A stretch of DNA of 64,000 nucleotides from Candidatus Uhrbacteria bacterium (lineage in GTDB: Bacteria > Patescibacteriota > Patescibacteriia > UBA9934): positions 1,502-65,501 of the forward strand of contig JABHCP010000002.1 in assembly GCA_018673485.1 (NCBI GenBank), in the 5' to 3' direction. Within the stretch, counting starts at the first letter, position 1. The number at the start of each line of letters is the position of its first letter. Under the pieces are notes generated by a model. The model searched no databases. It saw nothing but the letters and a program-made list of their open reading frames with translations, and was not told the DNA's origin. Positions 1-64,000 of this stretch are shown one piece after another. The position numbers and the translations under genes were made by a program.

Positions 1-25
1 GCTGGAGCTTGAACCATTCAATACA

Positions 26-481
26 ATGTCGAGCGCCTCGGCCTCAGTAATTGTAAATAGTGATCCGGTGATTGTTACAATAGGGTCAGAACAGACGACA
101 GTAGACGAAGAGGGTCAATATATTTTGGTCGACATTGATCGTCAGACTATATTTGCGTATCAAGACGGCGCATTGCAAAATTCGTTCTTGATCTCTGGTG
201 GCACATCTTACTACCCATCACCAACGGGGGACTATGAAGTGATGGAGAAGATTCTTTGGAAAGATTACACTTGGTACTTTGGAGATGCAGATTCTCGTAA
301 CTATGATCTTTCAGGGGTGAAATATAATTTAAAATTTAAGAACATGTATTACATCCATTCCGCTTATTGGCATAATAATTTTGGGAATCCGATGAGTCAT
401 GGGTGTATTAATACCTCGTATGAGGATGCAGAGTGGATATATGAATGGGCTGATGTTGGAGCTACGGTAGAGGTTCGATAA
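26..481 (+). CDS. L,D-transpeptidase catalytic-domain protein (YkuD-like); may extend upstream of the window
   Basis: HGC catalytic motif (MSHGCINTSYEDAEW) typical of YkuD L,D-transpeptidases; the reading frame is open back to position 2, so possibly 5'-truncated by the window edge. Confidence 0.7.
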   Translation: MSSASASVIVNSDPVIVTIGSEQTTVDEEGQYILVDIDRQTIFAYQDGALQNSFLISGGTSYYPSPTGDYEVMEKILWKDYTWYFGDADSRNYDLSGVKYNLKFKNMYYIHSAYWHNNFGNPMSHGCINTSYEDAEWIYEWADVGATVEVR

Positions 482-514
482 AGTTTATAGTGCGCCCTTC
501 GACAGGCTCAGGAC

Positions 515-546
515 AAAAAAACCGCAGATTATTCTGCGGTTTTTTT
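515..546. terminator. Rho-independent terminator hairpin (bidirectional)
   Basis: A7-ccgcagattattctgcgg-T8: 7 bp GC stem flanked by A and T runs, between convergent CDS and tRNA. Confidence 0.6.
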
Positions 547-622
547 GGTGGACCCTATCGGAGTCGAACCGATGACCTCCTCGGTGCAAGCGAGGCGCTC
601 TAGCCAGCTGAGCTAAGGGCCC
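546..622 (-). tRNA. tRNA-Ala (anticodon TGC), CCA encoded
   Basis: Reverse complement GGGCCCTTAGCTCAGCTGGCTAGAGCGCCTCGCTTGCACCGAGGAGGTCATCGGTTCGACTCCGATAGGGTCCACCA folds as canonical cloverleaf; anticodon loop CTTGCAC. Confidence 0.85.
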
Positions 623-696
623 ATATTCGAAAGCGACATAATAATACCCAATTTGACTCAATTCGTCAATAGTTAATAATAGCGCTATTTTAGCTT

Positions 697-726
697 CAAG
701 GTTGAACCTTTAAAGGTTCAACCTTG
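697..726. promoter_or_regulatory. 30 bp perfect palindrome caaggttgaacctt-ta-aaggttcaaccttg (copy 1 of 2)
   Basis: Perfect 14 bp arms; near-identical copy at 9518-9548 with the same upstream context TTTTAGCTYCAAGG; about 75 bp upstream of tRNA-Ala 5' end. Confidence 0.5.
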
Positions 727-783
727 GGCAGATAAAGCAAAAGCGTCCGCCACGAGGTGGCGGAGCGCAGAGCGCGAGCGAGG

Positions 784-1206
784 TCAATCCTTGAGAAGCC
801 CGTACTTTTTGAGCTTCTCTCGTCCCTGCGGAACGATGCGGCTTAATCGATGGCGTTCCCGGGATCCAGACTTTGTCACACGATAGTCAGTATAGCCGGG
901 GCTGACTGAGGGCTCGCACGCTACCATCTTTTGCTTCCTGAGCATCTTGATCGTCTTCCAGATTAGGATAAAGCGCAAGCCCTTGATCGTGTCTCCAACG
1001 TGTTCATGGATACGGTCACCGCGGACCCATCCACACGCTCCAAATGGGCCCATGACGTAGGCTCCCTCAATTGCGCCGATTCGAGACATGGATTCGAGAA
1101 CAGCCCAAGCATACAGCTCGTACTTGGTGCGCTTGAAGTGGATGCTCCGACTGGTGCGGATTGCGATGAGCGTCGAAATAGCGAGAATGATCCAGGCGAT
1201 CGTCAT
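784..1206 (-). CDS. hypothetical membrane-anchored protein (local GC elevated)
   Basis: 140 aa ORF, N-terminal hydrophobic helix, followed by hairpin tccgccac-gag-gtggcgga at 745-768; no recognisable family. Confidence 0.35.
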   Translation of the reverse strand: MTIAWIILAISTLIAIRTSRSIHFKRTKYELYAWAVLESMSRIGAIEGAYVMGPFGACGWVRGDRIHEHVGDTIKGLRFILIWKTIKMLRKQKMVACEPSVSPGYTDYRVTKSGSRERHRLSRIVPQGREKLKKYGLLKD

Positions 1207-1345
1207 TTTTCCTTCTTTCCGAGAGAGGTCTCGCGGATGTGGGGTTAATGGTAGAACGGATAATGAGATTAGCCTGAAATCTACGTTTTGTCAATCCGTT
1301 CGCTGAAAAGTGCTATAATTTATAAAAGAATTAATATAATCAAAT

Positions 1346-1882
1346 ATGAATAGATTTTGGAAAAATGTTTCTGTACTTTTGGGGCTCATTTTAGCGATAC
1401 TTATCGCTGCAGCATGGTATATGGGTTGCATGGGTACCTATGAAGTTGAGGTTCGTTCAATGGGTCCTTATAATTTTGTGTACGAAGAGTACACTGGCCC
1501 TTACACTCAGTCCGGACCCGTCTTCACACGAGTTTACGATAGTCTTTTAGAAGATGGTATCGGAACCAATGTTGGTATGGGTTTGTATTACGATAACCCC
1601 GATGAAGTAGCGCAAGACGAGCTCTACAGTGAGCTTGGATCAGTTATCGACGACATTCAGGCCACGGTTCTTCCTGAGGGCTATAATTCCAAGGTCATTG
1701 ATTCCACTGAGTACGCGGTAGTTAAGTTTCCTTACAAGAACATGCTTTCGTATATGATTGGGCCGATCATGGTATACCCTGTTTTGAATGAGTATTTTGG
1801 AAATGAAGAAAATGGCGCAGAGTATGCAATAGAGCTTTATACCCAAGACGCGATTTATTACATGATAGAAGTAGCTCAATAA
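1346..1882 (+). CDS. membrane-anchored protein, possible GyrI-like effector-binding domain
   Basis: N-terminal TM helix then a roughly 150 aa domain that loosely resembles the GyrI-like / AraC effector-binding fold (weak, from memory). Confidence 0.45.
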   Translation: MNRFWKNVSVLLGLILAILIAAAWYMGCMGTYEVEVRSMGPYNFVYEEYTGPYTQSGPVFTRVYDSLLEDGIGTNVGMGLYYDNPDEVAQDELYSELGSVIDDIQATVLPEGYNSKVIDSTEYAVVKFPYKNMLSYMIGPIMVYPVLNEYFGNEENGAEYAIELYTQDAIYYMIEVAQ

Positions 1883-1885
1883 TTT

Positions 1886-2848
1886 ATGGACCGTTTTGGA
1901 TTATCAAAAGAGGTTGGTGAGATGTATGGCGATGCAGCTCTTGCCATTGGGCATGAGTATGATGAAGATCGGCTAGTAATGCCTGACAGTAAGGAAGCGC
2001 GAATGAGCGTTGTACCTTTTTTGCACGATGCGGGGATTGATATTTCAAAATTATCTCAACGTGCTATTGATAGACTGGAGATGTTGCATGAAAACACCAG
2101 ACATTTTAGAGATGAATTGCAGTCCGTTGAATATATTCGCAGAATTTCAGATTATATTGCTAAACATGATTCAGCACGTGCGTTTGAAGATGGTGAGATC
2201 GAGCAGATAATTGTAGGAACCATATTTTCAGACATTGGTAAGACTGGACCGCGCGGAGCAACTCAGGAGCAGATTCAGGTCATTACAGATATGTATGGTA
2301 TTGATGAAAAGGTCAGTCCTAATGATACTGTTGCGGAATTTATACAAAAATTTTTTCCATATAGAGCTCCAGAAATGATAGATGATTATAATGGAGTTAG
2401 TGGTATCGATTCTGATATGACAATGCGTGAGTTTTGGGATCAGCATGTGTATTGGAGCTATGACATTATTCAGTACACTGGTTTGCCAGTGGATGGAATT
2501 ATTGCAGCAGCTACTCACCATATCATGGAAGGAAATATACCAATTGATATGGATGAGCACGGCATAATCCATGCGTTAGGAGTGGAGAGAAAAGTCGGTA
2601 GACCAGAGGTGTTTGTAATGATGCTCGATAAGTACGATGCTCAAATAAGGCGTGGAGGCAGAACGCATGATCAAGCGATCGCATATCTATATGATAGAGT
2701 CAGACATAATAAATTGTTAGATCAGATCGATGATGGCGGTGAACTTAGCGCATTAATGGTCTCATGCATTAGAGATATTGATATGGCACTGATGCTGCAA
2801 GAAGACGCAAAGGACTTGGATAGTGCGAGTGCAATGGCTGCAAAATAA
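1886..2848 (+). CDS. HD-domain-like hypothetical protein
   Basis: H...HD...H...H pattern (AIGHEY ... FLHDAGID ... AATHHIMEG); AT-rich coding, typical codon usage. Confidence 0.5.
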   Translation: MDRFGLSKEVGEMYGDAALAIGHEYDEDRLVMPDSKEARMSVVPFLHDAGIDISKLSQRAIDRLEMLHENTRHFRDELQSVEYIRRISDYIAKHDSARAFEDGEIEQIIVGTIFSDIGKTGPRGATQEQIQVITDMYGIDEKVSPNDTVAEFIQKFFPYRAPEMIDDYNGVSGIDSDMTMREFWDQHVYWSYDIIQYTGLPVDGIIAAATHHIMEGNIPIDMDEHGIIHALGVERKVGRPEVFVMMLDKYDAQIRRGGRTHDQAIAYLYDRVRHNKLLDQIDDGGELSALMVSCIRDIDMALMLQEDAKDLDSASAMAAK

Positions 2849-2897
2849 AATATAGTCGATTGCGGTCCGATCGGACTACAATCGATTATAAAATAAA

Positions 2898-2940
2898 AAA
2901 CACCCGCGCTTGATCGAATTCGATCTAATGCGGGTGTTTT
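2898..2940. terminator. bidirectional terminator hairpin between convergent genes
   Basis: acacccgcgc...gcgggtgt stem with inner gatcgaattcgatc palindrome followed by T-run. Confidence 0.6.
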
Positions 2941-2951
2941 TTTATTTGTGT

Positions 2952-3641
2952 CTATTGGAAAAGTGCTGTTTCACACTCATCGACTGCATCCTCTGCTGTT
3001 TCGATAATTTCATCACTTGGTGTGTATTCTTCGAAACCGTTGTATGGATCAGAGAGATTAATTGTCATCATGTTTCGATTTGCACGATCTTCCCATCCCA
3101 TTAGCCATGGATTTGCGCATGGTCCAGGAGAGTCGTCACCTGACTGGAATAGAACGATAAGCTTTCCATTTTCGTATCCGATTACGTGCATAACTGGGAA
3201 GTATTGATCAGTGCCATCGATTCCATATTCATCGACGTTGTTTATATCTCTTCGCCATAGACGATCAAATGAGTAGTCATCTTCATTGTACTTATAAAGA
3301 CTCAGTAGCGTATCACCTAACTCAAGAAGTGTTTTTCTACTTGCAAAGTAGACAAAGTTTGGCTCGATGGGATCTTGAACAACGCCAAACTCAATTTCTT
3401 GATACTCAGAGAGACTTTGAATGTCCTCAATTGCATTTTCATAAAACTCCCATTCCTCTGGCATAATGTATTCATAATTCGTTGCCTCGACTACGCGGGT
3501 TGTTTCGTCGAGCACCTCTTGTGCATCAGGGAGTATTGCAACGTCTTCTGTTTTGAGAATTGATGTTATCAAGATTATCCCGACGACGATCAAAACACCG
3601 GCGATAATGTACTGAAAGTACTTTGGTTTGTGGTCTGACAT
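2952..3641 (-). CDS. hypothetical exported/membrane-anchored acidic protein
   Basis: 229 aa, N-terminal TM anchor (YIIAGVLIVVGIILITSIL), acidic C-terminal domain. Confidence 0.5.
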   Translation of the reverse strand: MSDHKPKYFQYIIAGVLIVVGIILITSILKTEDVAILPDAQEVLDETTRVVEATNYEYIMPEEWEFYENAIEDIQSLSEYQEIEFGVVQDPIEPNFVYFASRKTLLELGDTLLSLYKYNEDDYSFDRLWRRDINNVDEYGIDGTDQYFPVMHVIGYENGKLIVLFQSGDDSPGPCANPWLMGWEDRANRNMMTINLSDPYNGFEEYTPSDEIIETAEDAVDECETALFQ

Positions 3642-3643
3642 AG

Positions 3644-4630
3644 TTATGCAATTTTATTAGGTAAACGTTTGTTATTTGTAAAAGCTAAAATGTTTTTTAG
3701 TGCAATCTGTCCCATGGCATCGCGCGCTTCGATCGTGGCTGACGCTGTATGCGGTGTTAAGATTACATTTGGCATTTTCCTGAGTTCAAATTTATCTCTT
3801 GGGTTGCAGTCGATCTTTGGTTCACATTCATAAACGTCTAGCCCAGCTCCGGCAATGTCGCCATTTTTTAGGGCCTTGATGAGTTCAGTTTCATCGACTA
3901 CTGGGCCCCGCGAGGTGTTTATTAGGAAAGCTGTTTTTTTCATGGCCTTCAGCTCCTTTGTGCTTATTAGGTGATGTGTTGCTTTTAGTAGTGGTACATG
4001 GAGCGTTACGATATCAGCTTCTTTTAGGAGTTGAGTTTTAGTTCTGAGTTTTGCTTTAAAATCCTTTTCGTATTTTGTATTTCGTTTGATGTCGTTGTAT
4101 ATAATCTTTACTCCAAATCCATCATAGAGCCGTTTTGAAATGCTGTATCCGATTCTCCCAGCTCCTATAACCCCAATCGTTTTACCAGATAGTCCGCTTC
4201 CAAGCATGAGTCCTGGATCCCATCCTTTATATTTTTTCGCTCGCGTGAAATTATCAGCCTCAATTAATCTATGTGCTAGTCCAAAGATCATTGCGATTGC
4301 GTGTTCAGCAACGGACTCTGTACTTTGATCACACGGCGTGTTGATAACTCGAATTTTTCGTCTCTTCGCCTCTTCGATATCTATATTATCAAAACCAACT
4401 GCATAGTTTGCGATCATTTTAAGCTGATCACCAGCCGCGTCCATAACTTGTGCGTCAATTCTGTCAGTGAGCAATGAAAGAATAATATCAGCGCCTTTAA
4501 CGCGCTTGAGAAGTTCTTTTCGTGGGATGATTTGATCTTTTTTGTATACAGAAACTTCAAACCCTTTTTGTTTTGAAAGTTTTTCAATTGCAGTTCCAGG
4601 GAACTGTCGCGTAACAAATATTTTGGTCAT
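3644..4630 (-). CDS. D-isomer-specific 2-hydroxyacid dehydrogenase (glycerate/hydroxypyruvate reductase family)
   Basis: NAD-binding GVIGAGRIGYSISKRL motif and the usual catalytic-region spacing for this family. Confidence 0.85.
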   Translation of the reverse strand: MTKIFVTRQFPGTAIEKLSKQKGFEVSVYKKDQIIPRKELLKRVKGADIILSLLTDRIDAQVMDAAGDQLKMIANYAVGFDNIDIEEAKRRKIRVINTPCDQSTESVAEHAIAMIFGLAHRLIEADNFTRAKKYKGWDPGLMLGSGLSGKTIGVIGAGRIGYSISKRLYDGFGVKIIYNDIKRNTKYEKDFKAKLRTKTQLLKEADIVTLHVPLLKATHHLISTKELKAMKKTAFLINTSRGPVVDETELIKALKNGDIAGAGLDVYECEPKIDCNPRDKFELRKMPNVILTPHTASATIEARDAMGQIALKNILAFTNNKRLPNKIA

Positions 4631-4736
4631 ATGTATTAGTCTTGAGAGGGTCTCCCTGACTTGCTGGCAAGCAGGTCCTAGACGTCGAGATGGGAATTAA
4701 TGCTAACCATTTCGAACGGAGTGAGAAATCTTCTAA
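4631..4736. repeat. intergenic hairpin repeat module (family B copy 1)
   Basis: Shares gcaggtcctagRcgtcgagatgg and ttcgaa...gagaaatcttc modules with copies at 13321-13493, 40203-40318, 50655-50758. Confidence 0.6.
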
Positions 4737-5711
4737 TTATATCAACTTAACTTTAACTCTCTTGAGAGCGGCCCTTGTTGGCCACTTGTTCAATATTCCA
4801 ATTTTTGCACCATATGACTGAATCACTGACTCCGCGTTTAACATCCCGACCTTGAGCGCCTCATCGATTCCCATTCCTTTTGCAAGCGCTGAAACTAGCC
4901 CTGATCCGAATGAATCTCCAGCACCAGTGCGTGATATCGCTTTCTTGCCTTGCGGTCTGATATACCAAGTTGTTCCATCCAGGTGAGCATATGCGCCATT
5001 TGGGCCATCTGTGATTATCACAGTGAGCCCGGGGAGCGCTAACTTCTCGCAAAGCTCTTTAATACTGGATTTATTATCTTTGGTGAGCTCTCGAGCTTCC
5101 TCAGTATTTAGATTAAACAGTGTTAGATGTTTCATGATCGGGAGCAGTTCCTTTAGTCCCTTGCTAAGCTCTCCGCCTCCAGGATTAAAGGCGATCAGTG
5201 TTTTGTTTTTGCGAGCTTCTTTTACAACTTTTAGAGCGAGCGATGTATTACCTGCCAGAGATGTAATATAGAGCCATTTTGATTTTAGCTTTTTAAGCGG
5301 TACGTCTTTGATTTGGAATTCGCTAGAAACACCACGATGAACGAGCGCACTGCGCTCTCCATTTTTTGCAGTTAGCAAAACACTATAACCAGTTGTACCT
5401 TTTTTGATTTTGTTAACGAGAGTTGTTTTGACGTTGAACTTTTTTAGATCATTGATCACTGACTCGGCAGCATCGTCGTCACCAACTCTGGTAATGACTG
5501 CGGTATTAAATCCAAGTGATGCAAATGTCGCAGCTGAGTTTGTTCCACCTCCACCAGTAGTTCTTACCACAGTCTCGACATCGATTTTACTTCCAAACGG
5601 AACGCACTCACCAACACCTGTTGAGAATTTGTCAGAATTAATAAGCTGAAAATTCTTTGATGCCAAGAAAACATCTCGAGTAGCTGATCCAATTGTTATG
5701 ATGTCGTACAT
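4737..5711 (-). CDS. PfkB-family carbohydrate kinase (ribokinase-like)
   Basis: N-terminal GGGGTNSAATFASLG and C-terminal GAGDSFGSGLVSALAKG signatures of the PfkB/ribokinase family. Confidence 0.85.
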   Translation of the reverse strand: MYDIITIGSATRDVFLASKNFQLINSDKFSTGVGECVPFGSKIDVETVVRTTGGGGTNSAATFASLGFNTAVITRVGDDDAAESVINDLKKFNVKTTLVNKIKKGTTGYSVLLTAKNGERSALVHRGVSSEFQIKDVPLKKLKSKWLYITSLAGNTSLALKVVKEARKNKTLIAFNPGGGELSKGLKELLPIMKHLTLFNLNTEEARELTKDNKSSIKELCEKLALPGLTVIITDGPNGAYAHLDGTTWYIRPQGKKAISRTGAGDSFGSGLVSALAKGMGIDEALKVGMLNAESVIQSYGAKIGILNKWPTRAALKRVKVKLI

Positions 5712-5719
5712 ATAATTTT

Positions 5720-5799
5720 GTCATTCCTGGCCCCGACCAGGAATCTATCATTTATCGAATTTGATATTCGATGGTTCCCGGATCGGGGTCCGGGATGAC
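5720..5799. repeat. compound hairpin repeat element (family A copy 1): GTCATYCC-hairpin-GGRATCYATCRTTTATC ... GGGATGAC
   Basis: Near-identical cores at 12311-12399 and 23954-24080. Confidence 0.65.
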
Positions 5800-5800
5800 A

Positions 5801-6631
5801 CTAAGCCTCGTGCTTTTCCCAAAGCTTAATGAAGTATAGATAGTTTTTCGCAATTTTCTCTACTGCTTGCTTGCGTGTAATTTTTTTATCTTTGAATTGC
5901 TCAAGCGGTTTGTAGAATATGGTGCGACCAATTGCAAACCCACTAACTACACCGGACTTTGCCGCTGCGATAATCCAGTCTTCTACCTTTGCTTTGCTTG
6001 CCCCCCGACCCAATATAACTAAGTCGCTTTTTGCAACTTTGTATATCTCTTTCCATTGTTTTGCATATGGTAGGCCTTCGAGCTTCCATACATCAGGGTC
6101 AGAACCTGCTTTTTTCATTTCTATAATCGCTTTTCTCATTTGTTTGAAACGAGACCCCTTACCTGTCATTAGTGGCTCATTCAGCCATTTTTGATCATGA
6201 TTCTTACACCAGTCATTAAGTCTTTTAAGTCGCGCATTCTGAATCTTATTGGCTTCTTTTTGACTTACGTCATATCGGACAAGTGCTTTTGCGTATGTAG
6301 GTTTCATTTCTTTAAGATGCTTTCCAAATCCGTTACCATATTTAAATTGAAAGAATAGCTGTCCACTTTGTTCTACTGACATGGCAAATGGAATCATCTG
6401 CTTTTGGCACGCTTTTATGACGTGAGAACCAAATTCTTCATCAATAAGAATGCCCATGTCCTCTGAATGCTCGTATTGATTATGAGCTAGCATAAAACCG
6501 TCAAAAACTACGCTTTTCATTTTACTAACCTCACGAAGTTGAGCGGCTGTTTTTACAGGGTATTTAAAGCCTAGGAGCTTTTCTGCAAATGTTGAACGAT
6601 GATCAAATGGCAAAATAAATAGTCGATCCAT
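5801..6631 (-). CDS. class I aldolase-fold protein (DhnA/FbaB-like or DUF2090-like)
   Basis: C-terminal GFAIGRTIF resembles the GRNxFQ motif of DhnA-type class I aldolases; immediately adjacent to the PfkB kinase. Confidence 0.45.
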   Translation of the reverse strand: MDRLFILPFDHRSTFAEKLLGFKYPVKTAAQLREVSKMKSVVFDGFMLAHNQYEHSEDMGILIDEEFGSHVIKACQKQMIPFAMSVEQSGQLFFQFKYGNGFGKHLKEMKPTYAKALVRYDVSQKEANKIQNARLKRLNDWCKNHDQKWLNEPLMTGKGSRFKQMRKAIIEMKKAGSDPDVWKLEGLPYAKQWKEIYKVAKSDLVILGRGASKAKVEDWIIAAAKSGVVSGFAIGRTIFYKPLEQFKDKKITRKQAVEKIAKNYLYFIKLWEKHEA

Positions 6632-6649
6632 ATGTCCCCATTATAGCAT

Positions 6650-7210
6650 TTATCGGAAATCCGATCCTTTGTAGATGTAGAATGGTAGAGCTTTGTCAGT
6701 TTTGAGTACTTTGCTTGGTTTTATGTTCTCCATCGCCCATCCTTGTACTGCAATCAGTGCCTCGTCTTTGAGTTCAGCTTTGAATTTTTCTTTAAGCCTG
6801 TCATATGCTTTTGTGAGCAAGAATATAATGATGATGTCCGCGTTGTCGATGGATTGCTTGAATAGATTCTTGTACTTAATTTGTACGTTCTTGTATTTGA
6901 GCGCTCTGAGTTTTGCGATCAGATAGGGGATCACGGAAATCTCACACCCAATAAAATTTGCCTTGGTATTTTCTTTAGCTAGTGCAAAAAGCAGGGTTCC
7001 AGTACCGCAGCCAAGATCATAAATTATCTGCCCAGGCTTTATTTCCAGACTCTTCACCAACGCCTTTTTTTCACGTCGTTTAGTAGGTACCCATGGGGCA
7101 GCTGATAGGCCGGCGACAGCGCCGGTTGCGACAGCGATCCAGATAATAGCAAATATTACCCATGACGCTGTGGGGTATAGTTCAAAAAGATCTGAAAATG
7201 GATTTGTCAT
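6650..7210 (-). CDS. class I SAM-dependent methyltransferase with N-terminal TM helix
   Basis: Motif I DLGCGTGTLLFAL; small Rossmann MTase size. Confidence 0.7.
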   Translation of the reverse strand: MTNPFSDLFELYPTASWVIFAIIWIAVATGAVAGLSAAPWVPTKRREKKALVKSLEIKPGQIIYDLGCGTGTLLFALAKENTKANFIGCEISVIPYLIAKLRALKYKNVQIKYKNLFKQSIDNADIIIIFLLTKAYDRLKEKFKAELKDEALIAVQGWAMENIKPSKVLKTDKALPFYIYKGSDFR

Positions 7211-7283
7211 ATGTTGATGCGTGAGTTGAGTTTTGTTGATGTATTATAGCTCGAACACACTAAATGCGCTAAAATGTATTCAT

Positions 7284-8522
7284 ATGAATAAAAAACTATC
7301 GATTAGTATAATTATTGTAGTAGGCGTTATCGTCGTCATAGGTCTTTTCATTACAGCTCGGTCTTTGTCGCAGAATCAATATATAGACGATGAGGTTTAT
7401 GTTCCACAGGAGTATCAAGACGTTGAGCTTGGCAATGATTACTCTGGACCAATTAAATATGATGATTCTACGCTTGTGTATGGTGCTGACGCACCAGTGT
7501 ACGTGACGATTTACTCGCACAATGAAGATTCATGGTCGTCACTTGTAAATACACCTGAGCATTATGAAGAATATCGCACTGGATTAATCGAGCGTGCTGA
7601 GTTATTAGCTGAGTATGGTATTGAATGGAACTGGCAGTCCGACCAACCAGTTATAGAAGCTATGATTGAGTATGAAGATGATGGTTGGCTCAAGGCGCTT
7701 CCCGGAGGTCTCAATGTGCTTGAATATTTAGAAACACTTGGCGCGCACTTTGATCCGCATGCTCATTCTAATAATTATGCAGACATAGCGTATCTTATTG
7801 AGCAGCTTGGTGTTAAGGCGACAGGAATTATTGGTGGAACAGTTCTGATAAAATGTGGTACTGAGCATTTAGGATTTTTAAATTTAGATAGCTGGTATGA
7901 CAATGTTGGCATTGAGAGCGATGGTTATGTTTACGGAAGTGACTATCCATTAGCAAAATGGAAGCCAGAAATTCTTTCAGACCCCGGAATGGGTGGGCAT
8001 TATTATGATGAATGGAGCTCGGGAGTTTGGAGGCCAGGTGATGAGGACAAGTTTTATATTAATTTTCCAGACAATGACATTGTATATATTGGGGAAGGGT
8101 ATCCGCACGATGCAACCGTGATAGGTGCCGAGCATGCAAGTGGGGCGGAAGTTCATTCAGAAGATGGCCAGTATATTAAGGACTTGGTAGGTAAGATTGA
8201 AGATGGAGATGTGCCTACGGGTACATCCGATGGTGAGAAATTCATGTATACCGCATCTATTCATATGCGCGATACTGACGTTGTGAGTCATGAAGATTCA
8301 ACTGTTAACACTGTTGAGGGGATCCAGTCTGTCCTTGATGAGCTTATGCCTTTGGTGGATTCAGGTCAGATAATATTCGTTGATTACGAGACAGCGGCGG
8401 AGATCTGGGAGACTGAATATAGTGAAGTTCCGTACCGATATGACTTGTTCGAGTTTAAGTTTTACAAAGCAGTTCGTGATCAGGCAGAAGGTCAATGTGA
8501 GGAGATGGCACCGAGTCGCTAA
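7284..8522 (+). CDS. hypothetical exported protein (membrane-anchored)
   Basis: Likely true start MNKKLSIS at 7284 inside ORF 7233-8522; N-terminal TM, large acidic extracytoplasmic domain; terminator follows. Confidence 0.55.
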   Translation: MNKKLSISIIIVVGVIVVIGLFITARSLSQNQYIDDEVYVPQEYQDVELGNDYSGPIKYDDSTLVYGADAPVYVTIYSHNEDSWSSLVNTPEHYEEYRTGLIERAELLAEYGIEWNWQSDQPVIEAMIEYEDDGWLKALPGGLNVLEYLETLGAHFDPHAHSNNYADIAYLIEQLGVKATGIIGGTVLIKCGTEHLGFLNLDSWYDNVGIESDGYVYGSDYPLAKWKPEILSDPGMGGHYYDEWSSGVWRPGDEDKFYINFPDNDIVYIGEGYPHDATVIGAEHASGAEVHSEDGQYIKDLVGKIEDGDVPTGTSDGEKFMYTASIHMRDTDVVSHEDSTVNTVEGIQSVLDELMPLVDSGQIIFVDYETAAEIWETEYSEVPYRYDLFEFKFYKAVRDQAEGQCEEMAPSR

Positions 8523-8539
8523 GTTTCACAGAAATAGAA

Positions 8540-8563
8540 AACCCCGCAATCGCGGGGTTTTCT
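8540..8563. terminator. Rho-independent terminator aaaaCCCCGCaatcGCGGGGtttt
   Basis: Perfect 6 bp GC stem flanked by A4/T4. Confidence 0.7.
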
Positions 8564-8579
8564 TGATCCCAGGGTATGT

Positions 8580-8655
8580 TGGTGGATCCGACGGGAGTCG
8601 AACCCGCATCCTCTGGTGACAAGCAAGATGAGGTTACCATTACCTCTACGGACCC
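8580..8655 (-). tRNA. tRNA, probably Thr (anticodon TGT)
   Basis: RC GGGTCCGTAGAGGTAATGGTAACCTCATCTTGCTTGTCACCAGAGGATGCGGGTTCGACTCCCGTCGGATCCACCA; good acceptor, D and T arms; anticodon arm has one mismatch and C37, so the isotype call is tentative. Confidence 0.6.
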
Positions 8656-8768
8656 ATTTCCCTGAGCTAATAAAATAAAAACAAGGATTTGCGTCCTTGT
8701 TGTTATTTGTCACCAGAGGCGAGTTCTTTTATAGAACCTCATCTAGCACTTCTATTACAGCATCTGAA

Positions 8769-9470
8769 CTATCTTCCGTCAATGCCCAGTGTTGATAAAA
8801 GCTCTCTTCGTTCTGTTTTTGTGAGTTGTCGATAGTTTCCGGGGCCAAGCTCACCGAGCTTTACATTCATTACTCGAATGCGTTTGAGTGTTGCAACTTC
8901 GTATCCGAGTGCTGTACACATCCTTCTGATTTGTCGGTTGCGACCTTCCTTGAGGATGATTTTAAATTTCTTTGGACCAAGATTTTTTACAGGTGCAGGA
9001 TTTGTTACTCGTCCGTCGAGCATCACGCCCTTTTTCATTCCATCGAGAAACTTTCGATTCATTTCTTTGTTCACAGTAACAACGTATTCTTTTTCATGCT
9101 CAAATTTTGGACTGGCAATTTTATTGGCAATATCGCCGTTATTTGTGAGAAGTAATAGTCCAGTAGACTCAACATCAATTCGACCAATGTAGATTAGGCG
9201 CTCATCAGAATCGATGTAGTCAAAAACGGTATTGTCGGCATCCTCATCTGAAGTGCAGATAACACCATATGGTTTGTGAAATGCGATGAAGACATCACCT
9301 GAGCGTGGTCTGATGAGCTCACCGTCGACATAGACCTTCTGTCCTTCTTCAACCTGCTGCCCAACTTTTGCCAGATCATTCCCAATAGTAACCCGACCGT
9401 CATCAATAAGCGTGTCGGCTTTTCGTCTTGAACAAAATCCAGAATCAGCAATGTATTTGTTTAGTCTCAT
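8769..9470 (-). CDS. rRNA pseudouridine synthase, RsuA/RluB family (S4 domain + catalytic domain)
   Basis: N-terminal S4 (LNKYIADSGFCSRRKADTLI), catalytic motifs HKPYGVICT and GRIDVESTGLLLLTNNG. Confidence 0.85.
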   Translation of the reverse strand: MRLNKYIADSGFCSRRKADTLIDDGRVTIGNDLAKVGQQVEEGQKVYVDGELIRPRSGDVFIAFHKPYGVICTSDEDADNTVFDYIDSDERLIYIGRIDVESTGLLLLTNNGDIANKIASPKFEHEKEYVVTVNKEMNRKFLDGMKKGVMLDGRVTNPAPVKNLGPKKFKIILKEGRNRQIRRMCTALGYEVATLKRIRVMNVKLGELGPGNYRQLTKTERRELLSTLGIDGR

Positions 9471-9517
9471 ACGTGAAAGATCATAGCAGAAACCCCAATA
9501 AAATCAAGGTTTTAGCT

Positions 9518-9548
9518 CCAAGGTTGAACCTTAGAGGTTCAACCTTGG
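9518..9548. promoter_or_regulatory. palindrome ccaaggttgaacct-tag-aggttcaaccttgg (copy 2 of 2)
   Basis: Same element as 697-726; located about 50 bp upstream of the pseudouridine synthase start. Confidence 0.5.
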
Positions 9549-9702
9549 GTGTCATTCTGAGTGAATGCAGCGGCTCTCGCGCTTCCTTTATGTCCATCTT
9601 GTATAGATCGTTGTACAGCGCGTTGTTGTTTTGAGCTTTGTGTTTTTTCATGTAAGCTAAAAGTGTCTCATTTAGCCCCGAATGGTCGGGAAAGGAGTGA
9701 GT

Positions 9703-10161
9703 ATGAGGCAGTCTGTGTGCATCGATTGTCGGGCATGTCCTGACAAGGTTGAGCCGGTTCAACTGGGGCCAAACGATCATGAGAACATGCGCAACTGGAG
9801 TGAGGAGGAGCGCCAGGTTCTGTGCAGAGACAGTGCCGTTGTCATTGAGGGTGAGTCGGTACCAGAGAGCTCCATCGATACTGTGTGGGAGGTACTGCAG
9901 GCTGGGAGGGGATTTACGGTGATCGACAAAGGCGGACGGCGTCATGAATTTCCCCAGGAAGAAGGTATTAGCGAGCTGGAGTTCAGAGATCGCCACTGTG
10001 ATGGCTTGCGCATCTACATTTTCGTGCAGACATCGGAAAAGACAGCCACCATTTCACGCAGAGAATGGCCCAGTCGAGATTTGGCAAACGTAAATTGCAT
10101 CTCAAAGGCTGTAGAGAATGGACAGAGGCGTGGTAGGGCCCCAGTCTTGTTTCGCACGTAA
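9703..10161 (+). CDS. hypothetical small protein with N-terminal CxxCxxC motif (GC-enriched gene)
   Basis: Strong RBS aaaggagtgagt before ATG at 9703; about 55% GC versus about 42% background; own terminator hairpin ccccatgcc...ggtatgggg at 10205-10230. Confidence 0.45.
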   Translation: MRQSVCIDCRACPDKVEPVQLGPNDHENMRNWSEEERQVLCRDSAVVIEGESVPESSIDTVWEVLQAGRGFTVIDKGGRRHEFPQEEGISELEFRDRHCDGLRIYIFVQTSEKTATISRREWPSRDLANVNCISKAVENGQRRGRAPVLFRT

Positions 10162-10261
10162 TGTGCACTTGTTTAAGAGTCGAGCTTTCGCGCTCCTCTT
10201 GCGTCCACCCCATGCCAAACGCGGTATGGGGTGTTGTTGTTTGTGGAAAAAAGGGATTGAA

Positions 10262-10395
10262 GAGGTCGATGGCATTGAGGGGATTTAAAAACCACCCATC
10301 CCGACGATAGGAGGGATCCCGTGCGCAGCCGATTAAACGTTGGGCTATCTACGGGATTCCTCACTCCGTTCGGAATGGGTGGTTTATTTTTTTTG
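10262..10395. repeat. hairpin repeat module (family D copy 1) with outer inverted repeat aaaccacccatcc / ggaatgggtggttt and T-run
   Basis: Core ggatcccgtgcgYagccgatYtaacgt shared with 22283-22395; catcccgacg-taRggagggatc shared with 50672-50700. Confidence 0.6.
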
Positions 10396-10410
10396 AACTG
10401 CCTACTGCTC

Positions 10411-11382
10411 CTATCGTTTTTTCTTAATCACTCTCTGCGCTGCCTTTACTATCCATGGGGCGGTGAGTTTGTAGTGTTCTAGGAGTTCTTGTGGCGTTCC
10501 TGATTGTCCGAATTCGTCTTGGAGTCCGATGCGCTCAATTGGAACAGGGAATTCTTCGCTTAATAATTCGGCTACAGCTGAGCCCATACCTCCAGCGGCT
10601 TGAGCTTCTTCCGCCGTGACCACACACCCACATTCTTTTGCAGCTGCGAGGATTGTTTTCTCGTCCATTGGTTTTACGCTGGCATTATTAATGACCTGTG
10701 TTTTGATTCCGAGCTTTGATAATTGATCTGCCGCGAGCATGCATTCATATAATATTGGTCCGCAGCCAATGAGCGCCACGTCCGATCCCTTTAATAGTAC
10801 TTGAGCTTTTCCGATTTCAAACTTTGCCGATGGTGTAGTGAAGACTGGACTCTTTGCGCGAGCGAATCGGAGATATACGGGTCCTTTTTTCTTGGCAGCT
10901 GCGATCGTGGCCTTATGAGTTTCATTCGCGTCACATGGAACTAGCACTGTCATCTCGGGTAACACTCGCATCAAGGCGATGTCTTCAGTCATTTGATGCG
11001 TTGCGCCATCTGGTCCAACGGAAACTCCAGCATGTGCACCTGCAATTTTTAAATTCATCTTCTGCAAACATCCTGTGGTTCTAATTTGTTCCCAGTTTCG
11101 TCCAGGTGAGAACGCCGCGTAGCTTGAGATGAAGGCTGTCTTGCCAGCTAGTGCCATTCCAGCGCCAATTGCAGCCAGTGATTGTTCGCTAACTCCCATT
11201 TGCACAAATCGATCAGGATATGCGTCTTTAAAAGCCTGAACTCGCGTTGAGTCTGTTAGGTCAGCCGAAAGAACGTAGACGTTCTTGTTTGTTTTTCCAA
11301 GTTCAACCAAAGCGTCGCCGTATCCATTGCGGGTAGGGACGTGCTTGAGTGTATTTTTATTTTTCCAGCTGCGAATCAGCAT
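10411..11382 (-). CDS. transketolase, C-terminal subunit (pyrimidine-binding + C-terminal domains)
   Basis: Characteristic split-transketolase C-terminal-half sequence. Confidence 0.9.
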   Translation of the reverse strand: MLIRSWKNKNTLKHVPTRNGYGDALVELGKTNKNVYVLSADLTDSTRVQAFKDAYPDRFVQMGVSEQSLAAIGAGMALAGKTAFISSYAAFSPGRNWEQIRTTGCLQKMNLKIAGAHAGVSVGPDGATHQMTEDIALMRVLPEMTVLVPCDANETHKATIAAAKKKGPVYLRFARAKSPVFTTPSAKFEIGKAQVLLKGSDVALIGCGPILYECMLAADQLSKLGIKTQVINNASVKPMDEKTILAAAKECGCVVTAEEAQAAGGMGSAVAELLSEEFPVPIERIGLQDEFGQSGTPQELLEHYKLTAPWIVKAAQRVIKKKR

Positions 11383-11385
11383 AAT

Positions 11386-12294
11386 TTATTTTCGATATTT
11401 TCGGTAAATCCATCGTCCACCAAAGAACAGGATAAGAATTGGAATTATTGCAGCGCCACCGACTATCGCAAGTTCAATGACTCCTAGAACAAGACCTTGA
11501 AATAGGCGGATTACGGTTTGCGCTGAGTCCTTAATGGTTTGCAATGGGCGAAATTCGTCAGAACCCAATGTGATGGACGTTGCCTGTTCCAAGTAAATGC
11601 TGATCGTTGAGTAGCTGGTGGCACCTTGGTAGTGCTCAAGCTGTGCTTCGTAACGTTCGATCTCTTCACGAACATTTGAAAGATAGTATTGAACATTTAA
11701 AATATCCTCAACAGTTGTTGCTTGGTTTAATACTGACACGTACGCTACCTCTTCTGCTTGAGAATTAGAAAGACGTGCTTGAATATCAATAACTTGCTCA
11801 GTTACATCATCTGCGTTTACATTTTCTGATGTCACTGATTGAGCGATGTCCTTAATCGAATTCATAGCCGAATCGAATTGAGATTCCTCGACTTTCAGCT
11901 CAATGTCACCATAGGTGTAATCACCGCGTGAATAAATGTATCGATTTGTAACCGTTCCATTGTATTGAGTAGCGATTGCTGATAGTTGATCTGCGGCTGT
12001 ATTAATATCCTCTACTATCAACTCAACGTCACCGGTTTTGATTACGTATTGTTCCTCCTCAGCGATATCATATGCATCTTCGTCGTAATACATATCATCT
12101 GATTCAAAATCACCATATGATCCAAGGTCATCAAACGATCTAGAAACCTGTGATAGGGCGGAGCTTTCTACTGTGAATGTTCCAGTTGAGTCATTAGCGA
12201 TATCTACGGAGTTAAGTAGAAGGCTGAAGAAAAATAGAATCACTATAATGATCGCAAGAATCGAAAGGCGTTTTTTTGTCATCGATATATTCAT
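11386..12294 (-). CDS. membrane protein with N- and C-terminal TM helices (DUF4349-like)
   Basis: 302 aa; TM helices at both ends, acidic middle with a coiled-coil-like region; inserted between the two transketolase halves. Confidence 0.5.
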   Translation of the reverse strand: MNISMTKKRLSILAIIIVILFFFSLLLNSVDIANDSTGTFTVESSALSQVSRSFDDLGSYGDFESDDMYYDEDAYDIAEEEQYVIKTGDVELIVEDINTAADQLSAIATQYNGTVTNRYIYSRGDYTYGDIELKVEESQFDSAMNSIKDIAQSVTSENVNADDVTEQVIDIQARLSNSQAEEVAYVSVLNQATTVEDILNVQYYLSNVREEIERYEAQLEHYQGATSYSTISIYLEQATSITLGSDEFRPLQTIKDSAQTVIRLFQGLVLGVIELAIVGGAAIIPILILFFGGRWIYRKYRK

Positions 12295-12310
12295 AATTGG
12301 TATTTACTGC

Positions 12311-12399
12311 GTCATCCCTAGCTACGACCAGGGATCCATCGTTTATCGGATTGAATTTAGTTTACTGTAATGATGGGTTCCTGCTTTCGCAGGAATGAC
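12311..12399. repeat. compound hairpin repeat element (family A copy 2)
   Basis: gtcatccctagctacgaccagggatccatcgtttatcgga ... atgatgggttcctgctttcgcaggaatgac. Confidence 0.65.
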
Positions 12400-12412
12400 A
12401 AGTTATTTAATA

Positions 12413-13291
12413 TTATTCACCAGCTTTGATTTTGCCATTTAAAGTTCGTAGTGCAGTAAGTGCTCGTTTGAGCTCTGCTTTATCCTTTGGTGGTTTACCG
12501 TGCCATATTGGTTCGAACTCCATGAAGTCAACGCCTTTTCCAGGGGTTGTGTGAGCGATGATCACGCATGGTTGCTCGTAAATTGATTGAGCGTATGCGC
12601 AAGCATCAACTATCTCACGAATGTTGTGCCCATCGACTTCAATCACGTGAAAATTAAACGCTTCAAACTTATCAACGAGTGGTTCAAGCGGCATGATATC
12701 CTCTGTGTAGCCGTCTATCTGAATATTATTGCGATCAATAATCCAGGTCATATTGTGTAATGTGTTGCGTCCGGCGAAAAGTGCGGCTTCCCAGGTTATT
12801 CCGGCTTGCAGCTCTCCATCTGACATAACGCAATACGTATGCCATGGTAGTTTTTCTTGTTTTGCAATGTAGGCGAGTCCTGCGGCCTGCGGTGATCCGT
12901 CACCGAGTGGTCCGGATGTACTTTCAAGACCAGGTAGGTGGGTCATTTCCGGGTGACCTTGCAGGCGTGAGCCAAATTGACGCAGAGTCGCGAGCTCACT
13001 CTTAGGAAAGTACCCGGCGTGCGCCATTGCTGTGTATCGGATTGGTACAGTATGCCCGCATGAAAGAATGAGCCGATCACGGTCTTTCATGTTTGGCTTT
13101 TTAGGGTTATGCACCAGGACGTGAAAATAAAGTGCTGTAAAAATATCAGCAAGTCCAAGGGGGCCAGCTGAATGTCCACTGCCAGCTGCCTCGAGCATTG
13201 TTAAAAGATCAACGCGAATGTCTCGCGCTCTTTTTTCAAGTGCGAAGAGTTTCTTTTCTGATAGTTGTTTAATGTCACGTACTGGGGGCAT
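12413..13291 (-). CDS. transketolase, N-terminal subunit (TPP-binding)
   Basis: GHSAGPLGLADIFTALYFHV TPP-binding signature. Confidence 0.9.
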   Translation of the reverse strand: MPPVRDIKQLSEKKLFALEKRARDIRVDLLTMLEAAGSGHSAGPLGLADIFTALYFHVLVHNPKKPNMKDRDRLILSCGHTVPIRYTAMAHAGYFPKSELATLRQFGSRLQGHPEMTHLPGLESTSGPLGDGSPQAAGLAYIAKQEKLPWHTYCVMSDGELQAGITWEAALFAGRNTLHNMTWIIDRNNIQIDGYTEDIMPLEPLVDKFEAFNFHVIEVDGHNIREIVDACAYAQSIYEQPCVIIAHTTPGKGVDFMEFEPIWHGKPPKDKAELKRALTALRTLNGKIKAGE

Positions 13292-13320
13292 AGGGTAGTA
13301 GCTGAAAGTATAAAGTTGAA

Positions 13321-13493
13321 AGTATCCTTTTTTGTCATCCTGAACAAAGTGAAGGATCTACTCATCGAGCTCAGCTCGACTCAAGAAGATTTCTCTCTAC
13401 GTTCGAAATGGGAAATTAATTTTCATCTCAACGCATCGGAGAGGTCCTCTCAATCTAGTTGATCCTTCGCGGAGCCTCAGGATGATAATTTAT
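13321..13493. repeat. composite intergenic repeat (family B copy 2, plus ccttcgcRgagcctcaggatga module)
   Basis: ctcaagaagatttctctctacgttcgaaatgg shared with 50700-50735 and 40240-40262; gatccttcgcggagcctcaggatgat shared with 25640-25668. Confidence 0.6.
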
Positions 13494-13904
13494 TTACTCC
13501 TCGAATTTGATTTGCAACAGTGCAAACGTGGCTACAAAGACACCACTAACAAAATGTGACCAGGCGAAGCCATTGAGGTCAAAGTCTACTGCAAAAGGTG
13601 CCACAGCTATCCATACACCAAGCACAAGTTGTAAGTAGTGCATTGACTTTAATCCAGGATTCTTCTTAGAAAGCTGTTCAAGTGTTGCTGCAATTAGTGC
13701 AAGAGCACAGATGCCAAGCCCCAGGAACAGATCATCCCATTTTAGTAGATCGATGATGTTAACTTGCGCGAAGACCGATTCACCTAAAACGAGCTGCAAA
13801 ATATCATCTCCGATAAACGGAACCAGGATTATCCAGAGTGCAATAACAAATACTATCCAGTGCAATACGCGCATGTTGTGATGATCTGATCGCAAGAGTT
13901 TCAT
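13494..13904 (-). CDS. small polytopic membrane protein (SPW-repeat-like)
   Basis: Four predicted TM helices; paired WIILVPF / WIAVAPF motifs resemble SPW-repeat proteins. Confidence 0.5.
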   Translation of the reverse strand: MKLLRSDHHNMRVLHWIVFVIALWIILVPFIGDDILQLVLGESVFAQVNIIDLLKWDDLFLGLGICALALIAATLEQLSKKNPGLKSMHYLQLVLGVWIAVAPFAVDFDLNGFAWSHFVSGVFVATFALLQIKFEE

Positions 13905-14012
13905 ATGTGTTTATTATATCGCAGGTAGTAGGAAGTAGGAAGTAGAAAATAGAACACAAAAAGTCTCGATCGCTCGAGACTTTTTACTTTAACTATAAAC
14001 TTTGACCTTTAT

Positions 14013-14843
14013 CTATTCAGTACAATCGTCAGCATCGTCTCCGACGTAGATTGCTCCAGAGTTTGCACTGTCGTATCCGTCGTAGAAGCTGAATGTTCCG
14101 TCTTCATCAAATGTTTCAATGTATTCAACTGCCGCTGCCATTGTTCCACTTCCCCATGTTAGGTTGTCTGCTGTGACTGAGTGATTATCACTGTCATTGT
14201 TGATGAATCGTACACCTTGCCCTACTTCTATTCCAGCGCAGATTGGATCAAATCCATCTGAGTCTATTACGATCTCTGCAGGAGCTAGCAGTCCTTTATC
14301 ATCTCCAATGTTTAGTGCGCTCGCTTCTTCTTCATCTGCGTCATAGTCGCCGATTTCAGCAATAGCGTCACCTACTGTGTAGTTTGAGAAAAATCCGTCT
14401 GGTACATCATCAATCATTGTGTTCCAAGAAGATCCATACATATCAATAGCCACTTCCTCAGTTGTAACGTGTCGTAGCGTTCCGCCAGCTGCGATTGCGT
14501 ATGTTCTATGGTCAGATGTAACCTTTACCATCTTTACGCCTGGTTTATATGTTACATTCGCACCAATTTGGATTTTAGCTAGGTCAGAGTCCGAGATCCA
14601 TTCAACTGATTCAAAGTCGCTGTACCAAGTGAAGTATGTTTTGTCATTTGGGAACACGTAGCGTAGCCCGTCTGCCCCTATGTAATAAACAGCAGTGAAA
14701 GTTTCTCCTCGAACTAGGTCGCCGGCCTCAATGTCATCGTAGCTAGTAAGAGCTTGTGCTTGTTGGATGCCAAAGAAGGCACCAAAGGCCATTAGAATCG
14801 CCACAAGAGCGATAGCGGATCGTTTGATCGTTGAAGTATTCAT
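14013..14843 (-). CDS. secreted acidic hypothetical protein
   Basis: Signal peptide MNTSTIKRSAIALVAILMAFGAFFGIQQAQA; D/E-rich. Confidence 0.55.
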   Translation of the reverse strand: MNTSTIKRSAIALVAILMAFGAFFGIQQAQALTSYDDIEAGDLVRGETFTAVYYIGADGLRYVFPNDKTYFTWYSDFESVEWISDSDLAKIQIGANVTYKPGVKMVKVTSDHRTYAIAAGGTLRHVTTEEVAIDMYGSSWNTMIDDVPDGFFSNYTVGDAIAEIGDYDADEEEASALNIGDDKGLLAPAEIVIDSDGFDPICAGIEVGQGVRFINNDSDNHSVTADNLTWGSGTMAAAVEYIETFDEDGTFSFYDGYDSANSGAIYVGDDADDCTE

Positions 14844-14894
14844 AATAAAATGAGTGTTTAATTCCTGATTATTCTAACATGTATTATTTGATTC

Positions 14895-15995
14895 TCAAAC
14901 ATCATAAGTGGACAGACTGTTGAGGGCCTTTGCTGGATCTTTTGCTTTCCAAATGACCGAAGATACGCAAAGCTGTTGGGCCCCAGCGTTAATTATGCTC
15001 TGTACTGAGTCTTGATTGATGCCACCGTCAACGGAAATCGGGATATTTGGGTATTTCTTTGTTACTTTTTTGATTTTCTTGAGGATTTTTTTACCTAGAA
15101 ATGATTGGCCTGATGCACCTGGGTGTACGCCCATTATTAAAATCGTATCGAGTAAATGCACGAGTGGCTTTATGATCTTGATCGGAGTTTCGGGATTAAG
15201 AGCCAGGCCTACATCGAGTCCTAGATTTTTTGCATAAGCAAGAATTGGTTTCAATGGTTTGTCGATCTCCGCATGGATTATCACGCGCCTGAGTGTTGGA
15301 ATGTTGAATTTCCATTCCTCGATTATTGGTAGGGGATCGAGGGCCATGAGGTGAAGCTCAATCTCGGGCAGATCTTTGATTTTTGATATTTGTTTGGCGT
15401 CAAAGAAAGAACGGGACTCAAACATCGAGTCGTCAAGTACATCGATTTGCCAGATTGAAGCTAGTTTACGAACTCCCGAGTTGAGAATTCGTTTTTTGAA
15501 TAGATCAAAATTTTGTACAAGGATCGCAGGCACTATCTCGACTTGTTTATTTTCAAATTGAGCGACCTGTGCCAGGCGACGCTTGTGACGTGCAGCTTGT
15601 TTGAAAGGAGTCTTTATAAATGTTTGCGCAATTTCGATTGGGTCGTCGATTGTTTCAATGCGTCCTGGAATGCAGATGATGTTTGCGTTGTCATCTTGCC
15701 GCATTGTGCGGGCTGCCTCGTTGGAGAATCCTAGACCGGCACGTACGTCATCAAATTTGTTGGCTGCAATGCAAACTCCCTCGGCATTTCCGCATGACAG
15801 AATTCCAAGCGCTCCTTTGTGGTTTGTGACGGCTCGAGCCACGTCGGCTGCATATTGTGGGTAATCATCTTTTGGATCCAGTTCATGAGCGCCAAGGTCT
15901 TCTACGTGGTGACCGTGCGTTTCGAGCTTTGCCTTGAGCGATTCCTTCATGATAAATCCTGCATGATCTGCTCCAATGTAAATAGTTTGTTTCAT
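14895..15995 (-). CDS. bifunctional ribose-5-phosphate isomerase B / ribulose-phosphate 3-epimerase fusion
   Basis: N-terminal RpiB (IYIGADHAGF ... SCGNAEGVCIAANK), C-terminal Rpe (MGVHPGASGQSF, SVDGGIN). Confidence 0.8.
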   Translation of the reverse strand: MKQTIYIGADHAGFIMKESLKAKLETHGHHVEDLGAHELDPKDDYPQYAADVARAVTNHKGALGILSCGNAEGVCIAANKFDDVRAGLGFSNEAARTMRQDDNANIICIPGRIETIDDPIEIAQTFIKTPFKQAARHKRRLAQVAQFENKQVEIVPAILVQNFDLFKKRILNSGVRKLASIWQIDVLDDSMFESRSFFDAKQISKIKDLPEIELHLMALDPLPIIEEWKFNIPTLRRVIIHAEIDKPLKPILAYAKNLGLDVGLALNPETPIKIIKPLVHLLDTILIMGVHPGASGQSFLGKKILKKIKKVTKKYPNIPISVDGGINQDSVQSIINAGAQQLCVSSVIWKAKDPAKALNSLSTYDV

Positions 15996-16005
15996 ATAGT
16001 CTTGT

Positions 16006-16506
16006 CTACCAATCAGTTACAGAACCTCGTTGTTTTTTTAATCGTCCCACCGTTTTTTTGTTTTTCAACCGTTTTTCTTTAGTGCTGCGTGATGGCTTTG
16101 TTACTTTTCGTACTTTTTGTATTTTTAGTGCCTCGCTAAGATATTCGTGCAGAATTTTCATCACGTCTCTTTTATTACTCGCGAGAGATTTGTTCCTTGT
16201 TGAAGTAATATAGATTTCGCCCTCACCTACAAATTGACTAGGTTTATTTTTCTGCATCCAATTCGTGACGCGTTCTTTTTCAGCGTCATTGAGTATTGTG
16301 GAGTCAGCAGGAGTCCAGCGAAACTCCGCAGTCTTTGCAGTTTTGTTTACATTTTGCCCACCAGGCCCAGCTGATGACTTTGTGACACTTATGGTTCCTT
16401 CTTGCCGGATAGCTTGCATGTCAGCTTTTGAAACTGATTCGCGTATTGTTTTCGGATTAGTACGTTCCAGTTGATCTATCCGTGAGTCTGTTTCTCTATT
16501 AATCAT
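16006..16506 (-). CDS. peptidyl-tRNA hydrolase ArfB-like (GGQ domain + basic C-tail)
   Basis: GPGGQNVNKT motif followed by K/R-rich tail. Confidence 0.7.
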   Translation of the reverse strand: MINRETDSRIDQLERTNPKTIRESVSKADMQAIRQEGTISVTKSSAGPGGQNVNKTAKTAEFRWTPADSTILNDAEKERVTNWMQKNKPSQFVGEGEIYITSTRNKSLASNKRDVMKILHEYLSEALKIQKVRKVTKPSRSTKEKRLKNKKTVGRLKKQRGSVTDW

Positions 16507-16626
16507 ATAGATTTGTTCATTCTCATTCTACCATTTTTGTGTTTTTTTACTGAAAGCGTAAACCCTACACCAGTCGGTGTAGGGCGCGGCCCTGCGAGTT
16601 GTACGAGGGGAGGGCGAGAGATGGGA

Positions 16627-17058
16627 TCATTGGATCATGGTGGGGTCGAGTTCTGCGCCTTCGGGCCACATGGCCTCGGGTGGCAGGTCGGTCAGGCCGA
16701 ACTTGTCAGGATCGCCGAAGAAGATGGAGAATTTGATCTGCAGATCGCCGTTGCGTACAGTGAGGTCATGCATCCCTTCCGATGGTCGTAGTGAGCGCAT
16801 CTGGTTGTCATGCAAAGGGATGCCCATGTGCGTGAGGGTTCGATCGCAGAGATCGTTTGGCGTGCTGAGCGTCCCAGCGACATTTCCACAGATCAAGCCG
16901 ATGGTGATCTCGACTGGGCCCATCACACGTTCGATGAAGTCGGGGTGGACACCGTTGATCGTCATCTTGTTGTTGAGCCTGATGATGGATGGGTCGCGTT
17001 CATCTACGTCGTAGTACACACGGTGACCACGATATTGAATGAGCAGTGCGTTTGCCAT
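16627..17058 (-). CDS. GC-rich small protein, paralog A of a tandem triplet (unknown function)
   Basis: Over 60% GC; alignable to 17695-18129 (LLIQYRGH / LLVVRSGH, VAGTL / IAGTL, FGLTDLP / YGLRGYNLEP). Confidence 0.5.
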   Translation of the reverse strand: MANALLIQYRGHRVYYDVDERDPSIIRLNNKMTINGVHPDFIERVMGPVEITIGLICGNVAGTLSTPNDLCDRTLTHMGIPLHDNQMRSLRPSEGMHDLTVRNGDLQIKFSIFFGDPDKFGLTDLPPEAMWPEGAELDPTMIQ

Positions 17059-17185
17059 GCGGGTCTCCGAGGTGGGGGTTGAGGACTATATTGACGTTAG
17101 CAATGATGATGATTCGCGTCAATAAAGTGTAAGCCCCGCAGCCGACTGTGTCGGCGCGGGGTAGTGAGGTGGTCGTGAAGCGCAT

Positions 17186-17554
17186 CTAGCGACCGAACTG
17201 GATCAGGGTCGGTGGTGCTCCAGTTGCGCTGACGTAGTAGTGAAGGACGAGTTCGTGATCTTCACGAATCAACCGAAGCTCATGCACACCACTACTTGGG
17301 TAGGTTGTGGCCTGTGTGGTGCGGCTTCCATTGAAGAAGGCGCGGATGTCGCCACGGATAGCGAATACGATTCGCTCCGCTTGCGGTGTCACGATGATCC
17401 ACGTATTGCCCATCAGCGCGCTCACGAAGTCTGCTTGGGCGCCGCGCACATCCATATGGCTATCAAAGACCATTTCATCGTCTTCGTAGCGAGGGTTGAT
17501 GGGATAGAAGAGCCCATCGAGGACTCGTCCTAACATGAAGATGGGGAGTGCCAT
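17186..17554 (-). CDS. GC-rich small protein, paralog B of a tandem triplet
   Basis: Strong RBS aaggagagacaac; HELRLIREDHELVLHYY aligns to HRLKIIRGDQEVELCLEY of paralog C. Confidence 0.5.
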   Translation of the reverse strand: MALPIFMLGRVLDGLFYPINPRYEDDEMVFDSHMDVRGAQADFVSALMGNTWIIVTPQAERIVFAIRGDIRAFFNGSRTTQATTYPSSGVHELRLIREDHELVLHYYVSATGAPPTLIQFGR

Positions 17555-17694
17555 GTTGTCTCTCCTTGCCTTTTGGCGTTGAGGTTGGCTAAATAGAGTA
17601 GTACTTTTTTACAAATATGTCAACCCAACCTGAAAGCAGTGAGCCCCGCAGCCGATCGTATCGGTGCGGGGCAGGGCGAGCTCACGAGGGCGCG

Positions 17695-18129
17695 TTAGGC
17701 GCCGAGGCGTGGAGGTTTGTTGGGGGTGGGTCTGGTCAGTCGTGGTGTCACGGGTTCCAGGTTGTAGCCGCGCAGGCCGTAGTTGTACTCGAGGCAGAGC
17801 TCAACCTCCTGGTCACCACGGATGATCTTGAGGCGGTGTTGCGAGTGGTCTGGCCCCAAGACGATGCCAGTGCACCACCGGCCATGGACCCTCACTTCAA
17901 TCTCGTTGACACGCAGAGTGCCCGCGATCGCCAGTCGGAAGCTATCATCTTGTTGATCTGGGATGAGCCGGATGACCAGGTCGCCTAGGACATCTTGGAT
18001 CTTGCGAATCGGGATCATGTGGATACTCATCCGCTTGTCGATGACGAAGTGGCCATCATCTTTGTTTCGTTGCAGGCGAGCCTTGCTGTGTCCGCTTCGG
18101 ACTACGAGTAGTGGTTTTGCGTAACTCAT
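17695..18129 (-). CDS. GC-rich small protein, paralog C of a tandem triplet
   Basis: Followed by hairpin agccccgcagccgatcgtatcggtgcgggg, near-identical to the hairpin after paralog B. Confidence 0.5.
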   Translation of the reverse strand: MSYAKPLLVVRSGHSKARLQRNKDDGHFVIDKRMSIHMIPIRKIQDVLGDLVIRLIPDQQDDSFRLAIAGTLRVNEIEVRVHGRWCTGIVLGPDHSQHRLKIIRGDQEVELCLEYNYGLRGYNLEPVTPRLTRPTPNKPPRLGA

Positions 18130-18391
18130 TCGAACTCTCTTTGCCCATTTAGGGCTGCTGGGGTCGTCAGAAAGGTAACAGTTTCAGCGCCAAAGGTCAA
18201 TCATTATGGTAACTTCGATAATACTGTATCGTCTAGTTAGATATGAAGTCGCAAATCATTATTAATCAGATTATTATTACGCCCTAACAAGCGCAGGACT
18301 TTCGATATCATAGATTATAATAAAGAAACCCTGCGCAGAGCAGGGATTTTTGCTTGATCTAAGCCCGATTCATTGATAATATTACAGCATT

Positions 18392-21274
18392 ATGACAGAC
18401 AAAAAGCGCGAAACTCATTCTCAAAAAGAGCACAAGATTGCTGATTATTGGGATAAAAACAAATGTTTTGAAAAGTCAGTAGAAAGTCGACCAGAAGGTA
18501 AGCCCTATGTTTTCTATGATGGCCCTCCTTTTGCAACCGGTCTTCCTCATTACGGCCATCTTGTAGGGTCGATAATGAAAGATGTCATTCCGCGTTATTG
18601 GACAATGAAAGGTTTTCGCGTAGAGCGCGTTTGGGGTTGGGACTGTCATGGGCTTCCGGTCGAGAATATTGTCGAGAAGCAACTTAAGCTTGGATCACGC
18701 CAAGATATTGAAAAGTTTGGTGTCGATAAGTTTAACGACAAGTGTCGTAATTGCGTTTTGACGTACGCAGAGGAATGGAAGAAGGTTATTCATCGATTAG
18801 GTCGTTGGATCGATATGGAGAATGCCTACAAGACGATGGATGTTGAGTACATGGAATCCATTTGGTGGGTGTTCAAATCGCTCTGGGACAAAGACATGAT
18901 CTATGAAGGGCGAAAGCCAATGCATATCTGCCCACGTTGCGAGACGGTGCTCTCAAACTTCGAGGTGACACAAGGTTATGAGGACGTAACCGACATTTCT
19001 GTAACTGTGAAGTTGAAACTGACTGATGGAAAGTATAAAGATGCATCACTTTTGGTTTGGACAACAACTCCATGGACTTTACCTGGAAATGTTTTGGCTG
19101 CTGTTGGGGCAGACGTTGATTATGTTGTAGTTCAAGTCGAAGATGAGAAGTTTATTATTGCTGAACCACTCGTGAAAGAGGTTTTGAAGGATGTTGAGTT
19201 TGAGCAGGTTGAAACATTGAAAGGTTCAGATCTTGTTGGCGCGACCTACGAACCAATTTTTCCTTTCTTTAAAGATCATGAAAATGCGTTTCGAGTTGTT
19301 GCGGCTGATTTTGTTACAACTGAGGACGGAACGGGGATCGTGCATATTGCACCTGGGTTTGGAGATGATGACATGCAACTTGGGCTTACGGAAAAGGTTG
19401 ATCCAATCATGCACGTCAATATGGATGGTACTTTTGTGCCTGAGGTTGCAGATCCGTTGCAGGAAGCTGGTTATGAAGTGAAGGATAGGCCAATGAAAGC
19501 AAAGGGCGACACCATGAGTGTTGATATTGAGGTTTTAAAATGGCTTGCACACAACGATAAGCTTTTCAAAAAGAAAAAAGTAGAGCACAGCTACCCGCAT
19601 TGTTGGCGTTGTGACACTCCGCTTTTGAATTACAGTACAAGTTCATGGTTTGTGCGTGTGACTGACATTAAGGAACAGTTAGTGCGAACAAATAAGGAGA
19701 TTAATTGGGTACCAGGGAACTTTAAAGAGGGGAGATTTGGAAAGTGGCTTGAGGGCGCTCGTGATTGGGCAATTTCTCGTTCACGATATTGGGGAACCCC
19801 GCTTCCAGTTTGGCGCGCAGAAGATGGCGAAACACTTTGCGTTGGCTCTAAGGCTGAGCTTGAGGAGCTCTCAGGTAAAAAAGTCGATGATCTGCATAAA
19901 CACATTGTTGATACGGTTGAGATTACGAAGGACGGAAAGGTTTACACGCGCATTCCTGAGGTATTAGACTGTTGGTTTGAATCTGGTTCAATGCCGTATG
20001 CACAATTGCATTATCCGTTTGAAAATAAGCAAAAATTTGAACAAGGGTTCCCGGCTGAGTTTATTGCCGAGGGGCAAGATCAAACGCGTGGTTGGTTTTA
20101 TACCTTGCACGTACTTTCAAATGCGCTTTTCAACATGCCTACATTTAAGAATGTGATTGTGAATGGAATTGTGCTGGCTGAGGACGGGAAGAAGATGTCT
20201 AAGCGTTTGCAGAACTATCCTGATCCAATGGAGGTGATGGATAAGTACGGGGCGGATGCTGTTCGATATTATTTGATGTCGACTCCTGTGGTGCGAGCCG
20301 AGAATTTACGGTTCAGTGAAGAGGGTGTGGTCGAGGTTTCTAAGAAGTTCATCAATATAATGAACAACGTGCTCTCATTTTATAAGTTGTATGCAAAAAA
20401 TGATGATGGACGAGCTCCATCGGGATTAAACGTGCTTGATAACTGGATACTTTCAAGATTGAATCAAACACTCAAAGAGCAAACCGAGGCATTGGACGGT
20501 TATGAACTTTCAATCGCAGCGCGCGTACTGCAGAGCTTTGTTACCGATCTTTCAACCTGGTACGTTCGGCGCTCAAGAGATCGATTTAAGGTTGAGGGTG
20601 AAGACCATGCCGAGGCGCTTGCTACATTGCGAGTGGTGCTCGAGACTTTCGCAAAGATGGTGGCCCCATTCATGCCTTACTTGGGCGAGGAGATTTATCA
20701 GGGAGTAACGGGAGAGTATAAAGATGAAGAGCGATTGAGTGTTCATCTGGAAGACTGGCCTCATATGGATTCGGTTGATGAGGATGTGCTCGAGAAGATG
20801 GGCCAAGCTCGCGCGATCGTTAGCCGAGTGCTTGAAGCTCGTGAAGAGGCAGGACGACCAATCAAGCAGGCATTGGGAGATATGACAGTTTGGACACCAT
20901 CTGGTGAGATCGTTGAAGATTATCAGGCCGTAATTTTGGGAGAGGTGAATGTGAAAGCTATGAAGGTTGAAAAGGGTGAGCTGAAGGTAGAGGTTGATAT
21001 GGAGCTAACGCCTGAGTTAATCCGCGAAGGAATGGCACGCGACATAACTCGTCGAGTGAACCAAATGCGCAAAGAGGCTGGTCTCACAATCAACGATCGG
21101 ATCGAGCTTAGAATGAGCTCAGAGTCCGATGAAGTTAAGAAGCTTTTCAAAGAGCACGCGGATACAATTAAAGATGGCACACTTGCAGATTCGATCGAGT
21201 TCACAAAAGACGAATCAGTAGAACGCAAGCAAGAAGTCCGAATCGCAGAACAAGAAGTTTGGTTGGGGTTCTAG
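18392..21274 (+). CDS. ileS: isoleucyl-tRNA synthetase
   Basis: HYGH (PHYGHLVGS) and KMSKR (KMSKRLQNY) motifs, 960 aa class I synthetase. Confidence 0.95.
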   Translation: MTDKKRETHSQKEHKIADYWDKNKCFEKSVESRPEGKPYVFYDGPPFATGLPHYGHLVGSIMKDVIPRYWTMKGFRVERVWGWDCHGLPVENIVEKQLKLGSRQDIEKFGVDKFNDKCRNCVLTYAEEWKKVIHRLGRWIDMENAYKTMDVEYMESIWWVFKSLWDKDMIYEGRKPMHICPRCETVLSNFEVTQGYEDVTDISVTVKLKLTDGKYKDASLLVWTTTPWTLPGNVLAAVGADVDYVVVQVEDEKFIIAEPLVKEVLKDVEFEQVETLKGSDLVGATYEPIFPFFKDHENAFRVVAADFVTTEDGTGIVHIAPGFGDDDMQLGLTEKVDPIMHVNMDGTFVPEVADPLQEAGYEVKDRPMKAKGDTMSVDIEVLKWLAHNDKLFKKKKVEHSYPHCWRCDTPLLNYSTSSWFVRVTDIKEQLVRTNKEINWVPGNFKEGRFGKWLEGARDWAISRSRYWGTPLPVWRAEDGETLCVGSKAELEELSGKKVDDLHKHIVDTVEITKDGKVYTRIPEVLDCWFESGSMPYAQLHYPFENKQKFEQGFPAEFIAEGQDQTRGWFYTLHVLSNALFNMPTFKNVIVNGIVLAEDGKKMSKRLQNYPDPMEVMDKYGADAVRYYLMSTPVVRAENLRFSEEGVVEVSKKFINIMNNVLSFYKLYAKNDDGRAPSGLNVLDNWILSRLNQTLKEQTEALDGYELSIAARVLQSFVTDLSTWYVRRSRDRFKVEGEDHAEALATLRVVLETFAKMVAPFMPYLGEEIYQGVTGEYKDEERLSVHLEDWPHMDSVDEDVLEKMGQARAIVSRVLEAREEAGRPIKQALGDMTVWTPSGEIVEDYQAVILGEVNVKAMKVEKGELKVEVDMELTPELIREGMARDITRRVNQMRKEAGLTINDRIELRMSSESDEVKKLFKEHADTIKDGTLADSIEFTKDESVERKQEVRIAEQEVWLGF

Positions 21275-21300
21275 GTTGAATTATCATTATTAGTTGTGAA

Positions 21301-21338
21301 AACGTATAATGTCCCGATCGGGACATTATACGTTTTGT
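21301..21338. terminator. 17 bp perfect palindromic hairpin aaaacgtataatgtccc-gatc-gggacattatacgtttt (ileS terminator)
   Basis: Perfect stem, 4 nt loop, immediately 3' of ileS. Confidence 0.65.
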
Positions 21339-21358
21339 GAAAGAGGTTTTATTTTATA

Positions 21359-21423
21359 AGCTTAGCCAAAACAGCTTAGCCATTTGGGCTAAGCCTGAAT
21401 GGCTAAGCTGTTTTGGCTAAGCT
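21359..21423. promoter_or_regulatory. iteron-like inverted repeat: four copies of AGCTTAGCC in 25 bp perfect inverted arms overlapping the -35 of the downstream gene
   Basis: agcttagccaaaacagcttagccat ... atggctaagctgttttggctaagct; a TAAAAT -10 lies 16 nt after TTGGCT. Confidence 0.55.
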
Positions 21424-21448
21424 CAAATTTGTTGTAAAATACCCATAT

Positions 21449-22282
21449 ATGAATAATGAACATACAGTTTTAGTCTGCCCGCGTAATGATGAGGAGTCAT
21501 TGCAGATTATTAAGATTGCAAAAGAGTTGCGGATTCCGATGATTGTGTCAGAGCAGGGGCATGGGGCTGTGCTTGAGAATGAGAAGGATTTGATCGAGTC
21601 TATTAAGTTGGTTGATTCGGCTGCATCTGCGGTGGCGATTGTGGAGATACCGGGGGTTGAGGTTGAGCAGGAGCTTCAAAAGGCAGGTTTCGAGGTGCAT
21701 ATTATCGATCATCATCGGTATAACGATCTTGATCGGCTTAATGATCAGAGCTCGCTGGAGCAATTCCTTGATTTGTATGAGATTGATGATGATGAACTTA
21801 AAGACGCTGGGTTTGATTTGGTGTTGATAAGGGCGGTGGCTGCTGTTGATCGGGGATTTTTGTGGGAGTTGCAGAAGATTGGGCTTTCAGACGAGGATCA
21901 GAAGCGTGCCATTCAATATATTAAAGAACTCGCTTATGAATTGGGGCGCAAGGAGCGTAAGCAAGAGGAGAAGGCAGCGCGTAAGGCCTGGGAGGGTCGT
22001 CGCGAGCAGGGTGGATTTTTGATAATTGAAAGCGAGGATGATGACATGGATATTCGCGATGCAGTTTCGTATTTTATTTTTGATGAATACGGAAAGCCAA
22101 CGCCTGCGATCATCAAACAAGGTAATCGCAAGCTATATGTGCAGGAGACTGACAAGGCAAAAGATCTGATCGGAAAGTATAAGGGGTTTCTTTTTGGTGG
22201 TGGAGGTTGTTGGGGGATGCTATCTCCACGCGATGGGCGGTTAGCTGAGATTGATGAGTTGATTGAAATTTTGCATAAATAA
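21449..22282 (+). CDS. hypothetical protein
   Basis: Start placed at MNNEHTVLV (21449) because the upstream ATG at 21413 lies inside the inverted repeat. Confidence 0.5.
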   Translation: MNNEHTVLVCPRNDEESLQIIKIAKELRIPMIVSEQGHGAVLENEKDLIESIKLVDSAASAVAIVEIPGVEVEQELQKAGFEVHIIDHHRYNDLDRLNDQSSLEQFLDLYEIDDDELKDAGFDLVLIRAVAAVDRGFLWELQKIGLSDEDQKRAIQYIKELAYELGRKERKQEEKAARKAWEGRREQGGFLIIESEDDDMDIRDAVSYFIFDEYGKPTPAIIKQGNRKLYVQETDKAKDLIGKYKGFLFGGGGCWGMLSPRDGRLAEIDELIEILHK

Positions 22283-22395
22283 ACCATCCAGAGGAGCCTA
22301 AAGGCGACGAAGGATCCCGTGCGTAGCCGATCTAACGTAGACGTAAACATCGGGACTCCTCGCAGGACCCTGAGTGGGTGGTAGAAGCAGGCCCC
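22283..22395. repeat. hairpin repeat module (family D copy 2)
   Basis: ggatcccgtgcgtagccgatctaacgt core shared with 10290-10320. Confidence 0.55.
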
Positions 22396-22741
22396 TAAGG
22401 GCTTGTTTTGTTTTGGGTAATTTGTTATTATTTTGCAGCTGCGTACATTCGGTGCGTACAAACTTCATCTTTTGAGGCTGCCATGAGCGACAACTTCCTG
22501 ATCATCTTCATTTAGTCGCCCTCGCGCGACACACTTACGCAACACTGACCGTTTCTATATTGGTCAGTCTACGCCCGGTCTTCTTGATCTGGGCGTTTGT
22601 GGTTTTGCGAAATATAGAACCCAGACGAGATACTTAAGTCCCCCTCCTTTTTAAGGAGGGGTTAGGGGTGGTTATAAGATAGTTTCAATATCTGTGTTCT
22701 GTAGTCTGGGTTCTGTCTTCTGCATGTTGTATACTGTAATC

Positions 22742-23935
22742 ATGTTCGATAAAATCGAAAATAAGAAACGAAAGGAGACGTATCCATTTTTGGAATGGAT
22801 GGATCGTTTTGTGCTTACTGAGGAGAATTTGCGACAAGCAAGAGACGTTATGTATGAGCTTGAAGCTCAAGTGAGCGAGCTCTCACAGGTTCATAGGACT
22901 CCACAGTCAGCAAACCATCACGCAGAAGGTCCGATGATGACCAATCATATCGAGAATATGATTGCTGGTATTTTTGCGATTTGTGAAGGTAAGGTCTCAC
23001 TATCGCAAATTGAAGAATTTGCCCGCGAGAAGCATTTTAAAAATGAAATCGCAGAGTTGGAAGACGTAATTTGTGAAAATGCGGCAACGCTTAAGGCGTT
23101 TACGATGCTTCACGACATTGCCAAGTACGATACAATTTCGTTTAGCTCACCAGCGGGGTCAAAGGGTGCCGCTGAGGGTTTTTCCAAAGATTCACGACTG
23201 GATAAGAGCGCTTTAATCGATCGATATTTGAAATTGCTCAATGCATTTAAAGTTGATCTTCCTGATCTTGATTCTCGGCAAGTAGCGATAGACTTTTATA
23301 AAGAGTTTGAGATTAAGGTTCACTACAAGGGGCATGCAAAAGTTGCTGTATCGGATAAATATGAAGAAGTGCGCAATACCGTTGAAGATTTGTGTAGGTT
23401 AACTGCACGTGACCGCGAGATTTTAGCGCTTACAATCAAGTATCACATTGAGGTGATGGATTTTATTGGTGATAAACCTGATGGAGCTCGCTATTCATAT
23501 TTGCAACGCGTAGGGCAAAGGTCAGGAATCGATGGAAATGATTTATTAGATGTCCAAACCGCGGCCCTATTGCTCGATGCATTAATTGGAAGTATTGGAT
23601 ATCAGGATGGTGCGCTTGTGCCTGACATAGAGCTTGTATTGAACATGTTGCGTTCCGAGGAGCTTGCGGTTGTAGAGCGAAGACATGCGAGGGTCAAAAA
23701 GATCGAGAATAAAAAGCAAAGTGAGTTTAAGAAAATGTTAGAGAGCGTTGGGCTTGGCGGTGGTGATGTTTTTAAACTGTTAGATATTCCATTTGGCCCA
23801 GGGCGTGCTGGTATCATCGATAAGGTGCAAAATGCCGTCAAGACAGGTGATTTGTCTGAGCTGGGAGAGTATAAAGATAAGCTGTATTCCAAGGTTCAGC
23901 AGGCGCATTTGCTGTATGCCACCTCGATGGAGTAA
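22742..23935 (+). CDS. HD-domain hypothetical protein
   Basis: ANHHAEG ... TMLHDIAKYD ... HYKGHAK ... D pattern of HD phosphohydrolases; start moved to MFDKIENKK because the upstream portion overlaps a repeat element. Confidence 0.55.
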   Translation: MFDKIENKKRKETYPFLEWMDRFVLTEENLRQARDVMYELEAQVSELSQVHRTPQSANHHAEGPMMTNHIENMIAGIFAICEGKVSLSQIEEFAREKHFKNEIAELEDVICENAATLKAFTMLHDIAKYDTISFSSPAGSKGAAEGFSKDSRLDKSALIDRYLKLLNAFKVDLPDLDSRQVAIDFYKEFEIKVHYKGHAKVAVSDKYEEVRNTVEDLCRLTARDREILALTIKYHIEVMDFIGDKPDGARYSYLQRVGQRSGIDGNDLLDVQTAALLLDALIGSIGYQDGALVPDIELVLNMLRSEELAVVERRHARVKKIENKKQSEFKKMLESVGLGGGDVFKLLDIPFGPGRAGIIDKVQNAVKTGDLSELGEYKDKLYSKVQQAHLLYATSME

Positions 23936-23953
23936 GATGTCCTTACTTACCCT

Positions 23954-24080
23954 GTCATTCCCGACTCCGATCGGGAATCCATCGTTTATCAAATTCGACG
24001 AACTCACAGTAATGATGGGTCCCCCGCCTACCGGCAGGCAGGCTGCTTTCGACCCGTCTGACGGGTTTCGCAGGGATGAC
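23954..24080. repeat. compound hairpin repeat element (family A copy 3, with extra internal hairpins)
   Basis: gtcattcccgactccgatcgggaatccatcgtttatcaaat ... atgatgggtcc ... gcagggatgac. Confidence 0.65.
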
Positions 24081-24092
24081 ACATGAACAATT

Positions 24093-24635
24093 ATGATTGC
24101 ATATTTAGAAGGAACAATCCGATCAGTGGCGCTCGACACGTGCGTTGTTTTTGTGAGTGGTGTTGGTTATAGAGTTTTTTATATGGGTTGTTCACCACAG
24201 ATTGGTGAGCTCGTGAGCTGGCATATTTATGATCATATTCGTGAAGATAGAAGAGAGTTGTTTGCTGCACCGGAGCTATCGATACTGGATTTATTTCAGA
24301 AGCTAATTGACATTAGCGGCGTTGGACCACGTTTAGCGCAGAAGATTCTTGTTTCGGCTAATCCTGAGCAGATTCAAGATAGGATCCTAAAGGAGGACCT
24401 AGCATTTCTTACAAGTATTTCAGGAGTCGGTAAGAAGACAGCTCAAAAGATCATTCTTGAGTTCAAGGGCGTTTTGGTAAAAGAAGATGCTGTTCATGAG
24501 GATGATACTAACGTGATCGAGGCGCTTGTTAGTTTGGGCTACGCTCGCCGTGAGGCAATCGAGATATCGCGACAAGTTGAGGGCGAGACAATCGAGGATA
24601 AGATACGCCACGCATTAAAGATGTTTTCAAATTAA
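24093..24635 (+). CDS. ruvA: Holliday junction DNA helicase RuvA
   Basis: MIAYLEGTI start, HhH region ISGVGPRLAQKIL. Confidence 0.9.
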   Translation: MIAYLEGTIRSVALDTCVVFVSGVGYRVFYMGCSPQIGELVSWHIYDHIREDRRELFAAPELSILDLFQKLIDISGVGPRLAQKILVSANPEQIQDRILKEDLAFLTSISGVGKKTAQKIILEFKGVLVKEDAVHEDDTNVIEALVSLGYARREAIEISRQVEGETIEDKIRHALKMFSN

Positions 24636-24637
24636 TT

Positions 24638-25585
24638 ATGGATCGTAGAGCTTGGAACAAAGCAGTCGAGAATCACGCCCCGCGTTTTGGCGGATTTTTG
24701 CATTCCTGGCAATGGGGAGAGTTTCAGCGATCATTAGGACGCGTGGTTGAGCGTGTCCATCGAGAGGATGAACAGGGCGTAACATTAGCTCAAGCAGTTA
24801 AAATGCCATTGCCACTCGGACAGTATTATTGGTACATACCAAAGGGACCGATCGGATCAGCATCGGTTGATCATAAGATCGAGGTGCTACGTCAAGAACT
24901 TCCCGATGCGATGTTCTCACGGCTCGAACCAGTTGAGAATCCAGGTTTGCAAAAAGTTAATGACATGCAACCTTCGACGACTACCATTTTGGATTTAACA
25001 AAGGGGCGAGATGAGATTTTTAACAATCTCAAATCAAAAACTCGCTACAATATTCGTTTAGCAGAGCGCAAGGGTGTGGTTCCAAAGATTGTAAACATGC
25101 AGCGATTTGATGATTTTGTTAGATTACTTGAACAAACGACAACTCGTGATAAGTTCTCAGCACATCCAGAAGCTTATTATCGCGCAATGCTTGATGTGAT
25201 GAAGAATGATGGAGCTGAGGCTTATTTGGCAGTTGGTTTTTATGAGGAGCGTGTGATTTGCGCGAATATTATGATTGACTTTGCTGGCGTGCGAACATAC
25301 TTGCATGGCGCGTCGAGCAATTTGCATCGCAATGTTATGGCACCATATTTATTGCATTGGTATTTAATTGAGGATGCTATTCGACAGGGAATGCATACGT
25401 TTGATTTTTGGGGTATCGCGCCTGAAGGTTCTGGGCCAAAGCATCCATGGGCTGGGATTACTAGATACAAAAAAGGATTCAACGGTGAAATAGTCACGCA
25501 CCCCGGAACATTTGATTTGCAGATGAAGCACATGTGGTACGGAGCATATCGTGCCATGAGGGGTGTGAGAAGGTTTAAGATTTGA
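24638..25585 (+). CDS. FemAB-family peptidoglycan bridge aminoacyltransferase-like protein
   Basis: N-terminal FLHSWQWGEF resembles the FemX/FemAB N-terminus; size fits. Confidence 0.6.
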   Translation: MDRRAWNKAVENHAPRFGGFLHSWQWGEFQRSLGRVVERVHREDEQGVTLAQAVKMPLPLGQYYWYIPKGPIGSASVDHKIEVLRQELPDAMFSRLEPVENPGLQKVNDMQPSTTTILDLTKGRDEIFNNLKSKTRYNIRLAERKGVVPKIVNMQRFDDFVRLLEQTTTRDKFSAHPEAYYRAMLDVMKNDGAEAYLAVGFYEERVICANIMIDFAGVRTYLHGASSNLHRNVMAPYLLHWYLIEDAIRQGMHTFDFWGIAPEGSGPKHPWAGITRYKKGFNGEIVTHPGTFDLQMKHMWYGAYRAMRGVRRFKI

Positions 25586-25699
25586 TTCATTTGTCATCCA
25601 ATAGTTGTTATTCTGAGGTCGAAGACCAAAGAGTCCACTAGTAGATCCTTCGCAGAGCCTCAGGATGACAGAGGGGATAAATAAGACCTATAGGGCATG

Positions 25700-27050
25700 T
25701 AAGTTCTGTAGGTTTTTTTTGTTTGGAAAGTGCAGAACCCCGGCTACCACGTTCAGAAGTGTGGTAGTCGGGGTTCACGGGTGGGCCGTCGGAATCGAGT
25801 CCGTCGGTGTTGGCGATTTGGATCTTCTCGATGATCCTCCTCTTAGTTGTGGTTCATCGGGGGGGGTGACGGCGGAGACGATCGGCGCCGTCGGACTTTT
25901 GGGCCATAGAATACCTGTACCCAAGGCCTAGGCTGGCTTTTACCTTTTGCAAGGTGACCTGTTCCACGGGTCGGCTCCTAGCGTATGGAAGGACGTTTGG
26001 GTTCCTGTCCGGGGAGTCGCCTTTTTGGGGGCGGCTCGGGCGGTCACAGCCGAAGCTGAGCCATACGATCCTGCTGGAACGTCGATGTCTGAAGTCGCAC
26101 ATTCGCTCATCCAGAACTAAAGAATAATGCCATAATTTTGAGCTTTTGTCAAGCCTAAAGCACAAAAAGGCCTTGAAAGCCTTTTATTTACAAAGAAAAC
26201 GTCCGGCACGCTTGGCGCCGGACAGTGTGGGGATAGAACCCACTCGGAGGATTGTGGTTTGGCTCTGCGCGCTGATGTTTCTCCTCGTGACTCGAGCATT
26301 CTATAGGGGTGGAGTTGTTAATTCCAGATTCCTCTAAAGAGCACTGTCATAGTCACATCAGCAGAGCCTAGTGATCGTCTCGACACCTCTGGGGTACGTT
26401 GGCCTCGGAGTCGGGGGTGTCCTCGCGGGCGGTGGCGACGGAGGTCGCCACCGGGGGGCCGTTGCAACGCTGCATCGGATCTCCGGTTGGGGGTTTTGAG
26501 GGTTCAGGGGTTTGGTGGCTCGGACGTTCGATGGTCCGGGCTAGGCACCCTGTCCTCTGGGCTGTCCGAAGCCTGGTGGCTCCGGGGCGGTCGGTTCTGT
26601 GGCAGCCGGGTAGGGCTACCAGGTCAACGCTCCTGCTGGGCAGGAGAGCGGATCGCGGTCAGGACGAGGTCAAGCCTGGTCGTGAAAGCGGTCGGCAGGA
26701 GTAGAATAGCAGATATGGGGGATGTGTCAAGGCCGAGATGAGCCAGGGGGCACTTCGTCCCCCTGTAACCCCCAGACATACTTTCTTTGTTGGCTCAAAG
26801 AAAGTATGCAAAGAAAAAGCCTTTTCAGAGTGTTCCACGGCCGTAAAGAATGATGCGGCCTGCAGTCAATGTTTTTGGGTGACTATGAGTGGACTGATTG
26901 CCAGTTCGGTCGGCAGGCTCCCTCTCAGACGGGGTTGTCTGACAATGGGTGAACGGGGGCTGGCTGCTGAAACATTGCCGGGGGACTGAGGTGAGATTGA
27001 AAATGCAAAAGAACCGAGCGGTACCCGGTTCTTCAGCATAGTTTTAGGTT
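25700..27050. other. GC-rich (about 60%) non-coding, hairpin-dense segment; candidate large structured RNA or degenerate foreign insert
   Basis: No frame gives a credible protein (only R/G/A-rich short ORFs); many strong hairpins (25734-25775, 26165-26190, 26195-26225, 26770-26805, 27010-27040). Confidence 0.4.
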
Positions 27051-27060
27051 TGTTTTTTTG

Positions 27061-28962
27061 TTATTCAATTACCACGCCGCCTTCTACGCTTGCGTATAGG
27101 TCGTCTTCTAAGTCAGTTGTGAGTGAGTCGGTTTCGTCGGAGAGTGATTCGTCTGTTGAGGAGTCAGTTGCGGATAGGTCGGATCCTGAGATTAGTTTTA
27201 TAAAGCTGCCGATGTCGTTCGAGTCTGGTGTGATTGAGATTGAGAATTCACCTTGTACGTTTGAAAGCTCTAATGAGAGTGAATCAATGGTCCAGCTTAC
27301 GCTGTGTTCTGAGCTGTTGTAGTTGATAGATCCTAGGTCGCGTGTTGCGTTTCCTGCCCATACTACGTGTGGAGGCAGATCGGCACTTACGGTTATGTCC
27401 TCCAGATCGTGCAGGCTATTGTTGATTGTCCAGATAACTCGATAGGTGGTTGTTTGTCCGACTTGTGGTGGTAGTGGCCCGTTTCCAAGTGCTGCGCCAC
27501 TTTCTTCGTAGTATCGAACCGATGCTTGCAGGTCTGCTTGTGAGTTTATTGATACTTCCATTGGGGAAGAGAGAACTGTGCGTCCGCTGTAAGTAGTTGA
27601 TGCGATGACGTTGAAGTTATCAGCGTCACCAACACCAAGCTCTGAGTCAATAGGGAAGGATGTGTTGATGAGAATTTTCTCACCTGGCTCGATAGAGTCG
27701 AGCTGCCAGTAAATTCCATCACTTGTAATCGTTCCACTGTCGAGCGTTGAGCTGCTCCATGCAATTGGAATAGAATCATCTGCTTGAAAGTCTAGAAGAA
27801 CGGTTAAATTTTCGATTGGAGCGTCTTGTGTGTTCTCAAGACCGATGCTCATTCTTAGCGCTCCACCTACGTCAACGCTGGTTTCGTCAGTTGCGCCATT
27901 GGCTACTACCCGCACACTAATGTCATTTTGCATCACATCTGTATATGCTTGCGCAGTTGATTGTTCTACTTCGCGATTCTCGGTCATCAAATTTATAGCA
28001 ACATCAAAATATTGGAAGCTTTCAACGTTGGATGCAAATACGCCTGAGAATGTGATTTCTATTGTTTCAAGTGTGTCGATATATTCTATAGTCCATTGAG
28101 CTGGACCGCCGGCCTCGAGTTCTGGATCGCTGCTTTCTAAGTAAAATCCTTGGGGCAGATCCATTGAAACCAATACATTCTCAAAGGGCTCTTCACCAGA
28201 GTTCTCGACACTGATTGTGTAGTCGAGGTCTTCTCCGGCTGACGCTTCTTCTGGTCCTTCAATCGTTGCAACTAATGTACTTTCAAGCGTAGTCACATAA
28301 ACAACTGCAATGTCTTCGAAGTCAGAATTGAAGTTGCCAGGTTTGTAAGTTGCGTAGGCTTGCACTGGAGTTTCAGATGGCGCCTCAGCTATCCAAACGC
28401 CGTCGATGGTTATTTTATTATCCGTCATTCCAGGAATCGATCCTATTTCCCAGATAAGATCATCAAGGTTTGCCGGTTCTTGGCTAAATGAGTAGACACG
28501 GAACGCTGAAGGGAGATTGATGTCTAAATCAAGCGATGCAATTGGAACTGTTGTTGGGTTTGCGTATTGAATTTCAATTTGCGTTGTTTGTCCACTAACC
28601 AATTCTTCTTGCATGACAATGTCTAATGTGAAATTCTCGTCATGTGACACTTCAAAGAGTTTAGTGTAGGCGAAAAATCCAGCCCAAGAAGTTACTGCGA
28701 GTATTGATAGGATGACCACCGCTGCTATTAAGATGCGAGTAAGCTTGTTGCTGTTTCTGTCTAGTTTTTCAAAGTTTATTGCACCGTCGCCGTAAATTGC
28801 CTCGAGACCTTCGTCCATTAATTGCTCACGATCTTCTTCGGGAGTGTGATGAGTGTGTTTTGCGTGAGTGTGTGATTTTGCGGGAGCATCAGACACCGGC
28901 TTTTTTGTATGTGCCGGCTTTTTGTGTTTAGTGTGCGTTGTTTTTGGTTCCTTTGGTGTCAT
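27061..28962 (-). CDS. type II membrane-anchored large surface protein with His/Lys-rich cytoplasmic N-terminus
   Basis: N-terminal KTTHTKHKKPAHTKK ..., TM helix ILIAAVVILSILAVTSWAGFFAY, beta-rich acidic ectodomain; overlaps the DUF4012 gene start (operon). Confidence 0.6.
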   Translation of the reverse strand: MTPKEPKTTHTKHKKPAHTKKPVSDAPAKSHTHAKHTHHTPEEDREQLMDEGLEAIYGDGAINFEKLDRNSNKLTRILIAAVVILSILAVTSWAGFFAYTKLFEVSHDENFTLDIVMQEELVSGQTTQIEIQYANPTTVPIASLDLDINLPSAFRVYSFSQEPANLDDLIWEIGSIPGMTDNKITIDGVWIAEAPSETPVQAYATYKPGNFNSDFEDIAVVYVTTLESTLVATIEGPEEASAGEDLDYTISVENSGEEPFENVLVSMDLPQGFYLESSDPELEAGGPAQWTIEYIDTLETIEITFSGVFASNVESFQYFDVAINLMTENREVEQSTAQAYTDVMQNDISVRVVANGATDETSVDVGGALRMSIGLENTQDAPIENLTVLLDFQADDSIPIAWSSSTLDSGTITSDGIYWQLDSIEPGEKILINTSFPIDSELGVGDADNFNVIASTTYSGRTVLSSPMEVSINSQADLQASVRYYEESGAALGNGPLPPQVGQTTTYRVIWTINNSLHDLEDITVSADLPPHVVWAGNATRDLGSINYNSSEHSVSWTIDSLSLELSNVQGEFSISITPDSNDIGSFIKLISGSDLSATDSSTDESLSDETDSLTTDLEDDLYASVEGGVVIE

Positions 28963-28964
28963 AT

Positions 28965-31577
28965 CTATCGTGCTTCAAATAGAGTAGAGAAGAAGTAGTC
29001 TTGCTGGTTGTTAACTTTAGCTCCTGAAGTTGTTAACTCATTTTGTGAGCTCCAAAGTAAATTGTGATTACTTGGTCCAAAAATGTTCACGCTAGTCTGC
29101 CGCGTTTCTACTCCAGGTTGCTTTTGTAAAAGTAGAGAGTATTCATTGAGCTGTTTAAGTCCAAGATATGCTTTTGCCATTTCCAAAATCGTTTCGCTGG
29201 TTTGTTCAAAGGTAAACGGTAATTGATACGTAAATGTGATGGTTTCTATTTCTCCAGGTTTGGTTTGAATCCAGTTTCCGAATACTGTTTTACCTTGCTC
29301 TGTCCAAATGTCTGTTCCAGAATTAAGGTCAAGCGCAAAGTCAGAGGTCCACAGTAGCATATCTTCATCAGCTTCAAGCTCAATATCTGAGGTCTTAAAT
29401 AAGTCACTGTCAGGAATCTCAAAGCCACTTGCACTTAGCAATTCGCTGCCTTGCGGTACGTATAGTCGAATGTAGTCAACGTTGTTGGCGCCTTCAAATA
29501 AAGCAGAGCTTAGTCCCATGTGTTCTTTTGTGATCGTTACAGTGTTGGTAATTGATCCGTTTTCTGCTATCTCGACGTCTACTTCAATGTCTTGCTTTAT
29601 GACAGTGTCAGTCTTTCCTCCTCCTAAGTTAGTGTTTACAACCATCAAGTAATCACCATCGGTTTGTTTGAGCGATCCAGACCAACCAAGAGTCTCAATA
29701 TCACTTTGCAGTTCGTTGTCAGTCATGAAGATCATCATGTCTTTTTGTGAAAGAGATGAAGAAAGTAGGTCAAGAACTTGCAATAATTCCTCAGGGCTCG
29801 CGGTACTTAGTCGCTCTAAAAGTTTTGGTGCTAGGTCGCCAATGAATTGCTTGGGTGCGTCTTCTTCGCGCTCAGTGTTTTGCTCGTATTGAGTGTATTC
29901 ATACTCAACGATCTTCTGTGTTTCAAATAAGAAGTTTTCTGATGTAATTGTGCGGTCATACTCAGGCATCTCGATTGGTCCAGTGATCGCAAGAAGTTGA
30001 GGTATTAGAGTTGCATTGAATGCAATTACTCCATCGAGCGTTGGTCCACCAGCACTTTCGTAAAATCCGAGCATTTTCTGAGCTGAGCTTGGAAAGTCTG
30101 GGAACCAGTTTGCGTCTTGAAGCTCCCATCTACTGTTGAGTAAAGTTAGCGGCTCAGGCGGTGCGATGTATTCATCAAGCTGACCTTGCATATCGTAGGT
30201 TCCGCCTTCAGGAATATCAATTTCACTCATTTGTCCGCCCAGCATATCGACTTGAGCAAAGCTTCCGATGAATCCTCCGGTAGCTCGCAGTTCTGTGTTG
30301 TTTTGGAATGCTAATAAGTATCGCATCTTTTGTTCTCCACCGATTATGATCTGCAATGTTCCTGAGAATTGTAGGAATTCGTTGATTGAAGTTTCAAGTG
30401 ACGGAGCAGTTTGGAGCAAAAGAGTGATTTTATCTTGATACTCAGCTGGGATGTATTCAAGATCAACTTTTTGCAATGCTTTGTTTGCTGCCACGACCTG
30501 CGGAAGGGCATTGTTCATGTAGGTAGTAAGCAATTCCAATTTTGTTGATAGTGAATATGAATCAGCCTCAGACAACTCTTCGATCGCAGTGCTAATAAGT
30601 GCAGCTGCTTTTGAAAGCGATGCGCCAGCACTGACCAGGCCTTGTACAGTTTCGTATGTGTTATCAGTTTGTGGAATGATGTTGACCAGTGCGGTTGCCG
30701 CTAGGTGCATGTTCTGTAGGGATTCCTGTGCGCTTTCAAAACTCTCTGCCGCACGTTCAAAGTCCAAGCTTGCTGTTGCGAATTCTTGAGCCTGAGCTGA
30801 GCTCGCAGCGCTTTCGATTTCAGTGATCGCTTTAGAACTAATACGCGTGATTTCAGATTCCACTGAAGTGCTATCAATGATCCCTTGCATTGCATGCAGT
30901 GGCATCACCAAGATAAATGAAACAACTAAAAACGCGGCCATCGCTCTGTGCCTGGCAGCTTTTGGAAGTAGTAAGTGAATGCGAGAGAATCGCTCAACTA
31001 ATGTTTCGGAACTTATTACCTTCTTGGAATCGTGGTCAACTTCTGATTCGATCTTTAGCAGTACATCTTCATCGTTAGTGATGATCACGTCTTGCACTAT
31101 CTCCTCCTCAATGACACTCCAGACGTCAGCGGTATCAACTTCAAGCTCTGGTAGCGCTTCGATCTGAGTGACTGATTTAACACTAGATTCAACTCGTACT
31201 TTCTTGATGATCCTTTCAGGCTCACGGAGTTGGTCACGAAGTTCATCAACAGAAAGTTCAAGCGCGTTTACTGGCGCGGTCGAGTCTGCGCTTTCGATTT
31301 GATCGAAATCATTTACCTGTGCAAGCTCACGTGCAAGTTGTGCGATGCGCTCCTGCTTTGTATCTTGCGCTGCAACTTTTTGATCCTTGCGTGATAGCTC
31401 GATTATGTAAGGAGAAACAGGTGCTGATTCAGATGTTCCTAATCTAATACCGGGGGACACCGATTCAGAGATGCCACGCTGCTTAAGTGATACCGGAAGC
31501 GCATCATCATAAAGCATAGACACCTTTGGTTGGTGCTTCTTCATTGCTTTACTGATTTGTTTTTTCTTCCGGGCCAT
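28965..31577 (-). CDS. DUF4012-domain cell-envelope protein
   Basis: YLLAFQNNTELRATGGFIGSFA motif characteristic of DUF4012; N-terminal TM. Confidence 0.6.
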   Translation of the reverse strand: MARKKKQISKAMKKHQPKVSMLYDDALPVSLKQRGISESVSPGIRLGTSESAPVSPYIIELSRKDQKVAAQDTKQERIAQLARELAQVNDFDQIESADSTAPVNALELSVDELRDQLREPERIIKKVRVESSVKSVTQIEALPELEVDTADVWSVIEEEIVQDVIITNDEDVLLKIESEVDHDSKKVISSETLVERFSRIHLLLPKAARHRAMAAFLVVSFILVMPLHAMQGIIDSTSVESEITRISSKAITEIESAASSAQAQEFATASLDFERAAESFESAQESLQNMHLAATALVNIIPQTDNTYETVQGLVSAGASLSKAAALISTAIEELSEADSYSLSTKLELLTTYMNNALPQVVAANKALQKVDLEYIPAEYQDKITLLLQTAPSLETSINEFLQFSGTLQIIIGGEQKMRYLLAFQNNTELRATGGFIGSFAQVDMLGGQMSEIDIPEGGTYDMQGQLDEYIAPPEPLTLLNSRWELQDANWFPDFPSSAQKMLGFYESAGGPTLDGVIAFNATLIPQLLAITGPIEMPEYDRTITSENFLFETQKIVEYEYTQYEQNTEREEDAPKQFIGDLAPKLLERLSTASPEELLQVLDLLSSSLSQKDMMIFMTDNELQSDIETLGWSGSLKQTDGDYLMVVNTNLGGGKTDTVIKQDIEVDVEIAENGSITNTVTITKEHMGLSSALFEGANNVDYIRLYVPQGSELLSASGFEIPDSDLFKTSDIELEADEDMLLWTSDFALDLNSGTDIWTEQGKTVFGNWIQTKPGEIETITFTYQLPFTFEQTSETILEMAKAYLGLKQLNEYSLLLQKQPGVETRQTSVNIFGPSNHNLLWSSQNELTTSGAKVNNQQDYFFSTLFEAR

Positions 31578-31585
31578 TTAGATCG

Positions 31586-32716
31586 TTACAGTAGTGATTG
31601 ATTATTATAAATATCAAGTGTCATCTTTGCTGTCTTTTTCCATGTGTATCCACGTGATACTTCTAGTCCGTCCTTTATGGATTGTGTGAATCTTTCAGGT
31701 TCATCTGCGCCTTGACGCATAAGTTCAACGAGCGCCTCTATATCATCTGGTTCAAAGTATTGCGCAGCGTGCTTGCAAACCTCTGGTATCGAGCTGGTGT
31801 TTGCGGCCGCGACTGGAGTTCCATAGCTCATTGCTTCAAGCGGTGGAATTCCGAACCCTTCAATCTTGGAAGGGAAGATGAATAGATTTGCATTTTTGTA
31901 TAACGCTGCAAGTTCTTCGTCAGTAGGTAGATCTATGAATCGCACAGCTTCTCCCTTAATTCCTAGCTCGTCTGCTTCTTTTTCTAGCCTGTGCGAGAAC
32001 ACGTCTCTGCGTCCTGCAATTACTAATTGAGTGTATGGATGATTCTTATGGAATTGCGCAAACGCGTGCATCATCATCTCGATGTTTTTGTGGGGGTATG
32101 CGTTACCGACGTATAAGAAGTACGGTTCGTATACACCCAGTGCGGTAAGGCTTACAGAGCGTGCCTCACGCGGTGGAATTACTCCATTTGGTACTACATT
32201 AATTTTGTCAGTTTTAACACCGAAGTGTTTTAGTATCGATTGTCTGGTGTAGTTTGAAACTGTCAGTATGTGGCGTGATTTGTGAATTGCATTTTCCAGA
32301 ACTACTCGAAACGCTGCGTGTTTGAAACCGTGCACTAGTGGACCCTTCGTTGTTGCTCTTGCGGAATAGGGAAGCTCGAGCATTATCAGGTCATGGATTG
32401 TGGCGATGAATGGCACTCGTGAGAAAATTGGAATGTTCCAGTGCGGGTAGTGCATGAAATCGACCTGTGCACGCTTTATGATTCCCGGCATCTTTCGTTG
32501 CTCCTGAATTGTGTACCAAGGAATGTCGACTAACTGCTTGGAAAAGTTCTTATTAGTGATTCGGCACTCGTGGAAATTTTCTTTGCGTAAAAAAAGAACG
32601 TACTGATTTTTGTGGTCCAAAACCTGCAAGTGGTTCACTAATTCAGCGACGTAACGACCAAGTCCGCCTCCTCCCACTCGGGGCCCATAAAATCTAGCAT
32701 CAATACCGATTCTCAT
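31586..32716 (-). CDS. glycosyltransferase family 4
   Basis: EGFGIPPLEAMSYGTPVAA GT4 C-terminal motif. Confidence 0.85.
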   Translation of the reverse strand: MRIGIDARFYGPRVGGGGLGRYVAELVNHLQVLDHKNQYVLFLRKENFHECRITNKNFSKQLVDIPWYTIQEQRKMPGIIKRAQVDFMHYPHWNIPIFSRVPFIATIHDLIMLELPYSARATTKGPLVHGFKHAAFRVVLENAIHKSRHILTVSNYTRQSILKHFGVKTDKINVVPNGVIPPREARSVSLTALGVYEPYFLYVGNAYPHKNIEMMMHAFAQFHKNHPYTQLVIAGRRDVFSHRLEKEADELGIKGEAVRFIDLPTDEELAALYKNANLFIFPSKIEGFGIPPLEAMSYGTPVAAANTSSIPEVCKHAAQYFEPDDIEALVELMRQGADEPERFTQSIKDGLEVSRGYTWKKTAKMTLDIYNNQSLL

Positions 32717-33042
32717 TTGTGCTCATTACGACAATAGACTTCCGTTTTTTACTTGCCATGTTTGGCTGCAAAGCCTTCAGATCTCGTCAAGATAGTCCCA
32801 CTATCTCTCCTCGATCTTCAAACTTTTCGCCTAAACATTCCTACGTAAAAATTCGAAATCTATTTTCGTAATAAGCACTTACATTTTATCACGAATTGAT
32901 GTAACTTTAGTGCTCAAATGTGGGTAACAGTGGATAAATTATTACACACGTCGTGATTGACGTGAACACATATTTTTGATAGGCTTCTCCCTTGGCTTTT
33001 CAAGGTCGAGAAATCCTTTCAAACCGCATCACGGAGGTGCGC

Positions 33043-33657
33043 ATGAGCAAGCAGAGAATGGATCCTAACGCCGAAGAGCAATTTCGGGCTCGAGCGCTTC
33101 TCGTGTTGGGTATTTTCATGGTGGCCGTGTTCACCTATGTGGCCGTTGTGAGCGATCTGCCATTCTGGCCGCAGGGTCAGGGGGGCGCCAACGAGGCCGT
33201 CCAGGTCGAGCGGCCGGAGCAGATGACCTCGCCCTACGCGCAGTTCTGCTTCCTGATCCCCGACGGCCTCGAGCTGCCTGTGAGCGTCCAAGCCAAGACG
33301 GTGGGTGGACGCAGTGTTGATCACCATACGGAGATCCCACTTTTTGCTCAGGAGGCGGAGGGGTCGTATTGCGGTGAGGTGTATATCACACCTCAGTATC
33401 CTGTCATGATGGTCACGATCATTCGCGATCCGCACTACACACCCGACTTCGAGGAGCTCTGGGTTCATGAGTCGCCGAGTGATGCTCCTCGGCAGATCAT
33501 TTGCACTGACGAGAAGTGCGAGGTGTTGCTCTATGACAGGACCAAGGTGCTCAATGTGTTCGGTCTCGAGCCACCTCTGGTCGACGAGACACGGATCTAT
33601 GGGTTCACTCCGGTCGATGGCAGTGTTTGGATCTCGAGCGAGCCAAAACAAAACTAG
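33043..33657 (+). CDS. GC-rich (about 60%) hypothetical membrane-anchored protein inside the glycosyltransferase cluster
   Basis: RBS ggaggtgcgc before ATG at 33043; TM ALLVLGIFMVAVFTYVAVV; followed by two hairpins at 33680-33750. Confidence 0.45.
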   Translation: MSKQRMDPNAEEQFRARALLVLGIFMVAVFTYVAVVSDLPFWPQGQGGANEAVQVERPEQMTSPYAQFCFLIPDGLELPVSVQAKTVGGRSVDHHTEIPLFAQEAEGSYCGEVYITPQYPVMMVTIIRDPHYTPDFEELWVHESPSDAPRQIICTDEKCEVLLYDRTKVLNVFGLEPPLVDETRIYGFTPVDGSVWISSEPKQN

Positions 33658-33767
33658 CCCACCTTGCTGGGCAGACAATCGTAAACCCCACGGATTCGTT
33701 CCGCGGGGTCTTGTGCTTTAAATTTTTCACTTTTGTCCCGATCGGTCCATAAGTGAAAAATTATGGA

Positions 33768-34982
33768 TTATGATGATGGTTCGAGTGCTTTGATTGCCAT
33801 TAGTGTCCGACGGGCTGCGGCGTCCCAGGAGAAGATTCCTGGAATGTGGGCGCCGACTTCGTGTTCGTGTTTTAATCCTACGTCGATTGCGTGAACTAGA
33901 TCGTTTACATTGAATGGGTCGACGTATGTTACGTGCTCTTTTCCAACTTCTTGCATGGATCCAGTGAAGCTTGTTACTACATGTGTACCGCTGGCTATTG
34001 CCTCGACTATCGGTAAGCCGAAGCCTTCAAAAAATGATGGAAATAGGAACAGTTCGGCGTGCCTATAAAGTGTTGGTTTGTGTTTTTCTGGAATGTATCC
34101 AAGAACGTGAATATCATTTGTGTATTTTGAATTTTTGATGCGTTTGTGAAGATTATCATTCTTCCAACCTCGTCCGCCTGCAATCACTAGGTGCGGGACG
34201 GCAACCCCCTCCAGCTCCCCCTTGGGAAGGGGGAGGGTTGAAGCACGCCACTTTTCGTACGCTTCGACGATTGTCTCTATATTTTTGCGTGGTTCAAGAG
34301 TGCATAGACTTAAAATATATGGAAATTCAATATCGTGTTGTTTTAAATTGTTTGTGTCACAGGCTTGCTCTTTTGCTTTGAATCGATCATCTACTCCAAG
34401 TGGTGTAGTAACCATTCGATCCTCACCAACGCCCCACAAGGCGTTTAAGTTTTGCTTTGTGTTTTCTGACACTGTAAGAACGAGCTCTGCATGCTCGGCC
34501 AAATATCGTGGTCGTGCAGCTTTGTGCCAAATTCTATCTTTGACACGAAAGAAACTTGGAAAGAGCTCAAAGGAAAGGTCGTGCATGGTGATTACGTAGG
34601 GACGGTGCGTTTTGATGATGTTTATATTTGGGAAAAACCATAGATCTGGTTTTTCTGGTAAAAAATCTTCCAGTGTATGCGCTGTGAAATGAAGTTTTGC
34701 TGAAAGCGCACGATTGGGCATTTCGTGCTTAACGATTGTAATATTCTTTCCTGAAAACTTTGGAAGCTTAGAAAGTGTTTCCGGTGCTCCTGATGCAAAA
34801 AGAGTAAAACGATCATCCGGCGCAATTTTCGCCATGCGTTTTATAATTTCAATCGTGTACCGACCAATACCTGAATGTTGATCGGTCGTTAGATGTCGAA
34901 TGTCGATGGCGAGGTGCATGGATCTAATGATTAAGTGTTTAAGTTGTTTAAGGTGTTTATTCGAAATAAACATTTTAGACAT
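33768..34982 (-). CDS. glycosyltransferase family 4
   Basis: EGFGLPIVEAIASGTHVVTS motif. Confidence 0.85.
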   Translation of the reverse strand: MSKMFISNKHLKQLKHLIIRSMHLAIDIRHLTTDQHSGIGRYTIEIIKRMAKIAPDDRFTLFASGAPETLSKLPKFSGKNITIVKHEMPNRALSAKLHFTAHTLEDFLPEKPDLWFFPNINIIKTHRPYVITMHDLSFELFPSFFRVKDRIWHKAARPRYLAEHAELVLTVSENTKQNLNALWGVGEDRMVTTPLGVDDRFKAKEQACDTNNLKQHDIEFPYILSLCTLEPRKNIETIVEAYEKWRASTLPLPKGELEGVAVPHLVIAGGRGWKNDNLHKRIKNSKYTNDIHVLGYIPEKHKPTLYRHAELFLFPSFFEGFGLPIVEAIASGTHVVTSFTGSMQEVGKEHVTYVDPFNVNDLVHAIDVGLKHEHEVGAHIPGIFSWDAAARRTLMAIKALEPSS

Positions 34983-34991
34983 TTCATCAAT

Positions 34992-36107
34992 TTAAACAAT
35001 TCCCAAGACTTTCTTTCTGTGCTCTTCCCATTTATTTTGCACGTAGTCATGCATTTGTTTGTGATAGATTTGCGTTGAGAATTGCTTGGCGAATTCTCGA
35101 ATCTCCATTGGATCAAATTTTGTATGGTCAAAATGCAAAACCGTGTTTGCGATCTCTTCCCAATGTTGTTTGTCAAAAAATACTCCAGTTTTTCTATCGA
35201 TCACAGTTTCTGTCGCCCCACCTTTTCGGTAAGCGATCACTGGTCGGCCGGCTGCCATGGACTCAACTGGTGTAATTCCAAAGTCTTCTTCTTGAGGGTG
35301 CAAAAAAGCAATAGCGTCTTGAAAGAGTCGCGCCCGTTCCTCGTTAGAAACTCGACCCAAGAATTGAACATTGTCTCCTGCTCGCGCTCTTAAGTCTTTT
35401 TCGATTGGTCCAGAGCCAAAAACCTTAAGTGGTATACCAAGTTTTGTAAAAGCATCGATTACAAGGTCGTAGCGCTTGTATGGTACTAAGCGACCGCCAA
35501 TAAGATAATATTCTTTTGGAGTGTCAGTGACGCTGAACTGATCCACTTCAACGGGTGGGTGAATTACATCACTATCACGTCGATAGTATTTTTGTATTCT
35601 CCGTTTTACTGTTTCGGAGTTAGCGACAAAGAAATCAACACGATCAGCGGCGAGTCGGTCCCAGTTACGCAGGATACTCAGGATCGGGGGAAGAAGTTTT
35701 TTTATAGCTCTTGGAACTTTGAGCTCTTCAGTGTAGCTGTGAGTGTCTGACCACAGGTATCGTGTTGGTGTGTGACAGTAACAAATATGAAGAGCATCGC
35801 TTGATGGAATGACACCTTTAGAAAAAGCGCTGGTGCTTGAAACGATTACATCAAACTCTGAAAGGTCGTAGCTTTCAGTTGCTGTCGGCATGAGTGGTAA
35901 TAGCCAGCGAGAGCGTTTAAGCGCTCCAGGAATTTTTTGTAAAAAGCTGGTACGAATATCGCGATGCCCAAAGGAGGTGTCCATGATCGTTTTATCGTAT
36001 AACAGTGTAAAGGTTGGTGCGTTTGGCCAAATATTCTGCATGGCCTCAAGCACACGCTCAGCGCCACCGTTTTGGGTTAGATGATCATGTACTAAAGCTA
36101 CCTTCAT
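34992..36107 (-). CDS. glycosyltransferase family 4
   Basis: EDFGITPVESMAAGRPVIAYRKGG motif; start placed at MKVALVHDH. Confidence 0.8.
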   Translation of the reverse strand: MKVALVHDHLTQNGGAERVLEAMQNIWPNAPTFTLLYDKTIMDTSFGHRDIRTSFLQKIPGALKRSRWLLPLMPTATESYDLSEFDVIVSSTSAFSKGVIPSSDALHICYCHTPTRYLWSDTHSYTEELKVPRAIKKLLPPILSILRNWDRLAADRVDFFVANSETVKRRIQKYYRRDSDVIHPPVEVDQFSVTDTPKEYYLIGGRLVPYKRYDLVIDAFTKLGIPLKVFGSGPIEKDLRARAGDNVQFLGRVSNEERARLFQDAIAFLHPQEEDFGITPVESMAAGRPVIAYRKGGATETVIDRKTGVFFDKQHWEEIANTVLHFDHTKFDPMEIREFAKQFSTQIYHKQMHDYVQNKWEEHRKKVLGIV

Positions 36108-36213
36108 AGTAGATGTATTTAAGCACGCCAAAGACCTTTGGGCAAGGGTAAATTTAGTGTTCAAAACAATAAGACCCATCGGTCTGATAGGTCTTATATT
36201 AAATTTCTTGAAC

Positions 36214-37614
36214 TTAGTAAGCGCCTTTTCCGAAGATTACTACTATTGGTGTTTTGAAAAGTATTATCAGATCAAGCCATGGGCTCCAGTTTTGAATGTA
36301 GTGCATGTCGAGTTGAACCTCTTCGTCAAAGTCCAAGTCTGCTCGCCCACCAACCTGCGCCATACCAGTCATTCCAGGTTTTATAGTTAGGACTTGTTTT
36401 TGATGAGGTTTGTAGTCTGCTACTTCTTCAGGCATGTGAGGGCGAGGACCTATTAAGCTCATGCGGCCGATGAGTACCATGAAAAGCTCAGGAAGCTCAT
36501 CGATTGATAGCTTACGAACTATTCGTCCAACCTTTGTAATGCGCGGATCATGAGTGAGTTTAAATAGTGGAGTACCACCGCGTTCGTTGCCGTACTTTTT
36601 AATAAACTCAGGATCAAAGCGATACTTGTGTGCGTCCTTGATCATGGATCGAAACTTCAGGTGATTGTAGCTCTTACCACCTTGACCAACACGTTTGTGA
36701 ACAAAGAATACGTTTCCAGGTTGTTCAATGAATAGAGCGAGTGCCGCCACGATCATGAATGGGGAAGTTAGGGTGATGAAGATTAGAGCCATAATTACGT
36801 CGAAACCACGCTTCCAAATCGCTCCCCACCCATCAAGTGGAGTTTTTGGAACCTCGATAATTGGTTGTCCAGCAAGAGTGTGTACCACTGGCTTCACTGC
36901 GGCGCTTGGAAATACTTCGGCTAGGTAATAAAAGTTTAGCTGTTCGTTGTCTGAGAATGATTTCGCGTCACGAATTTCTTTTTTATCTACTTCGGGATTG
37001 GCGAGCATGATGGCGTCGACCATTCCTTTATTCTTTAAAGCAAGAATTTTATCTATGGTGCTATTAGTGAAGTGATTTGTGTGTTCAACAACCTCGAATC
37101 CGATTCGGGGATGCTTTTGGAAATACTTTTTAAGTGACTGGCCGGATTTTGTTTTTCCAATAATCACTATTCGTTGCAGTCCAATGCCAAAGTTGCGCAA
37201 TGATCTTTGTAGCATGCGGATCAGGTATCTCTCGACTGAAATAAAAACTATCGCAAATCCCCAGACAGCGAGCACGATGAATCGTGAGTCAAAAAGCTCA
37301 CGCGAGAAAAATGCTATTCCAAGCACAACGGCAATGCTCGCCGATACTGCCAAGACTATTCTTACAAATTCAGTTGCCAGGCGCATTTGTCGGATGACGT
37401 ATAGACCAGAGAATGCAAAGATCAGCAAAAAGACAAAGCCTGATAGCGTAGTAACTTTTATGAACGCATCAAAAGGAAGGTCGAACACTACCGGCCGAAT
37501 TTCGCGAATCATTGGCGAGAATCGTACCCAGTATGCAAAGCAGGCTGCACCAACGAGTACGATATAATCCAGTGGTAATAATAAAGCTGCAAAAAATAAG
37601 TTTACGCGTTTCAT
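36214..37614 (-). CDS. polyprenyl-phosphate sugar phosphotransferase (bacterial sugar transferase, WbaP/EpsL-like)
   Basis: Multi-TM N-terminus; C-terminal KRGFDV ... PGNVFFVHKRVGQGGK ... ELPELFMVLIGRMSLIGPRP. Confidence 0.9.
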   Translation of the reverse strand: MKRVNLFFAALLLPLDYIVLVGAACFAYWVRFSPMIREIRPVVFDLPFDAFIKVTTLSGFVFLLIFAFSGLYVIRQMRLATEFVRIVLAVSASIAVVLGIAFFSRELFDSRFIVLAVWGFAIVFISVERYLIRMLQRSLRNFGIGLQRIVIIGKTKSGQSLKKYFQKHPRIGFEVVEHTNHFTNSTIDKILALKNKGMVDAIMLANPEVDKKEIRDAKSFSDNEQLNFYYLAEVFPSAAVKPVVHTLAGQPIIEVPKTPLDGWGAIWKRGFDVIMALIFITLTSPFMIVAALALFIEQPGNVFFVHKRVGQGGKSYNHLKFRSMIKDAHKYRFDPEFIKKYGNERGGTPLFKLTHDPRITKVGRIVRKLSIDELPELFMVLIGRMSLIGPRPHMPEEVADYKPHQKQVLTIKPGMTGMAQVGGRADLDFDEEVQLDMHYIQNWSPWLDLIILFKTPIVVIFGKGAY

Positions 37615-37711
37615 AGTGTTCTAATTATAGCGCAGAAGGTAGAAGGTAGAAAGTAGAAGGTAGTGTCAAAACTAAAACTACATTCTACATTCTACTCTCT
37701 ACATTCTATTT

Positions 37712-37759
37712 CCTGAGCAACAAAACGCACCGCGGTTGCGATGCGTTTTGTTGCTCAGG
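37712..37759. terminator. long hairpin cctgagcaacaaaacgca ... tgcgttttgttgctcagg (18 bp stem)
   Basis: Directly 3' of the RNase P RNA on the minus strand. Confidence 0.6.
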
Positions 37760-38185
37760 AAACTATAAGCCGAATTCTGTCCCCGACATAGCTCGTAGAG
37801 CGATGGCAAGGGATAGTCATTTATCTAGAATGATCGTTGCCAATCATTTCAAGCGAGCTACCTAATTTGCTCTTGCACCAGGATGGGTTTACCACGCCAC
37901 TGCGTCACCGCAGGGCGAAATGCGTAGCCTGTTGAGATCATGTGATCTCAGACACCGCATTACTTTTCACGTTTCACTTTGCTTGGCAAAGTTAGTATTG
38001 TCTCTGTGGCACTTTCCCTAAGTTTCATCAGACTGGCAGGAACAGATAATCCAGTTCCTTCCACTCTCATTTATATCTTGGTTGCTGTTAGCAACATCCT
38101 TTTTTCACAACGCGTTACCGCGCAGTGGGTGTTCGGACTTTCCTCATGGCGCAAAGCGCCAAGCGACTATCGGATTTCCTGAACG
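37755..38185 (-). ncRNA. rnpB: RNase P RNA (bacterial type, rnpB)
   Basis: On the minus strand: GAGGAAAGUCCGAACACC (P4 5' strand), GGUAACGCG, GGGAAAGUGCCACAGAGA, and near the 3' end GGGGACAGAAUUCGGCUUAUAG (P4 3' strand); P1 pairing UCAGGAAAU / GUUUCCUGA; not in the ORF track. Confidence 0.7.
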
Positions 38186-38362
38186 GGCAAACGATACCAT
38201 GATTAGCGCAGAATGTCAATGGGGGCAGACGTCAGAACCCAGACGTCAGACTACAGTTTAGTGTTATGACTGGATTCTGACGTCTGTATTCTGGGTTCTG
38301 TAAAAACAGTGATCCCCCGGACGTGGTCCGGGGGATAAGTGGGTCGTAGGGCTCGAGCCGTG

Positions 38363-38866
38363 CTAGTTGTCGCGGCAGTACTCATGCAATGCGGCCTGCA
38401 GATCCGCGACCTTCCGGAGTTTTGACAGGCCAACTCGGCACACACCTGTGCACGTGAACAGGCCTCGATCGCAGAACTCATGGCACCGTTCGGGGATTGC
38501 GAGGCAGAATTCACGCAAGGTCGTGGCTGTGACCATCTTGATCATGGCCGTGGGGTCGAGCGTGGTCATGCGAGCGACCGTCATGAAGGTGCGCTCGATC
38601 TCCGAGTATGCGATCTTGCAGCGCTCGGCGAGCGCGGTGGCTACGGCTGCCGTGACCTGCTCGCCGGTCTTCATGTTGAAGATGATGCTGTGCGAGGGAA
38701 GTGTGCCATCGGGCAGCACATCCTCCAGGTCAGTGAAGTGCACGAGCGCACGCTGGTGGTGCGACTTGAGGCGGCGCCACTGGCGTTGCGGGATGATGTC
38801 GAGGCACGAGTTGGTCGGGCGACCAGGGTTCGCGCTGGTGGGCGAGGAGGGGACAACTGCGGACAT
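38363..38866 (-). CDS. GC-rich (about 62%) hypothetical Cys-rich protein on an island flanked by inverted-repeat elements
   Basis: C-terminal C-x6-C-x3-C-x6-C-x3-C cluster; start codon uncertain (ORF opens inside the right-flank repeat); strong hairpin atcccccggac-gtg-gtccgggggat at 38313-38337. Confidence 0.4.
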   Translation of the reverse strand: MSAVVPSSPTSANPGRPTNSCLDIIPQRQWRRLKSHHQRALVHFTDLEDVLPDGTLPSHSIIFNMKTGEQVTAAVATALAERCKIAYSEIERTFMTVARMTTLDPTAMIKMVTATTLREFCLAIPERCHEFCDRGLFTCTGVCRVGLSKLRKVADLQAALHEYCRDN

Positions 38867-39129
38867 GTGGCAAACTCCTGGGGGAGATATCCGGGTTTCT
38901 GTTTCAGCTTGAGGGCTGCATGGAAGCCAGGCGCAGGTTGCACTTGACCAGAAAAATATAGCAGTGTTGGCGAAGAATGTCAATGAGGACGGTAGAAGAC
39001 GTCAGATGTCAGACTTCAGAACCCAGTTTAAGGTGCTGATGATATGGTCGGTAGGGGTTGTGAATAAAACAAAAGAACCGGTACATGCCGGTTCTAATAT
39101 GGGTTCTGAAGTCTGTATTCTGGGTTCTG

Positions 39130-40110
39130 TTACAATACTACTCCAATCTTTTTCTTCACCTCTACCAACTTTGCTGTTGCTATTTTTTCTGCTGCTACAG
39201 ATCCATTTGCGATGATTCGTTTAAGCTCATCTTTATTCTCTAGTAGCTCTTTCATCTTAGCCTGAATTGGGTCCAGATAGTCACTTAGTGCTGTGGCAAG
39301 GTCGTCCTTGAGATTCTTCATTCCACCTTCGGCGTATTCATGCGCTAGGTCTTCACCTGACTTTCCAGTGCACAAGCTAAATATTGTCAGTAGGTTATAT
39401 AGTCCTTCGCGGCGTTCCTCAAATGTAATTATTTGCTCCGAGTCAGTCACGGCTGATCTGATCTTTTTGTGAACAATCTCGCGCTCGTCCATTAATGAGA
39501 TGTAGCTCTTGGCACTTGCCGCGCTTTTACTCATCTTTTTCTCAGGCTCAGTTAAGGACTTTAATCGGGCGCCGTGCTTTCTAATTATTGGCTTTGGTAT
39601 TACAAATGTTTCACCAAATGTTTTATTGAATCTTTGCCCTATGTCGCGCGTTATCTCAACATGCTGTTTTTGATCATGACCGACAGGCACACCCTCAGCA
39701 TCATATAAAAGAATGTCAGACGCCATCAGAATAGGGTAGGTGAACAAGCCAACAGAAACTGCATCTGCTTTGTCGCCTGATTTATCCTTGAATTGTGTCA
39801 TGCGCTTCATCTCACCCATGTGCGTTTGCGATTGCATGATCCAAGCAAGCTCCGTGTGAGCGCTGATTTGTGATTGTTGGAAGAGTACTGTCTTTGTTGG
39901 ATTGATTCCAGCGGCGAGATAAGCAGCTGCATTGAGCAAGATGCTCTCACTTAGTGTCTCAGGATTCTGAGGTACAGTAATCGAATGATAGTCCGCAATC
40001 ATTATGTAGAGCTCGTGTTCGTCTTGGAGTTCGACAGCAGGAATTAGGGCACCAAATAAGTTGCCGATGTGCAGAACGTTTGTTGGTTGTATTCCAGTTA
40101 GGACGCGCAT
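39130..40110 (-). CDS. trpS: tryptophanyl-tRNA synthetase
   Basis: HIGH-like (NVLHIGNLFGA) and KMSKS motifs. Confidence 0.9.
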   Translation of the reverse strand: MRVLTGIQPTNVLHIGNLFGALIPAVELQDEHELYIMIADYHSITVPQNPETLSESILLNAAAYLAAGINPTKTVLFQQSQISAHTELAWIMQSQTHMGEMKRMTQFKDKSGDKADAVSVGLFTYPILMASDILLYDAEGVPVGHDQKQHVEITRDIGQRFNKTFGETFVIPKPIIRKHGARLKSLTEPEKKMSKSAASAKSYISLMDEREIVHKKIRSAVTDSEQIITFEERREGLYNLLTIFSLCTGKSGEDLAHEYAEGGMKNLKDDLATALSDYLDPIQAKMKELLENKDELKRIIANGSVAAEKIATAKLVEVKKKIGVVL

Positions 40111-40202
40111 AGAAGGGTTTAACTTGTTGAAAATGTCTAAAATGTTTATTTTCGGATCAGTAGGACCAGTGTATTAAGTGTTTAGATTATACCAGAAAAC
40201 AC

Positions 40203-40318
40203 AAAACCCCATACTTTCACCATTTCGAGCAGAACGAGGAATCTTCTTGAGAAGATCTCTCTGCCTGCCGGTAGGCAGGTCCTAGGCGTCGAGATGGTGA
40301 GGGTTAGTGGGGTTTTGT
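40203..40318. repeat. MITE-like repeat (family B copy 3) bounded by 9 bp inverted repeat caaaacccc / ggggttttg
   Basis: Internal ggaatcttcttgagaagatctctc and gcaggtcctaggcgtcgagatgg modules shared with other copies. Confidence 0.6.
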
Positions 40319-40330
40319 TAATCCTTGATT

Positions 40331-42202
40331 TTAGATTTGAATGACAAGCGGGATAATCATTGGTCGACGCTTAGTCTTTTTAAACAGATACTTTCCAACC
40401 GCATCGCGAACTTCTTTCTTAATGTAGTCAGAGTCAGCATTGGATTTAGGATCATCGTCTACCACCGCCTTTTTGATTAACTTGCGGGTTTCTTGGATGA
40501 GCTTCTGGTTATCTTTCATAAAGATAAATCCACGACTAACAATGTCTGCTTGGCCAATCATTCTTCCTGTCTTTTTATCGACTTTTACAACTGGAATGAC
40601 TATGCCGTCTTCTGCGAGTGCCTTTCGGTCACGCAGAACAATTTGAGATACGTCTCCAACACCGAGCCCGTCAACAAAGACGTAGTCAGTATTAGCGCGT
40701 TCCTCTGTTTTGCGAATGTCTCCTTTGCCGTTTCGGCCCTTTCTAAGTTCAATTACTTGGCCATTTTCGCCTAGGATAACATGTTGTTTGTCATATCCGA
40801 GTGAGTAGGCAACTTGTGCATTTGCATGAAGCAAGCTGTAGTTACCTTCAATCGGCATGTAGTATTCAGGTTTTATCAAACTAATAAGTAGTTTAATGTC
40901 TTCCACTTTTCCGTGTCCCCCCGCGTGCACATCCATATTTGCGGAGTTGATAATGTTCGCTCCTTTTTTATATAGAGTATCTTGTAGGCGGAACACAGAA
41001 ACTTCGTTTCCTGGAACAATTGAGCTAGAGAAAATAACGGTATCACCTTCTTTGATTTTGATGTTTTTGTGTTCGTCATTTGCAATCCTGCTTAAGGCTG
41101 CATTTTCTTCTCCTTGTGCTCCAGTACATACCGTTACGATTTTATCATCTGGGTATGTGTTAATTTTTTCAACAGGAATTAATGTTTTATCACTGATGTG
41201 AATAAAGCCTTGCTGACGGGCAATTTCAACGTTGGTTACCATTGATCGCCCATTAATTACAACTTTTTTACCAAGCTGTTCAGATATTTCTAAAATCTGT
41301 TTGACTCGTGAAAGTAGGGAAGCGAATGTTCCGATAATAATTCTACCCTCAGCTTTCTCCATAACGCCTCGTAGCTCTTCACCGATAACCTTTTCTGATG
41401 TCTGGTGTCCGGGCTTGTTAGCGTTGGTTGAGTCACCCATTAGGAGTAGTACGCCCTCGTCACCGAGTCGTGCCATTTTGTGCAAGTCGCCTTGCACATC
41501 TCCTGCGGGGTGGAAATCGAACTTCCAATCTCCAGAGTGAATAATTCGTCCAACTGGAGTGTCCACTACAACAGCGGCGGAATCTGGAATGTTGTGATTC
41601 ATGTGAATGAATGACACTTTAAAGACTCCGAGTTGCAATTTTGTATCAGCTTTAACTTCCTTGATGTTGATCTTTGATTGAGGGTAGTCCTCTTGGCGCT
41701 TTTTAATGATTCCAGCGCTAATCGGCATTGTATAAACTGGTGGGTTACCAATTTTTGGAACAATGTGAGGAATACCTCCAATGTGGTCATAGTGACCGTG
41801 AGTAATTACTACTCCACGGACATTATTTTCCTTACCTTTAAGATAGTCCACGTTTGGAATGATGTAATCAACTCCATGCATGTCTTCTCCTGGGAATTCA
41901 AGACCAAGGTCAATGACCATTATGTCATTTTTGTATTCAATAACTGTGCAATTACGTCCAACTTCTTCGAGTCCACCTAGAACGATTACTCGAACTTCAT
42001 CTCCACCACGTCCTTTAAATACTCGAGTCTTTTGATGTCGTGTATTTTTTCGCGCTGGTGATTTAGATGGTGCGTTTTGCTTTTTCTGTACTTTTTTAGC
42101 GGGTGACTTTTCGTCAACTGTTTTTTCAGTTTGCTTTTTATGTTGAAAAGGCTTGCGACGAGAATTTCGTCCTGTGTTAGTTCGGCGTTTGCTTTGAACC
42201 AT
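40331..42202 (-). CDS. rnj: ribonuclease J (beta-CASP metallo-beta-lactamase RNase) with about 70 aa basic N-terminal extension
   Basis: HGHYDHIGG motif, beta-CASP and C-terminal domains. Confidence 0.85.
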   Translation of the reverse strand: MVQSKRRTNTGRNSRRKPFQHKKQTEKTVDEKSPAKKVQKKQNAPSKSPARKNTRHQKTRVFKGRGGDEVRVIVLGGLEEVGRNCTVIEYKNDIMVIDLGLEFPGEDMHGVDYIIPNVDYLKGKENNVRGVVITHGHYDHIGGIPHIVPKIGNPPVYTMPISAGIIKKRQEDYPQSKINIKEVKADTKLQLGVFKVSFIHMNHNIPDSAAVVVDTPVGRIIHSGDWKFDFHPAGDVQGDLHKMARLGDEGVLLLMGDSTNANKPGHQTSEKVIGEELRGVMEKAEGRIIIGTFASLLSRVKQILEISEQLGKKVVINGRSMVTNVEIARQQGFIHISDKTLIPVEKINTYPDDKIVTVCTGAQGEENAALSRIANDEHKNIKIKEGDTVIFSSSIVPGNEVSVFRLQDTLYKKGANIINSANMDVHAGGHGKVEDIKLLISLIKPEYYMPIEGNYSLLHANAQVAYSLGYDKQHVILGENGQVIELRKGRNGKGDIRKTEERANTDYVFVDGLGVGDVSQIVLRDRKALAEDGIVIPVVKVDKKTGRMIGQADIVSRGFIFMKDNQKLIQETRKLIKKAVVDDDPKSNADSDYIKKEVRDAVGKYLFKKTKRRPMIIPLVIQI

Positions 42203-42456
42203 ATGTTGTTAAATTAACAATAAATAAAATGAATCAAATTGATCGATTGATATCTCGATCCACGTATATGAATACTCGACTATTTAAGGTTTTTAAATAT
42301 ACAAAAAAGAGGCGATTAGTCACATGGTGACGGTCGGGCTGAAAAGATTTTCAAAGGGACACACGTGGGGATCAAGATGAGTATAATAACACAGGGGTGC
42401 AGTATTGTCAAGCATTTAGGCCATCGAGCTAGCTATAGTGTCGTATTTACCAAAAG

Positions 42457-44280
42457 CTACTCGAAGCTTTTTGATGACTTAATATACCATTCATTTACAT
42501 TATTAAATCGATCGGCCGGTACTGAAATTCGTTCATACTCAGCGCCCTTGATTGAGCTTGAAATTGCGTAAGTATAAAGAGGTTGATATAGAAATACGGC
42601 CGGATAATCAGCTAAGGTAATCTCTTGCAGGCTTATTAGATTTGATTCGCGCTTTGATAGATCGGTTGTTTCACGAGCTGTTTCGATGTGAGTATCAGCA
42701 TCTGTATTTTCATACATTGCCAAGTTCAAGCCAGGGTAGTCAGTTTGCGATGAGTGCCAGAATACGTATGGATCAAGATCATTTCCGTATACTTCGCCTG
42801 AGAGCAGGATTTCATAGTTACGATTTACCAATGTATCACTTTGGAACGTAGTAAGATCAACAGTCTCGACTGTTATTTCGATATTTAACTCCTCCCATCT
42901 GTTCTTTAGAAGCTCAGCTACATCAATCAATTCCTGAGTCTCCAAAGTCGTAATGGTGAGTGATAGAGTTTGTTCATCCTTTGTTCTTATGCCTGTTTCA
43001 TCATTTATTGCCCAACCTGCTTCGTCTAAGAATACAGTTGCTGCTTTTTGATCAAATAAAACATCTGATACATTTTCTGAGTACCCGTATGTATCGGGGA
43101 GGACAAAACTCTTTATTGGATTGGCGTATCCAGCAAAAACTTGTTCAACGATCTCTTCTGGGTAAGCTCCATAGCTAAGTGCCTTGCGCACCGCTTCATC
43201 TGCCAAGACATCAGACTCTTCTTGGTTGAAAAACGCGCCAACATACTCATGCATTCCAGTTGTCATTATCGTTGTATGACTTTCATCTTCAAGTGCTAGT
43301 GTTTCTGACATCGGTATATATCCCAAACCTTCTACATTGTGATTTTTCAAAGCTGAGAGAGCCGAGATCAAATCAGAATAAAACTTGAATGTGATCGATT
43401 CGATATATGGGCCATCTGCATAATAATTCGCGAAGCGCTCTACGGTATAACTTCGTATTTCTCCTGTGCGTTCATCTTTTTCAAGCACCTCAAATTTATA
43501 AGGACCAGATCCTATTGGTTTGATGTTAAATTGTGTCAAAACAGCGTTCGAAGGTGTAATTTCCTGCCAAAGGTGTGATGGCAGTATTCCGATATTCAAA
43601 AGTGACATAAACGAAGAAGATGCTTCTTCGAGAGTGAAAAGAACTGTTTTGTCATCAACTTGTGACACGGTGATTCCTTCAAAGCTGGTCGCAAATGGAC
43701 TTCTATATTGTGTGTTTTGAATCGCGCTTATTGTGAAAATCACATCATCAGCTAGTACTGGATTACCGTCGTGCCATTTGGCATTTTCTTGAATTGTAAA
43801 TGTGTACTCTAGTCCATCCTCTGAAACTGAATATGATTGCGCAAGATCCAAGGCTGCGCCTTCGAGTGAGCTGTACTTTGTTAGACCGCTGTATATTAGT
43901 CTTGAGAGATCAGTGTCAACGTCACTGGCGAGCGAGTATAGAGGATTGATTAATTGAGGGGACCCAATGATTCCCTCGGTGTACTCTCCACCAATGGCAG
44001 CTATTGTAGTTTGTTGAGTGCCAACTAATGACCTTACTAGGAATATTCCAGATATTATAATTGCTAGCAGCGCAACACCGGCTATCGTTCGCTCACGTTT
44101 TGACAGTAGCGAAGGGAAGTGTTTGAGTTGTTTGCTGTTGGGAAGTTTTTTGACTTCCTTAACACTCATGACCTGTTGCATGGCCAGATTCTTGTGTGTT
44201 TGTTTTTTTGAAAATAAAGATCGCACTTGCGCAGATACGCGCCCGAGCTTACGTTTGATGTTTTGCATGTGAGTTGACAT
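42457..44280 (-). CDS. ABC transporter substrate-binding protein, family 5 (oligopeptide/dipeptide/nickel type), membrane-anchored
   Basis: SBP_bac_5-like length and motifs (GSGPYKFE); basic N-terminal extension then TM anchor. Confidence 0.7.
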   Translation of the reverse strand: MSTHMQNIKRKLGRVSAQVRSLFSKKQTHKNLAMQQVMSVKEVKKLPNSKQLKHFPSLLSKRERTIAGVALLAIIISGIFLVRSLVGTQQTTIAAIGGEYTEGIIGSPQLINPLYSLASDVDTDLSRLIYSGLTKYSSLEGAALDLAQSYSVSEDGLEYTFTIQENAKWHDGNPVLADDVIFTISAIQNTQYRSPFATSFEGITVSQVDDKTVLFTLEEASSSFMSLLNIGILPSHLWQEITPSNAVLTQFNIKPIGSGPYKFEVLEKDERTGEIRSYTVERFANYYADGPYIESITFKFYSDLISALSALKNHNVEGLGYIPMSETLALEDESHTTIMTTGMHEYVGAFFNQEESDVLADEAVRKALSYGAYPEEIVEQVFAGYANPIKSFVLPDTYGYSENVSDVLFDQKAATVFLDEAGWAINDETGIRTKDEQTLSLTITTLETQELIDVAELLKNRWEELNIEITVETVDLTTFQSDTLVNRNYEILLSGEVYGNDLDPYVFWHSSQTDYPGLNLAMYENTDADTHIETARETTDLSKRESNLISLQEITLADYPAVFLYQPLYTYAISSSIKGAEYERISVPADRFNNVNEWYIKSSKSFE

Positions 44281-44372
44281 GGTGATGGTGTTGGATGGTA
44301 TTTAAAATTTAATTTTGAAATACCACTTTTACTCCCTTCGGCTTTGCCGAAATACCACTTTTACCACTTGTT

Positions 44373-44582
44373 TTAATACAAGACGTTGATAAGTGATACT
44401 GCAAAGAACAATACAGCGATCACAATCGTAGTAATGTGCAATTTTTGTTCAACTCCTCGTCGAGTTGTCTGTACATTGTCGCTTCCTCCAAAAATTGATC
44501 CAAGTCCTGCGTTTTTTGTCTGAATCAGCACAGCGCCGGTCAGTAAAATAGCAAGAGCTAATTGTATAATGTCTAATGTCAT
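44373..44582 (-). CDS. secG: preprotein translocase subunit SecG
   Basis: 69 aa, two TM helices, LIQTKNAGLGSIFGGSD resembles the SecG LLQxGKGxGLGxxFGG motif. Confidence 0.7.
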   Translation of the reverse strand: MTLDIIQLALAILLTGAVLIQTKNAGLGSIFGGSDNVQTTRRGVEQKLHITTIVIAVLFFAVSLINVLY

Positions 44583-44654
44583 ATTGGCAAAATCCTAGCA
44601 ATAAATAGCTTTTACGTCAATGGCTGTAGTATAGCATAGAAGCAGCCCACTTTC

Positions 44655-46160
44655 ATGTTACAATATGGGCATATGAAACGCTTGTCAGTATTATTTATTT
44701 TATTAATTGTTTTTTACGCACTTCCGTCGGCTGCTCAGGCAGCGGATGATGGTTGTAAATGTTTTTGTAGCTCCACTGAAGGTGCGTATCAATACTCAGA
44801 GGATGAAGTGGCCGACATCCTAACATGTCAGGATTTGTGCGACGACTATCTTGGTTGCTACGCGGATAATCCAAACACTGATGACGAAGATGAAAGCCTG
44901 ACACTTCAACCTAAGTACAACACAATGTGTTGGCAGAAGTATGAGTGTATAGAGTCAGAGGAGGGAGAAGTATCTGGTGAGTGGGCTGGTCAGCACCCAA
45001 GTTGTATACCAAACGAGGGGCATTGTTATTCTGAGGCGATACCAGTTACATTGAATATTGCGATTGGAAGTCTTACCGAGGCGACTAGTTTAGGGGAGTA
45101 CATTAATGCTGGTTATAGTTTTGCGTTAGCTGCCGGGTCATTACTAGCAATTGTAATGATAATGCTCGGTGGTATTCAGTACATGCTGGCGCGTGGGAAG
45201 CCAGAAGCAATTGGTAAGGCAAAGAGCAGAATCACAGGCGCGATAACTGGAATAGTGTTGTTGTTCGCGTCATATACTATAGCCAACGTGGTTGATCCAA
45301 GTTTCGCTACTTTTAATAGAGTAGCACCTCCTCGAATAAGAACGGTTGTTTTTCTAGATCCTGATTCAACGTGCGATGCAATGGATGAGGCTGGAATGAC
45401 CATTATACCTTCAACCGGTGCGTGCGGTGATCCTGGCATTGTTACGGACCTCGGAGCTACAGAGACAGGTATTGTTATTGGAGACGAGTGTGTTTATTCC
45501 GGGTGTAGTGATGATCTATCAGTTTGCGTTGGGTCGGTTGAAGCTGAAAGTGGATATGAATGTCAGAGATGTTACCAAGTAGCTGAAAGAGGTGCATATA
45601 CAGGCTCGGAAACATGGGGGTTATCTGATCTACCACCAAGCGATTCACAGTGTTCTCGAATGACACCAGTTGATAATTTTCCAGATGATAATTTGCGTTA
45701 TTACTGTTTGTACAATGAGGATGCAAATTCGGAGTGCGTAGAAGTTTCATATCCTGGAGGAGAGGCGGGTGTTGATTGCGATCGATTGATTGATGACGCA
45801 CGAGCAGCGGATAGTGAAGGTTGTCGAGCATATGATTTATTGGAAATTGGAATCTTCGATTTAGAGCTTCTAGGTTCAGGAGTGGACTATGTGGATATAG
45901 ATGAGTTTAGGAATGACGATTATGAATACGAGGTGTTACAAAAATTTTGCACCGAAGATGTATGCGAGCTCGCTCCAGACGGAGAGGGTTGTGTGATCAG
46001 TGTAGTTGAATATTCAGATGTACCAATGACTATTCTTCCCTCATTAAGTATTGGAGCCGACGATTTATGGGTCAATTGTACAAATACGAGTTCAGAAACG
46101 GGTATGAGTAATTGTTTAGATAAGGATGGAGGAGAGGCCGACTGCCAGTGGAATTGGTAA
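44655..46160 (+). CDS. secreted Cys-rich protein with a central double-TM hairpin (VirB2/TrbC pilin-like topology)
   Basis: Signal peptide; many Cys in both soluble regions; two adjacent TM helices separated by ARGKPEAIGKAKSR loop. Confidence 0.5.
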   Translation: MLQYGHMKRLSVLFILLIVFYALPSAAQAADDGCKCFCSSTEGAYQYSEDEVADILTCQDLCDDYLGCYADNPNTDDEDESLTLQPKYNTMCWQKYECIESEEGEVSGEWAGQHPSCIPNEGHCYSEAIPVTLNIAIGSLTEATSLGEYINAGYSFALAAGSLLAIVMIMLGGIQYMLARGKPEAIGKAKSRITGAITGIVLLFASYTIANVVDPSFATFNRVAPPRIRTVVFLDPDSTCDAMDEAGMTIIPSTGACGDPGIVTDLGATETGIVIGDECVYSGCSDDLSVCVGSVEAESGYECQRCYQVAERGAYTGSETWGLSDLPPSDSQCSRMTPVDNFPDDNLRYYCLYNEDANSECVEVSYPGGEAGVDCDRLIDDARAADSEGCRAYDLLEIGIFDLELLGSGVDYVDIDEFRNDDYEYEVLQKFCTEDVCELAPDGEGCVISVVEYSDVPMTILPSLSIGADDLWVNCTNTSSETGMSNCLDKDGGEADCQWNW

Positions 46161-46247
46161 TGGCTGAATAGAAAGTATAAAGTACAAAGTTTAAAGTAGA
46201 TTTTAGAACCGGCGTATGTCGGTTCTTTTGGTCGTCACCCCAGAGCC

Positions 46248-49220
46248 TTGCCACATGTCAAAATACATGGTATTGTCGCGAGCGCTTACACTCATTGTCG
46301 ATTTGGTGGGGAGAAGTCGACATTCATAACCAATTTGCGTGTGAAAAACGAAGATAAATTGACTATTCGCGGTGCGCGAGTGCACAACCTTAAGAATATC
46401 GATTGTGATATTCCTAAAAATCAGTTGGTCGTAATTACCGGACTCTCAGGTTCAGGAAAATCATCATTGGCATTTGATACCATCTATGCCGAGGGACAGC
46501 GAAGATATATGGAGTCGCTCTCAAGCTATGCCAAGCAATTTTTAGAACTGCAAGACAAGCCAGACGTTGATGAGATTACGGGTCTTTCCCCAACGATTGC
46601 TATTGATCAGAAATCATCTTCACATAATCCGCGCTCAACAGTTGGAACAGTCACGGAGATTTATGACTATCTGCGTGTTTTATTTTCTCGTGTTGCAAAA
46701 CCACATCACCCTGACACTGGAAAGTTGATCGAGCAAAAGACATTGGAGGACATCGCAGCTCAAGTAATGAAGGCTGTTAAGGGAGGGGAAGTGATGTTGT
46801 TTGTTCCTATGGTTGAGAATCAGAAGGGAGAGCATAGTCAGGTTTTAATCGCTGCCAAGAATGCTGGCTTTGAAGAGGTTCGTTATGACGGACTAATGAT
46901 TGATTTGGATGAAGCGATTGGAATGCGTAAACAAAAAACAAAAGCACACACAATTGAGATTTTAGCGCACAGATTTGAAGATAATGAAGACGTTCCTATC
47001 GAGCGAATGCGCGTTATTTTAGAAAAGGCATTAGACCTTGGAAATGATCGTTTGATGATGTACCGCGATGACACTGGAGACGAAGAAGAGTTGGTACGAG
47101 GATATCATCTGCCAGGTGGAATGCAGATTCCTCAACTTGAACCGCGACTATTTTCATTTAACTCACCAGCTGGAGCTTGTCCTGAGTGTACTGGTCTGGG
47201 AGTGAAGTTGGTTTTGGAGCCTGATCTAGTGGTCCCAAATAAGCGTTTAACTTTAGCGCAAGGCGCAGTGAAGCCTTGGAGTAGAATTGCAGGAAACCAA
47301 AGCGGGTACATGGAAGTACTTAAGACCGTAGCAAAACGACAAAAGTTTAACATGCACGACCCGCTGGAAAAGCTTGCTAAGAAAAAGCTGGACATCGTGC
47401 TCTTTGGAACAGGAGACGATGAGTACGAAGTAGGAGGAAGCACTATCACGTTCCCTGGTGTTTTGGGGATGTTGGAGGCTAAGTATCGCGAAACTTCTAG
47501 CGAGTATGTTCGTAAGGAACTCGAGACCTACATGCGTTCAATGGTTTGCCCGGACTGTAAGGGGCAGAGACTTCGTAAAGAGGTTCTATTGTTTACTATT
47601 AATGGACAATCAATTGCAGATGTTGTTTCGCGACCTATCGAGGACGTGCCAGGGTTCTTTGACGACGTTTTAAGCGAAGCAGCAAAGTTGAATGGAGATG
47701 ACGGCATGTCTGGCGCGTACACCTTAGTGGTTGAGCGAGTCGCAAAAGAAGTTAGAGAGCGTGTGCAACACTTAATTGATGTTGGGCTTGGTTATCTAAC
47801 ACTCGATAGAAGTGCGATGACACTCTCTGGTGGTGAGTCGCAACGAGTTCGTTTGGCAACTCAGTTAGGGGCTGCACTTTCTGGAGTCATTTATGTGTTG
47901 GACGAGCCTTCAATCGGATTGCATCCGCGTGATAATGAACATCTCATTGAAACAATTAAACATTTGCGTGATCTTGGAAACACAGTGATCGTAGTTGAGC
48001 ATGACGAGGATATGATCAAGGCGGCTGACTATGTGTTTGATGTGGGGCCTGGTGCTGGAGCGTACGGCGGACAGATTGTGGCAGAGGGAACACCGGCGCA
48101 GATCATGAAAAATAAGGACTCGCTTACCGGAGACTACATGATGGGTCGAAAGACTCTAAAGGCTCCTAAGCAATACAGAAAGGGAAATAATAAAAATATT
48201 TCAATCGTTGGTGCCAACCAGCACAACTTGATAAATGTAAACGCAAGCATTCCGCTTGGAAGATTGGTGTGTGTTACAGGAGTTTCGGGGTCAGGAAAGT
48301 CAACATTGATTTTAGACATTCTGGGTAAGACTTTGTCTAAGCATTTTTATCGTGCTAAGGCTTATCCGGGTCAGCACAAGGAGATTAAGGGAATTAAAAA
48401 TATCGATAAGGTCGTAACAGTTGACCAGTCTCCGATTGGTCGAACTCCGCGATCAAACCCAGCAACATACACTGGAGTGTTTACTGCTATCCGTGACTTG
48501 TTCACTGATGTCTCTGAGGCAAAGTTACGTGGATATGATGCTGGAAAGTTTAGTTTTAACGTTAAGGGCGGTGGACGATGTGAGCCATGCGCAGGGGACG
48601 GACAGATTCGTATCGAGATGCAGTTCATGCCTGACGTGTATGCGCCGTGCCCAGAGTGTAAGGGGCAACGCTATATTCAGGAGGTGCTTGATATTCACTA
48701 TCGCCAGAAGAACATTGCAGACGTTTTGGATATGACTGTGGATGAAGCACGACGATTCTTTGCAGACCGCTCAAACATTTACGAAAAGTTGAATGTACTT
48801 CACGAAGTTGGGCTTGGATATTTAAAGCTCGGTCAGCCAGCTACAACACTTTCAGGTGGTGAGGCCCAGCGCGTTAAACTCTCAACAGAATTGTCACGAC
48901 GAGCAACTGGTAAAACACTTTACATTCTTGACGAGCCAACAACGGGGCTCCACTTTGACGACATTGAACGCTTGCTCGGAGTGTTGCATGCACTCGTTGA
49001 CAAGGGAAACACAGTTCTCGTAATTGAACACAACACTGATGTGATGAAGTCATCAGACTGGATTGTAGACATGGGACCTGATGGTGGAATAAAAGGTGGA
49101 AAAATTGTGGGAGAAGGAACACCAAAGGAAGTCGCCAAACTCAAGACTCATACCGGAAAGTATCTTAAAGAGGCATTTAAGAAAAAAGGTGTGGTAAGTA
49201 CGAAAAAGAAGAAGAAATAA
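46248..49220 (+). CDS. uvrA: excinuclease ABC subunit A
   Basis: Two ABC ATPase modules (GLSGSGKSS, GVSGSGKST), zinc-finger cysteines, LSGGE signatures; exact start uncertain (possible TTG/GTG near 46330). Confidence 0.9.
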   Translation: MPHVKIHGIVASAYTHCRFGGEKSTFITNLRVKNEDKLTIRGARVHNLKNIDCDIPKNQLVVITGLSGSGKSSLAFDTIYAEGQRRYMESLSSYAKQFLELQDKPDVDEITGLSPTIAIDQKSSSHNPRSTVGTVTEIYDYLRVLFSRVAKPHHPDTGKLIEQKTLEDIAAQVMKAVKGGEVMLFVPMVENQKGEHSQVLIAAKNAGFEEVRYDGLMIDLDEAIGMRKQKTKAHTIEILAHRFEDNEDVPIERMRVILEKALDLGNDRLMMYRDDTGDEEELVRGYHLPGGMQIPQLEPRLFSFNSPAGACPECTGLGVKLVLEPDLVVPNKRLTLAQGAVKPWSRIAGNQSGYMEVLKTVAKRQKFNMHDPLEKLAKKKLDIVLFGTGDDEYEVGGSTITFPGVLGMLEAKYRETSSEYVRKELETYMRSMVCPDCKGQRLRKEVLLFTINGQSIADVVSRPIEDVPGFFDDVLSEAAKLNGDDGMSGAYTLVVERVAKEVRERVQHLIDVGLGYLTLDRSAMTLSGGESQRVRLATQLGAALSGVIYVLDEPSIGLHPRDNEHLIETIKHLRDLGNTVIVVEHDEDMIKAADYVFDVGPGAGAYGGQIVAEGTPAQIMKNKDSLTGDYMMGRKTLKAPKQYRKGNNKNISIVGANQHNLINVNASIPLGRLVCVTGVSGSGKSTLILDILGKTLSKHFYRAKAYPGQHKEIKGIKNIDKVVTVDQSPIGRTPRSNPATYTGVFTAIRDLFTDVSEAKLRGYDAGKFSFNVKGGGRCEPCAGDGQIRIEMQFMPDVYAPCPECKGQRYIQEVLDIHYRQKNIADVLDMTVDEARRFFADRSNIYEKLNVLHEVGLGYLKLGQPATTLSGGEAQRVKLSTELSRRATGKTLYILDEPTTGLHFDDIERLLGVLHALVDKGNTVLVIEHNTDVMKSSDWIVDMGPDGGIKGGKIVGEGTPKEVAKLKTHTGKYLKEAFKKKGVVSTKKKKK

Positions 49221-49255
49221 AACATTCAAAAGGATCTACCACAGGTAGGTCCTTT

Positions 49256-50074
49256 TTGGTAAACTGTTTTCATATGAATGAATTTGAACAAGGACGACCG
49301 CCTCAAGACTTAATTGAGGTACAACCTGAGAATGAGAGCGTTAGAGAAAGACGTGATCTAATTTTTCAAATGTACGCCGATAAGTATACAAGGAAGCAGA
49401 CAGCAGACTTATTGCATATTGAGGTAGACGGAGAGCGTATTGATCAGAAGTTAAGTGCTAGTTCTGGAACGATCGTTGAGCGCGAGGTGGAAGATGGAAA
49501 GATAGGAATAGTAGAAACAGATACTGGAGCTATTTTAGATAGTGCTGGCGAGCTTCTTACAAATCGTGTTTCTGGATGTATGGTTGCTTTTGGAAAAGGG
49601 AAGTCACATGACGGAGAAGATAGAGTTGTTATGATTCATCTAACCCCAAATAGCAGATTGGGATGGGGTAATTATAGGCAGCAGGGATATGATGAGAGAT
49701 GGGGTGAGGATACGCGAGAAACAGCTGCAGAAAAAATTCATAATGCACTGCAAGAAGCTTCAGTTGATTTAAAGGGTATGGAAATTACTCTATTGCGAAC
49801 AACCGGCGCCAAAACAGCACATTACTATTACGGATTTAGCGAAGATAATATCGCAAAAAGAGTTACCGAATTCAAACAAGCCCTTGAACAGAAGGGTGTA
49901 AATGTTTTTGCGGATCACAGCATACCGATGGCTGAGATGTCTGTTTATTGGAACCCCGATGCACCTGAAGATTTGTACATTGTGGGCGAGCGCAAGATTC
50001 CAGATGGAGATGGCGTCAGAATGGCTGAGGGTGAAGAGAGGGGTATTGCTGAGCAGGTTATAAAATTAAATTAA
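49256..50074 (+). CDS. hypothetical protein
   Basis: 272 aa ORF with typical composition; no family recognised. Confidence 0.5.
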   Translation: MVNCFHMNEFEQGRPPQDLIEVQPENESVRERRDLIFQMYADKYTRKQTADLLHIEVDGERIDQKLSASSGTIVEREVEDGKIGIVETDTGAILDSAGELLTNRVSGCMVAFGKGKSHDGEDRVVMIHLTPNSRLGWGNYRQQGYDERWGEDTRETAAEKIHNALQEASVDLKGMEITLLRTTGAKTAHYYYGFSEDNIAKRVTEFKQALEQKGVNVFADHSIPMAEMSVYWNPDAPEDLYIVGERKIPDGDGVRMAEGEERGIAEQVIKLN

Positions 50075-50077
50075 TAT

Positions 50078-50644
50078 ATGAAAAAAGTATATTTATTGCA
50101 TGGTTGGGATGGGATTCCGATGGCTGGTATTAGGCCTTGGCTTAAGCAGCAGCTCGAAGCACAGGGGTGTCATGTGTTTATTCCAGAGCTTCCCGATTCG
50201 GGTGAGCCTAGGCCAGAAAAGTGGATGTCAGTTATTAAAGATTTAATTAGTGAGCCGGATGAGGATGTGGTTCTTGTCGGGCATAGTATGGGTGGGCAAG
50301 CAGCGCTTCGATATGTCGAGGGTCTTGGTGAAGGTCAGAAGATTGGCAAGCTTGCATTGATTGCACCAGTTATCGATAAGATCACTGGGCTTGAAGAGCC
50401 TGATGAGATCGAGATTGCTGATTCGTGGTTACAGAAACCGATGAATTGGCGAAAGATTAAAGATTCTGCGAATGAGATCGTGGGAATATTTTCTGACAAT
50501 GATCCATGGATTCCATTAAGTAGTTCAGACTTACTTAAAGAAAAGGTCGGCGCTGATATTATTATCGAGCATGAAAAGGAACATTGGGGTGACGATGAAG
50601 ATATAAAAGAATCGCAAGCTATCCTTGATGCGATTATTAAATAG
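50078..50644 (+). CDS. alpha/beta hydrolase, RBBP9/YdeN-like serine hydrolase
   Basis: GHSMGG nucleophile elbow; about 190 aa. Confidence 0.6.
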   Translation: MKKVYLLHGWDGIPMAGIRPWLKQQLEAQGCHVFIPELPDSGEPRPEKWMSVIKDLISEPDEDVVLVGHSMGGQAALRYVEGLGEGQKIGKLALIAPVIDKITGLEEPDEIEIADSWLQKPMNWRKIKDSANEIVGIFSDNDPWIPLSSSDLLKEKVGADIIIEHEKEHWGDDEDIKESQAILDAIIK

Positions 50645-50654
50645 TTAAAAACAA

Positions 50655-50758
50655 AAGAACCGCCACCACCTGTCACCATCCCGACGTAAGGAGGGATCTT
50701 CTTGAGAAGATTTCTCGCTACGCTCGAAATGGTTAGGGTGGGTAAGGGCGGTTCTTTT
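50655..50758. repeat. MITE-like repeat (family B/D hybrid, copy 4) bounded by 12 bp inverted repeat aaaagaaccgcc / ggcggttctttt
   Basis: Contains catcccgacgtaaggagggatc (D module) fused to cttcttgagaagatttctcgctacgctcgaaatgg (B module). Confidence 0.6.
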
Positions 50759-50762
50759 AAAA

Positions 50763-51311
50763 TTACTTTTGATCAGTTTTGATCTCCTTAAGCTTTCGCT
50801 TGAAGCGACCTCGTAGGTAGCTAAGCTTTGCTCGTCGTATTCGGTACTGTTTCTTTACTTCAATCTTCACAATGTTTGGAGATGAAAGTGGGAAAATCTT
50901 TTCTACCATGAATCCCTTTGAGTCCTTACGAACAGTCATTGTTCGCGCAACTCCTTTACTTTTCATTCCCATCACTATTCCTTCAAATGCCTGTACTCGT
51001 TCGCGCTTTTCTCCTTTTGGAGAAACGTCAACGATTCGCTCGTGAACTCGGATTAGCATTCCAGGTTTAATGTCGCGGTTTGGAAGCTCTACCATTTTTA
51101 CCTCTTCCTCAGCTGAGGCTTGAAGTTCTTCTTGAAGGACATCGGTCTCAGGCTTTTTCTCATCTGCCTTAGGTGCTTCTGCTGGAGCCTCGGTCGATTC
51201 AGGTGTTTCGGTAACTTCTTTAGATCCCTCGGCTTCGCTCGGGATGACGGCTTCTGGAATACTGTTATCCGCGACCGTCACCTTTTCAGTTGTCTTTTTA
51301 TCATCACTCAT
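50763..51311 (-). CDS. rplS: 50S ribosomal protein L19 with about 70 aa acidic/Pro-rich N-terminal extension
   Basis: C-terminal 110 aa match bL19 (PGMLIRVHERI ... QAFEGIVMG ... RRAKLSYLR). Confidence 0.85.
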   Translation of the reverse strand: MSDDKKTTEKVTVADNSIPEAVIPSEAEGSKEVTETPESTEAPAEAPKADEKKPETDVLQEELQASAEEEVKMVELPNRDIKPGMLIRVHERIVDVSPKGEKRERVQAFEGIVMGMKSKGVARTMTVRKDSKGFMVEKIFPLSSPNIVKIEVKKQYRIRRAKLSYLRGRFKRKLKEIKTDQK

Positions 51312-51449
51312 ATTTTGAGTTTAATTTACTTCATCACGTCAGAGGAAGAGCGGTCCCTTCATTCACAGATGTATTAACAGGTGGAAGTGTAGTGAAATTA
51401 GCGATATTTGTCAATACAAAAACTCCGAATTTCTCGGAGTTTTCTATTT

Positions 51450-52037
51450 TTAAACGTTTTTTGCTATTTTAATGACTGTTTTTTGATATACCTCATCTAA
51501 ATCAAGGTTGGACGTGTCGACTACTATGTCGAAATTTGCATGATCGTAGGCATCGATTCCGTAGTAGTTTTGGTAGCGTTTAATCTCTGATGCTTTACGT
51601 TCTTCGTTGGCGACGCGCAGTGCTTCTTTGGTTCCGTATTGATCGCGCTTGTCACTTCGGTCTGTCCAGATGCGATCGGTTGCAACATTTGGGTCAACAG
51701 AGAGGAAGATTTTAACTGTTGGGTTTTCAACAAAGTGCCATGCGGTGCGTCCTTCAAAGACACCTTTTTTAACTTGGGTTGATCGTTCGCGTAGCATTTC
51801 ATCAAAGTATCGATCAAGTGTATCGTCAGTTTCTTGAAGCTTGTTCAATTCATCAAGTGTGATTTTTCTCTTAGCCGCCTCCTCACGTATGAATTGACCA
51901 ATGTAGATTCGAGGAATCTCAAGCTCTTGAGCTAACCGTTTGGCAAATGTAGATTTACCAGCACCAATGTCACCGCTTACTGTAATTATCAGTCGGTCAG
52001 CGCGTTTAAGTTTTTCAATAGCTTCGTCGTAGGTCAT
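51450..52037 (-). CDS. cytidylate kinase-like P-loop kinase
   Basis: P-loop SGDIGAGKSTFAKRLA; size and LID-like region fit (d)CMP kinase. Confidence 0.6.
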   Translation of the reverse strand: MTYDEAIEKLKRADRLIITVSGDIGAGKSTFAKRLAQELEIPRIYIGQFIREEAAKRKITLDELNKLQETDDTLDRYFDEMLRERSTQVKKGVFEGRTAWHFVENPTVKIFLSVDPNVATDRIWTDRSDKRDQYGTKEALRVANEERKASEIKRYQNYYGIDAYDHANFDIVVDTSNLDLDEVYQKTVIKIAKNV

Positions 52038-52119
52038 AGGGAGGAGGGTTTAAATGTTTAAGTTGTTTAAGGTGTTTATTTCGGAATAGACAATTTAAAC
52101 ATTTTCAACATTTTAAACA

Positions 52120-53067
52120 TTATAGTTTTGGTATCGACTTCAGTACTTCTTTAAGTTTTTTTGGAATTGGTGCGGTGAATGTTTTTGTCTCACCTGAAGG
52201 AAGAGTAATTGTTAGCTCTCGTGAGTGCAGGAATATCCGATCGATGTTCATCAGTTTTTGATCACGTTGTTTGTACAGAGGGTCACCAACAATCGGATGC
52301 TTGATAGCAAACATGTGCGCGCGGATTTGGTTGGTTCGCCCGGTTTCGATTTTTACGTTAAGTAGTGCGTGATGCGGGAATTGATCAACCACTTCGTAGT
52401 GCGTTATTGCAGATTTACCACCTTGCGATTCTGGTCGCGCTGCCATCTTACCGGTGGACTTAGAACGTCCGATAGTTAGTGTGATAGTGTCATACGGTTT
52501 TGGCATTGTGCCGTGAACCAACGCCGTGTATTCCTTTGTTGTTTTTCTTTCTTTGAATTGTGCTTTTAAGTGCTCAAAAGCTTTTTGTGTTTTTGCAGTG
52601 ATCAAAACACCGGACGTGAACTTGTCGAGTCTGTGCACGATCCCGGCTCGTTTTTCGTCATCACCAACTTTCTTCACCTTACGGTTTCGAGCAACTAACG
52701 CATCGCGCAAAGTTGTGTCTGTGCTGATCTCTGTTGGATGTACTAGCAGGCCAGCAGGTTTGTTTACAACTAAAACATCCTTATCTTCATATATAATATC
52801 GAGCTCGACAGTTTTCTGCTTTTTGAAGAGCTTTATCTTAGGTTTCTCGATGTGATATTCAATTTTATTCTCACGACTAACCTGTGTTTTTTTGTTGGCA
52901 GTTTTACCATCAACCAAAACTTCTCCTTTTTCTATCATCTTAGTGAGTTTCGATCGACTCAAATCAAGCATAGACGCCAAGACCTTATCCAAGCGCTCAG
53001 GTACTTCATTTGTAAGCTTTAATGTTTTCATAACGGCAGTATCGCACGATTGACGCGCATGGGTCAA
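52120..53067 (-). CDS. RluA-family pseudouridine synthase (RluD-like, S4 domain)
   Basis: HRLDKFTSGVLITAKT catalytic motif; probable true start MKTLKL at 53031. Confidence 0.85.
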   Translation of the reverse strand: MTHARQSCDTAVMKTLKLTNEVPERLDKVLASMLDLSRSKLTKMIEKGEVLVDGKTANKKTQVSRENKIEYHIEKPKIKLFKKQKTVELDIIYEDKDVLVVNKPAGLLVHPTEISTDTTLRDALVARNRKVKKVGDDEKRAGIVHRLDKFTSGVLITAKTQKAFEHLKAQFKERKTTKEYTALVHGTMPKPYDTITLTIGRSKSTGKMAARPESQGGKSAITHYEVVDQFPHHALLNVKIETGRTNQIRAHMFAIKHPIVGDPLYKQRDQKLMNIDRIFLHSRELTITLPSGETKTFTAPIPKKLKEVLKSIPKL

Positions 53068-53090
53068 TTTGATAGCATAATTTCGGAATA

Positions 53091-53167
53091 GGGGCGTATA
53101 GCTCAGCTGGTTAGAGTGTCACATTGACATTGTGAAGGTCAGAGGTTCGAGTCCTCTTACGCCCACC
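53091..53167 (+). tRNA. tRNA-Val (anticodon GAC)
   Basis: GGGCGTATAGCTCAGCTGGTTAGAGTGTCACATTGACATTGTGAAGGTCAGAGGTTCGAGTCCTCTTACGCCCACCA; followed by terminator hairpin 53169-53203. Confidence 0.9.
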
Positions 53168-53208
53168 AACAAAGCCGTAGGTTAATACCTACGGCTTTGT
53201 TATTGGTC

Positions 53209-54162
53209 TTACTTCCAAGAAATAGTTGAGAGTAATGCCTCTGCGGCTTCAAGGCCCGCTTGATCGTAAGGGAAGATGGTTACAATAATTTTACTATCGG
53301 TAAAATAGTATCCACGATCTAGTACCCCCTCATCAATACAGTATGTTGTTTCTGTGGAACATTCATCACCCTTAATAACTTCATATCCTTGGTATGTTGT
53401 ATATTCTGTAGTTACATAGTCGTCTGCGAAATTTGGTTCAGTTTCTCTGTATTTAAACCACATAAAGAAATCACCTTCTGACATATAATCAAGTGCAATA
53501 GAATAGTTTTGTACTCGTACAAGGCCCTCTTCACTTATATCTACATAAAAATCTTCTGGCACTTCAAGATTAAAGTCATTCGAGGTGATAAAAAGATTTG
53601 AGGTCATGCTATTACCAACAAGCGTAAATATATCCAGTTCTTCTGTTTCGGTATCTTGAGCATCCTCAGGATCTACGACGTTCATCGTGTACTCTTTAAT
53701 GCTTGTCCCCCCCTCATCACTTAAAATAACCTCATAGGTAATAGTTTCATCGTCGATCCAAGCTACTTCACCTAGTGTTCTGTGTTCCCAGGCGCCACCG
53801 ATCATAAAGAAGTTGTCTGTCAGGTGGTCAAGATCATGTAGGACATAAAAAGCTCGTGGCGCCACAAAGCTACCTGGCTCATAATCTTCTCCTGACTGGT
53901 CTTCTCCAAAGACAACAATCGTCTTTCCATCAGATGGGTTGTCTACAATGTCAGTAATCATCCATGGGTATTCCACAATCGTGCCCCCATAATTAACAAT
54001 ATAGGCCGTGTTAAGATCGTGCGCCGCAAGGATGTCTGTCAATGTTTCCTCTACCGATGTAGCTGTTGAAGTGACAGTTTCAGTATCTTGATGTTCAACT
54101 GTGCTTACGCAACCAGCACCTACTGTTATTAAAACAGCGAGTAAAAATAGAATTTTCTTCAT
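53209..54162 (-). CDS. hypothetical lipoprotein
   Basis: Signal peptide plus lipobox LITVGAGC; acidic mature protein. Confidence 0.55.
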   Translation of the reverse strand: MKKILFLLAVLITVGAGCVSTVEHQDTETVTSTATSVEETLTDILAAHDLNTAYIVNYGGTIVEYPWMITDIVDNPSDGKTIVVFGEDQSGEDYEPGSFVAPRAFYVLHDLDHLTDNFFMIGGAWEHRTLGEVAWIDDETITYEVILSDEGGTSIKEYTMNVVDPEDAQDTETEELDIFTLVGNSMTSNLFITSNDFNLEVPEDFYVDISEEGLVRVQNYSIALDYMSEGDFFMWFKYRETEPNFADDYVTTEYTTYQGYEVIKGDECSTETTYCIDEGVLDRGYYFTDSKIIVTIFPYDQAGLEAAEALLSTISWK

Positions 54163-54264
54163 AAATAAAGTTGTAAGATTTTATGACCTGAGATTAGCCT
54201 ATTTTTTATGCTTTGTCAAGCCATCGCTATAAACAAAAACCGCAGAGTTAATCTGCGATTTTTG

Positions 54265-54341
54265 TGGTGGGTCTGGCTGGACTCGAACCAGCGACCACGG
54301 AGGTATAAGCTCCGCGCTCTAACCAACTGAGCTACAGACCC
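54265..54341 (-). tRNA. tRNA-Ile (anticodon TAT)
   Basis: RC GGGTCTGTAGCTCAGTTGGTTAGAGCGCGGAGCTTATACCTCCGTGGTCGCTGGTTCGAGTCCAGCCAGACCCACCA; perfect cloverleaf; anticodon loop CTTATAC. Confidence 0.75.
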
Positions 54342-54468
54342 GTATCATTTTTGTCTGTAGCGAAGTTGGTCGGGAACCAACTGCCTGCCCGCCGAAGCTC
54401 GAAGAGCGAAGGCGGGAGCTACAGACCCATTTTATCAGCCAATAATTTACCGCGAAAATCAGCTCTTG

Positions 54469-54924
54469 TCAATGCACGTGGAACTCGTTTATTTTTCCGA
54501 TCGCTTCTGGTTTGCTTTCATCAAGCTTTTCGTCTACCCATGATTGATTACGGGCGCGCGATAGGAATAGGAGTATGGAGCCGAGTGCGAGCAAGCCTAC
54601 AAACCATATCACTCCCATCACAATAATCGAGAGCATTCCGCAGGCCATGACAGATGCGAGTTGCTCAAATATATCGTTAGCTTGTACTAGGCATGATTGT
54701 ATTTCATTGCGTCCGAATACGTATGCGGTGTGTGAGGCGCCGTAAGCGCATCCTATTGAAGCCAATGTGAATAGGCAGCTGAATTGCGCTTTGCGTAACT
54801 TTGCCACTTTGAAAAGTGCGGCAATGGAAAAAATGATACCACCAACAATCCAGTACAGAACAAACCATACGATGCCAACTGGAATTAGTAGCATCCATTC
54901 TTGCATATTAAAAAGTTTCAACAC
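54469..54924 (-). CDS. hypothetical polytopic membrane protein
   Basis: 151 aa, 4 predicted TM helices. Confidence 0.45.
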   Translation of the reverse strand: MLKLFNMQEWMLLIPVGIVWFVLYWIVGGIIFSIAALFKVAKLRKAQFSCLFTLASIGCAYGASHTAYVFGRNEIQSCLVQANDIFEQLASVMACGMLSIIVMGVIWFVGLLALGSILLFLSRARNQSWVDEKLDESKPEAIGKINEFHVH

Positions 54925-55159
54925 TATAGATCAAGAATAAAATCATGCCAGTACCAAAAGCAGCTATAAGCATAATCCAGGCAATAGTTTTTTGATTGCT
55001 GTCGTTGTGTCTATACCCTGAGATCAGGAAGTAGACAAATAGAAATAGTAGTAGTCCTGTTACAAAAAACATAAGATGCTTATCGAACTCTAGCACGTTT
55101 ATTATAAACGATCTATAAGTGGACGTCACGGAAAGCAAAAGGCCCTCCGGGGAGGGCAC
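54908..55159 (-). CDS. small membrane protein
   Basis: 83 aa, 2 TM helices, overlaps upstream gene by 17 nt. Confidence 0.35.
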   Translation of the reverse strand: MPSPEGLLLSVTSTYRSFIINVLEFDKHLMFFVTGLLLFLFVYFLISGYRHNDSNQKTIAWIMLIAAFGTGMILFLIYSVETF

Positions 55160-55177
55160 GATACGCGCAAGTAAGGA

Positions 55178-55768
55178 TTACCGGCGTCGTAGAGCAAGTA
55201 GGAGCACGATAAAGTCGAGTGCTGTGACGTTGATTGGGGCAACGATGTCGGTCCAGTGACCTTCCCACCGAATCCATACAACAATGATCTGCAACCCGAA
55301 TGCCATGCTCCAGATCAGCCAGGGGAGGCAGTGCTCTCTATCAGGTCTTTCCCACGTATATTTGAAGATCGGGAGGAACGACAGCAGGGTCGCGAACTGA
55401 AGGAGTATATTCGTGTAGGTTGCGTCATGCAACGCTAGCCCGGCTGTGATCGAGATCAGGCCAATCGCGATAATTCCTTGTTCAATCGGTGTGGGTTTGT
55501 TGAACTTTCCTCGCACTAGGAAAAATAGGAACGTGGCATTGCATCCGACTATTCCCACCAGTAGTGGCGCCGCTTTGAGGACATCGTCGTTCATCAGGAA
55601 GTAGGATATTCCTGATGCTGTTGCGATGCCGGCCCACATCGCCCACATGGTCGCATTTGGCTTTTTCTTCTTTTTGAGCACCAGATAATTGTATACGCCG
55701 ATACCAGTCAAGTTGAATGCCGCCGAGATGACAGCAAGGATGAAGTCAGGTGTAAGATATTCTTCCAA
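55178..55768 (-). CDS. hypothetical polytopic membrane protein
   Basis: 196 aa, about 6 TM helices; terminator hairpin gccctcc-gg-ggagggc at 55143-55162. Confidence 0.5.
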   Translation of the reverse strand: MEEYLTPDFILAVISAAFNLTGIGVYNYLVLKKKKKPNATMWAMWAGIATASGISYFLMNDDVLKAAPLLVGIVGCNATFLFFLVRGKFNKPTPIEQGIIAIGLISITAGLALHDATYTNILLQFATLLSFLPIFKYTWERPDREHCLPWLIWSMAFGLQIIVVWIRWEGHWTDIVAPINVTALDFIVLLLALRRR

Positions 55769-55850
55769 GGCGTCTCCCGTTGCATGGTATTAAAAGGGGC
55801 TCGTGGTGCTAGTTTTAACCATTTGTCATCATGCTGTCAATCAGATAATC

Positions 55851-55884
55851 AAAAAACCGCCTTTCGTGCGATTGGCGGTTTTAG
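55851..55884. terminator. conserved terminator hairpin aaaaaaccgcc-N11-ggcggtttt (copy 1 of 3)
   Basis: Nearly identical copies at 56925-56959 and 57670-57702. Confidence 0.65.
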
Positions 55885-55917
55885 GTTGTTTCATGTTTTG
55901 TAGTAGAATGTAGCAGT

Positions 55918-56910
55918 ATGAATATTTCATTAGAATTTTTATTGATTGCTGTTGGTTTAGCTGCTTTGGTTTTTGGATCATGGTATTACCAACAAAGGCA
56001 TAAGAAGACGAGCTCAGGGGACGCGCCGCTTTATGTTAAAGACATACTTGCAAAAGCACGCGCTGGAAAGTTGGACCCATTTTTAGGAAGGGAAGATGAG
56101 ATTGAGCGCACAATGCATATTGTGCTTAGAAGGATGAAAAATAATCCGTTGCTCATTGGCCAGCCTGGAGTTGGTAAGACTGCGATTGTGGAAGGTCTTG
56201 CAAATAAGATGGCAGATGGTAGTGCGCCGCAGGGCATTCTTGGCAAGGCATTGCTCGAGCTGGACTTTGTGGGATTGATGTCCGAGACTAAGTATCGTGG
56301 CGAGATGGAAAAACGACTGCGATCTCTAATGAAATATCTGGAGTCATTCAACGGGAACGTTATTTTGTTTATTGACGAGATTCACTTGTTAGAAGAGATA
56401 GGTAGTTCCGAGGGGGCACTTAGTATTACTGATGTGTTGAAGCCAGCTTTGGCCCGTGGAGAGATTCAGGTTATAGGAGCTACAACATGGTCTGAATATG
56501 AGAAGTATATAAAGCCAGATCAGGCACTAGACCGAAGATTGCAGCCCGTGTTAGTTGATGAGCCTTCGTCTGATCAGGCGTTGGAGATCTTGCAAGGACT
56601 TCGCAGTGTTTATGAGGAGTTTCACAATGTTGTAATTAGTGACGCTGCGTTAAAAGCGGCGGTTGAACTGTCTGACAAGAAGATAGAGGAGCGTTATTTG
56701 CCAGATAAGGCGATTGATTTGATCGATGAGGCGTCGGCAAAGGTTTCAATCGAGGCCTCCAGAGCACACAAGGTTCCATTGGGAGTCGTGCACGCAGCGT
56801 CCCATGGCGACAAGGCAAAAGTGGGAGTGAAAGACATTGAAAGCGTTGTTGATCAGTGGGTAATTCATTCAAAGGAAGACAAAAAACGCGATGCCCGTCA
56901 GGACGATTAA
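55918..56910 (+). CDS. membrane-anchored AAA+ ATPase consisting only of a Clp/Hsp100 D1 module
   Basis: N-terminal TM helix then ClpB/ClpC D1 with Walker A LIGQPGVGKTAIVEGLA, ILFIDEIH, and LPDKAIDLIDEA; no N-domain, middle domain or D2. Confidence 0.7.
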   Translation: MNISLEFLLIAVGLAALVFGSWYYQQRHKKTSSGDAPLYVKDILAKARAGKLDPFLGREDEIERTMHIVLRRMKNNPLLIGQPGVGKTAIVEGLANKMADGSAPQGILGKALLELDFVGLMSETKYRGEMEKRLRSLMKYLESFNGNVILFIDEIHLLEEIGSSEGALSITDVLKPALARGEIQVIGATTWSEYEKYIKPDQALDRRLQPVLVDEPSSDQALEILQGLRSVYEEFHNVVISDAALKAAVELSDKKIEERYLPDKAIDLIDEASAKVSIEASRAHKVPLGVVHAASHGDKAKVGVKDIESVVDQWVIHSKEDKKRDARQDD

Positions 56911-56924
56911 AAAGAACTTCTAAC

Positions 56925-56959
56925 AAAAAACCGCCATTCATACGAAAGGCGGTTTTTTG
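56925..56959. terminator. conserved terminator hairpin (copy 2 of 3)
   Basis: aaaaaaccgccattcatacgaaaggcggtttttt. Confidence 0.65.
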
Positions 56960-56964
56960 ATTCT

Positions 56965-57666
56965 TTAGTAAGTGATTGTATTTCCGACAATTGGCAGGCT
57001 TCTTATTCCACGAGCTCCACGCATGATACCTCTGTCATCTGACCAAGAGACTGCTGAGGCTATGCTTGGAATGGATACCATTATTGAGTCATCGGAGACA
57101 GCGCTCGCTGCATATGTATCTATGTATAAGCTGAAGGTCTGAGCTGCTCCACCGTTTGGAAGGCGAATCATGCTAGGGAAGGTAGCTCGTGCGAAGGCTA
57201 CGGTCTCAGAGCCAACGCATGGTAAGAGCTCGTCATTAAAGAATTGCCAAGCTCCTGATGCGTCAACGCGATTTCCTCCAGTGTCATAGATTGCCCATTC
57301 TGATGTGCTGCCTAATTGATCACAGGTGTTCCATAGCGATCCAGCGTTGTCTGTTGTATTTATCTCAAACAGAGTTTCGCCTACTTCAATGTTCACGCGC
57401 TGTGGGGCAACGGAATACCTTAGTACCTCGCTGTGTCCTGGGACGCTAACTCCACTCGGTGAGCTAGCTGCAAGCGCGAAAATTGGAACCATGCGGCCTA
57501 AAATGAGCATGAAGCCGGCAGCGGCAATAGCTCCTGCGACTACAGCGACGGCAACTGCCACCGCGACTTTTGTTCGCGTCTTTGTCTTTGTGATTGTCAT
57601 TGTCATAGTAAAGATATTTATTAATGAATACATTATAGCATCACTATGTTGGCGATGTATATTCAT
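56965..57666 (-). CDS. hypothetical exported protein with (AV)n-rich TM anchor
   Basis: KVAVAVAVAVVAGAIAAAGFMLILG anchor; likely start MTMTITKTK. Confidence 0.5.
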   Translation of the reverse strand: MNIHRQHSDAIMYSLINIFTMTMTITKTKTRTKVAVAVAVAVVAGAIAAAGFMLILGRMVPIFALAASSPSGVSVPGHSEVLRYSVAPQRVNIEVGETLFEINTTDNAGSLWNTCDQLGSTSEWAIYDTGGNRVDASGAWQFFNDELLPCVGSETVAFARATFPSMIRLPNGGAAQTFSLYIDTYAASAVSDDSIMVSIPSIASAVSWSDDRGIMRGARGIRSLPIVGNTITY

Positions 57667-57669
57667 TGC

Positions 57670-57702
57670 AAAAAACCGCCTTTCATACGATTGGCGGTTT
57701 TT
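57670..57702. terminator. conserved terminator hairpin (copy 3 of 3)
   Basis: aaaaaaccgcctttcatacgattggcggttttt. Confidence 0.65.
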
Positions 57703-59143
57703 ATATTTGAGTTTTTATATATTCCTGTGCTTGGGGTCTAGTTTGAATTTTGTTTACTAGTTGCAGGTCGCGAACTTTGTCGAGTAAGTCGCGGAAGTGT
57801 ATTCCGGGTTCAAGTCCGAGTTCGATTAGATCTTTTCCAGAGACAAGTTTTGGATAGCACTGCGAGCAGTAGTGGTCGTATAGTCGCTTTGCGTTGTGGA
57901 TCCTCTCTGATGTCGCTGAGTGTGCACCTTTAACTAGTTCGATTGCGTGGATGAAGGCTAATAGCTGCTGACCCTTTTGTGTGCAGAACATTTTTTCAAA
58001 AGCACTTGGGCGCATTCCGGCTGGATCTTCAGTTTCAAGAATGTGTCTGTTGTCCAAAAGCCATGCGACAACATCACAATCAATCCGTGCCCAGTGGTTT
58101 GTAGGGAATTGATGTAAATACAATTGTCGACATAGGTGAAGCGCGTGCTCGTGCTCGTCTGAAAATACACTTAGTGCGGCAATTAGAGCATTGGGGTGAA
58201 TCTTGTCGAGTTTGTGACGGGCTAAAAAGCTTGGTCGGTGCAACATGTGCAGTAGGTCTTTTGTTTTTTCAAAAGCATTACTGTTGTCGTCGAGCGTGAT
58301 TGTTTTCTGCTCATGCAACCAAGGTATGAAAAGTTCGATTGCGCCTGCTTCGTCCCAAAGGTTGAGCGTGTGAACGGGGTGGGATATAAATCCAAGCAAG
58401 AATTCCTTACCAATTGCATCACGTGGAATTACATATTTAAAAGTACCATCGTCAGTCACTACTTTGTTATTCAAGACGTCCAGGTTATTACAAATCGCTG
58501 ACCAAGTTTCTTGTTCAATTCCAAACCTGAGTTGAGACGCAAACCTGAGCCCTCGTAATATTCGAGTAGCATCCTCGTAGAAGCGAGCCTCAGGGGAGAG
58601 CACGGTCCTGATTAATTGGTGTCCTAAATCCTGCATTCCATTGTGTGGATCGATGAGTTCACGAGATTGAATATCAAACGCAATTGCATTAATTGTATAG
58701 TCGCGACGTGAAAGATCTTCTTTGATTGATAATCTAAAGTCGGTTTCAACTACCTGATCTTTGCGACCGCTTCGGTGTTCATCTGCAATCTGTTCAGTTC
58801 GAGGCAGAGCGATGTCGATTGGCTGCATGTCGCGACATCCGTGTGGAGTGAACTTGAATGTTCCAAATCGTTCTCCTACAAAACGCACTGCACCTTGGCG
58901 TGAGAGCCACCGCTCAATTGTTTTTGCAGGAACACCTCGCACAACAAGATCAACGTCTTCAGGACTAGATCCTAAAAGAACATCACGAACAGTTCCACCG
59001 ACTAAATAGATTTGTGCCTCAGGGTGATCGCTTAAAAACAAAGATGTCCACGTCAGGCGCGGTTCAGACTCAACAAAATTAGCAACGCGAAATTCAGGCG
59101 CTGCGGATTTATGAGCATAGTGAATAAGTAATCCTCCGATCAT
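57701..59143 (-). CDS. cca: CCA-adding tRNA nucleotidyltransferase (pol beta NT domain + HD-like C-terminal region)
   Basis: YLVGGTVRDVLLG ... DVDLVV head-domain motifs. Confidence 0.85.
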   Translation of the reverse strand: MIGGLLIHYAHKSAAPEFRVANFVESEPRLTWTSLFLSDHPEAQIYLVGGTVRDVLLGSSPEDVDLVVRGVPAKTIERWLSRQGAVRFVGERFGTFKFTPHGCRDMQPIDIALPRTEQIADEHRSGRKDQVVETDFRLSIKEDLSRRDYTINAIAFDIQSRELIDPHNGMQDLGHQLIRTVLSPEARFYEDATRILRGLRFASQLRFGIEQETWSAICNNLDVLNNKVVTDDGTFKYVIPRDAIGKEFLLGFISHPVHTLNLWDEAGAIELFIPWLHEQKTITLDDNSNAFEKTKDLLHMLHRPSFLARHKLDKIHPNALIAALSVFSDEHEHALHLCRQLYLHQFPTNHWARIDCDVVAWLLDNRHILETEDPAGMRPSAFEKMFCTQKGQQLLAFIHAIELVKGAHSATSERIHNAKRLYDHYCSQCYPKLVSGKDLIELGLEPGIHFRDLLDKVRDLQLVNKIQTRPQAQEYIKTQI

Positions 59144-59408
59144 GGAAATATTATATCAAAAGTATTCAGTATGCAGTAGGCAGTATACAGTTTTTGTCCC
59201 CCTCCTTTTTACCCTTCAATATAACTCAGGGTACCCTGAGCGAAGTCGAATGGGTAAGGAGGGGCCAGGGGTGGTTATAATATAGCTTCAATCTTTCGAG
59301 TTAAAAAGCAAACGACCCTGAACCGTAGTGATTCAGGGCGCGGCCGCACCCGACGAATTCGGGGGCGGTTGGAGATGTAGTCAAATTGGGATTACGGATT
59401 TGGCATGA

Positions 59409-59666
59409 CTAGTTCTGGTCATGTCGCACCATGTCCAGAAATTCATCAATTGTCAAATTGGTATTGATTTTATCGCTTTCAAAATCTAAGTCGTGTACTC
59501 TCTCCAATTCGAAAGTGATCTCTACAAAATGAAGGCTATCTATGCTCAGTGAGGCGAGTGATAGCGAGGTGTTGATCTTGGACCACTCGTCAGGATCCAG
59601 AAAGCCCCTGATCTTGAGAGATTGACAAACTTCACAAAAGATACGAAAGAGCTGCTTGCGATCCAT
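59409..59666 (-). CDS. small acidic acyl-carrier-protein-like protein (Ser present in IDSL)
   Basis: LSIDSLHFVEITFELERVHDLDFESDKI ... TIDEFLDMV matches ACP/DltC-type carrier fold. Confidence 0.5.
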   Translation of the reverse strand: MDRKQLFRIFCEVCQSLKIRGFLDPDEWSKINTSLSLASLSIDSLHFVEITFELERVHDLDFESDKINTNLTIDEFLDMVRHDQN

Positions 59667-59808
59667 ACTTCCTCCAGGAGTAGTTCATGTAAGTCGGATA
59701 TCGACTAACAAGTACACCCATGTTTTATATCCTATGCGTGGGTTTGTCAAAAGCATAGCGACCGTACCCGAGTGGTGGGAGCGGTATGAGAGGTTTAAGG
59801 CGTAGCTA

Positions 59809-60090
59809 CTAGTCCTTGGTGTGTTCTGGTGTCGTGGCAAGCTCTGCTATCACCTTATCGGCAAGCTCATCGAGAGTGTTCGCAGGTGTGACCTCAAGTC
59901 GAACCTCATAGTCGTGGTCGATCTCATCGAGTACTTCTTCGAGGTCGAGACGCAGATCGTCAGGGTCTTCATTGTCCATGATGTTGTCGAGCCTTTCGTT
60001 GGCTCGCAAGACCAGGTTGCCAGAGGTAAACCCGAGACTGGTGATCATGCCAGCGATCGCCCTGAGAACTTCTTCACGCGTATGTTTCAT
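59809..60090 (-). CDS. small acidic ACP-like protein lacking the conserved Ser
   Basis: DDLRLDLEEVLDEIDHDYEVRLEV ... LDELADKVIAEL; same promoter and terminator modules as neighbours. Confidence 0.5.
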   Translation of the reverse strand: MKHTREEVLRAIAGMITSLGFTSGNLVLRANERLDNIMDNEDPDDLRLDLEEVLDEIDHDYEVRLEVTPANTLDELADKVIAELATTPEHTKD

Positions 60091-60248
60091 GATTCCTCCG
60101 AGGTTTGATGTATGTCGGTCAGATTTTGACCTGCAGTCACGTCAAGGTTTTATCGCGATAATTAAAGTTTGTCAAAAAGCACAAACCCTGAACCATTACG
60201 ATTCAGGGCGCGACCGCACTTGGAGTACCAGGTGCGGCGTGAGACGGG

Positions 60249-60860
60249 TTATTGGAAGATGAGTCTGAACACTTCGTCAACGAGTTCGTTGATTGTGTTG
60301 CTTGGCGTGATGCCTTCAAGCGAAATTCCGAACCCTTCAGCAGTTTTATCGATTATTCCCTGGAATTTATCATCGGGAATTCCAATCTGTTGGAGCGTGC
60401 AATGCCTATCTTCCATCGTAAGAGTTCTATCGAGTAGGGTTACAAAATTGCATACTGCCAAGATGCTATCAGACACATGTACGCGTGTGATGCCTTCTTC
60501 AAGGAGTTCGGGGTCACTCTTGGATTGAGCTATAGATATGTCAGTCCATTGCCCGATAGCTTGCTCAGAGCTCAATTCAGGATCGCTGTCACCTTCGTTT
60601 TCGATTTCATCTGAATCTTTTGGCCTAGGGCTATAATCCAAGACCAGACCGACAAGTTGATTGAGCGTGAAATCGAGCGTTAGGCCTCTGATGCGCAGCT
60701 CAAAGTCATTATGAATGTATCTGGTAATAGCTTTCAAGGCATCTGTATCGATGCCAAGTTCTTCCAAAGTTCTATCCCCATCATGCGCTTCAATTGATTT
60801 GGTGGAATGAGTGATTTCAATGTGAAGCGCGATCTCCTCGAATAGATCTCCATGCGTCAT
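60249..60860 (-). CDS. tandem two-domain ACP-like acidic protein
   Basis: Two carrier-like repeats (LEELGIDTDALKAI ... and AEGFGISLEGITPSNTINELVDEV). Confidence 0.5.
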   Translation of the reverse strand: MTHGDLFEEIALHIEITHSTKSIEAHDGDRTLEELGIDTDALKAITRYIHNDFELRIRGLTLDFTLNQLVGLVLDYSPRPKDSDEIENEGDSDPELSSEQAIGQWTDISIAQSKSDPELLEEGITRVHVSDSILAVCNFVTLLDRTLTMEDRHCTLQQIGIPDDKFQGIIDKTAEGFGISLEGITPSNTINELVDEVFRLIFQ

Positions 60861-61042
60861 GATTCCTCCACGATGCTGTTGAGTGATTTGGAAGTCGAAC
60901 TATAAACACCCCCATGTTTTATCGCTTACGTGCGAGTTTGTCAAAATATTGACTATTACTAGGTGATATCGTAAGTTAATTGTGCTAGTCGGAAAAGTAC
61001 TTTTGCATTTCCGCAGAGCACAGAACTAGCTTGGGAGAAGAG

Positions 61043-61669
61043 ATGGATAACGAGCAAGAAGAAAGGTTTATTGAATTTTTGGAAGCTCTTGCGCGCCGTG
61101 TTGATGTCAACTTGTTGGATCCAAGAGTGCTTGAGATCGTAATGCTCGACCCTGAGCGTGTAGCTGTTCAGCTCATTGATTTCATCAATCGCGGTTGTTG
61201 GCGGGGCATCATCCGCAGACATACGGTCACAATCGGCCGGTATGGGGGTGCGCAGCGAGCGGAGTTGGAGTTGTCCCGAACGTGCGAAGTCACGTCATAC
61301 GCTCGTAGCATGATGGAGCTAATGGAGTTCGCGCAGGAAGAGCGCACTTTGCATATTCTCGAGGTATCGGTTGAGGCTCTTGGTTTTCCGTTGGGTATCA
61401 CACATCGTGAGTCTTGCAGGATGGCTCATAATCATGGGTGGCTTATGTGCCCGGCTGAGGCTGCTCTTGTCGTGCGAGCTCAGTGCCTAAATCAGTGCAC
61501 AGGCGTCAACATCTTTCCGGTTATGAACAAAATCCACTACCGCCAACAAGGTCACAGTGTGTTCCAGTTGCTGCATAAACGTGGTCATCGCCCCATGTTG
61601 CATGCCAATACTGCAAGGAGTCATGATCGAACTTTAGGCTCTGCTCGACTACTGTTCCTCGAGCCATAA
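61043..61669 (+). CDS. GC-enriched hypothetical protein
   Basis: RBS gggagaagag before ATG at 61043; about 54% GC; 11 bp perfect hairpin terminator at 61728-61752. Confidence 0.45.
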   Translation: MDNEQEERFIEFLEALARRVDVNLLDPRVLEIVMLDPERVAVQLIDFINRGCWRGIIRRHTVTIGRYGGAQRAELELSRTCEVTSYARSMMELMEFAQEERTLHILEVSVEALGFPLGITHRESCRMAHNHGWLMCPAEAALVVRAQCLNQCTGVNIFPVMNKIHYRQQGHSVFQLLHKRGHRPMLHANTARSHDRTLGSARLLFLEP

Positions 61670-61756
61670 TCAACTCACTTACTTGTTATTACGTACGCGC
61701 CGCCTCTAAGCGGTGCGTTGTGCCATTTAAAAAGTCCAACATCGGATGTTGGACTT

Positions 61757-62974
61757 TTATGCTGTGAGGCCTTTAATGGTTGTTCGTAAGTGTGTGATGA
61801 GTTGCTTTTCTGCTTTTACGATGTCTTTCTGGCGGATTTGAAGTTTGGATTCTTCGCGTGTTCCAGCAGCACGGAACGGAGCTCCGAGCATGAGGGCATC
61901 ATACGGGCGGCGGGCGTGCATTATGGACGCTGTGTATCCTTCGGGGTGCTCGTATAGTACGCAGGCGACTTGCGCCTCAGGTGCGCTCATCATTAGTTCT
62001 TCGATAATATTTTCGAGCGCTGATTCGTCCGATCCTGAGTTTGTGAAATCTTGTTTTGTAAGCAGCGTCCAAACAATGTTGTGTTGATTGTCTGATTTTA
62101 GTCGAGCCAGCGCTCGTCCCCAGAGGCGTAGAGTTTCAACTGATCGAGTCTTATAAAGTTTTTCAACAATCTCATCGCGTCGCGCTCCTTTGGTAATTAG
62201 GTCGCCGGCGATCTTTAGAGTTCTAGGTGAAACATTCTCTGTTCTAAAGCTTCGAGTCTTGTAGATCATTCCGGTTAAGAACAAGGTCGCGATTTCCTCA
62301 TCCACCAATCCTTCATCAATGCGCATGAAAGTGTCATAGCAAATCTCGGAACACGAGACAGCGCTCATGTCTACAAGATTCACCTGACCAAAATGTTCAT
62401 TAGCACTATTGTGATCAATGTTGATGATTGGAGTTTGGTGAAAGAAGTCACCGTAGTTTTCAAAAAGTGGACCAAAGGTCTCAAGCTCAGCCGCACCGAT
62501 TGAAATGATCAAATCATGCTTGTAACTGTGTGCATCGACTTTAACATCTTCCAAGTTCCAGTTTCCAGACTTTGGTAATAGATGAATATGAAGCTCTTCA
62601 CCCTCCATATTATATGAAAGCTCATCAACCTTGGCTTGCTTGGCATTAACTCGAAGAGTGAGCTTCCGAATATTTTGAATGTCACCCCGCACAGCTGAAG
62701 GGGCTTTAATAAAAGAAAGAGATTTCGGAATGTTGGCACCCGGGCTAACGATCTCCACGGGTTTGTCGAGTTTTTGCAGTAGTGCGCATACGCCAAAAGC
62801 GGATGCAAAATCATCCGCGTTTGCTCCATGGCTTAACAAAATTACCGGTCGTTTAGACCGCTCAAGCATGGTGAAAAATTGTTCGTGGCTGGTATAAGCC
62901 ATGCTATTTTTCAAATTTATTAATCTCTCCTCCGTCTGATTGCTATGACAAGCCGCTTTCCCAAATTGGGACAA
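61757..62974 (-). CDS. DHH-family phosphoesterase (NrnA/RecJ-like)
   Basis: DHH-type motif region IINIDHNSANEHFG and DHHA1-like C-terminus. Confidence 0.65.
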   Translation of the reverse strand: MSQFGKAACHSNQTEERLINLKNSMAYTSHEQFFTMLERSKRPVILLSHGANADDFASAFGVCALLQKLDKPVEIVSPGANIPKSLSFIKAPSAVRGDIQNIRKLTLRVNAKQAKVDELSYNMEGEELHIHLLPKSGNWNLEDVKVDAHSYKHDLIISIGAAELETFGPLFENYGDFFHQTPIINIDHNSANEHFGQVNLVDMSAVSCSEICYDTFMRIDEGLVDEEIATLFLTGMIYKTRSFRTENVSPRTLKIAGDLITKGARRDEIVEKLYKTRSVETLRLWGRALARLKSDNQHNIVWTLLTKQDFTNSGSDESALENIIEELMMSAPEAQVACVLYEHPEGYTASIMHARRPYDALMLGAPFRAAGTREESKLQIRQKDIVKAEKQLITHLRTTIKGLTA

Positions 62975-63068
62975 GAAAGGATATTACAACGGCCCTGAAA
63001 TGCTGTCAAGAGTTCTGACCCCAGTTTCATTGATTTAAGAGCATAATTCGGATAAACTAGGTTTACAT

Positions 63069-64000
63069 ATGACAGAAGAACTTTTACCAAAAGCCTACGA
63101 TTCGACGGCTGTTGAAGATAACATTTACTCAGCTTGGATGGAAAGCGGTTATTTTACGCCTGAAAACCTACCAAACTTGGACGATCGCAAGGAAAGCTAC
63201 TGCATCTCACTTCCACCACCAAACGTGACTGGAACCCTGCATACTGGCCATGCTGTGATGCTTGCCATCCAAGACGCAATGATTCGTTATGCTCGAATGA
63301 GCGGAAAGCGTACTCTTTGGGTTCCTGGAACGGACCATGCAGCGATTGCTACAAACTCGAAAGTGGAGAAGATCCTCATGAAGGAGGAGGGAAAGACTCG
63401 ACATGATTTAGGGCGAGAGAAATTCTTAGAACGAGTTCACGAGTTTGCAAATAAGAGTCATGACATAATTGTGAACCAGATGAAGAAGATGGGAGTTTCC
63501 ATCGACTGGACCCGTGAGGCTTATACAATTGACGAGCAGAGAAGTCTTGCTGTGCGCACTGCATTTAAGCGCATGTACGATGATGGGTTAATTTATCAAG
63601 GACACAGAGTTGTTAATTGGTGCCCTCGATGTCATTCAACATTGGCAGATGATGAAGTTGAGTATAGCGAGGAGAATGGAAAATTATATTGGATAAAGTA
63701 CGGTCCTTTTGTGTTGGCGACTGCACGACCCGAGACTAAGTTAGGGGACACCGCCGTTGCAGTTCATCCAAGCGATGAGCGATATAAAGATATGGTAGGG
63801 AAGCAGTATATGATTCCTGGTGTTTTGGGTGAGTTTGAAATTACCGTTGTTGCTGACAGATCAGTAGATCCTGAGTTTGGATCAGGAGCTGTAAAGGTGA
63901 CTCCTGCCCATAGCTTTACTGATAGTGAAACGGCACAGCGTCATGGAATTGGGATGAAGCAAATTATCGATGAAGATGGGCGCATGATGGACAATTGTGG
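63069..64000 (+). CDS. valS: valyl-tRNA synthetase, 5' part (continues past the window end)
   Basis: PPPNVTGTLHTGHA HIGH motif, class I editing synthetase N-terminus. Confidence 0.9.
   Translation, partial: MTEELLPKAYDSTAVEDNIYSAWMESGYFTPENLPNLDDRKESYCISLPPPNVTGTLHTGHAVMLAIQDAMIRYARMSGKRTLWVPGTDHAAIATNSKVEKILMKEEGKTRHDLGREKFLERVHEFANKSHDIIVNQMKKMGVSIDWTREAYTIDEQRSLAVRTAFKRMYDDGLIYQGHRVVNWCPRCHSTLADDEVEYSEENGKLYWIKYGPFVLATARPETKLGDTAVAVHPSDERYKDMVGKQYMIPGVLGEFEITVVADRSVDPEFGSGAVKVTPAHSFTDSETAQRHGIGMKQIIDEDGRMMDNC

Follow-up and report, generated by a model that had tools for sequence, protein, structure and literature searches.

A phased array of palindromic sites follows ileS

The window analysed here, by which we mean the whole 64-kb stretch of DNA (64,000 nucleotides) from an uncultivated Candidatus Uhrbacteria bacterium of the CPR/Patescibacteria, carries ileS, the gene of a 960-aa isoleucyl-tRNA synthetase (18392 to 21274, + strand; Pfam tRNA-synt_1, 2.4e-144, with Anticodon_1 and DUF5915). 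The next gene on the same strand, predicted to be the regulated one, runs from 21449 to 22282 and encodes a 277-aa protein; beyond it lie a Pfam-unmatched 413-aa ORF with HD-like motifs, ruvA and femAB. The ileS gene is closed by an intrinsic terminator (21299 to 21340, + strand), in which a 17-bp stem and a 4-nt loop, forming a 19+19 perfect palindrome, are followed by TTTTGTG. The arms of this terminator are 100% complementary, with a folding energy of -25.1 kcal/mol (z -7.4). The consensus scan that flagged the promoter described below did not list the terminator.

Between the terminator and the downstream gene, five 9-bp sites make up a 65-bp near-perfect palindrome (21359 to 21423) that is centred at 21391 and has no strand of its own. 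We numbered the sites U5 to U1 toward the promoter. U5 (21359 to 21367) and U4 (21373 to 21381) both read AGCTTAGCC on the + strand, while U2 (21401 to 21409) and the promoter-proximal U1 (21415 to 21423) read GGCTAAGCT, its reverse complement, and are thus the same site on the - strand. All five sites share the consensus RGCTWAGCY, i.e., they are twofold-symmetric 4-1-4 palindromes of 9 bp, and the distance from the start of one to the start of the next is exactly 14 bp throughout; the spacers between them are A/T-rich 5-mers (AAAAC, ATTTG, TGAAT and GTTTT). The original prediction of four sites in 25-bp perfect inverted arms was confirmed by the sequence, the spacing and the complementarity of the arms, which is perfect over 25 nt and 94% over 32 nt. 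It had also described a fifth, degenerate site in the middle. This site, U3 (21387 to 21395, strandless), reads GGCTAAGCC and differs from the repeat at one position, but it is itself a perfect 4-1-4 palindrome rather than a degenerate copy, and is fully symmetric because it sits on the global dyad.

Outside the array, no further copy of the exact 9-mer was found in the 64-kb window, and of the seven GCTWAGC cores in the window, five belong to the array. A search of the window for GCTWAGC-N7-GCTWAGC with up to 2 mismatches returned the array only, with four consecutive matches compared to 0.38 expected from shuffles. The identical intergenic sequence was present in five contigs from other metagenome samples (L006 to L010), and the array is therefore real and no assembly artefact. 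Since the intergenic sequence is identical, these contigs offer no strain-level variation. A second site for the motif was found neither in the window nor in about 300 kb of related loci, and no regulon is therefore visible.

The downstream gene encodes a DHH/DHHA1-family phosphoesterase

The 277-aa protein is 100% identical to Candidatus Uhrbacteria HN358_05250 and has 147 homologues, in Patescibacteria, with D87-H88-H89 invariant. Pfam assigned no family to it at E<=0.01, none of 120 homologues had a precomputed Pfam match, and NCBIfam gave a spurious sub-threshold match only. The AlphaFold model (pLDDT 93.9, pTM 0.90) had its best Foldseek match in NrN (9lqb; E 4e-10, TM 0.72), followed by archaeal PAP phosphatase, RecJ, NrnA/Pde2 and PggH. 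The NrnA profile matched the protein weakly (E 0.2), in agreement with the structure. NrN is a DHH phosphodiesterase that degrades SAM-AMP (PMC10600005), and NrnA has been described in PMC9757072. Both the two-domain DHH and DHHA1 fold and the DHH catalytic motif are present in the 277-aa protein, which belongs to a divergent family that is recognisable as DHH/DHHA1 from the fold only. A DNA-binding domain, for which the original prediction had suggested looking, was found neither in the model (no HTH, RHH or winged-helix) nor among the Foldseek matches. By its modelled structure, the NrN/NrnA-like protein is thus a predicted enzyme, and it would be the target of regulation, not the regulator.

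A terminator-like hairpin follows the phosphoesterase gene (22384 to 22409, + strand; an 11-pair stem and then GTTTTGGG), and the gene is therefore a single-gene unit.

The array overlaps a conserved promoter signature

A sigma-70-type promoter-like site, TTGGCT-16-TAAAAT (21413 to 21440), precedes the phosphoesterase gene, whose ATG is at 21449. Its -35-like hexamer TTGGCT (21413 to 21418, + strand) is built from spacer and the first bases of U1, such that U1 contains the last four of its six bases; its -10 hexamer TAAAAT (21435 to 21440, + strand) lies 8 nt before the ATG. The promoter itself is predicted from sequence; the register of the overlap is conserved in three lineages. The context given in the original prediction, i.e., a position just after the ileS terminator, over the -35 hexamer TTGGCT and upstream of a start at 21449, was thus correct.

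Orthologous loci were gathered by exact-protein look-up and by a metagenome scan with protein alignment. The signature GTAAAATRC-N5-ATG is kept in the window and in L135, L137 and L005 (twice in the latter), L001 has the variant GTTAAAATGC-N5-ATG, and more distant orthologues have other -10-like hexamers 6 to 9 nt before the ATG. The equivalents of the -35 hexamer are TTGGCT in L135, TTGTCT in L137 and TTGTCA in L005, placed 16 to 17 bp before the -10, so the geometry of -35, -10 and ATG recurs in orthologous loci that have their own promoter. Because the conserved -10 sits 8 nt before the ATG, and likewise in relatives, we infer that the transcript is leaderless or nearly so, with its start just downstream of the array. 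From this start, the sites would be centred at approximately -28 (U1), -42 (U2), -56 (U3), -70 (U4) and -84 (U5).

Site cores are conserved in related lineages while spacers diverge

In approximately 356 kb of related Uhrbacteria DNA, the only occurrences of the pattern CTWAG-N9-CTWAG, against a chance expectation of 0.28 pairs, immediately precede the orthologous gene, in three lineages: the window strain, L135, and one lineage that comprises L137, L141 and L143. The search for other clusters proposed in the original prediction thus returned none within the 64 kb, but did return phased sites before the orthologous gene in relatives. In the window, L135 and L137 alike, exactly 16 bp separate the centre of the proximal site from the TAAAAT downstream of it, and spacer plus the first bases of this site make up the -35-like TTGNCT.

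The L135 array has six sites with a 14-bp period, GGCTAAGCT, GGCTCGGTC, GGCTTAGCC, GGCTAAGCC, AGCTAAGCC and GGCTAAGCC, the second of which is degenerate. The four promoter-proximal units of the window are orthologous to L135 units: U3 is identical in L135, U2 corresponds in register to AGCTAAGCC and U4 to GGCTTAGCC, while the counterpart of U5 is the degenerate GGCTCGGTC. The window and L135 proteins share 75% identity; in the DNA, the four proximal 7-bp cores match at 28 of 28 positions, compared to 15 of 28 for the 7-mers between the cores. Conserved cores with diverged spacers are the footprint expected of protein-binding sites, and the alignment supports reading them as such. L137 has GACTTAGAC-ATTTT-GTCTAAGTC at the two proximal positions (GACTTAGAC in the register of U2), with related out-of-register motifs further upstream. 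Its variant motif, GACTWAGTC, agrees with that of the window in CTWAG centre, dyad symmetry, 14-bp spacing and position, which would be as expected for a site that co-evolves with its protein.

The junction between ileS and the phosphoesterase gene is most commonly tight: the two reading frames overlap or are separated by just a few nucleotides. They are 1 nt apart in L003, L004 and L136, 9 nt apart in L176 and 33 nt apart in L174; in L175 they overlap. This coupling is the ancestral arrangement, and neither promoter nor array was found in these six coupled loci. The spacer is 174 bp in the window, 413 bp in L135 and 440 bp in L137 and L143, the last including a 165-bp MITE. L001 has two genes inserted at the ileS junction, and L005 two different ones. 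Among the orthologous loci fetched, CTWAG-centred palindromes were confined to the three spacer-bearing lineages; the array was absent from most of these loci, the closest ones included, and is therefore dispensable. In a neighbour-joining protein tree, array-bearing and array-less lineages were interleaved, and the cassette of terminator, operator and promoter has therefore been lost repeatedly or exchanged by recombination. The L135 homologue of the ileS terminator has a perfect stem of different sequence, so compensatory changes have maintained its pairing. Small ORFs called in the intergenic DNA of relatives (e.g., one of 128 aa in L135) were rejected as false calls that overlie the terminator and the array.

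A probable multi-dimer operator for a regulator encoded elsewhere

On balance, we favour reading the array as a cis-regulatory, cooperative multi-dimer operator, probably repressive, for a regulator encoded elsewhere. Several features expected of such an operator were found: short sub-sites at a fixed period (five in the window, six in L135 and two in L137), an overlap with the -35 hexamer in a conserved register, and cores conserved above their surroundings. The regulatory array of the original prediction is supported by the dyad symmetry of the sites, the -35 overlap and the footprint in relatives; autoregulation is not supported, given that the downstream product is an enzyme. Taken formally, the motif does occur only here within the window and the downstream protein has no DNA-binding fold, a combination that had been named as weakening a regulatory interpretation. 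We retained that interpretation because of the conservation in relatives, and the regulator would then be encoded elsewhere.

Each dyad would bind a dimer of a small DNA-binding protein from elsewhere in the genome. Our best guess is a ribbon-helix-helix-like protein that would read each compact 9-bp palindrome, and a helix-turn-helix dimer placed across the A/T spacers (TWAGCY-N5-RGCTWA) would fit the sequence equally well. At a period of 14 bp, neighbouring dimers would be rotated by about 120 degrees, with three dimers per 42 bp (four turns), and cooperative polymerisation along approximately 65 bp would therefore be possible. By occupying the -35, the promoter-proximal dimer would keep sigma region 4 off the promoter, and transcription would stay repressed until the protein is released by a signal. 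Whether the control is negative or positive is judged from position only.

A cognate DNA-binding protein was not found among the 26 window proteins scanned, in which Pfam detected no DNA-binding domain (HTH, RHH or winged-helix). Similarly, no suitable regulator was found beside the array in relatives, and tblastn with the proteins whose genes relatives carry at this junction returned no homologue. A TrmB-family regulator was considered, whose gene is next to the L001 orthologue, apparently also to that of L142 (upstream similarity only), and 2 kb upstream in L137. It was dropped because the window has no TrmB homologue, because L143, a longer contig of the L137 lineage, has ileS and not TrmB upstream, and because L001, where TrmB is adjacent, has no array.

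Alternative explanations for the array

The main alternative is that the same sites act positively, with dimers near -42, -56 and -70 recruiting RNA polymerase and aiding the weak -35 (TTGGCT) in the manner of class II or UP-type activation. The site centres at these positions would suit such a role, the array-less L005 has a better -35 (TTGTCA), and the palindromes of the Parcubacteria locus L067 and of the two GGTTSAACC loci are situated entirely upstream of the -35. We nevertheless consider activation rather unlikely: the proximal site near -28 covers the junction of -35 and spacer, a typical repressor position, and conservation is highest at the two proximal sites, the sole perfect in-register ones in L137.

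Given that the array is a long palindrome, it could also function as a structure, whether as a backup or bidirectional terminator, an insulator, an RNase III-type stem or a DNA cruciform. As RNA, the window array would fold with -55 kcal/mol (z about -10) and the L135 array with -43 kcal/mol (z -5), the ileS terminator adjoins the array, and a minus-strand sub-hairpin followed by GTTTT was flagged. Like terminators and REP-like palindromes, it is a long perfect intergenic stem beside a gene end. It differs from them in lacking a U tract, in being single-copy, in its internal 14-bp periodicity and in the register of the hairpin, which is not conserved: the dyad lies on U3 in the window, on U4 in L135, i.e., shifted by one unit, and between U1 and U2 in L137. 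Nor do the spacers covary for pairing (AAAAC/GTTTT in the window versus ATTTG/ATTTT in L135). A plain terminator, which the original prediction had kept as a possibility, does not fit, since the G+C-rich stem-loop directly followed by a U/T tract that defines intrinsic terminators is missing on either strand (CAAATTTG follows the stem on the + strand and TATAAAATAAAACC on the - strand, the flagged sub-hairpin being internal), and a canonical terminator, the true one of ileS, is already present 20 bp upstream of the array. Moreover, given the conserved -10 and the leaderless ATG, transcription would begin only downstream of the array, and Rfam, with gathering and E-value thresholds, returned only generic sub-threshold hairpin matches, e.g., miRNA precursors. 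Palindromic sites at a regular period are bound to fold, and the strength of this fold is explained by the periodic sites together with what appears to be a recent inverted copy of U1-U2 onto U5-U4. The perfect 25-bp arms would thus probably stem from a recent quasi-palindrome correction with U1-U2 as the template for U5-U4, and not from selection for a hairpin; where the window has the U5-U4 copy, L135 carries a decayed unit. A structural role is, in our view, quite improbable.

The perfect 25-bp arms, which resemble a recent copy event, also bear on the possibility that the array is a by-product of slippage or template switching in a variable intergenic hotspot, with no function. The junction is indeed highly variable, with 1-nt coupling, spacers of 174 to 440 bp and two inserted genes, and the intergenic DNA of the clade contains MITE-like elements and many 7-bp repeat arrays. 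Simple tandem repeats of 7 and 14 bp with GCTWAGC are furthermore common across bacteria: a scan of a genome collection for three phased GCTWAGC cores gave at least 115 loci, and among the matches listed nearly all were of this simple type, from unrelated phyla. In the source genome of the window, short periodic repeats are frequent near promoters, and a mutational origin therefore contributes to the pattern. As a full account, a neutral origin is decidedly improbable, in view of cores unchanged at 28 of 28 positions against 15 of 28 in the spacers when the proteins are just 75% identical, of a distance to the -10 that is fixed in three lineages, and of an array seen solely with this gene in the approximately 356 kb.

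That the array is a recombination or mobile-element site (an arm-type or accessory site, or a terminal repeat targeting the ileS junction) is very improbable. The distribution of the array is patchy and interleaved with coupled loci, different cargo genes occupy the same junction in L001 and L005, and MITEs are near it in L143; against this, the loci with cargo genes are without the array, the promoter register is conserved, and there is no recombinase nearby. The array is unlike a dispersed REP or MITE repeat in that it occurs at a single locus in the 64 kb and in all related loci, and its flanks (TTATA before and CAAAT after it) show no target-site duplication. Plasmid and phage BLAST of the region gave no match, and viral-contig scans returned terminator hairpins in one phage group only, with the 9-mer pair unmatched.

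Autoregulation by the 277-aa protein, as originally proposed, is hardly credible: the array is restricted to the front of this gene family in the approximately 356 kb and DHH relatives such as RecJ do bind nucleic acid, but the protein has a DHH/DHHA1 enzyme fold with an invariant catalytic DHH and no HTH, RHH or winged-helix, most orthologues, including ones at 66 to 81% identity, have no array, and known DHH members such as NrnA, RecJ and NrN act on single-stranded or very short nucleotides (PMC10600005, PMC9757072), not on double-stranded operators.

Comparison with known multi-site systems

By analogy, the preferred reading, a multi-dimer operator, would have its closest functional parallel in the tandem operators of ribbon-helix-helix (RHH) repressors (omega, MetJ, CopG, Arc and Mnt), which likewise combine short sub-sites in direct and inverted orientation. 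These operators consist of 7- to 9-bp sub-sites that each bind one dimer, cooperatively and over the -35 and -10, with a copy number that varies between promoters; omega of pSM19035 reads 7-bp heptads and MetJ 8-bp metboxes. The compact 4-1-4 palindrome of the array would suit a beta-ribbon reading one major groove. However, the period of the array is 14 bp and theirs is 7, 8 or about 11 bp, the array has no RHH gene nearby and no autoregulated regulator gene downstream, and its target is a chromosomal gene for a housekeeping-type enzyme.

The array had originally been called iteron-like, and plasmid iterons and Rep half-iterons likewise comprise repeated sites, with an inverted pair over the promoter. 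Iterons are direct repeats of 17 to 22 bp with a phasing of approximately 22 bp, at an origin next to rep, with an A+T-rich unwinding element and DnaA boxes. The label does not apply here, where the sites are 9-bp palindromes of mixed orientation with a 14-bp period rather than 17- to 22-bp direct repeats, and where there is no rep gene or origin, the location being chromosomal and intergenic with ileS and the phosphoesterase gene as neighbours. The GC skew is uniformly positive across the 64-kb window.

A further resemblance is to the 19-bp DtxR/IdeR box, TTAGGTTAGCCTAACCTAA, which likewise has palindromic TTAG/CTAA half-sites approximately 5 bp apart, in a layout that places dimers on different faces of the DNA. 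Compared to the array, both the consensus and the spacing differ, the DtxR box is a single 19-bp unit, and no DtxR-family gene was seen. A literature string search for the 9-mers returned only incidental primer and site matches; the exact array 9-mers occur in lists of DtxR sites (PMC1382209, PMC524172), a literal string match that serves as a weak lead only.

Significance and similar arrangements at other promoters

The finding is a solid, ordinary cis-regulatory element in a little-studied group, and current concepts are unchanged by it. To our knowledge, there is almost no experimental knowledge of transcription control in the CPR, and a literature search on leaderless promoters of Patescibacteria found no paper. 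The array provides a clean 65-bp probe with five sites and a comparative footprint, and thus a handle for fishing out a CPR regulator. The locus also illustrates how a gene whose ancestral state is translational coupling to ileS became an independently controlled unit through a small insert of terminator, operator and promoter. Since nanoRNases and the SAM-AMP-degrading NrN are among the relatives of the predicted target, the locus hints that nucleotide or nanoRNA turnover is regulated in reduced genomes.

A broader view, which we hold to be unlikely, is that the array is one case of a CPR-wide, previously undescribed system of promoter control. In such a system, a family of small proteins would read palindromes of 9 to 13 bp or 7-bp repeats with periods of 7 or 14 bp, the sites would occupy the -35 and upstream zone of leaderless promoters, and cassettes of terminator, operator and promoter would pass from strain to strain and free genes from their ancestral operons. 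Should they prove to form one system, the palindromes and heptads at other promoters would be more interesting than the present array.

Several arrangements of this kind were observed, and the palindromes among them also count in favour of the operator reading of the present array. On one Parcubacteria contig, three copies of GGAGCTWAGCTCC with a 14-bp period lie upstream of two genes, one of which has a clear promoter; this GCTWAGC array matches the type of the window array. Within the window, pairs of GGTTSAACC are located at promoters, at 700/715 and 9522/9536, with 0.36 sites expected, and heptad arrays lie directly before three TATAAT boxes.

GCTWAGC arrays outside the Uhrbacteria locus

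At each of two Candidatus Parcubacteria loci, both on contig JAGLUP010000006.1, we found three GGAGCTWAGCTCC-type palindromes with an exact 14-bp period (L036, 7809-7843; L067, 495-529), the host being a CPR genome with 34% G+C. The core and period of these triplets were common to those of the main array, i.e., the five RGCTWAGCY sites at the promoter of the DHH/DHHA1 phosphoesterase gene in the Uhrbacteria window. One of the Parcubacteria triplets was located directly 5' of a TTGACT-17-TATAAT promoter; the second preceded an RNaseH_like (PF04308) gene. At L175, an orthologous locus lacking the array, a lone GGAGCTAAGCTCC was observed upstream of the ileS promoter. Among the matches listed from the scan of genome contigs for three phased GCTWAGC cores (L011-L125), simple tandem repeats bearing GCTAAGC/GCTTAGC, with a unit of 7 or 14 bp, were common in many phyla, and the phyla and genera represented included Gemmatimonadota, Actinomycetota, Shewanella, and Alteromonas. 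Some Bacteroidota loci among these matches (L045, L099, and L114) carried palindromic arrays of TTAGGGC-like heptamers.

Other repeat motifs at promoters in the window

The architecture of the main array was also displayed by a second motif, which forms paired 9-bp palindromes at window positions 697-726 and 9518-9548. The members of the pair, GGTTGAACC and GGTTCAACC, are spaced 14 to 15 bp apart and together make a palindrome with 14 to 15-bp arms, followed by AGCTAAAA. Sites of this type occurred four times in the window, compared to an expectation of 0.36, and both copies of the pair were placed between a promoter and a terminator-like hairpin, the promoters being those of a tRNA (549-622, minus strand) and an rluA-like pseudouridine synthase gene (8769-9470, minus strand).

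Many genes in the window showed a TATAAT/TAAAAT-like hexamer 6 to 9 nt 5' of the ATG and no Shine-Dalgarno sequence, a pattern suggestive of frequent leaderless transcription in the source Uhrbacteria genome. Immediately upstream of the TATAAT boxes of such leaderless-looking genes, at the position expected for a -35 element, short tandem repeats with a unit of 7 bp, or sometimes 9 bp, were found. They were recorded at 13905-13950, 37615-37708, and 59144-59191, as well as at 46172-46198 and 52048-52121. Examples of the heptads are three copies of CTACTTC followed by CTGCGATATAAT, four copies of ACCTTCT followed by GCGCTATAAT (with four copies of AATGTAG farther upstream), and four ATACTGC-like copies followed by TTGATATAAT. 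Such repeats may be a genome-wide habit, and may be kin to the main array with its 14-bp (2 × 7) period.

Repeats and mobile-like elements in intergenic regions

Immediately 3' of the ileS stop codon, four to six copies of CAGAACN/CAGACGT heptads were present in L005, an orthologous locus without an array (1498-1540, preceding a terminator hairpin), and in the related Uhrbacteria locus L135 (2588-2640). Similar heptads build an imperfect palindrome adjoining the RNase P RNA gene in the window (38226-38300).

In two further related loci, we identified a 165-bp MITE-like element with terminal inverted repeats of about 19 bp (GGTCTGTTCCCRAATACCG...), at L137 2582-2746 and 6591-6752 and at L143 5585-5746. 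It interrupts a CCCCTCCTT...AAGGAGGGG hairpin 3' of ileS within the loop, the second L137 copy is inverted and lies downstream of femAB, and contigs of the same species part company exactly at the element. Conserved noncoding blocks, ATTATTTCCATCTCGACGATAG ... GAGATGGAAGTGTGARGGCTGGTYTTTTG, were observed at L135 2630-2830 and L137 2790-2900; their ends are complementary (TTCCATCTCGA / TCGAGATGGAA), and they may correspond to either a small RNA with secondary structure or a further MITE. Strings resembling ttcccatctcgacg were also seen upstream of the window gene at 3644-4630 (minus strand). Another intergenic element, CCCCCTCCTTTTTAAGGAGGGGTTAGGGGTGG, consisting of a hairpin and a G-rich tail, was repeated upstream of several genes in the window (22634-22690, about 34198-34242, and about 59258-59299), and in L135 its translation is part of a 58-aa gene call that is spurious.

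The gene following the phosphoesterase and probable gene-call errors

The next gene after the phosphoesterase (window 22694-23935) is conserved, with products of 397 to 413 aa. It had no Pfam match and carries the HD-domain-like motifs NHHAEG ... LHDIAKYD. Across Uhrbacteria, the DHH gene and this putative HD phosphohydrolase gene are syntenic with ruvA and femAB. Since the annotated GTG start falls within a TCTGTGT repeat of 4.6 copies (22691-22722), the real start is probably farther downstream. In L135, a 128-aa call in the public annotation (2568-2954) runs across both the hairpin of the terminator and the operator array, and we rejected it as almost certainly a false gene.

Follow-up and report, generated by a model that had tools for sequence, protein, structure and literature searches.

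What occupies the 1.3 kb between two convergent genes, a femAB-like gene and a DUF11 surface-protein gene (27061-28962, minus strand), in a 64,000-nucleotide stretch of a Candidatus Uhrbacteria genome, hereafter the window? A first-pass annotation made from the letters alone described this segment (25700-27050) as about 60% GC, packed with hairpins and devoid of a credible ORF, and proposed that it was either an undescribed large structured RNA or a decayed foreign insert. We find that the gap is best read, from its sequence and that of its relatives, as three separately transcribed predicted ncRNA modules (A, B and C) on the minus strand. We consider it likely, if well short of certain, that the femAB-like and DUF11 genes flank an insertion hot spot and that the segment lying there is a polymorphic group of new ncRNA genes. 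All of the evidence is computational and comes from five genomes of one narrow Uhrbacteria clade.

Composition and coding tests

The GC content of the segment is raised, to 56.0% rather than 60%, compared with 44.6% across the whole window. The segment is heterogeneous: positions 25701-26151 have 54.5% GC and positions 26201-26851 have 59.4%, and AT-rich spacers at ~26110-26200 and ~26700-26860 divide it into the three modules. It is not an assembly chimera, since an independent ENA assembly (L148) is 100% identical across 24803-28012; the independent assemblies agree on the segment sequence. Contig breaks at 26795 fall inside a 13-bp palindrome, and the full-length independent assembly is identical there, so they were rejected as a sign of strain variation.

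Pfam, codon-phase GC, frame conservation and homolog searches were all negative, in agreement with the reported lack of a credible ORF. None of the 10 largest ORFs of the segment has a Pfam match. The codon-phase GC signal is weak, at most 0.20 versus 0.22-0.31 in the GC-rich coding islands of the window. Likewise, six-frame tblastn against the L005 locus revealed no conserved translated frame, except where nucleotides match in all frames. A 101-aa ORF had only own-species matches among 5.8 billion proteins, and a 103-aa ORF had four low-complexity matches (best E 1e-5) among 1.8 billion representatives. The other GC-rich islands of the window are orphan small protein genes; blastn and nhmmer found no paralogs of the modules among them.

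We examined the window for described RNAs. At the gathering score, cmscan with Rfam 15 found RNase P RNA and four tRNAs in the whole window and nothing else, and in E-value mode the best match in 25400-27300 was a terminator hairpin (E 0.089). Scans of the four homologous loci gave no match inside the arrays, and ARAGORN found no tmRNA in the window. The segment and the four sister loci match none of the OLE, GOLLD, ROOL, HEARO and raiA models in cmscan, and in E-value mode not even weak matches to RNase P RNA, tmRNA, SRP RNA or 6S RNA fall in the segment. The large ornate RNAs and the introns, which the first-pass annotation had singled out for an Rfam search, are without a match in the segment, and its own failure to find RNase P, tmRNA and group II signatures there agrees with the cmscan and ARAGORN results. 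A group I or II intron was further rejected for want of a reverse-transcriptase or maturase ORF. CRISPR, tandem repeat arrays and integron cassettes were rejected as well: the repeats are only short chance pairs, and the neighbours are ruvA, femAB, DUF11, DUF4012 and GT4 genes, as identified by ORF and Pfam results.

Transcription signals and the predicted unit B RNA

A promoter scan detected two promoters in the segment, ahead of unit B (26730-26703) and unit A (26152-26124), each with a score of 10/12 and a TG, where 0.6 were expected. Both are near-consensus sigma-70 promoters with an extended -10, built like that of the RNase P RNA gene (promoter at 38191-38219; TTGACA-N14-TGG plus -10 hexamer). 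The unit B pattern cTTG...TGCTATyyT is kept in L005, L069, L107 and L110. The scan found no promoter for unit C and none on the opposite strand of the segment.

At the other end of unit B, the gtccggc/gccggac hairpin seen in the first pass is present (26200-26224) and scores as a minus-strand terminator; its stem and T-run occur in all five genomes, with compensatory changes. Unit A ends in a 16-bp hairpin followed by a bidirectional hairpin in common with femAB. The terminator scan places two successive terminators ahead of femAB. The TTTCCAAAC...hairpin tail recurs in sister genomes, there behind either unit A or unit B. The hairpin at 26165-26185 accompanies unit A in L005 and L069 and is missing wherever unit A is missing. 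Units A and B therefore each have their own sigma-70-type promoter and terminator on the same strand, conserved in relatives, which we took as the mark of an independent ncRNA gene; this does not hold for unit C.

Three other hairpins had been singled out by the first-pass annotation. Its perfect 15-bp hairpin is present (25735-25750 / 25761-25776) but has 16 nt at 94% complementarity, with one G.T on the plus strand (A.C on the minus strand), whereas its 13-bp hairpin (26777-26789 / 26796-26808) is indeed perfect. The end hairpin placed at about 27010-27040 is real (27008-27034), but it terminates the DUF11 surface-protein gene and not the RNA modules. The reported hairpin density exceeds chance in units B and C, whose minus-strand fold z-scores are -5.1 and -5.6; the score of unit A, -1.9, is barely beyond shuffles.

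Transcript starts, 3' ends and strand were all derived from consensus signals. The minus strand was called from the promoters and terminators and because G.U cells outnumber A.C cells (16 versus 7 in unit B on the promoter strand), structure alone being indecisive: the opposite, G-rich strand of unit B has a stabler fold (-248 vs -192 kcal/mol) and more predicted pairs. The covariation term of unit B is -2.25 on the promoter strand and +5.21 on the opposite strand. The first-pass annotation had read the G-rich plus strand, and its strand has to be reversed.

Table. Predicted features of the segment and its surroundings (window coordinates; a strand cell is empty for elements without an assigned strand).
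Feature	Position	Strand	Description	Basis
REP-like palindromic element	25593..25672		~80 nt; directly after the femAB stop codon, outside the RNA modules	
Bidirectional hairpin	25683..25716		femAB terminator on +, final unit A terminator on -	Terminator scan
Unit A	~26152-25730	-	Module with promoter; inferred transcript 25730..26117, ~390 nt, C-rich	
Unit A promoter	26124..26152	-	TTGACA, 17-nt spacer, TGgCATTAT (extended -10); kept in L005, L069	Promoter scan
Unit A 5' conserved block	26069-26045	-	ATCGTATGGCTCAGCTTCGGCTGTG; UUCG-loop hairpin inside	Alignments with L005, L069
Unit A CA-rich stretch and motif	25844-25836	-	CA-rich stretch, then AAGAGGAGG	Alignments, motif search
Unit A mini-ORF-like conserved block	25823-25794	-	Without start or stop codon in the window genome	
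Unit A 3' hairpin	25776-25735	-	16 bp	Alignments with L005, L069
Small bidirectional hairpin	26165..26185		AAAAGGCnnnGCCTTTT; a second, downstream terminator for unit B; part of the A module, at its left edge	
Unit B	~26730-26196	-	Module with promoter; inferred transcript 26196..26697, ~500 nt	
Unit B promoter	26703..26730	-	TTGACA, 16-nt spacer, TGcTATTCT (extended -10)	Promoter scan
Unit B long-range helix	26593-26586 / 26387-26381	-		Alignment A6 + RNAalifold
Unit B conserved helix	26585-26578 / 26573-26566	-		Five-genome alignment A6 + RNAalifold
Unit B single-stranded conserved motif	26502-26486	-	CCCUCAAAACCCCCAAC	Alignment A6
Unit B single-stranded conserved motif	26389-26373	-	GAGGUGUCGAGACGAUC	Alignment A6
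Unit B long-range helix	26368-26355 / 26278-26261	-	14 bp	Alignment A6 + RNAalifold
Unit B conserved helix	26325-26323 / 26313-26311	-		Alignment A6 + RNAalifold
Unit B single-stranded conserved motif	26253-26246	-	AAUCCUCC	Alignment A6
Unit B T-loop-like hairpin	26243-26227	-	GUGGG-UUCUAUC-CCCAC	
Unit B intrinsic terminator	26200..26224	-	10-bp stem, then GTTTTCTTT	Terminator scan
Unit C	27005-26745	-	~260 nt; conserved 3' core ~130 nt	
Unit C core hairpin	26860-26839	-	U-rich stretch also in the core	Four-copy alignment
Unit C 13-bp hairpin	26808-26777	-	100% paired, 4 compensatory pairs	
Unit C GGGGG hairpin	26765-26744	-		Four-copy alignment
Intrinsic terminator of the DUF11 gene	27008..27034	-	Upstream boundary of the array	Terminator scan; ORF + Pfam
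RNase P RNA	37751-38182		Elsewhere in the window; 158.8 bits	cmscan

Unit B was found in all five genomes (window, L005, L069, L107 and L110). Across these genomes 90.1% of the cells of its 69 predicted pairs are paired, versus 36-47% with slid partners, and 28 of the 69 pairs show double changes, versus 1-5 in slid controls, a value reached in none of 500 shuffles; with five sequences and a structure predicted on the same alignment, these figures are inflated. Covariation in homologous loci, put forward in the first pass as a check, supports helices in unit C as well as in unit B. The predicted unit B RNA has 37% C, 25% G, 22% A and 15% U, more C and less U than structured RNAs usually have.

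The T-loop motif of tRNA T-arms, RNase P and tmRNA consists of a 5-bp stem and a 7-nt loop in which U1 and A5 form a U.A reverse-Hoogsteen pair. Unit B contains a T-loop-like hairpin whose loops (UUCUAUC, UCCAAUC and UCCUACC) keep U1, C3, A5 and C7 and whose stem, GYGGG/CCCRC, covaries at the sequence level.

Divergence within unit B is very uneven. The window and L107 are 88-98% identical over 26530-26230, the highest identity in the locus, and the close relatives L069 and L110 are separated by indels of 1, 2, 11 and 20 nt; identity reaches 98% between distant genomes and is ~70% between close ones. This mosaic pattern may reflect recombination rather than constraint. Together the alignments support unit B as a predicted ~500-nt RNA that matches no described RNA family and has covariation-supported helices in five related genomes. 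The proposed large structured RNA thus survives for the central unit, which has no Rfam match, and falls for the 1.3 kb as one molecule.

If so, unit B would be an autonomous, abundant RNA. It would act in trans, because downstream in its orientation lie only unit A, with its own promoter, and then a convergent gene. Our best guess is a folded scaffold or the RNA of a ribonucleoprotein. A small number of invariant single-stranded segments, C-rich or anti-Shine-Dalgarno-like, and the T-loop-like hairpin would be held in place by the conserved helices for tertiary or partner contacts, whereas variation and recombination would be tolerated in the periphery.

Units A and C and the turnover of modules

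Five distinct sequences of unit B, three of unit A and four of unit C were compared. Fourfold-degenerate sites of femAB are 34-47% identical between the genomes, which amounts to saturation. Alignments of units A and B nevertheless lie 2.5-14 sd above shuffles, those of unit A 6-11 sd. GC-richness, promoters, terminators and helices outlast the saturation of synonymous sites, which argues that units A and B are under selection.

Unit A would be a second RNA, with a strong ribosome-binding-site-like element. Its consensus structure has a positive covariation term (three A sequences). In some genomes, though not that of the window, unit A is possibly a 12-15 aa micropeptide gene, and this raises an alternative for the whole array: the modules might be small-protein or micropeptide genes with long structured leaders, whose product is a peptide such as that of the unit A mini-ORF and whose GC-rich RNA is its 5' UTR. 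The CA-rich stretch and AAGAGGAGG are followed by a 15-aa ORF, MGIRIAPHSGLDPLS, in L005 and by a 12-aa ORF, MVRIINRRGFDP, in L069, and by inspection the conserved Gly, Asp and Pro codons of the mini-ORF carry synonymous changes. Furthermore, unit D of L005 has a Shine-Dalgarno sequence and after it a 50-aa ORF with high GC3, and an island of the window (38312-38983) has a like layout of promoter, long leader and terminator around a 102-aa ORF with strong codon periodicity. In the window, however, the mini-ORF lacks a start codon (ATG, GTG or TTG) and reaches the terminators without a stop. Changes in its middle part fall on codon positions 1 and 2, with C constant at position 3, unlike what purifying selection produces. 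No ORF is conserved in unit B, although it is the best conserved of the modules; the indels of unit B are not multiples of three, and its covariation would be left unexplained. We regard micropeptide genes as an unlikely explanation of the array. The motif of the A block had no match in viral or metagenome contigs, and 36 metagenome matches to the SD/mini-ORF pattern all proved to be chance, inside GC-rich coding sequence. A type I toxin-antitoxin system was rejected: the mini-ORF is hydrophilic and broken in the window, and there is no opposite-strand promoter.

Homologous arrays of differing composition occupy the site in four sisters (L005, L069/L144, L107 and L110), and units A and C are gained or lost as whole modules between them. 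The array is missing from L068, L006 and L007; the outgroup L068 has a 93-nt gap at the site. Sibling absence with no conservation of structure had been named in the first pass as evidence against a structured RNA. This is borne out only in part: the array is missing from three genomes but present, with its structure conserved, in the four sisters.

This turnover would also suit selfish or neutral mobile DNA, that is MITE- or REP-like elements or remnants of GC-rich foreign replicons at a permissive site between convergent genes, with promoters and hairpins that serve the element or are incidental and no RNA function for the host. Whole modules are present or absent at the same T-tract junction in two sister pairs, different inserts are found at that junction in L006 and L110, and a ~290-nt copy of unit C is inserted at a different L107 locus, where the window has none. 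The absence of the array from the outgroup, the mosaic similarity of unit B and a GC content far above the genome average point the same way. Yet the modules showed neither terminal inverted repeats nor clear target-site duplications, and the array has no transposase or integrase gene beside it. Each module is single-copy within the 64 kb, and a further 1.27 Mb from other loci contained none, syntenic ones excepted. The modules show no similarity to phage, plasmid or viral contigs: sensitive blastn of phage and plasmid collections returned nothing or chance matches of ~43-53 nt on the palindrome, and the B and C motifs gave only motif-level chance matches in viral contigs, nhmmer confirming no homolog. 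The persistence of the expression signals and helices past synonymous saturation, which argues for selection, also speaks against it, and we judge mobile DNA without a host function to be improbable, to about the same degree as micropeptide genes. The REP-like element beside femAB has a 31-nt core (25638-25668) that recurs at 13455-13485 with 93.5% identity by blastn.

Unit C was aligned from four copies: that of the window, two in L005 and one at another locus of L107. Double changes affect 8 of its 28 pairs, versus 0-2 in controls, in four copies and with a structure taken from the same alignment. G.U pairs in its 13-bp hairpin are possible on the minus strand only. Unit C would be a small hairpin-rich element, able also to occupy an mRNA leader. 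The L107 copy lies in the leader of the GT4-DUF4012-DUF11 operon, and this, together with the missing promoter of unit C and the orientation of all modules, which lie on the strand of that upstream operon and point into femAB, would fit a cis-acting region: the surface-protein operon could have a long 3' UTR or a processing region here, or regulated antisense transcription into the convergent femAB and ruvA could arise from it. We hold such a region to be very unlikely, as a good terminator (27034-27008) separates operon and array, units A and B each start from a promoter of their own, two terminators in a row lie ahead of femAB, and A, C or even the full array is missing from sisters that have this operon and femAB. 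Antisense action on the neighbour genes was rejected in all five genomes, the best complementary matches (9-14 nt) equalling those of shuffled controls.

A decayed protein-coding gene with shifted or interrupted frames is scarcely credible: unit A has a weak phase-consistent GC excess at one codon position (25750-26110) and a 91-aa ORF of L005 runs in frame into the mini-ORF, but Pfam, the window-L005 translated comparison and the searches with the largest ORFs gave no protein signal, the conserved nucleotide block of unit A lies in different reading frames in the window and L005 (by inspection), and the non-coding parts are far better conserved than the synonymous sites, which are saturated. 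Neither a pseudogene nor the decayed foreign insert suggested in the first pass is supported.

Relation to known RNAs and mobile elements

GC-outlying intergenic regions are where discovery pipelines seek large structured ncRNAs (PMC6429828, PMC8632094, PMC8723152, PMC11109978). Unit B resembles OLE, GOLLD, ROOL, HEARO and raiA, large bacterial RNAs of unknown or only lately emerging function from long GC-rich intergenic regions of AT-richer genomes, in being long (~500 nt), GC-rich and non-coding, with its own transcription signals, covarying helices and a GC-outlying intergenic site. It differs from them in matching none of their Rfam models, in being C-rich and U-poor and limited so far to one narrow Uhrbacteria clade, and in its place in a tandem array with two other non-coding modules and its mosaic, probably recombining, evolution. 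OLE, ROOL and GOLLD multimerise or bind proteins.

The RNase P RNA of the same genome shares with the modules the form of its promoter, a GC content above the genome mean and a similar size class. Unlike stable housekeeping RNAs, units A, B and C are not universal, as some close relatives lack some or all of them.

Sponges such as CsrB/RsmZ and CrcZ and the C-rich sRNAs of the RoxS/RsaE type in Gram-positive bacteria are autonomous promoter-to-terminator units of 100-500 nt with fast sequence evolution. The modules are likewise autonomous and fast-evolving, and single-stranded C-rich or anti-SD-like segments (CCCUCAAAACCC and AAUCCUCC) could pair with G-rich ribosome-binding sites. Sponges, however, repeat a short motif, and no motif of this kind is enriched in any homolog; with no 4-mer or 5-mer enriched consistently across homologs (minimum z at most 1.6), a sponge of the CsrB/RsmZ/CrcZ type was rejected. 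Compared with base-pairing sRNAs, unit B is much larger and more structured and has no nearby target complementarity. Pairing between units A and B is no better than in shuffles.

Like REP and MITE elements, the modules are hairpin-rich, follow convergent genes, form discrete blocks of presence and absence and, for unit C in one genome, occur at a second locus. Unlike them, each occurs once in 64 kb and shows neither terminal inverted repeats nor target duplications that we could recognise, and the modules carry strong promoters and terminators (no promoter found for C) and, in unit B, internal covarying helices.

Candidate-phyla-radiation genomes are small, and to our knowledge few ncRNAs beyond rRNA, tRNA, RNase P RNA and tmRNA have been described in them; we also know of few structured bacterial RNAs of more than ~400 nt whose function is unknown. 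Studies of OLE, GOLLD, ROOL and HEARO have repeatedly led to new biology. What makes the locus interesting is a predicted ~500-nt RNA whose helices are backed by covariation and whose expression signals appear strong, accompanied by two further non-coding modules at a site where sister genomes differ by rearrangement. It is unusual for ncRNA that a conserved scaffold goes together with mosaic or hypervariable segments and with the turnover of whole modules.

On a speculative reading, to which we give little weight, candidate-phyla-radiation bacteria would have an accessory system centred on RNA that has so far gone unrecognised, with unit B as its RNA part. Its helical scaffold would be conserved and would carry hypervariable, horizontally exchanged segments that specify targets or partners; the RNA might serve as a guide or decoy or against phage, or be a mobile cassette made of RNA only. 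Such a system, if real, would explain the mosaic evolution of unit B, the gain and loss of modules and the site beside a fast-evolving surface protein. Should the modules be only selfish DNA, they would still represent a new type of small GC-rich cassette in reduced genomes. The locus also supplies a ready alignment for a covariance-model search of Patescibacteria.

Minus-strand modules in a GC-rich junction

The GC-rich segment at 25700-27050 belongs to a Candidatus Uhrbacteria genome (Patescibacteria / candidate phyla radiation) and is flanked by convergent genes for a FemAB-family protein and a DUF11 surface protein. A 368-kb JGI contig and NCBI GCA_018644925.1 both encode an identical FemAB-like protein, and NCBI names the surface protein a Candidatus Uhrbacteria protein. 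The GC content of the segment, put at about 60% in the first-pass annotation, is 56.0%, well above the 44.6% of the window. All hairpins described there exist, the first being 94% complementary rather than perfect, and the terminator-like hairpin assigned to the segment's end (27008-27034) belongs to the surface-protein gene as its minus-strand terminator. Positions 24803-28012 are identical in an independent ENA assembly (L148), indicating that the segment is no assembly artefact. Other assemblies have contig breaks at 26574, 26615 and 26795, the last within a 13-bp palindrome.

Rather than being uniform, the segment is interrupted by two AT-rich spacers that bear minus-strand sigma-70 promoters and intrinsic terminators and so define three minus-strand modules, A, B and C; no promoter was found for C. 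Since the promoter of the RNase P RNA gene in the window has the same form as those of A and B, we infer that this organism transcribes stable RNA genes from promoters of this type, TTGACA with an extended -10. A GC-rich minus-strand module (38312-38983) immediately upstream of the RNase P RNA gene is laid out like A and B: promoter TTGACA-17-TATATT with TG (38983-38955), then a leader of ~275 nt and an ORF of 102 aa, with the terminator at 38336-38312.

Features of the window discussed in the text
Feature	Coordinates	Strand	Remarks
GC-rich island genes	16627-17058, 17186-17554, 17695-18129	-	
FemAB-family gene	24638-25585	+	ruvA upstream
Shared hairpin	25716-25683	-	terminator, shared with femAB on the + strand
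Unit A, predicted transcript	~26117 to 25730	-	from promoter/terminator layout
Unit A, sigma-70 promoter	26152-26124	-	TTGACA-17-CATTAT, TG extended -10
Intrinsic terminator	26185-26165	-	spacer
Intrinsic terminator	26224-26200	-	spacer
Unit B, predicted transcript	~26697 to 26196	-	from promoter/terminator layout
Unit B, sigma-70 promoter	26730-26703	-	TTGACA-16-TATTCT, TG extended -10
B, 8-bp hairpin	26585-26578 / 26573-26566	-	among best-supported
B, long-range helix	26593-26586 / 26387-26381	-	among best-supported
B, 14-bp interrupted long-range helix	26368-26355 / 26278-26261	-	closes 3' domain; among best-supported
B, small internal hairpin	26325-26311	-	among best-supported
B, 5-bp hairpin, 7-nt loop	26243-26227	-	loop retains U1, C3, A5, C7
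B, terminator		-	among best-supported
Unit C	~27005 to 26745	-	from promoter/terminator layout
DUF11 surface protein gene	27061-28962	-	final gene of GT4-DUF4012-DUF11 envelope operon
GC-rich island gene	32992-33657	+	
RNase P RNA gene, bacterial class A	37751-38182	-	Rfam, 158.8 bits
RNase P RNA promoter	38219-38191	-	TTGACA-N14-TGG-TATCGT
GC-rich island gene	38363-38671	-	

The junction in related genomes

Using both flanking proteins as queries, we found the corresponding femAB/surface-protein junction in eight further genome types. The window, L107, L005, L069/L144 and L110 form one clade at 86-97% FemAB identity; L068 (81-84%), L006, L070 and L007 fall outside it. The window carries A, B and C; L005 carries C, A, B, C and also D, a fourth kind of unit containing a 50-aa ORF (2.15 kb in all); L069, represented by five assemblies with L144-L147, carries A and B; L107 and L110 carry only B, preceded in L110 by an inverted-repeat element. 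Gaps of 93 nt (L068) and 10 nt (L007) stand without an array, L006 has a methyltransferase-like ORF in its place, and in L070 a different plus-strand ORF follows femAB directly, with no array up to the contig end. These junction contents show that the array is restricted to one clade, with B as its constant member.

The junction is also an insertion hot spot for elements unrelated to the array: a 258-aa ORF of normal GC, methyltransferase-like by eye (L006, 7036-7812), and an element with 26-nt inverted-repeat arms (L110, 7990-8130). Unit D of L005 (8560-8940, minus strand), which does not occur in the window, has a promoter (TTGACA-17-CATCAT), a strong Shine-Dalgarno sequence and the 50-aa ORF MHAWINTNTTAADMADTDASRLADSWTPLIATEVTDAPDEVLSANPQVC, whose third-position GC is very high.

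Fourfold-degenerate sites of femAB are only 34-47% identical among clade members (L069 and L110, at 78%, are the exception), a level of saturation at which neutral DNA is expected to be unalignable. The bodies of A and B align at 2.5-14 sd over shuffles, and the relatives also keep the promoters and terminators as well as several internal blocks. Conservation of B is mosaic. Between the window and L107, which are distant genomes, the 3' half of B is nearly identical (88-98% over 26530-26230), exceeding every coding stretch of the locus (65-87%). Between L069 and L110 (93% femAB nucleotide identity) the B promoter and last 130 nt are ~95% identical, and the middle only 50-70% with many indels; an interior block of L110 B is in common with the window and L107, not with its sister L069. 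Such a pattern could reflect recombination or horizontal exchange within the clade, a hypervariable periphery on a conserved scaffold, or both.

Structure of the units

RNAalifold on five B sequences gave a consensus of 69 predicted pairs, 28 with compensatory double changes, counted on the same alignment that yielded the structure. Standard pairs fill 90.1% of cells, against 36-47% after shifting the 3' partners by 1-3 columns; in these shifted controls pairs changed on both sides number 1-5, and 0 of 500 column shuffles matched the observed value. Many pairs are likewise predicted for the complementary strand, but with a covariation term of +5.21 versus -2.25 on the promoter strand, where G.U cells (16) outnumber A.C cells (7). 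It is mainly the conserved promoters and terminators that led us to assign the minus strand. With C at 37%, G at 25% and U at 15%, the RNA is unusually rich in C; its invariant single strands include CCCUCAAAACCC, GAGGUGUCG.GACGAUC and an anti-Shine-Dalgarno-like AAUCCUC. The hairpin at 26243-26227 appears T-loop-like, judging from its sequence. Its L005 counterpart, GCGGG-TTCTATC-CCCGC, recurs with extended stems between genes of many phage contigs (IMG/VR loci L034, L036, L039, L040, L045, L046, L050, L051, L055 and others); the total of 25 is near a rough chance estimate with assumed collection size, yet their contexts clearly mark them as genuine intergenic hairpins.

Unit C keeps its 13-bp hairpin in all four copies, 100% paired with four compensatory pairs: the inner stem UUUCUUUG/CAAAGAAA does not vary, and the outer four pairs covary. 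Flanking U.G pairs are possible on the minus strand only, and a G-rich hairpin serves as terminator when C stands last in the array. Unit A retains its promoter, a 5' block whose UUCG-loop hairpin shows a compensatory change, a GC hairpin in the interior, and a CA-rich stretch with AAGAGGAGG after it; with three sequences compared, its structure is tentative.

Interpretation and alternatives

Rfam 15 gave no family match to the segment, including OLE, GOLLD, ROOL, HEARO, raiA, RNase P, tmRNA, 6S, SRP and group I/II introns, in line, for unit B, with the possibility raised earlier of an undescribed large structured RNA. Two metagenome pattern scans found no homolog, and the segment holds no direct-repeat array and no enriched repeated binding motif. 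The best-supported reading, computational throughout and drawn from five related genomes of metagenomic origin, is that these modules are non-coding RNAs forming a polymorphic cluster, with A and B each transcribed autonomously. On this reading B would be a previously undescribed structured RNA of ~500 nt acting in trans; A carries a ribosome-binding-site-like element and, in some genomes, possibly a micropeptide; C would be a small hairpin element also able to occupy an mRNA leader. Our best guess is that B would be a scaffold or ribonucleoprotein RNA displaying a few invariant single-stranded motifs. The units would represent one or more RNA families not described before, though of a familiar general type, large structured bacterial ncRNAs in GC-rich intergenic regions, for which array organisation and mosaic evolution are unusual.

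Among the alternatives, micropeptide genes with long leaders carry the most weight. The short conserved block of A after AAGAGGAGG is an ORF of 15 aa in L005 and of 12 aa in L069; its counterpart in the window lacks both a start and a stop codon. The reading frame of the conserved 25-nt A block differs between the window and L005, and B of L069 and L110 differs by indels of 1, 2, 11 and 20 nt, which places conservation at the nucleotide/RNA level.

Selfish mobile cassettes come second. In two sister pairs A is present or absent at precisely the same point, the T-tract junction TTT|CCAAAC, and L107 has a ~290-nt copy of C within the GT4 operon promoter/leader, where the window has no counterpart; the modules thus act as discrete cassettes. 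Phage, plasmid and viral contigs showed no similarity to the segment. The insertion point of the L107 copy (1815-2100, compared with window 32930-32960) coincides with, or immediately follows, the -10 of the operon's minus-strand promoter; the copy ends in a hairpin and T-run, and would belong to the GT4-DUF4012-DUF11 leader.

A cis-acting 3' UTR or antisense source ranks third; complementarity of the modules to neighbouring genes, and of A to B, is at chance level. A pseudogene is the weakest candidate: as the first-pass annotation held, there is no credible ORF, with no Pfam match among the 10 largest ORFs of the segment, no frame conserved with the sister locus, no homolog of the two largest ORFs, and a codon-phase GC signal that is weak, whereas the remaining GC-rich islands of the window are strongly periodic.

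Small orphan protein genes rather than RNAs make up those islands (54-60% GC), with periodicity of 0.22-0.31 and no Pfam or PHROG match; the three adjacent ones (~120-145 aa) may be paralogs. REP-like palindromic repeats link 25593-25672 with 13455-13485 (31 nt, 93.5% identity) and ~690-730 with ~9510-9550 (41 nt, 92.7%). ARAGORN called a tRNA-Ile with anticodon TAT at 54265-54341 (minus strand), a type uncommon in bacteria that implies lysidine-free AUA decoding.

Follow-up and report, generated by a model that had tools for sequence, protein, structure and literature searches.

tRNAIle2-UAU, an isoleucine tRNA that carries a UAU anticodon, has been studied in Mycoplasma mobile (PMC3575796), and tRNA-Ile(UAU) has been studied in Bacillus subtilis lacking tilS (PMC3919564). 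Partial tRNA genes are familiar from the borders of integrated elements, where they flank islands of 9-120 kb, usually with the 3' part of the tRNA duplicated (PMC9897764), and group I introns have been described at position 35/36 of tRNA genes in Patescibacteria (PMC13011429). Other structures that invite comparison are the trp-type attenuators and T-box leaders, in which four consecutive segments pair either as 1:2 with 3:4 or as 2:3; the quasi-palindromes and foldback rearrangements, in which a short segment recurs in direct, inverted and direct order around short loops; and the REP/REPIN sequences and MITEs, which are short GC-rich hairpins dispersed in many genomes. The locus reported here lies ahead of a tRNA-Ile(UAU) gene in 64,000 nt of DNA from Candidatus Uhrbacteria bacterium (Patescibacteriota), a stretch to which we refer as a whole as the window. 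Its upstream part is a conserved, structured and target-matched leader module that fits none of the families tested.

The tRNA-Ile(UAU) part of the locus is already known biology. ARAGORN places a tRNA-Ile with anticodon tat at 54265-54341 on the minus strand, and the Rfam tRNA model scores the same interval at 74.2 bits against a gathering score of 29, with UAU at positions 34-36 of a cloverleaf whose anticodon loop is CUUAUAC. The first-pass annotation, which had named the gene from the loop CTTATAC, was correct on this point. Like the UAU-bearing tRNAs of M. mobile and B. subtilis, the tRNA reads AUA through UAU and not through a lysidine-modified CAU; unlike in those two cases, UAU is the norm in its lineage. 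An exact scan with the 17-nt anticodon arm across species-representative genomes gave tRNA-Ile(tat) for 92 among the at least 120 matches listed, mostly in Patescibacteria, where this tRNA is common and ordinary and the UAU form is the rule, not the exception; the earlier view of UAU as a rare solution to AUA decoding must be given up here. Since AUA codons are in real use in the window (200 ATA codons in 38 long ORFs, equal to 18% of Ile codons and 13.3 per 1000 codons), a dedicated AUA decoder is needed. Neither tilS nor tRNA-Ile2(CAU) was found within the 64-kb window. An IleRS-like class I synthetase, encoded at 18392-21274, is the putative source of isoleucine charging. The window also encodes a class A RNase P RNA at 37751-38182 on the minus strand (Rfam, 158.8 bits), which spans 432 nt against a model of 367 positions and so carries extra inserted sequence.

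The features of the locus, in the order of transcription, are the following.

54444-54472, minus strand: sigma-70-type promoter, with -35 TTGACA at 54472-54467, a 17-nt spacer and -10 TAAATT at 54449-54444 (10/12 consensus matches)
54416-54428, minus strand: sense copy of tRNA nt 1-13, GGGTCTGTAGCTC, present once more upstream of the tRNA; 5' strand of helix P1
54383-54418, minus strand: copy of the H hairpin repeat, with stem 54411-54416 / 54388-54393, core TTCGCTCTTCGAGCTTCGG at 54392-54410 and tail CAGGC at 54383-54387
54364-54382, minus strand: hairpin 2, in which AGTTGGT (54376-54382, sense D-loop nt 14-20) pairs with ACCAACT (54364-54370) around the loop TCCCG
54353-54370, minus strand: antisense segment ACCAACT-TC-GCTACAGAC, reverse complement of tRNA nt 3-20 (18 nt, 89%)
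54342-54352, minus strand: A-rich spacer AAAAATGATAC, the immediate 5' leader at the RNase P site
54265-54341, minus strand: intact tRNA-Ile with anticodon UAU and encoded CCA (ARAGORN and Rfam)
54231-54264, minus strand: intrinsic terminator, with stem CGCAGA..CTGCG at 54241-54257 and then a T run

An 87-nt module thus stands between the native promoter and the first base of the tRNA, made up of the sense copy of nt 1-13, the 37-nt H hairpin, a sense copy of nt 14-21, the antisense copy of nt 3-20 and the A-rich spacer. The promoter overlaps the stop codon of an upstream membrane-protein gene (54469-54924; 151 aa), and the 15 nt between the promoter and the upstream sense copy are the native leader. 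The H hairpin (CCCGCC..GGCGGG, spanning 54388-54416) stands at the exact boundary between copied nt 13 and copied nt 14 of the tRNA, its first bases overlapping the tRNA copy; beyond it, AGTTGGTT at 54382-54375 on the minus strand equals tRNA nt 14-21, with the last T doubling as the first base of the loop TCCCG. The antisense segment departs from the tRNA at a conserved TC/TC mismatch (54362-54363) and has two possible partners, namely the upstream sense copy, which yields P1 and hairpin 2, or the 5' half of the real tRNA. The inverted gtctgtagc, the D-loop-like hairpin and the cccgcc...ggcggg hairpin previously picked out from the letters are all present, the first of these as gtctgtagc/gctacagac at 54353-54361 versus 54418-54426 (9/9). 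The repeat of the tRNA 5' end is also there, but at 54416-54428 instead of the 54419-54431 first given, a shift of 3 nt. The suggested duplication of the tRNA gene extends to its first ~20 nt, duplicated once forward and once inverted, and not to the rest. Beyond what that reading contained, the hairpin proves to be a very widespread repeat, the antisense copy covers tRNA nt 3-20, and the arms co-vary in relatives.

By our estimate, an exact 13-mer repeat within ~400 nt is expected ~0.001 times. The leader alone (99 nt) folds at -39.3 kcal/mol (z = -3.75), and 0/200 shuffles fold as well. These two results together argue that the features of the leader are not due to chance. An assembly artefact was ruled out by four independent assemblies (ENA, NCBI, JGI), which agree in every base of the 281 nt that run from promoter to terminator. 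Folded on its own, the leader has as its minimum-free-energy structure a three-way junction in which P1, the H hairpin and hairpin 2 meet. No promoter-like site was found inside the module. Rfam covariance models applied to the leader or the H hairpin returned no family, only tRNA matches and mirror-strand artefacts, and a group I intron or ribozyme in the module was rejected for want of a match at E <= 10. The arrangement also differs from that of an interrupted tRNA gene, as an uninterrupted tRNA is present and no splicing core was seen.

Syntenic loci in relatives, numbered here with the prefix L, were collected by way of the upstream membrane protein (151 aa) and its homologues; for the downstream lipoprotein, homologues were limited to the organism itself. 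The sites in L242, L246 and L247/248 are empty, that is, the stop codon is followed by 38-42 nt and then by an uninterrupted tRNA-Ile(UAU). In these three empty-site relatives the native promoter abuts the tRNA, whereas in the window it abuts the upstream copy, and the distance of the promoter from the stop codon of the upstream gene is equal in both. The upstream sense copy of the window begins 40 nt past that stop codon, where the empty-site relatives start the tRNA itself. The upstream copy therefore occupies the ancestral tRNA start, and the ancestral gene has gained 87 nt between its nt 13 and 14, although, given the 13-nt repeat, the same addition can equally be described as lying in front of the gene. 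Because the empty sites show a plain gene, the event amounts to a small insertion or duplication between promoter and tRNA, with the filled state adding only these 87 nt.

Filled sites have a scattered distribution. L044 carries the module ahead of tRNA-Ile(UAU) in DNA that is ~75% identical over the syntenic region, so that the persistence of the module spans ~25% sequence divergence. L241, the closest relative, has a partial module, its contig ending in the hairpin, and the promoter TTGACA-17-TAAATT is kept in both L044 and L241. L244 (GCA_900089805.1) has the module ahead of both tRNA-Ile(UAU) and tRNA-Val(GAC). L242, by contrast, is empty, though its relationship to the window is as close as that of L044. 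In a neighbour-joining tree built on the flanking protein, which as a single short gene is a weak guide, the filled loci share one clade with two empty sites, that at tRNA-Ile in L242 and that at tRNA-Val in L243, and filled and empty loci are interleaved. Within the window, tRNA-Val, tRNA-Ala and tRNA-Thr are without the module, and the promoters of the other tRNAs lie ~10-18 nt from the first base.

The same comparison brought up several observations of a different kind. The contigs of L241, L242, L245 and L260, which come from independent assemblies, end in or beside this tRNA or its module, and such assembly breaks may reflect internal repeats or a filled/empty polymorphism in the population. 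L044 (CAYVLY010000002.1) is a 220-kb contig labelled 'uncultured Gammaproteobacteria', yet it is syntenic with the Uhrbacteria window and is probably a mislabelled or mis-binned MAG. tRNA-Ile(UAU) and tRNA-Val(GAC) are convergent neighbours in the clade (window 54265-54341 and 53092-53168; L246:1678-1868) and have the 5' stretch TAGCTCAG(T/C)TGGTTAGAG in common; in L246 they are 37 nt apart, with one bidirectional terminator common to both. As tRNA-Val, and not tRNA-Ile, follows the membrane-protein gene in L243 and L244, an inversion between the two tRNAs is implied. A different hairpin motif (GAGCACCGCA..GTAC..GTAC..GTTGAGGAGC-like) adjoins tRNA-Ile or tRNA-Val in Uhrbacteria-like relatives without a module of the window type (L243:3030-3110; L004, upstream of tRNA-Ile at ~2570-2690; L048:6990-7090; L247:2330-2440).

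Four complete modules are available for comparison, ahead of tRNAs that start GGGTCTG, GGGCCCG and GGGCTCG (all Ile) and GGGCGTA (Val), and in 4/4 the sense and antisense arms match the cognate tRNA. Across these loci pairing in helix P1, between sense and antisense, reaches 97%, and 4 of its pairs have changed on both sides; in the 16-bp helix that joins the antisense segment to the real tRNA 5' half it reaches 98%, with both sides changed at 5 pairs, among them D-loop C16, which is specific to tRNA-Val. Two mutually exclusive helices are therefore each kept by compensatory change in the four loci. RNAalifold independently gives the three-way junction from the same loci, with 5 pairs carrying changes on both sides. 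A pairing of leader with trailer (54348-54363 with 54224-54239, 14/16) was dropped because inspection of L044 and L244 showed it to be conserved in neither. Loops and spacer have drifted between the window and L044, but the two agree throughout the TC/TC mismatch and 25 nt of the hairpin core; the mismatch is kept in all module copies. In the tRNA-Val module of L244, the sense D-loop copy stayed Ile-like and the antisense became Val-like.

The transcript can be divided into four segments, the sense copy (1), the antisense (2), the real tRNA 5' half (3) and the 3' acceptor strand of the tRNA (4). Nearest-neighbour folds of the full transcript favour 2:3 with 1:4 over 1:2 with 3:4 by 5.6-7.9 kcal/mol in 4/4 loci, so that the preferred full-transcript fold joins the antisense to the real 5' half and has the upstream copy in the acceptor stem. 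Since these energies favour the other fold, any insulating fold of the leader must be kinetic. The module resembles trp-type attenuators and T-box leaders in having four consecutive segments, with 1:2/3:4 or 2:3 pairing, both kept by compensatory change. Unlike them, it has no terminator/antiterminator choice, leader peptide, specifier or T-box motif and is sporadic, and the regulated 'gene' would be the tRNA itself, with segments 3 and 4 lying within the mature product. It resembles quasi-palindromes and foldback rearrangements in its direct-inverted-direct order of a short segment, its short loops and its arms that evolve with the tRNA, but differs from them in keeping a mismatch in all copies, in holding an unrelated conserved hairpin in one arm, and in being inherited over long divergence and at two tRNAs. 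Template-switch correction of quasi-palindromes is a DNA-level process. The concerted change of the arms could be due to it, to selection on RNA folds or to both, the non-Watson-Crick cells in the arms (mostly G-U) being too few to separate DNA templating from RNA selection.

The hairpin inside the module is found far beyond this lineage. Its 19-nt core has at least 120 exact matches in metagenome contigs, in GC-rich and AT-rich contexts alike, and the whole unit of ~37 nt reads CNYCCKCC-core-CGGRCARGNC. The window copy matches 17/18 flanking consensus positions, the last being A where the commonest base is C. The stem co-varies among copies (CCGCC/GGCGG, CCTCC/GGAGG, CCACCC/GGGTGG, CCATCC/GGATGG). 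Among the copies listed, 20/122 lie <=150 nt from a tRNA against ~3-4 expected (an estimate from the tRNA density of the contigs), and 9 begin exactly 4 nt after a tRNA CCA; with this spacing the CCA forms part of the H stem. Examples from the metagenome set (L121-L240) are L201:7868-7886, L203:1043-1061 and L175:86-104, to be set beside window 54383-54418. In metagenome contigs H sometimes occurs in tandem, and some copies, though not most, stand at the tips of longer palindromes. H as a general maker of inverted flank duplications was rejected, the median flank complementarity being that of the control.

Copies of H are scarce close to home. The window has one in 64 kb, even when 3 mismatches or a relaxed pattern are allowed, so that within these 64 kb H does not behave as a dispersed repeat, and other Patescibacteria loci have very few in ~840 kb. 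A search of a plasmid collection gave no match and viral contigs gave only 5 matches in 2.9 million, by which a plasmid or phage element was ruled out. Like REP/REPIN sequences and MITEs, H is short and GC-rich, folds as a hairpin with a co-varying stem around a conserved core, and is dispersed in many genomes. REPs are species-specific, whereas the 19-nt core of H is exact across very different GC backgrounds; unlike REP/REPIN, moreover, H has one copy in 64 kb, shows no GTAG-type end or RAYT, is enriched directly after tRNA CCA ends and belongs to no Rfam family. Nor are the arms of the module terminal repeats of the REP or MITE sort, as they are copies of the target tRNA and not borne by an element, and there is no transposase in the window. 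Our literature searches on the hairpin sequence, nested tRNA genes and tRNA-adjacent palindromes found nothing relevant.

Partial copies of tRNA-Ile(UAU) are found in other forms elsewhere. Flanking partial tRNA copies occur at 16/83 testable tRNA-Ile(UAU) loci, 11 having them upstream, 11 downstream and 6 on both sides. In the typical nested layout a 5' half that ends CTTA(T/C) comes first, then an insert that holds a complete tRNA, then a 3' half that starts TATACC; this is a whole gene inside the anticodon loop (~35/36) of an older, decaying copy. Nested loci include L086:5350-5900 and L017:5630-5960, both on the minus strand, as well as L093:6530-6950, L015:6550-6950, L114:6610-6840, L112:7380-7710 and L060:620-860, with nesting up to three levels deep in L086; L093 and L015 have additional nested copies downstream. 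Within the inserts lie a hairpin module, the internal loops of which read GYGAG / CGARCGAA, and a tRNA flanked by a leader and a trailer that pair with each other as a rod. Models of group I introns and ribozymes gave no match on the nested loci. As with the group I introns of Patescibacteria, these are non-coding inserts in tRNA genes of the same phylum, and the nested tRNA-Ile genes are broken at about the same anticodon-loop position. Unlike those introns, the module and the nested loci have no group I core, the inserts are far too short, and an intact tRNA is present without splicing.

Some further loci may be mentioned here. GC-rich hairpins stand in the D-loop of decayed outer 5' halves at L117:3950-4035 and L030:3010-3100; that of L117 lies between nt 13 and 14, the same position as in the window, with different loop sequences. 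Certain tRNA-Ser genes have partial copies of their own ends in both flanks (L082:6262-6350, L092:743-1244 and L017:6152-6240, in tRNA-strand coordinates), and the phenomenon is therefore not limited to tRNA-Ile. In the window, a tRNA-Thr(UGU) at 8580-8655 on the minus strand, which has a low score (43.9 bits) and C at position 37, has ahead of it two stretches that are antisense to its own body (8707-8719 versus 8610-8622, 13/13; 8735-8747 versus 8623-8635, 12/13) and, just upstream, a D-arm-like TTAGCTCAGG (window 8580-8750, minus strand). This tRNA-Thr is absent from the orthologous site in two relatives, L261 and L262.

The reading that we favour, with moderate confidence that stops at an even balance, is that a genuine tRNA-Ile(UAU) at 54265-54341, the normal AUA decoder of its lineage, is preceded by a foldback-duplicated module that is co-transcribed as a leader, kinetically insulated and removed by RNase P, and that this module is a selfish or neutral rearrangement which is tolerated, not one that the tRNA requires. 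The module would have originated in a direct-inverted-direct (foldback) duplication of the first ~20 nt of the tRNA around a copy of the widespread H hairpin. It would be transcribed as the 5' leader of the tRNA precursor, as suggested by the promoter that is kept upstream together with the lack of one inside. With the leader made first, the sense copy would capture the antisense, because segments 1 and 2 emerge ahead of the rest and form a stable junction on their own. This modelled three-way junction of P1, H hairpin and hairpin 2 would keep the antisense from trapping the real tRNA 5' half, the tRNA would fold normally, and RNase P, the RNA of which is encoded in the window, would cut off the whole leader. 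The module would be heritable but dispensable. Deletion between the 13-nt direct repeats would easily explain its precise absence from some close relatives, and in one relative it would also have spread to tRNA-Val. The arms would go on matching the tRNA through template-switch correction, selection for the insulating fold, or both. In the simplest history the module was gained once, spread to tRNA-Val in the lineage of L244 and was precisely lost where the 13-nt repeats recombined, with repeated gain a possible alternative.

It is the sporadic presence of the module that leads us to regard it as tolerated and selfish or neutral; we count for its dispensability the empty relatives, the bare tRNA-Val, tRNA-Ala and tRNA-Thr of the window, and the interleaving of filled and empty loci. 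Against the favoured reading we count the preference of full transcripts for the non-insulating fold in all four loci, and the fact that it gives no account of how the arms were re-templated when the module reached tRNA-Val. The persistence over ~25% divergence and the conserved TC/TC mismatch also fit selection more easily than neutral drift. Because of this long persistence, this mismatch and the balance of alternative folds, a regulatory switch stays the main rival. Under it the module would be a cis-regulatory leader of the attenuator type, in which 1:2 with 3:4 gives a processable tRNA and 2:3 with 1:4 a trapped, tRNA-like long form, and in which temperature, transcription speed or a binding factor (perhaps on the H hairpin) would decide how much mature tRNA-Ile(UAU) or tRNA-Val(GAC) is made. 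We consider this possible but doubtful. The compensatory changes support both pairings across the four loci, the two folds lie within 5.6-7.9 kcal/mol in every one, the internal loop and the 25-nt hairpin core are invariant against a background of ~75% identity, the module has been retained through substantial divergence, and a second tRNA of the window, tRNA-Thr, also has antisense copies of itself upstream. Such a switch is, however, hard to reconcile with a module that is missing from L246, L247 and L242 (the last as close as L044) and from the tRNA-Val of the window, and present at the tRNA-Val of L244; no signal or effector can be named, and template-switch correction of quasi-palindromes could give the co-variation without selection.

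We regard it as improbable that the module is an active, non-autonomous mobile hairpin element which inserts in the tRNA D-loop at nt 13/14 and rebuilds the 5' part by target-templated synthesis, each insertion yielding a direct and an inverted copy of the target. Such an element would suit the two different tRNAs with arms to match in the one genome of L244, the alternation of filled and empty sites among close relatives, the hairpins that the unrelated Patescibacteria L117 and L030 likewise have at 13/14 in their decayed outer copies of tRNA-Ile, the enrichment of H beside tRNAs and the breaks of several assemblies at the module site. On the other hand, H is a single copy in the window and very rare in other Patescibacteria loci, no transposase is nearby, and most H copies elsewhere are without target-derived inverted flanks. 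The Ile and Val copies of L244 diverge from each other as much as from L044, which argues against recent transposition, and we know of no mechanism that yields direct and inverted target copies in this way. The long form could in principle be the real product, the tRNA starting at the upstream copy and the 87 nt forming D-loop expansion hairpins or an intron-like insert. The minimum-free-energy folds of 4/4 transcripts do use the upstream copy as acceptor 5' strand, leaving the upstream AGUUGGUU single-stranded, and the promoter spacing fits the upstream copy. Set against these are the uninterrupted canonical tRNA downstream, the lack of any group I or other ribozyme signal in the module and the relatives that function with a plain gene. 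We also know of no bacterial pathway that would splice or tolerate such a D-loop insert, and hold this explanation to be very improbable. Least probable of all, and scarcely credible, is the scar of an integrase-mediated island or prophage (attL/attR type). This was the origin hinted at by the first-pass annotation when it spoke of a remnant of an integrated element. Integration into tRNA genes commonly leaves partial tRNA genes (PMC9897764), and the window does have a partial tRNA copy beside a complete one. Unlike at such borders, however, 87 nt and no island separate the repeats, it is the 5' end that has been duplicated, and there is an extra inverted copy. The module is conserved as a structured unit in relatives, and a search for integrase, recombinase and transposase domains in ORFs >=150 aa across the 64 kb found none, nor any mobile-element genes in the window.

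Taken more widely, and as a conjecture that we think rather unlikely as a whole, small non-coding elements of a class not yet described may use the tRNA genes of Patescibacteria as targets, with hairpins at 13/14 and rod inserts at 35/36, and leave a functional tRNA by rebuilding it or supplying a fresh copy. Self-antisense leaders and nested tRNA genes would be the products, and the type seen in the window may also be a folding switch by which maturation of the AUA decoder is tuned. In the literature we found no description of a tRNA precursor with a forward and a backward copy of its own 5' half, matched over evolution and at two tRNAs. The UAU result corrects the impression of exceptional decoding in this lineage. 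The H hairpin, exact across phyla, enriched at tRNA ends and not in Rfam, offers together with the nested tRNA-Ile genes testable material on the invasion and repair of tRNA genes. If the module is selected, it would represent a new control of tRNA folding or processing in organisms whose regulators are very few. A neutral module would be a clean natural case of quasi-palindrome concerted evolution beside an essential gene, and would show how reduced genomes tolerate insertions into single-copy tRNA genes.
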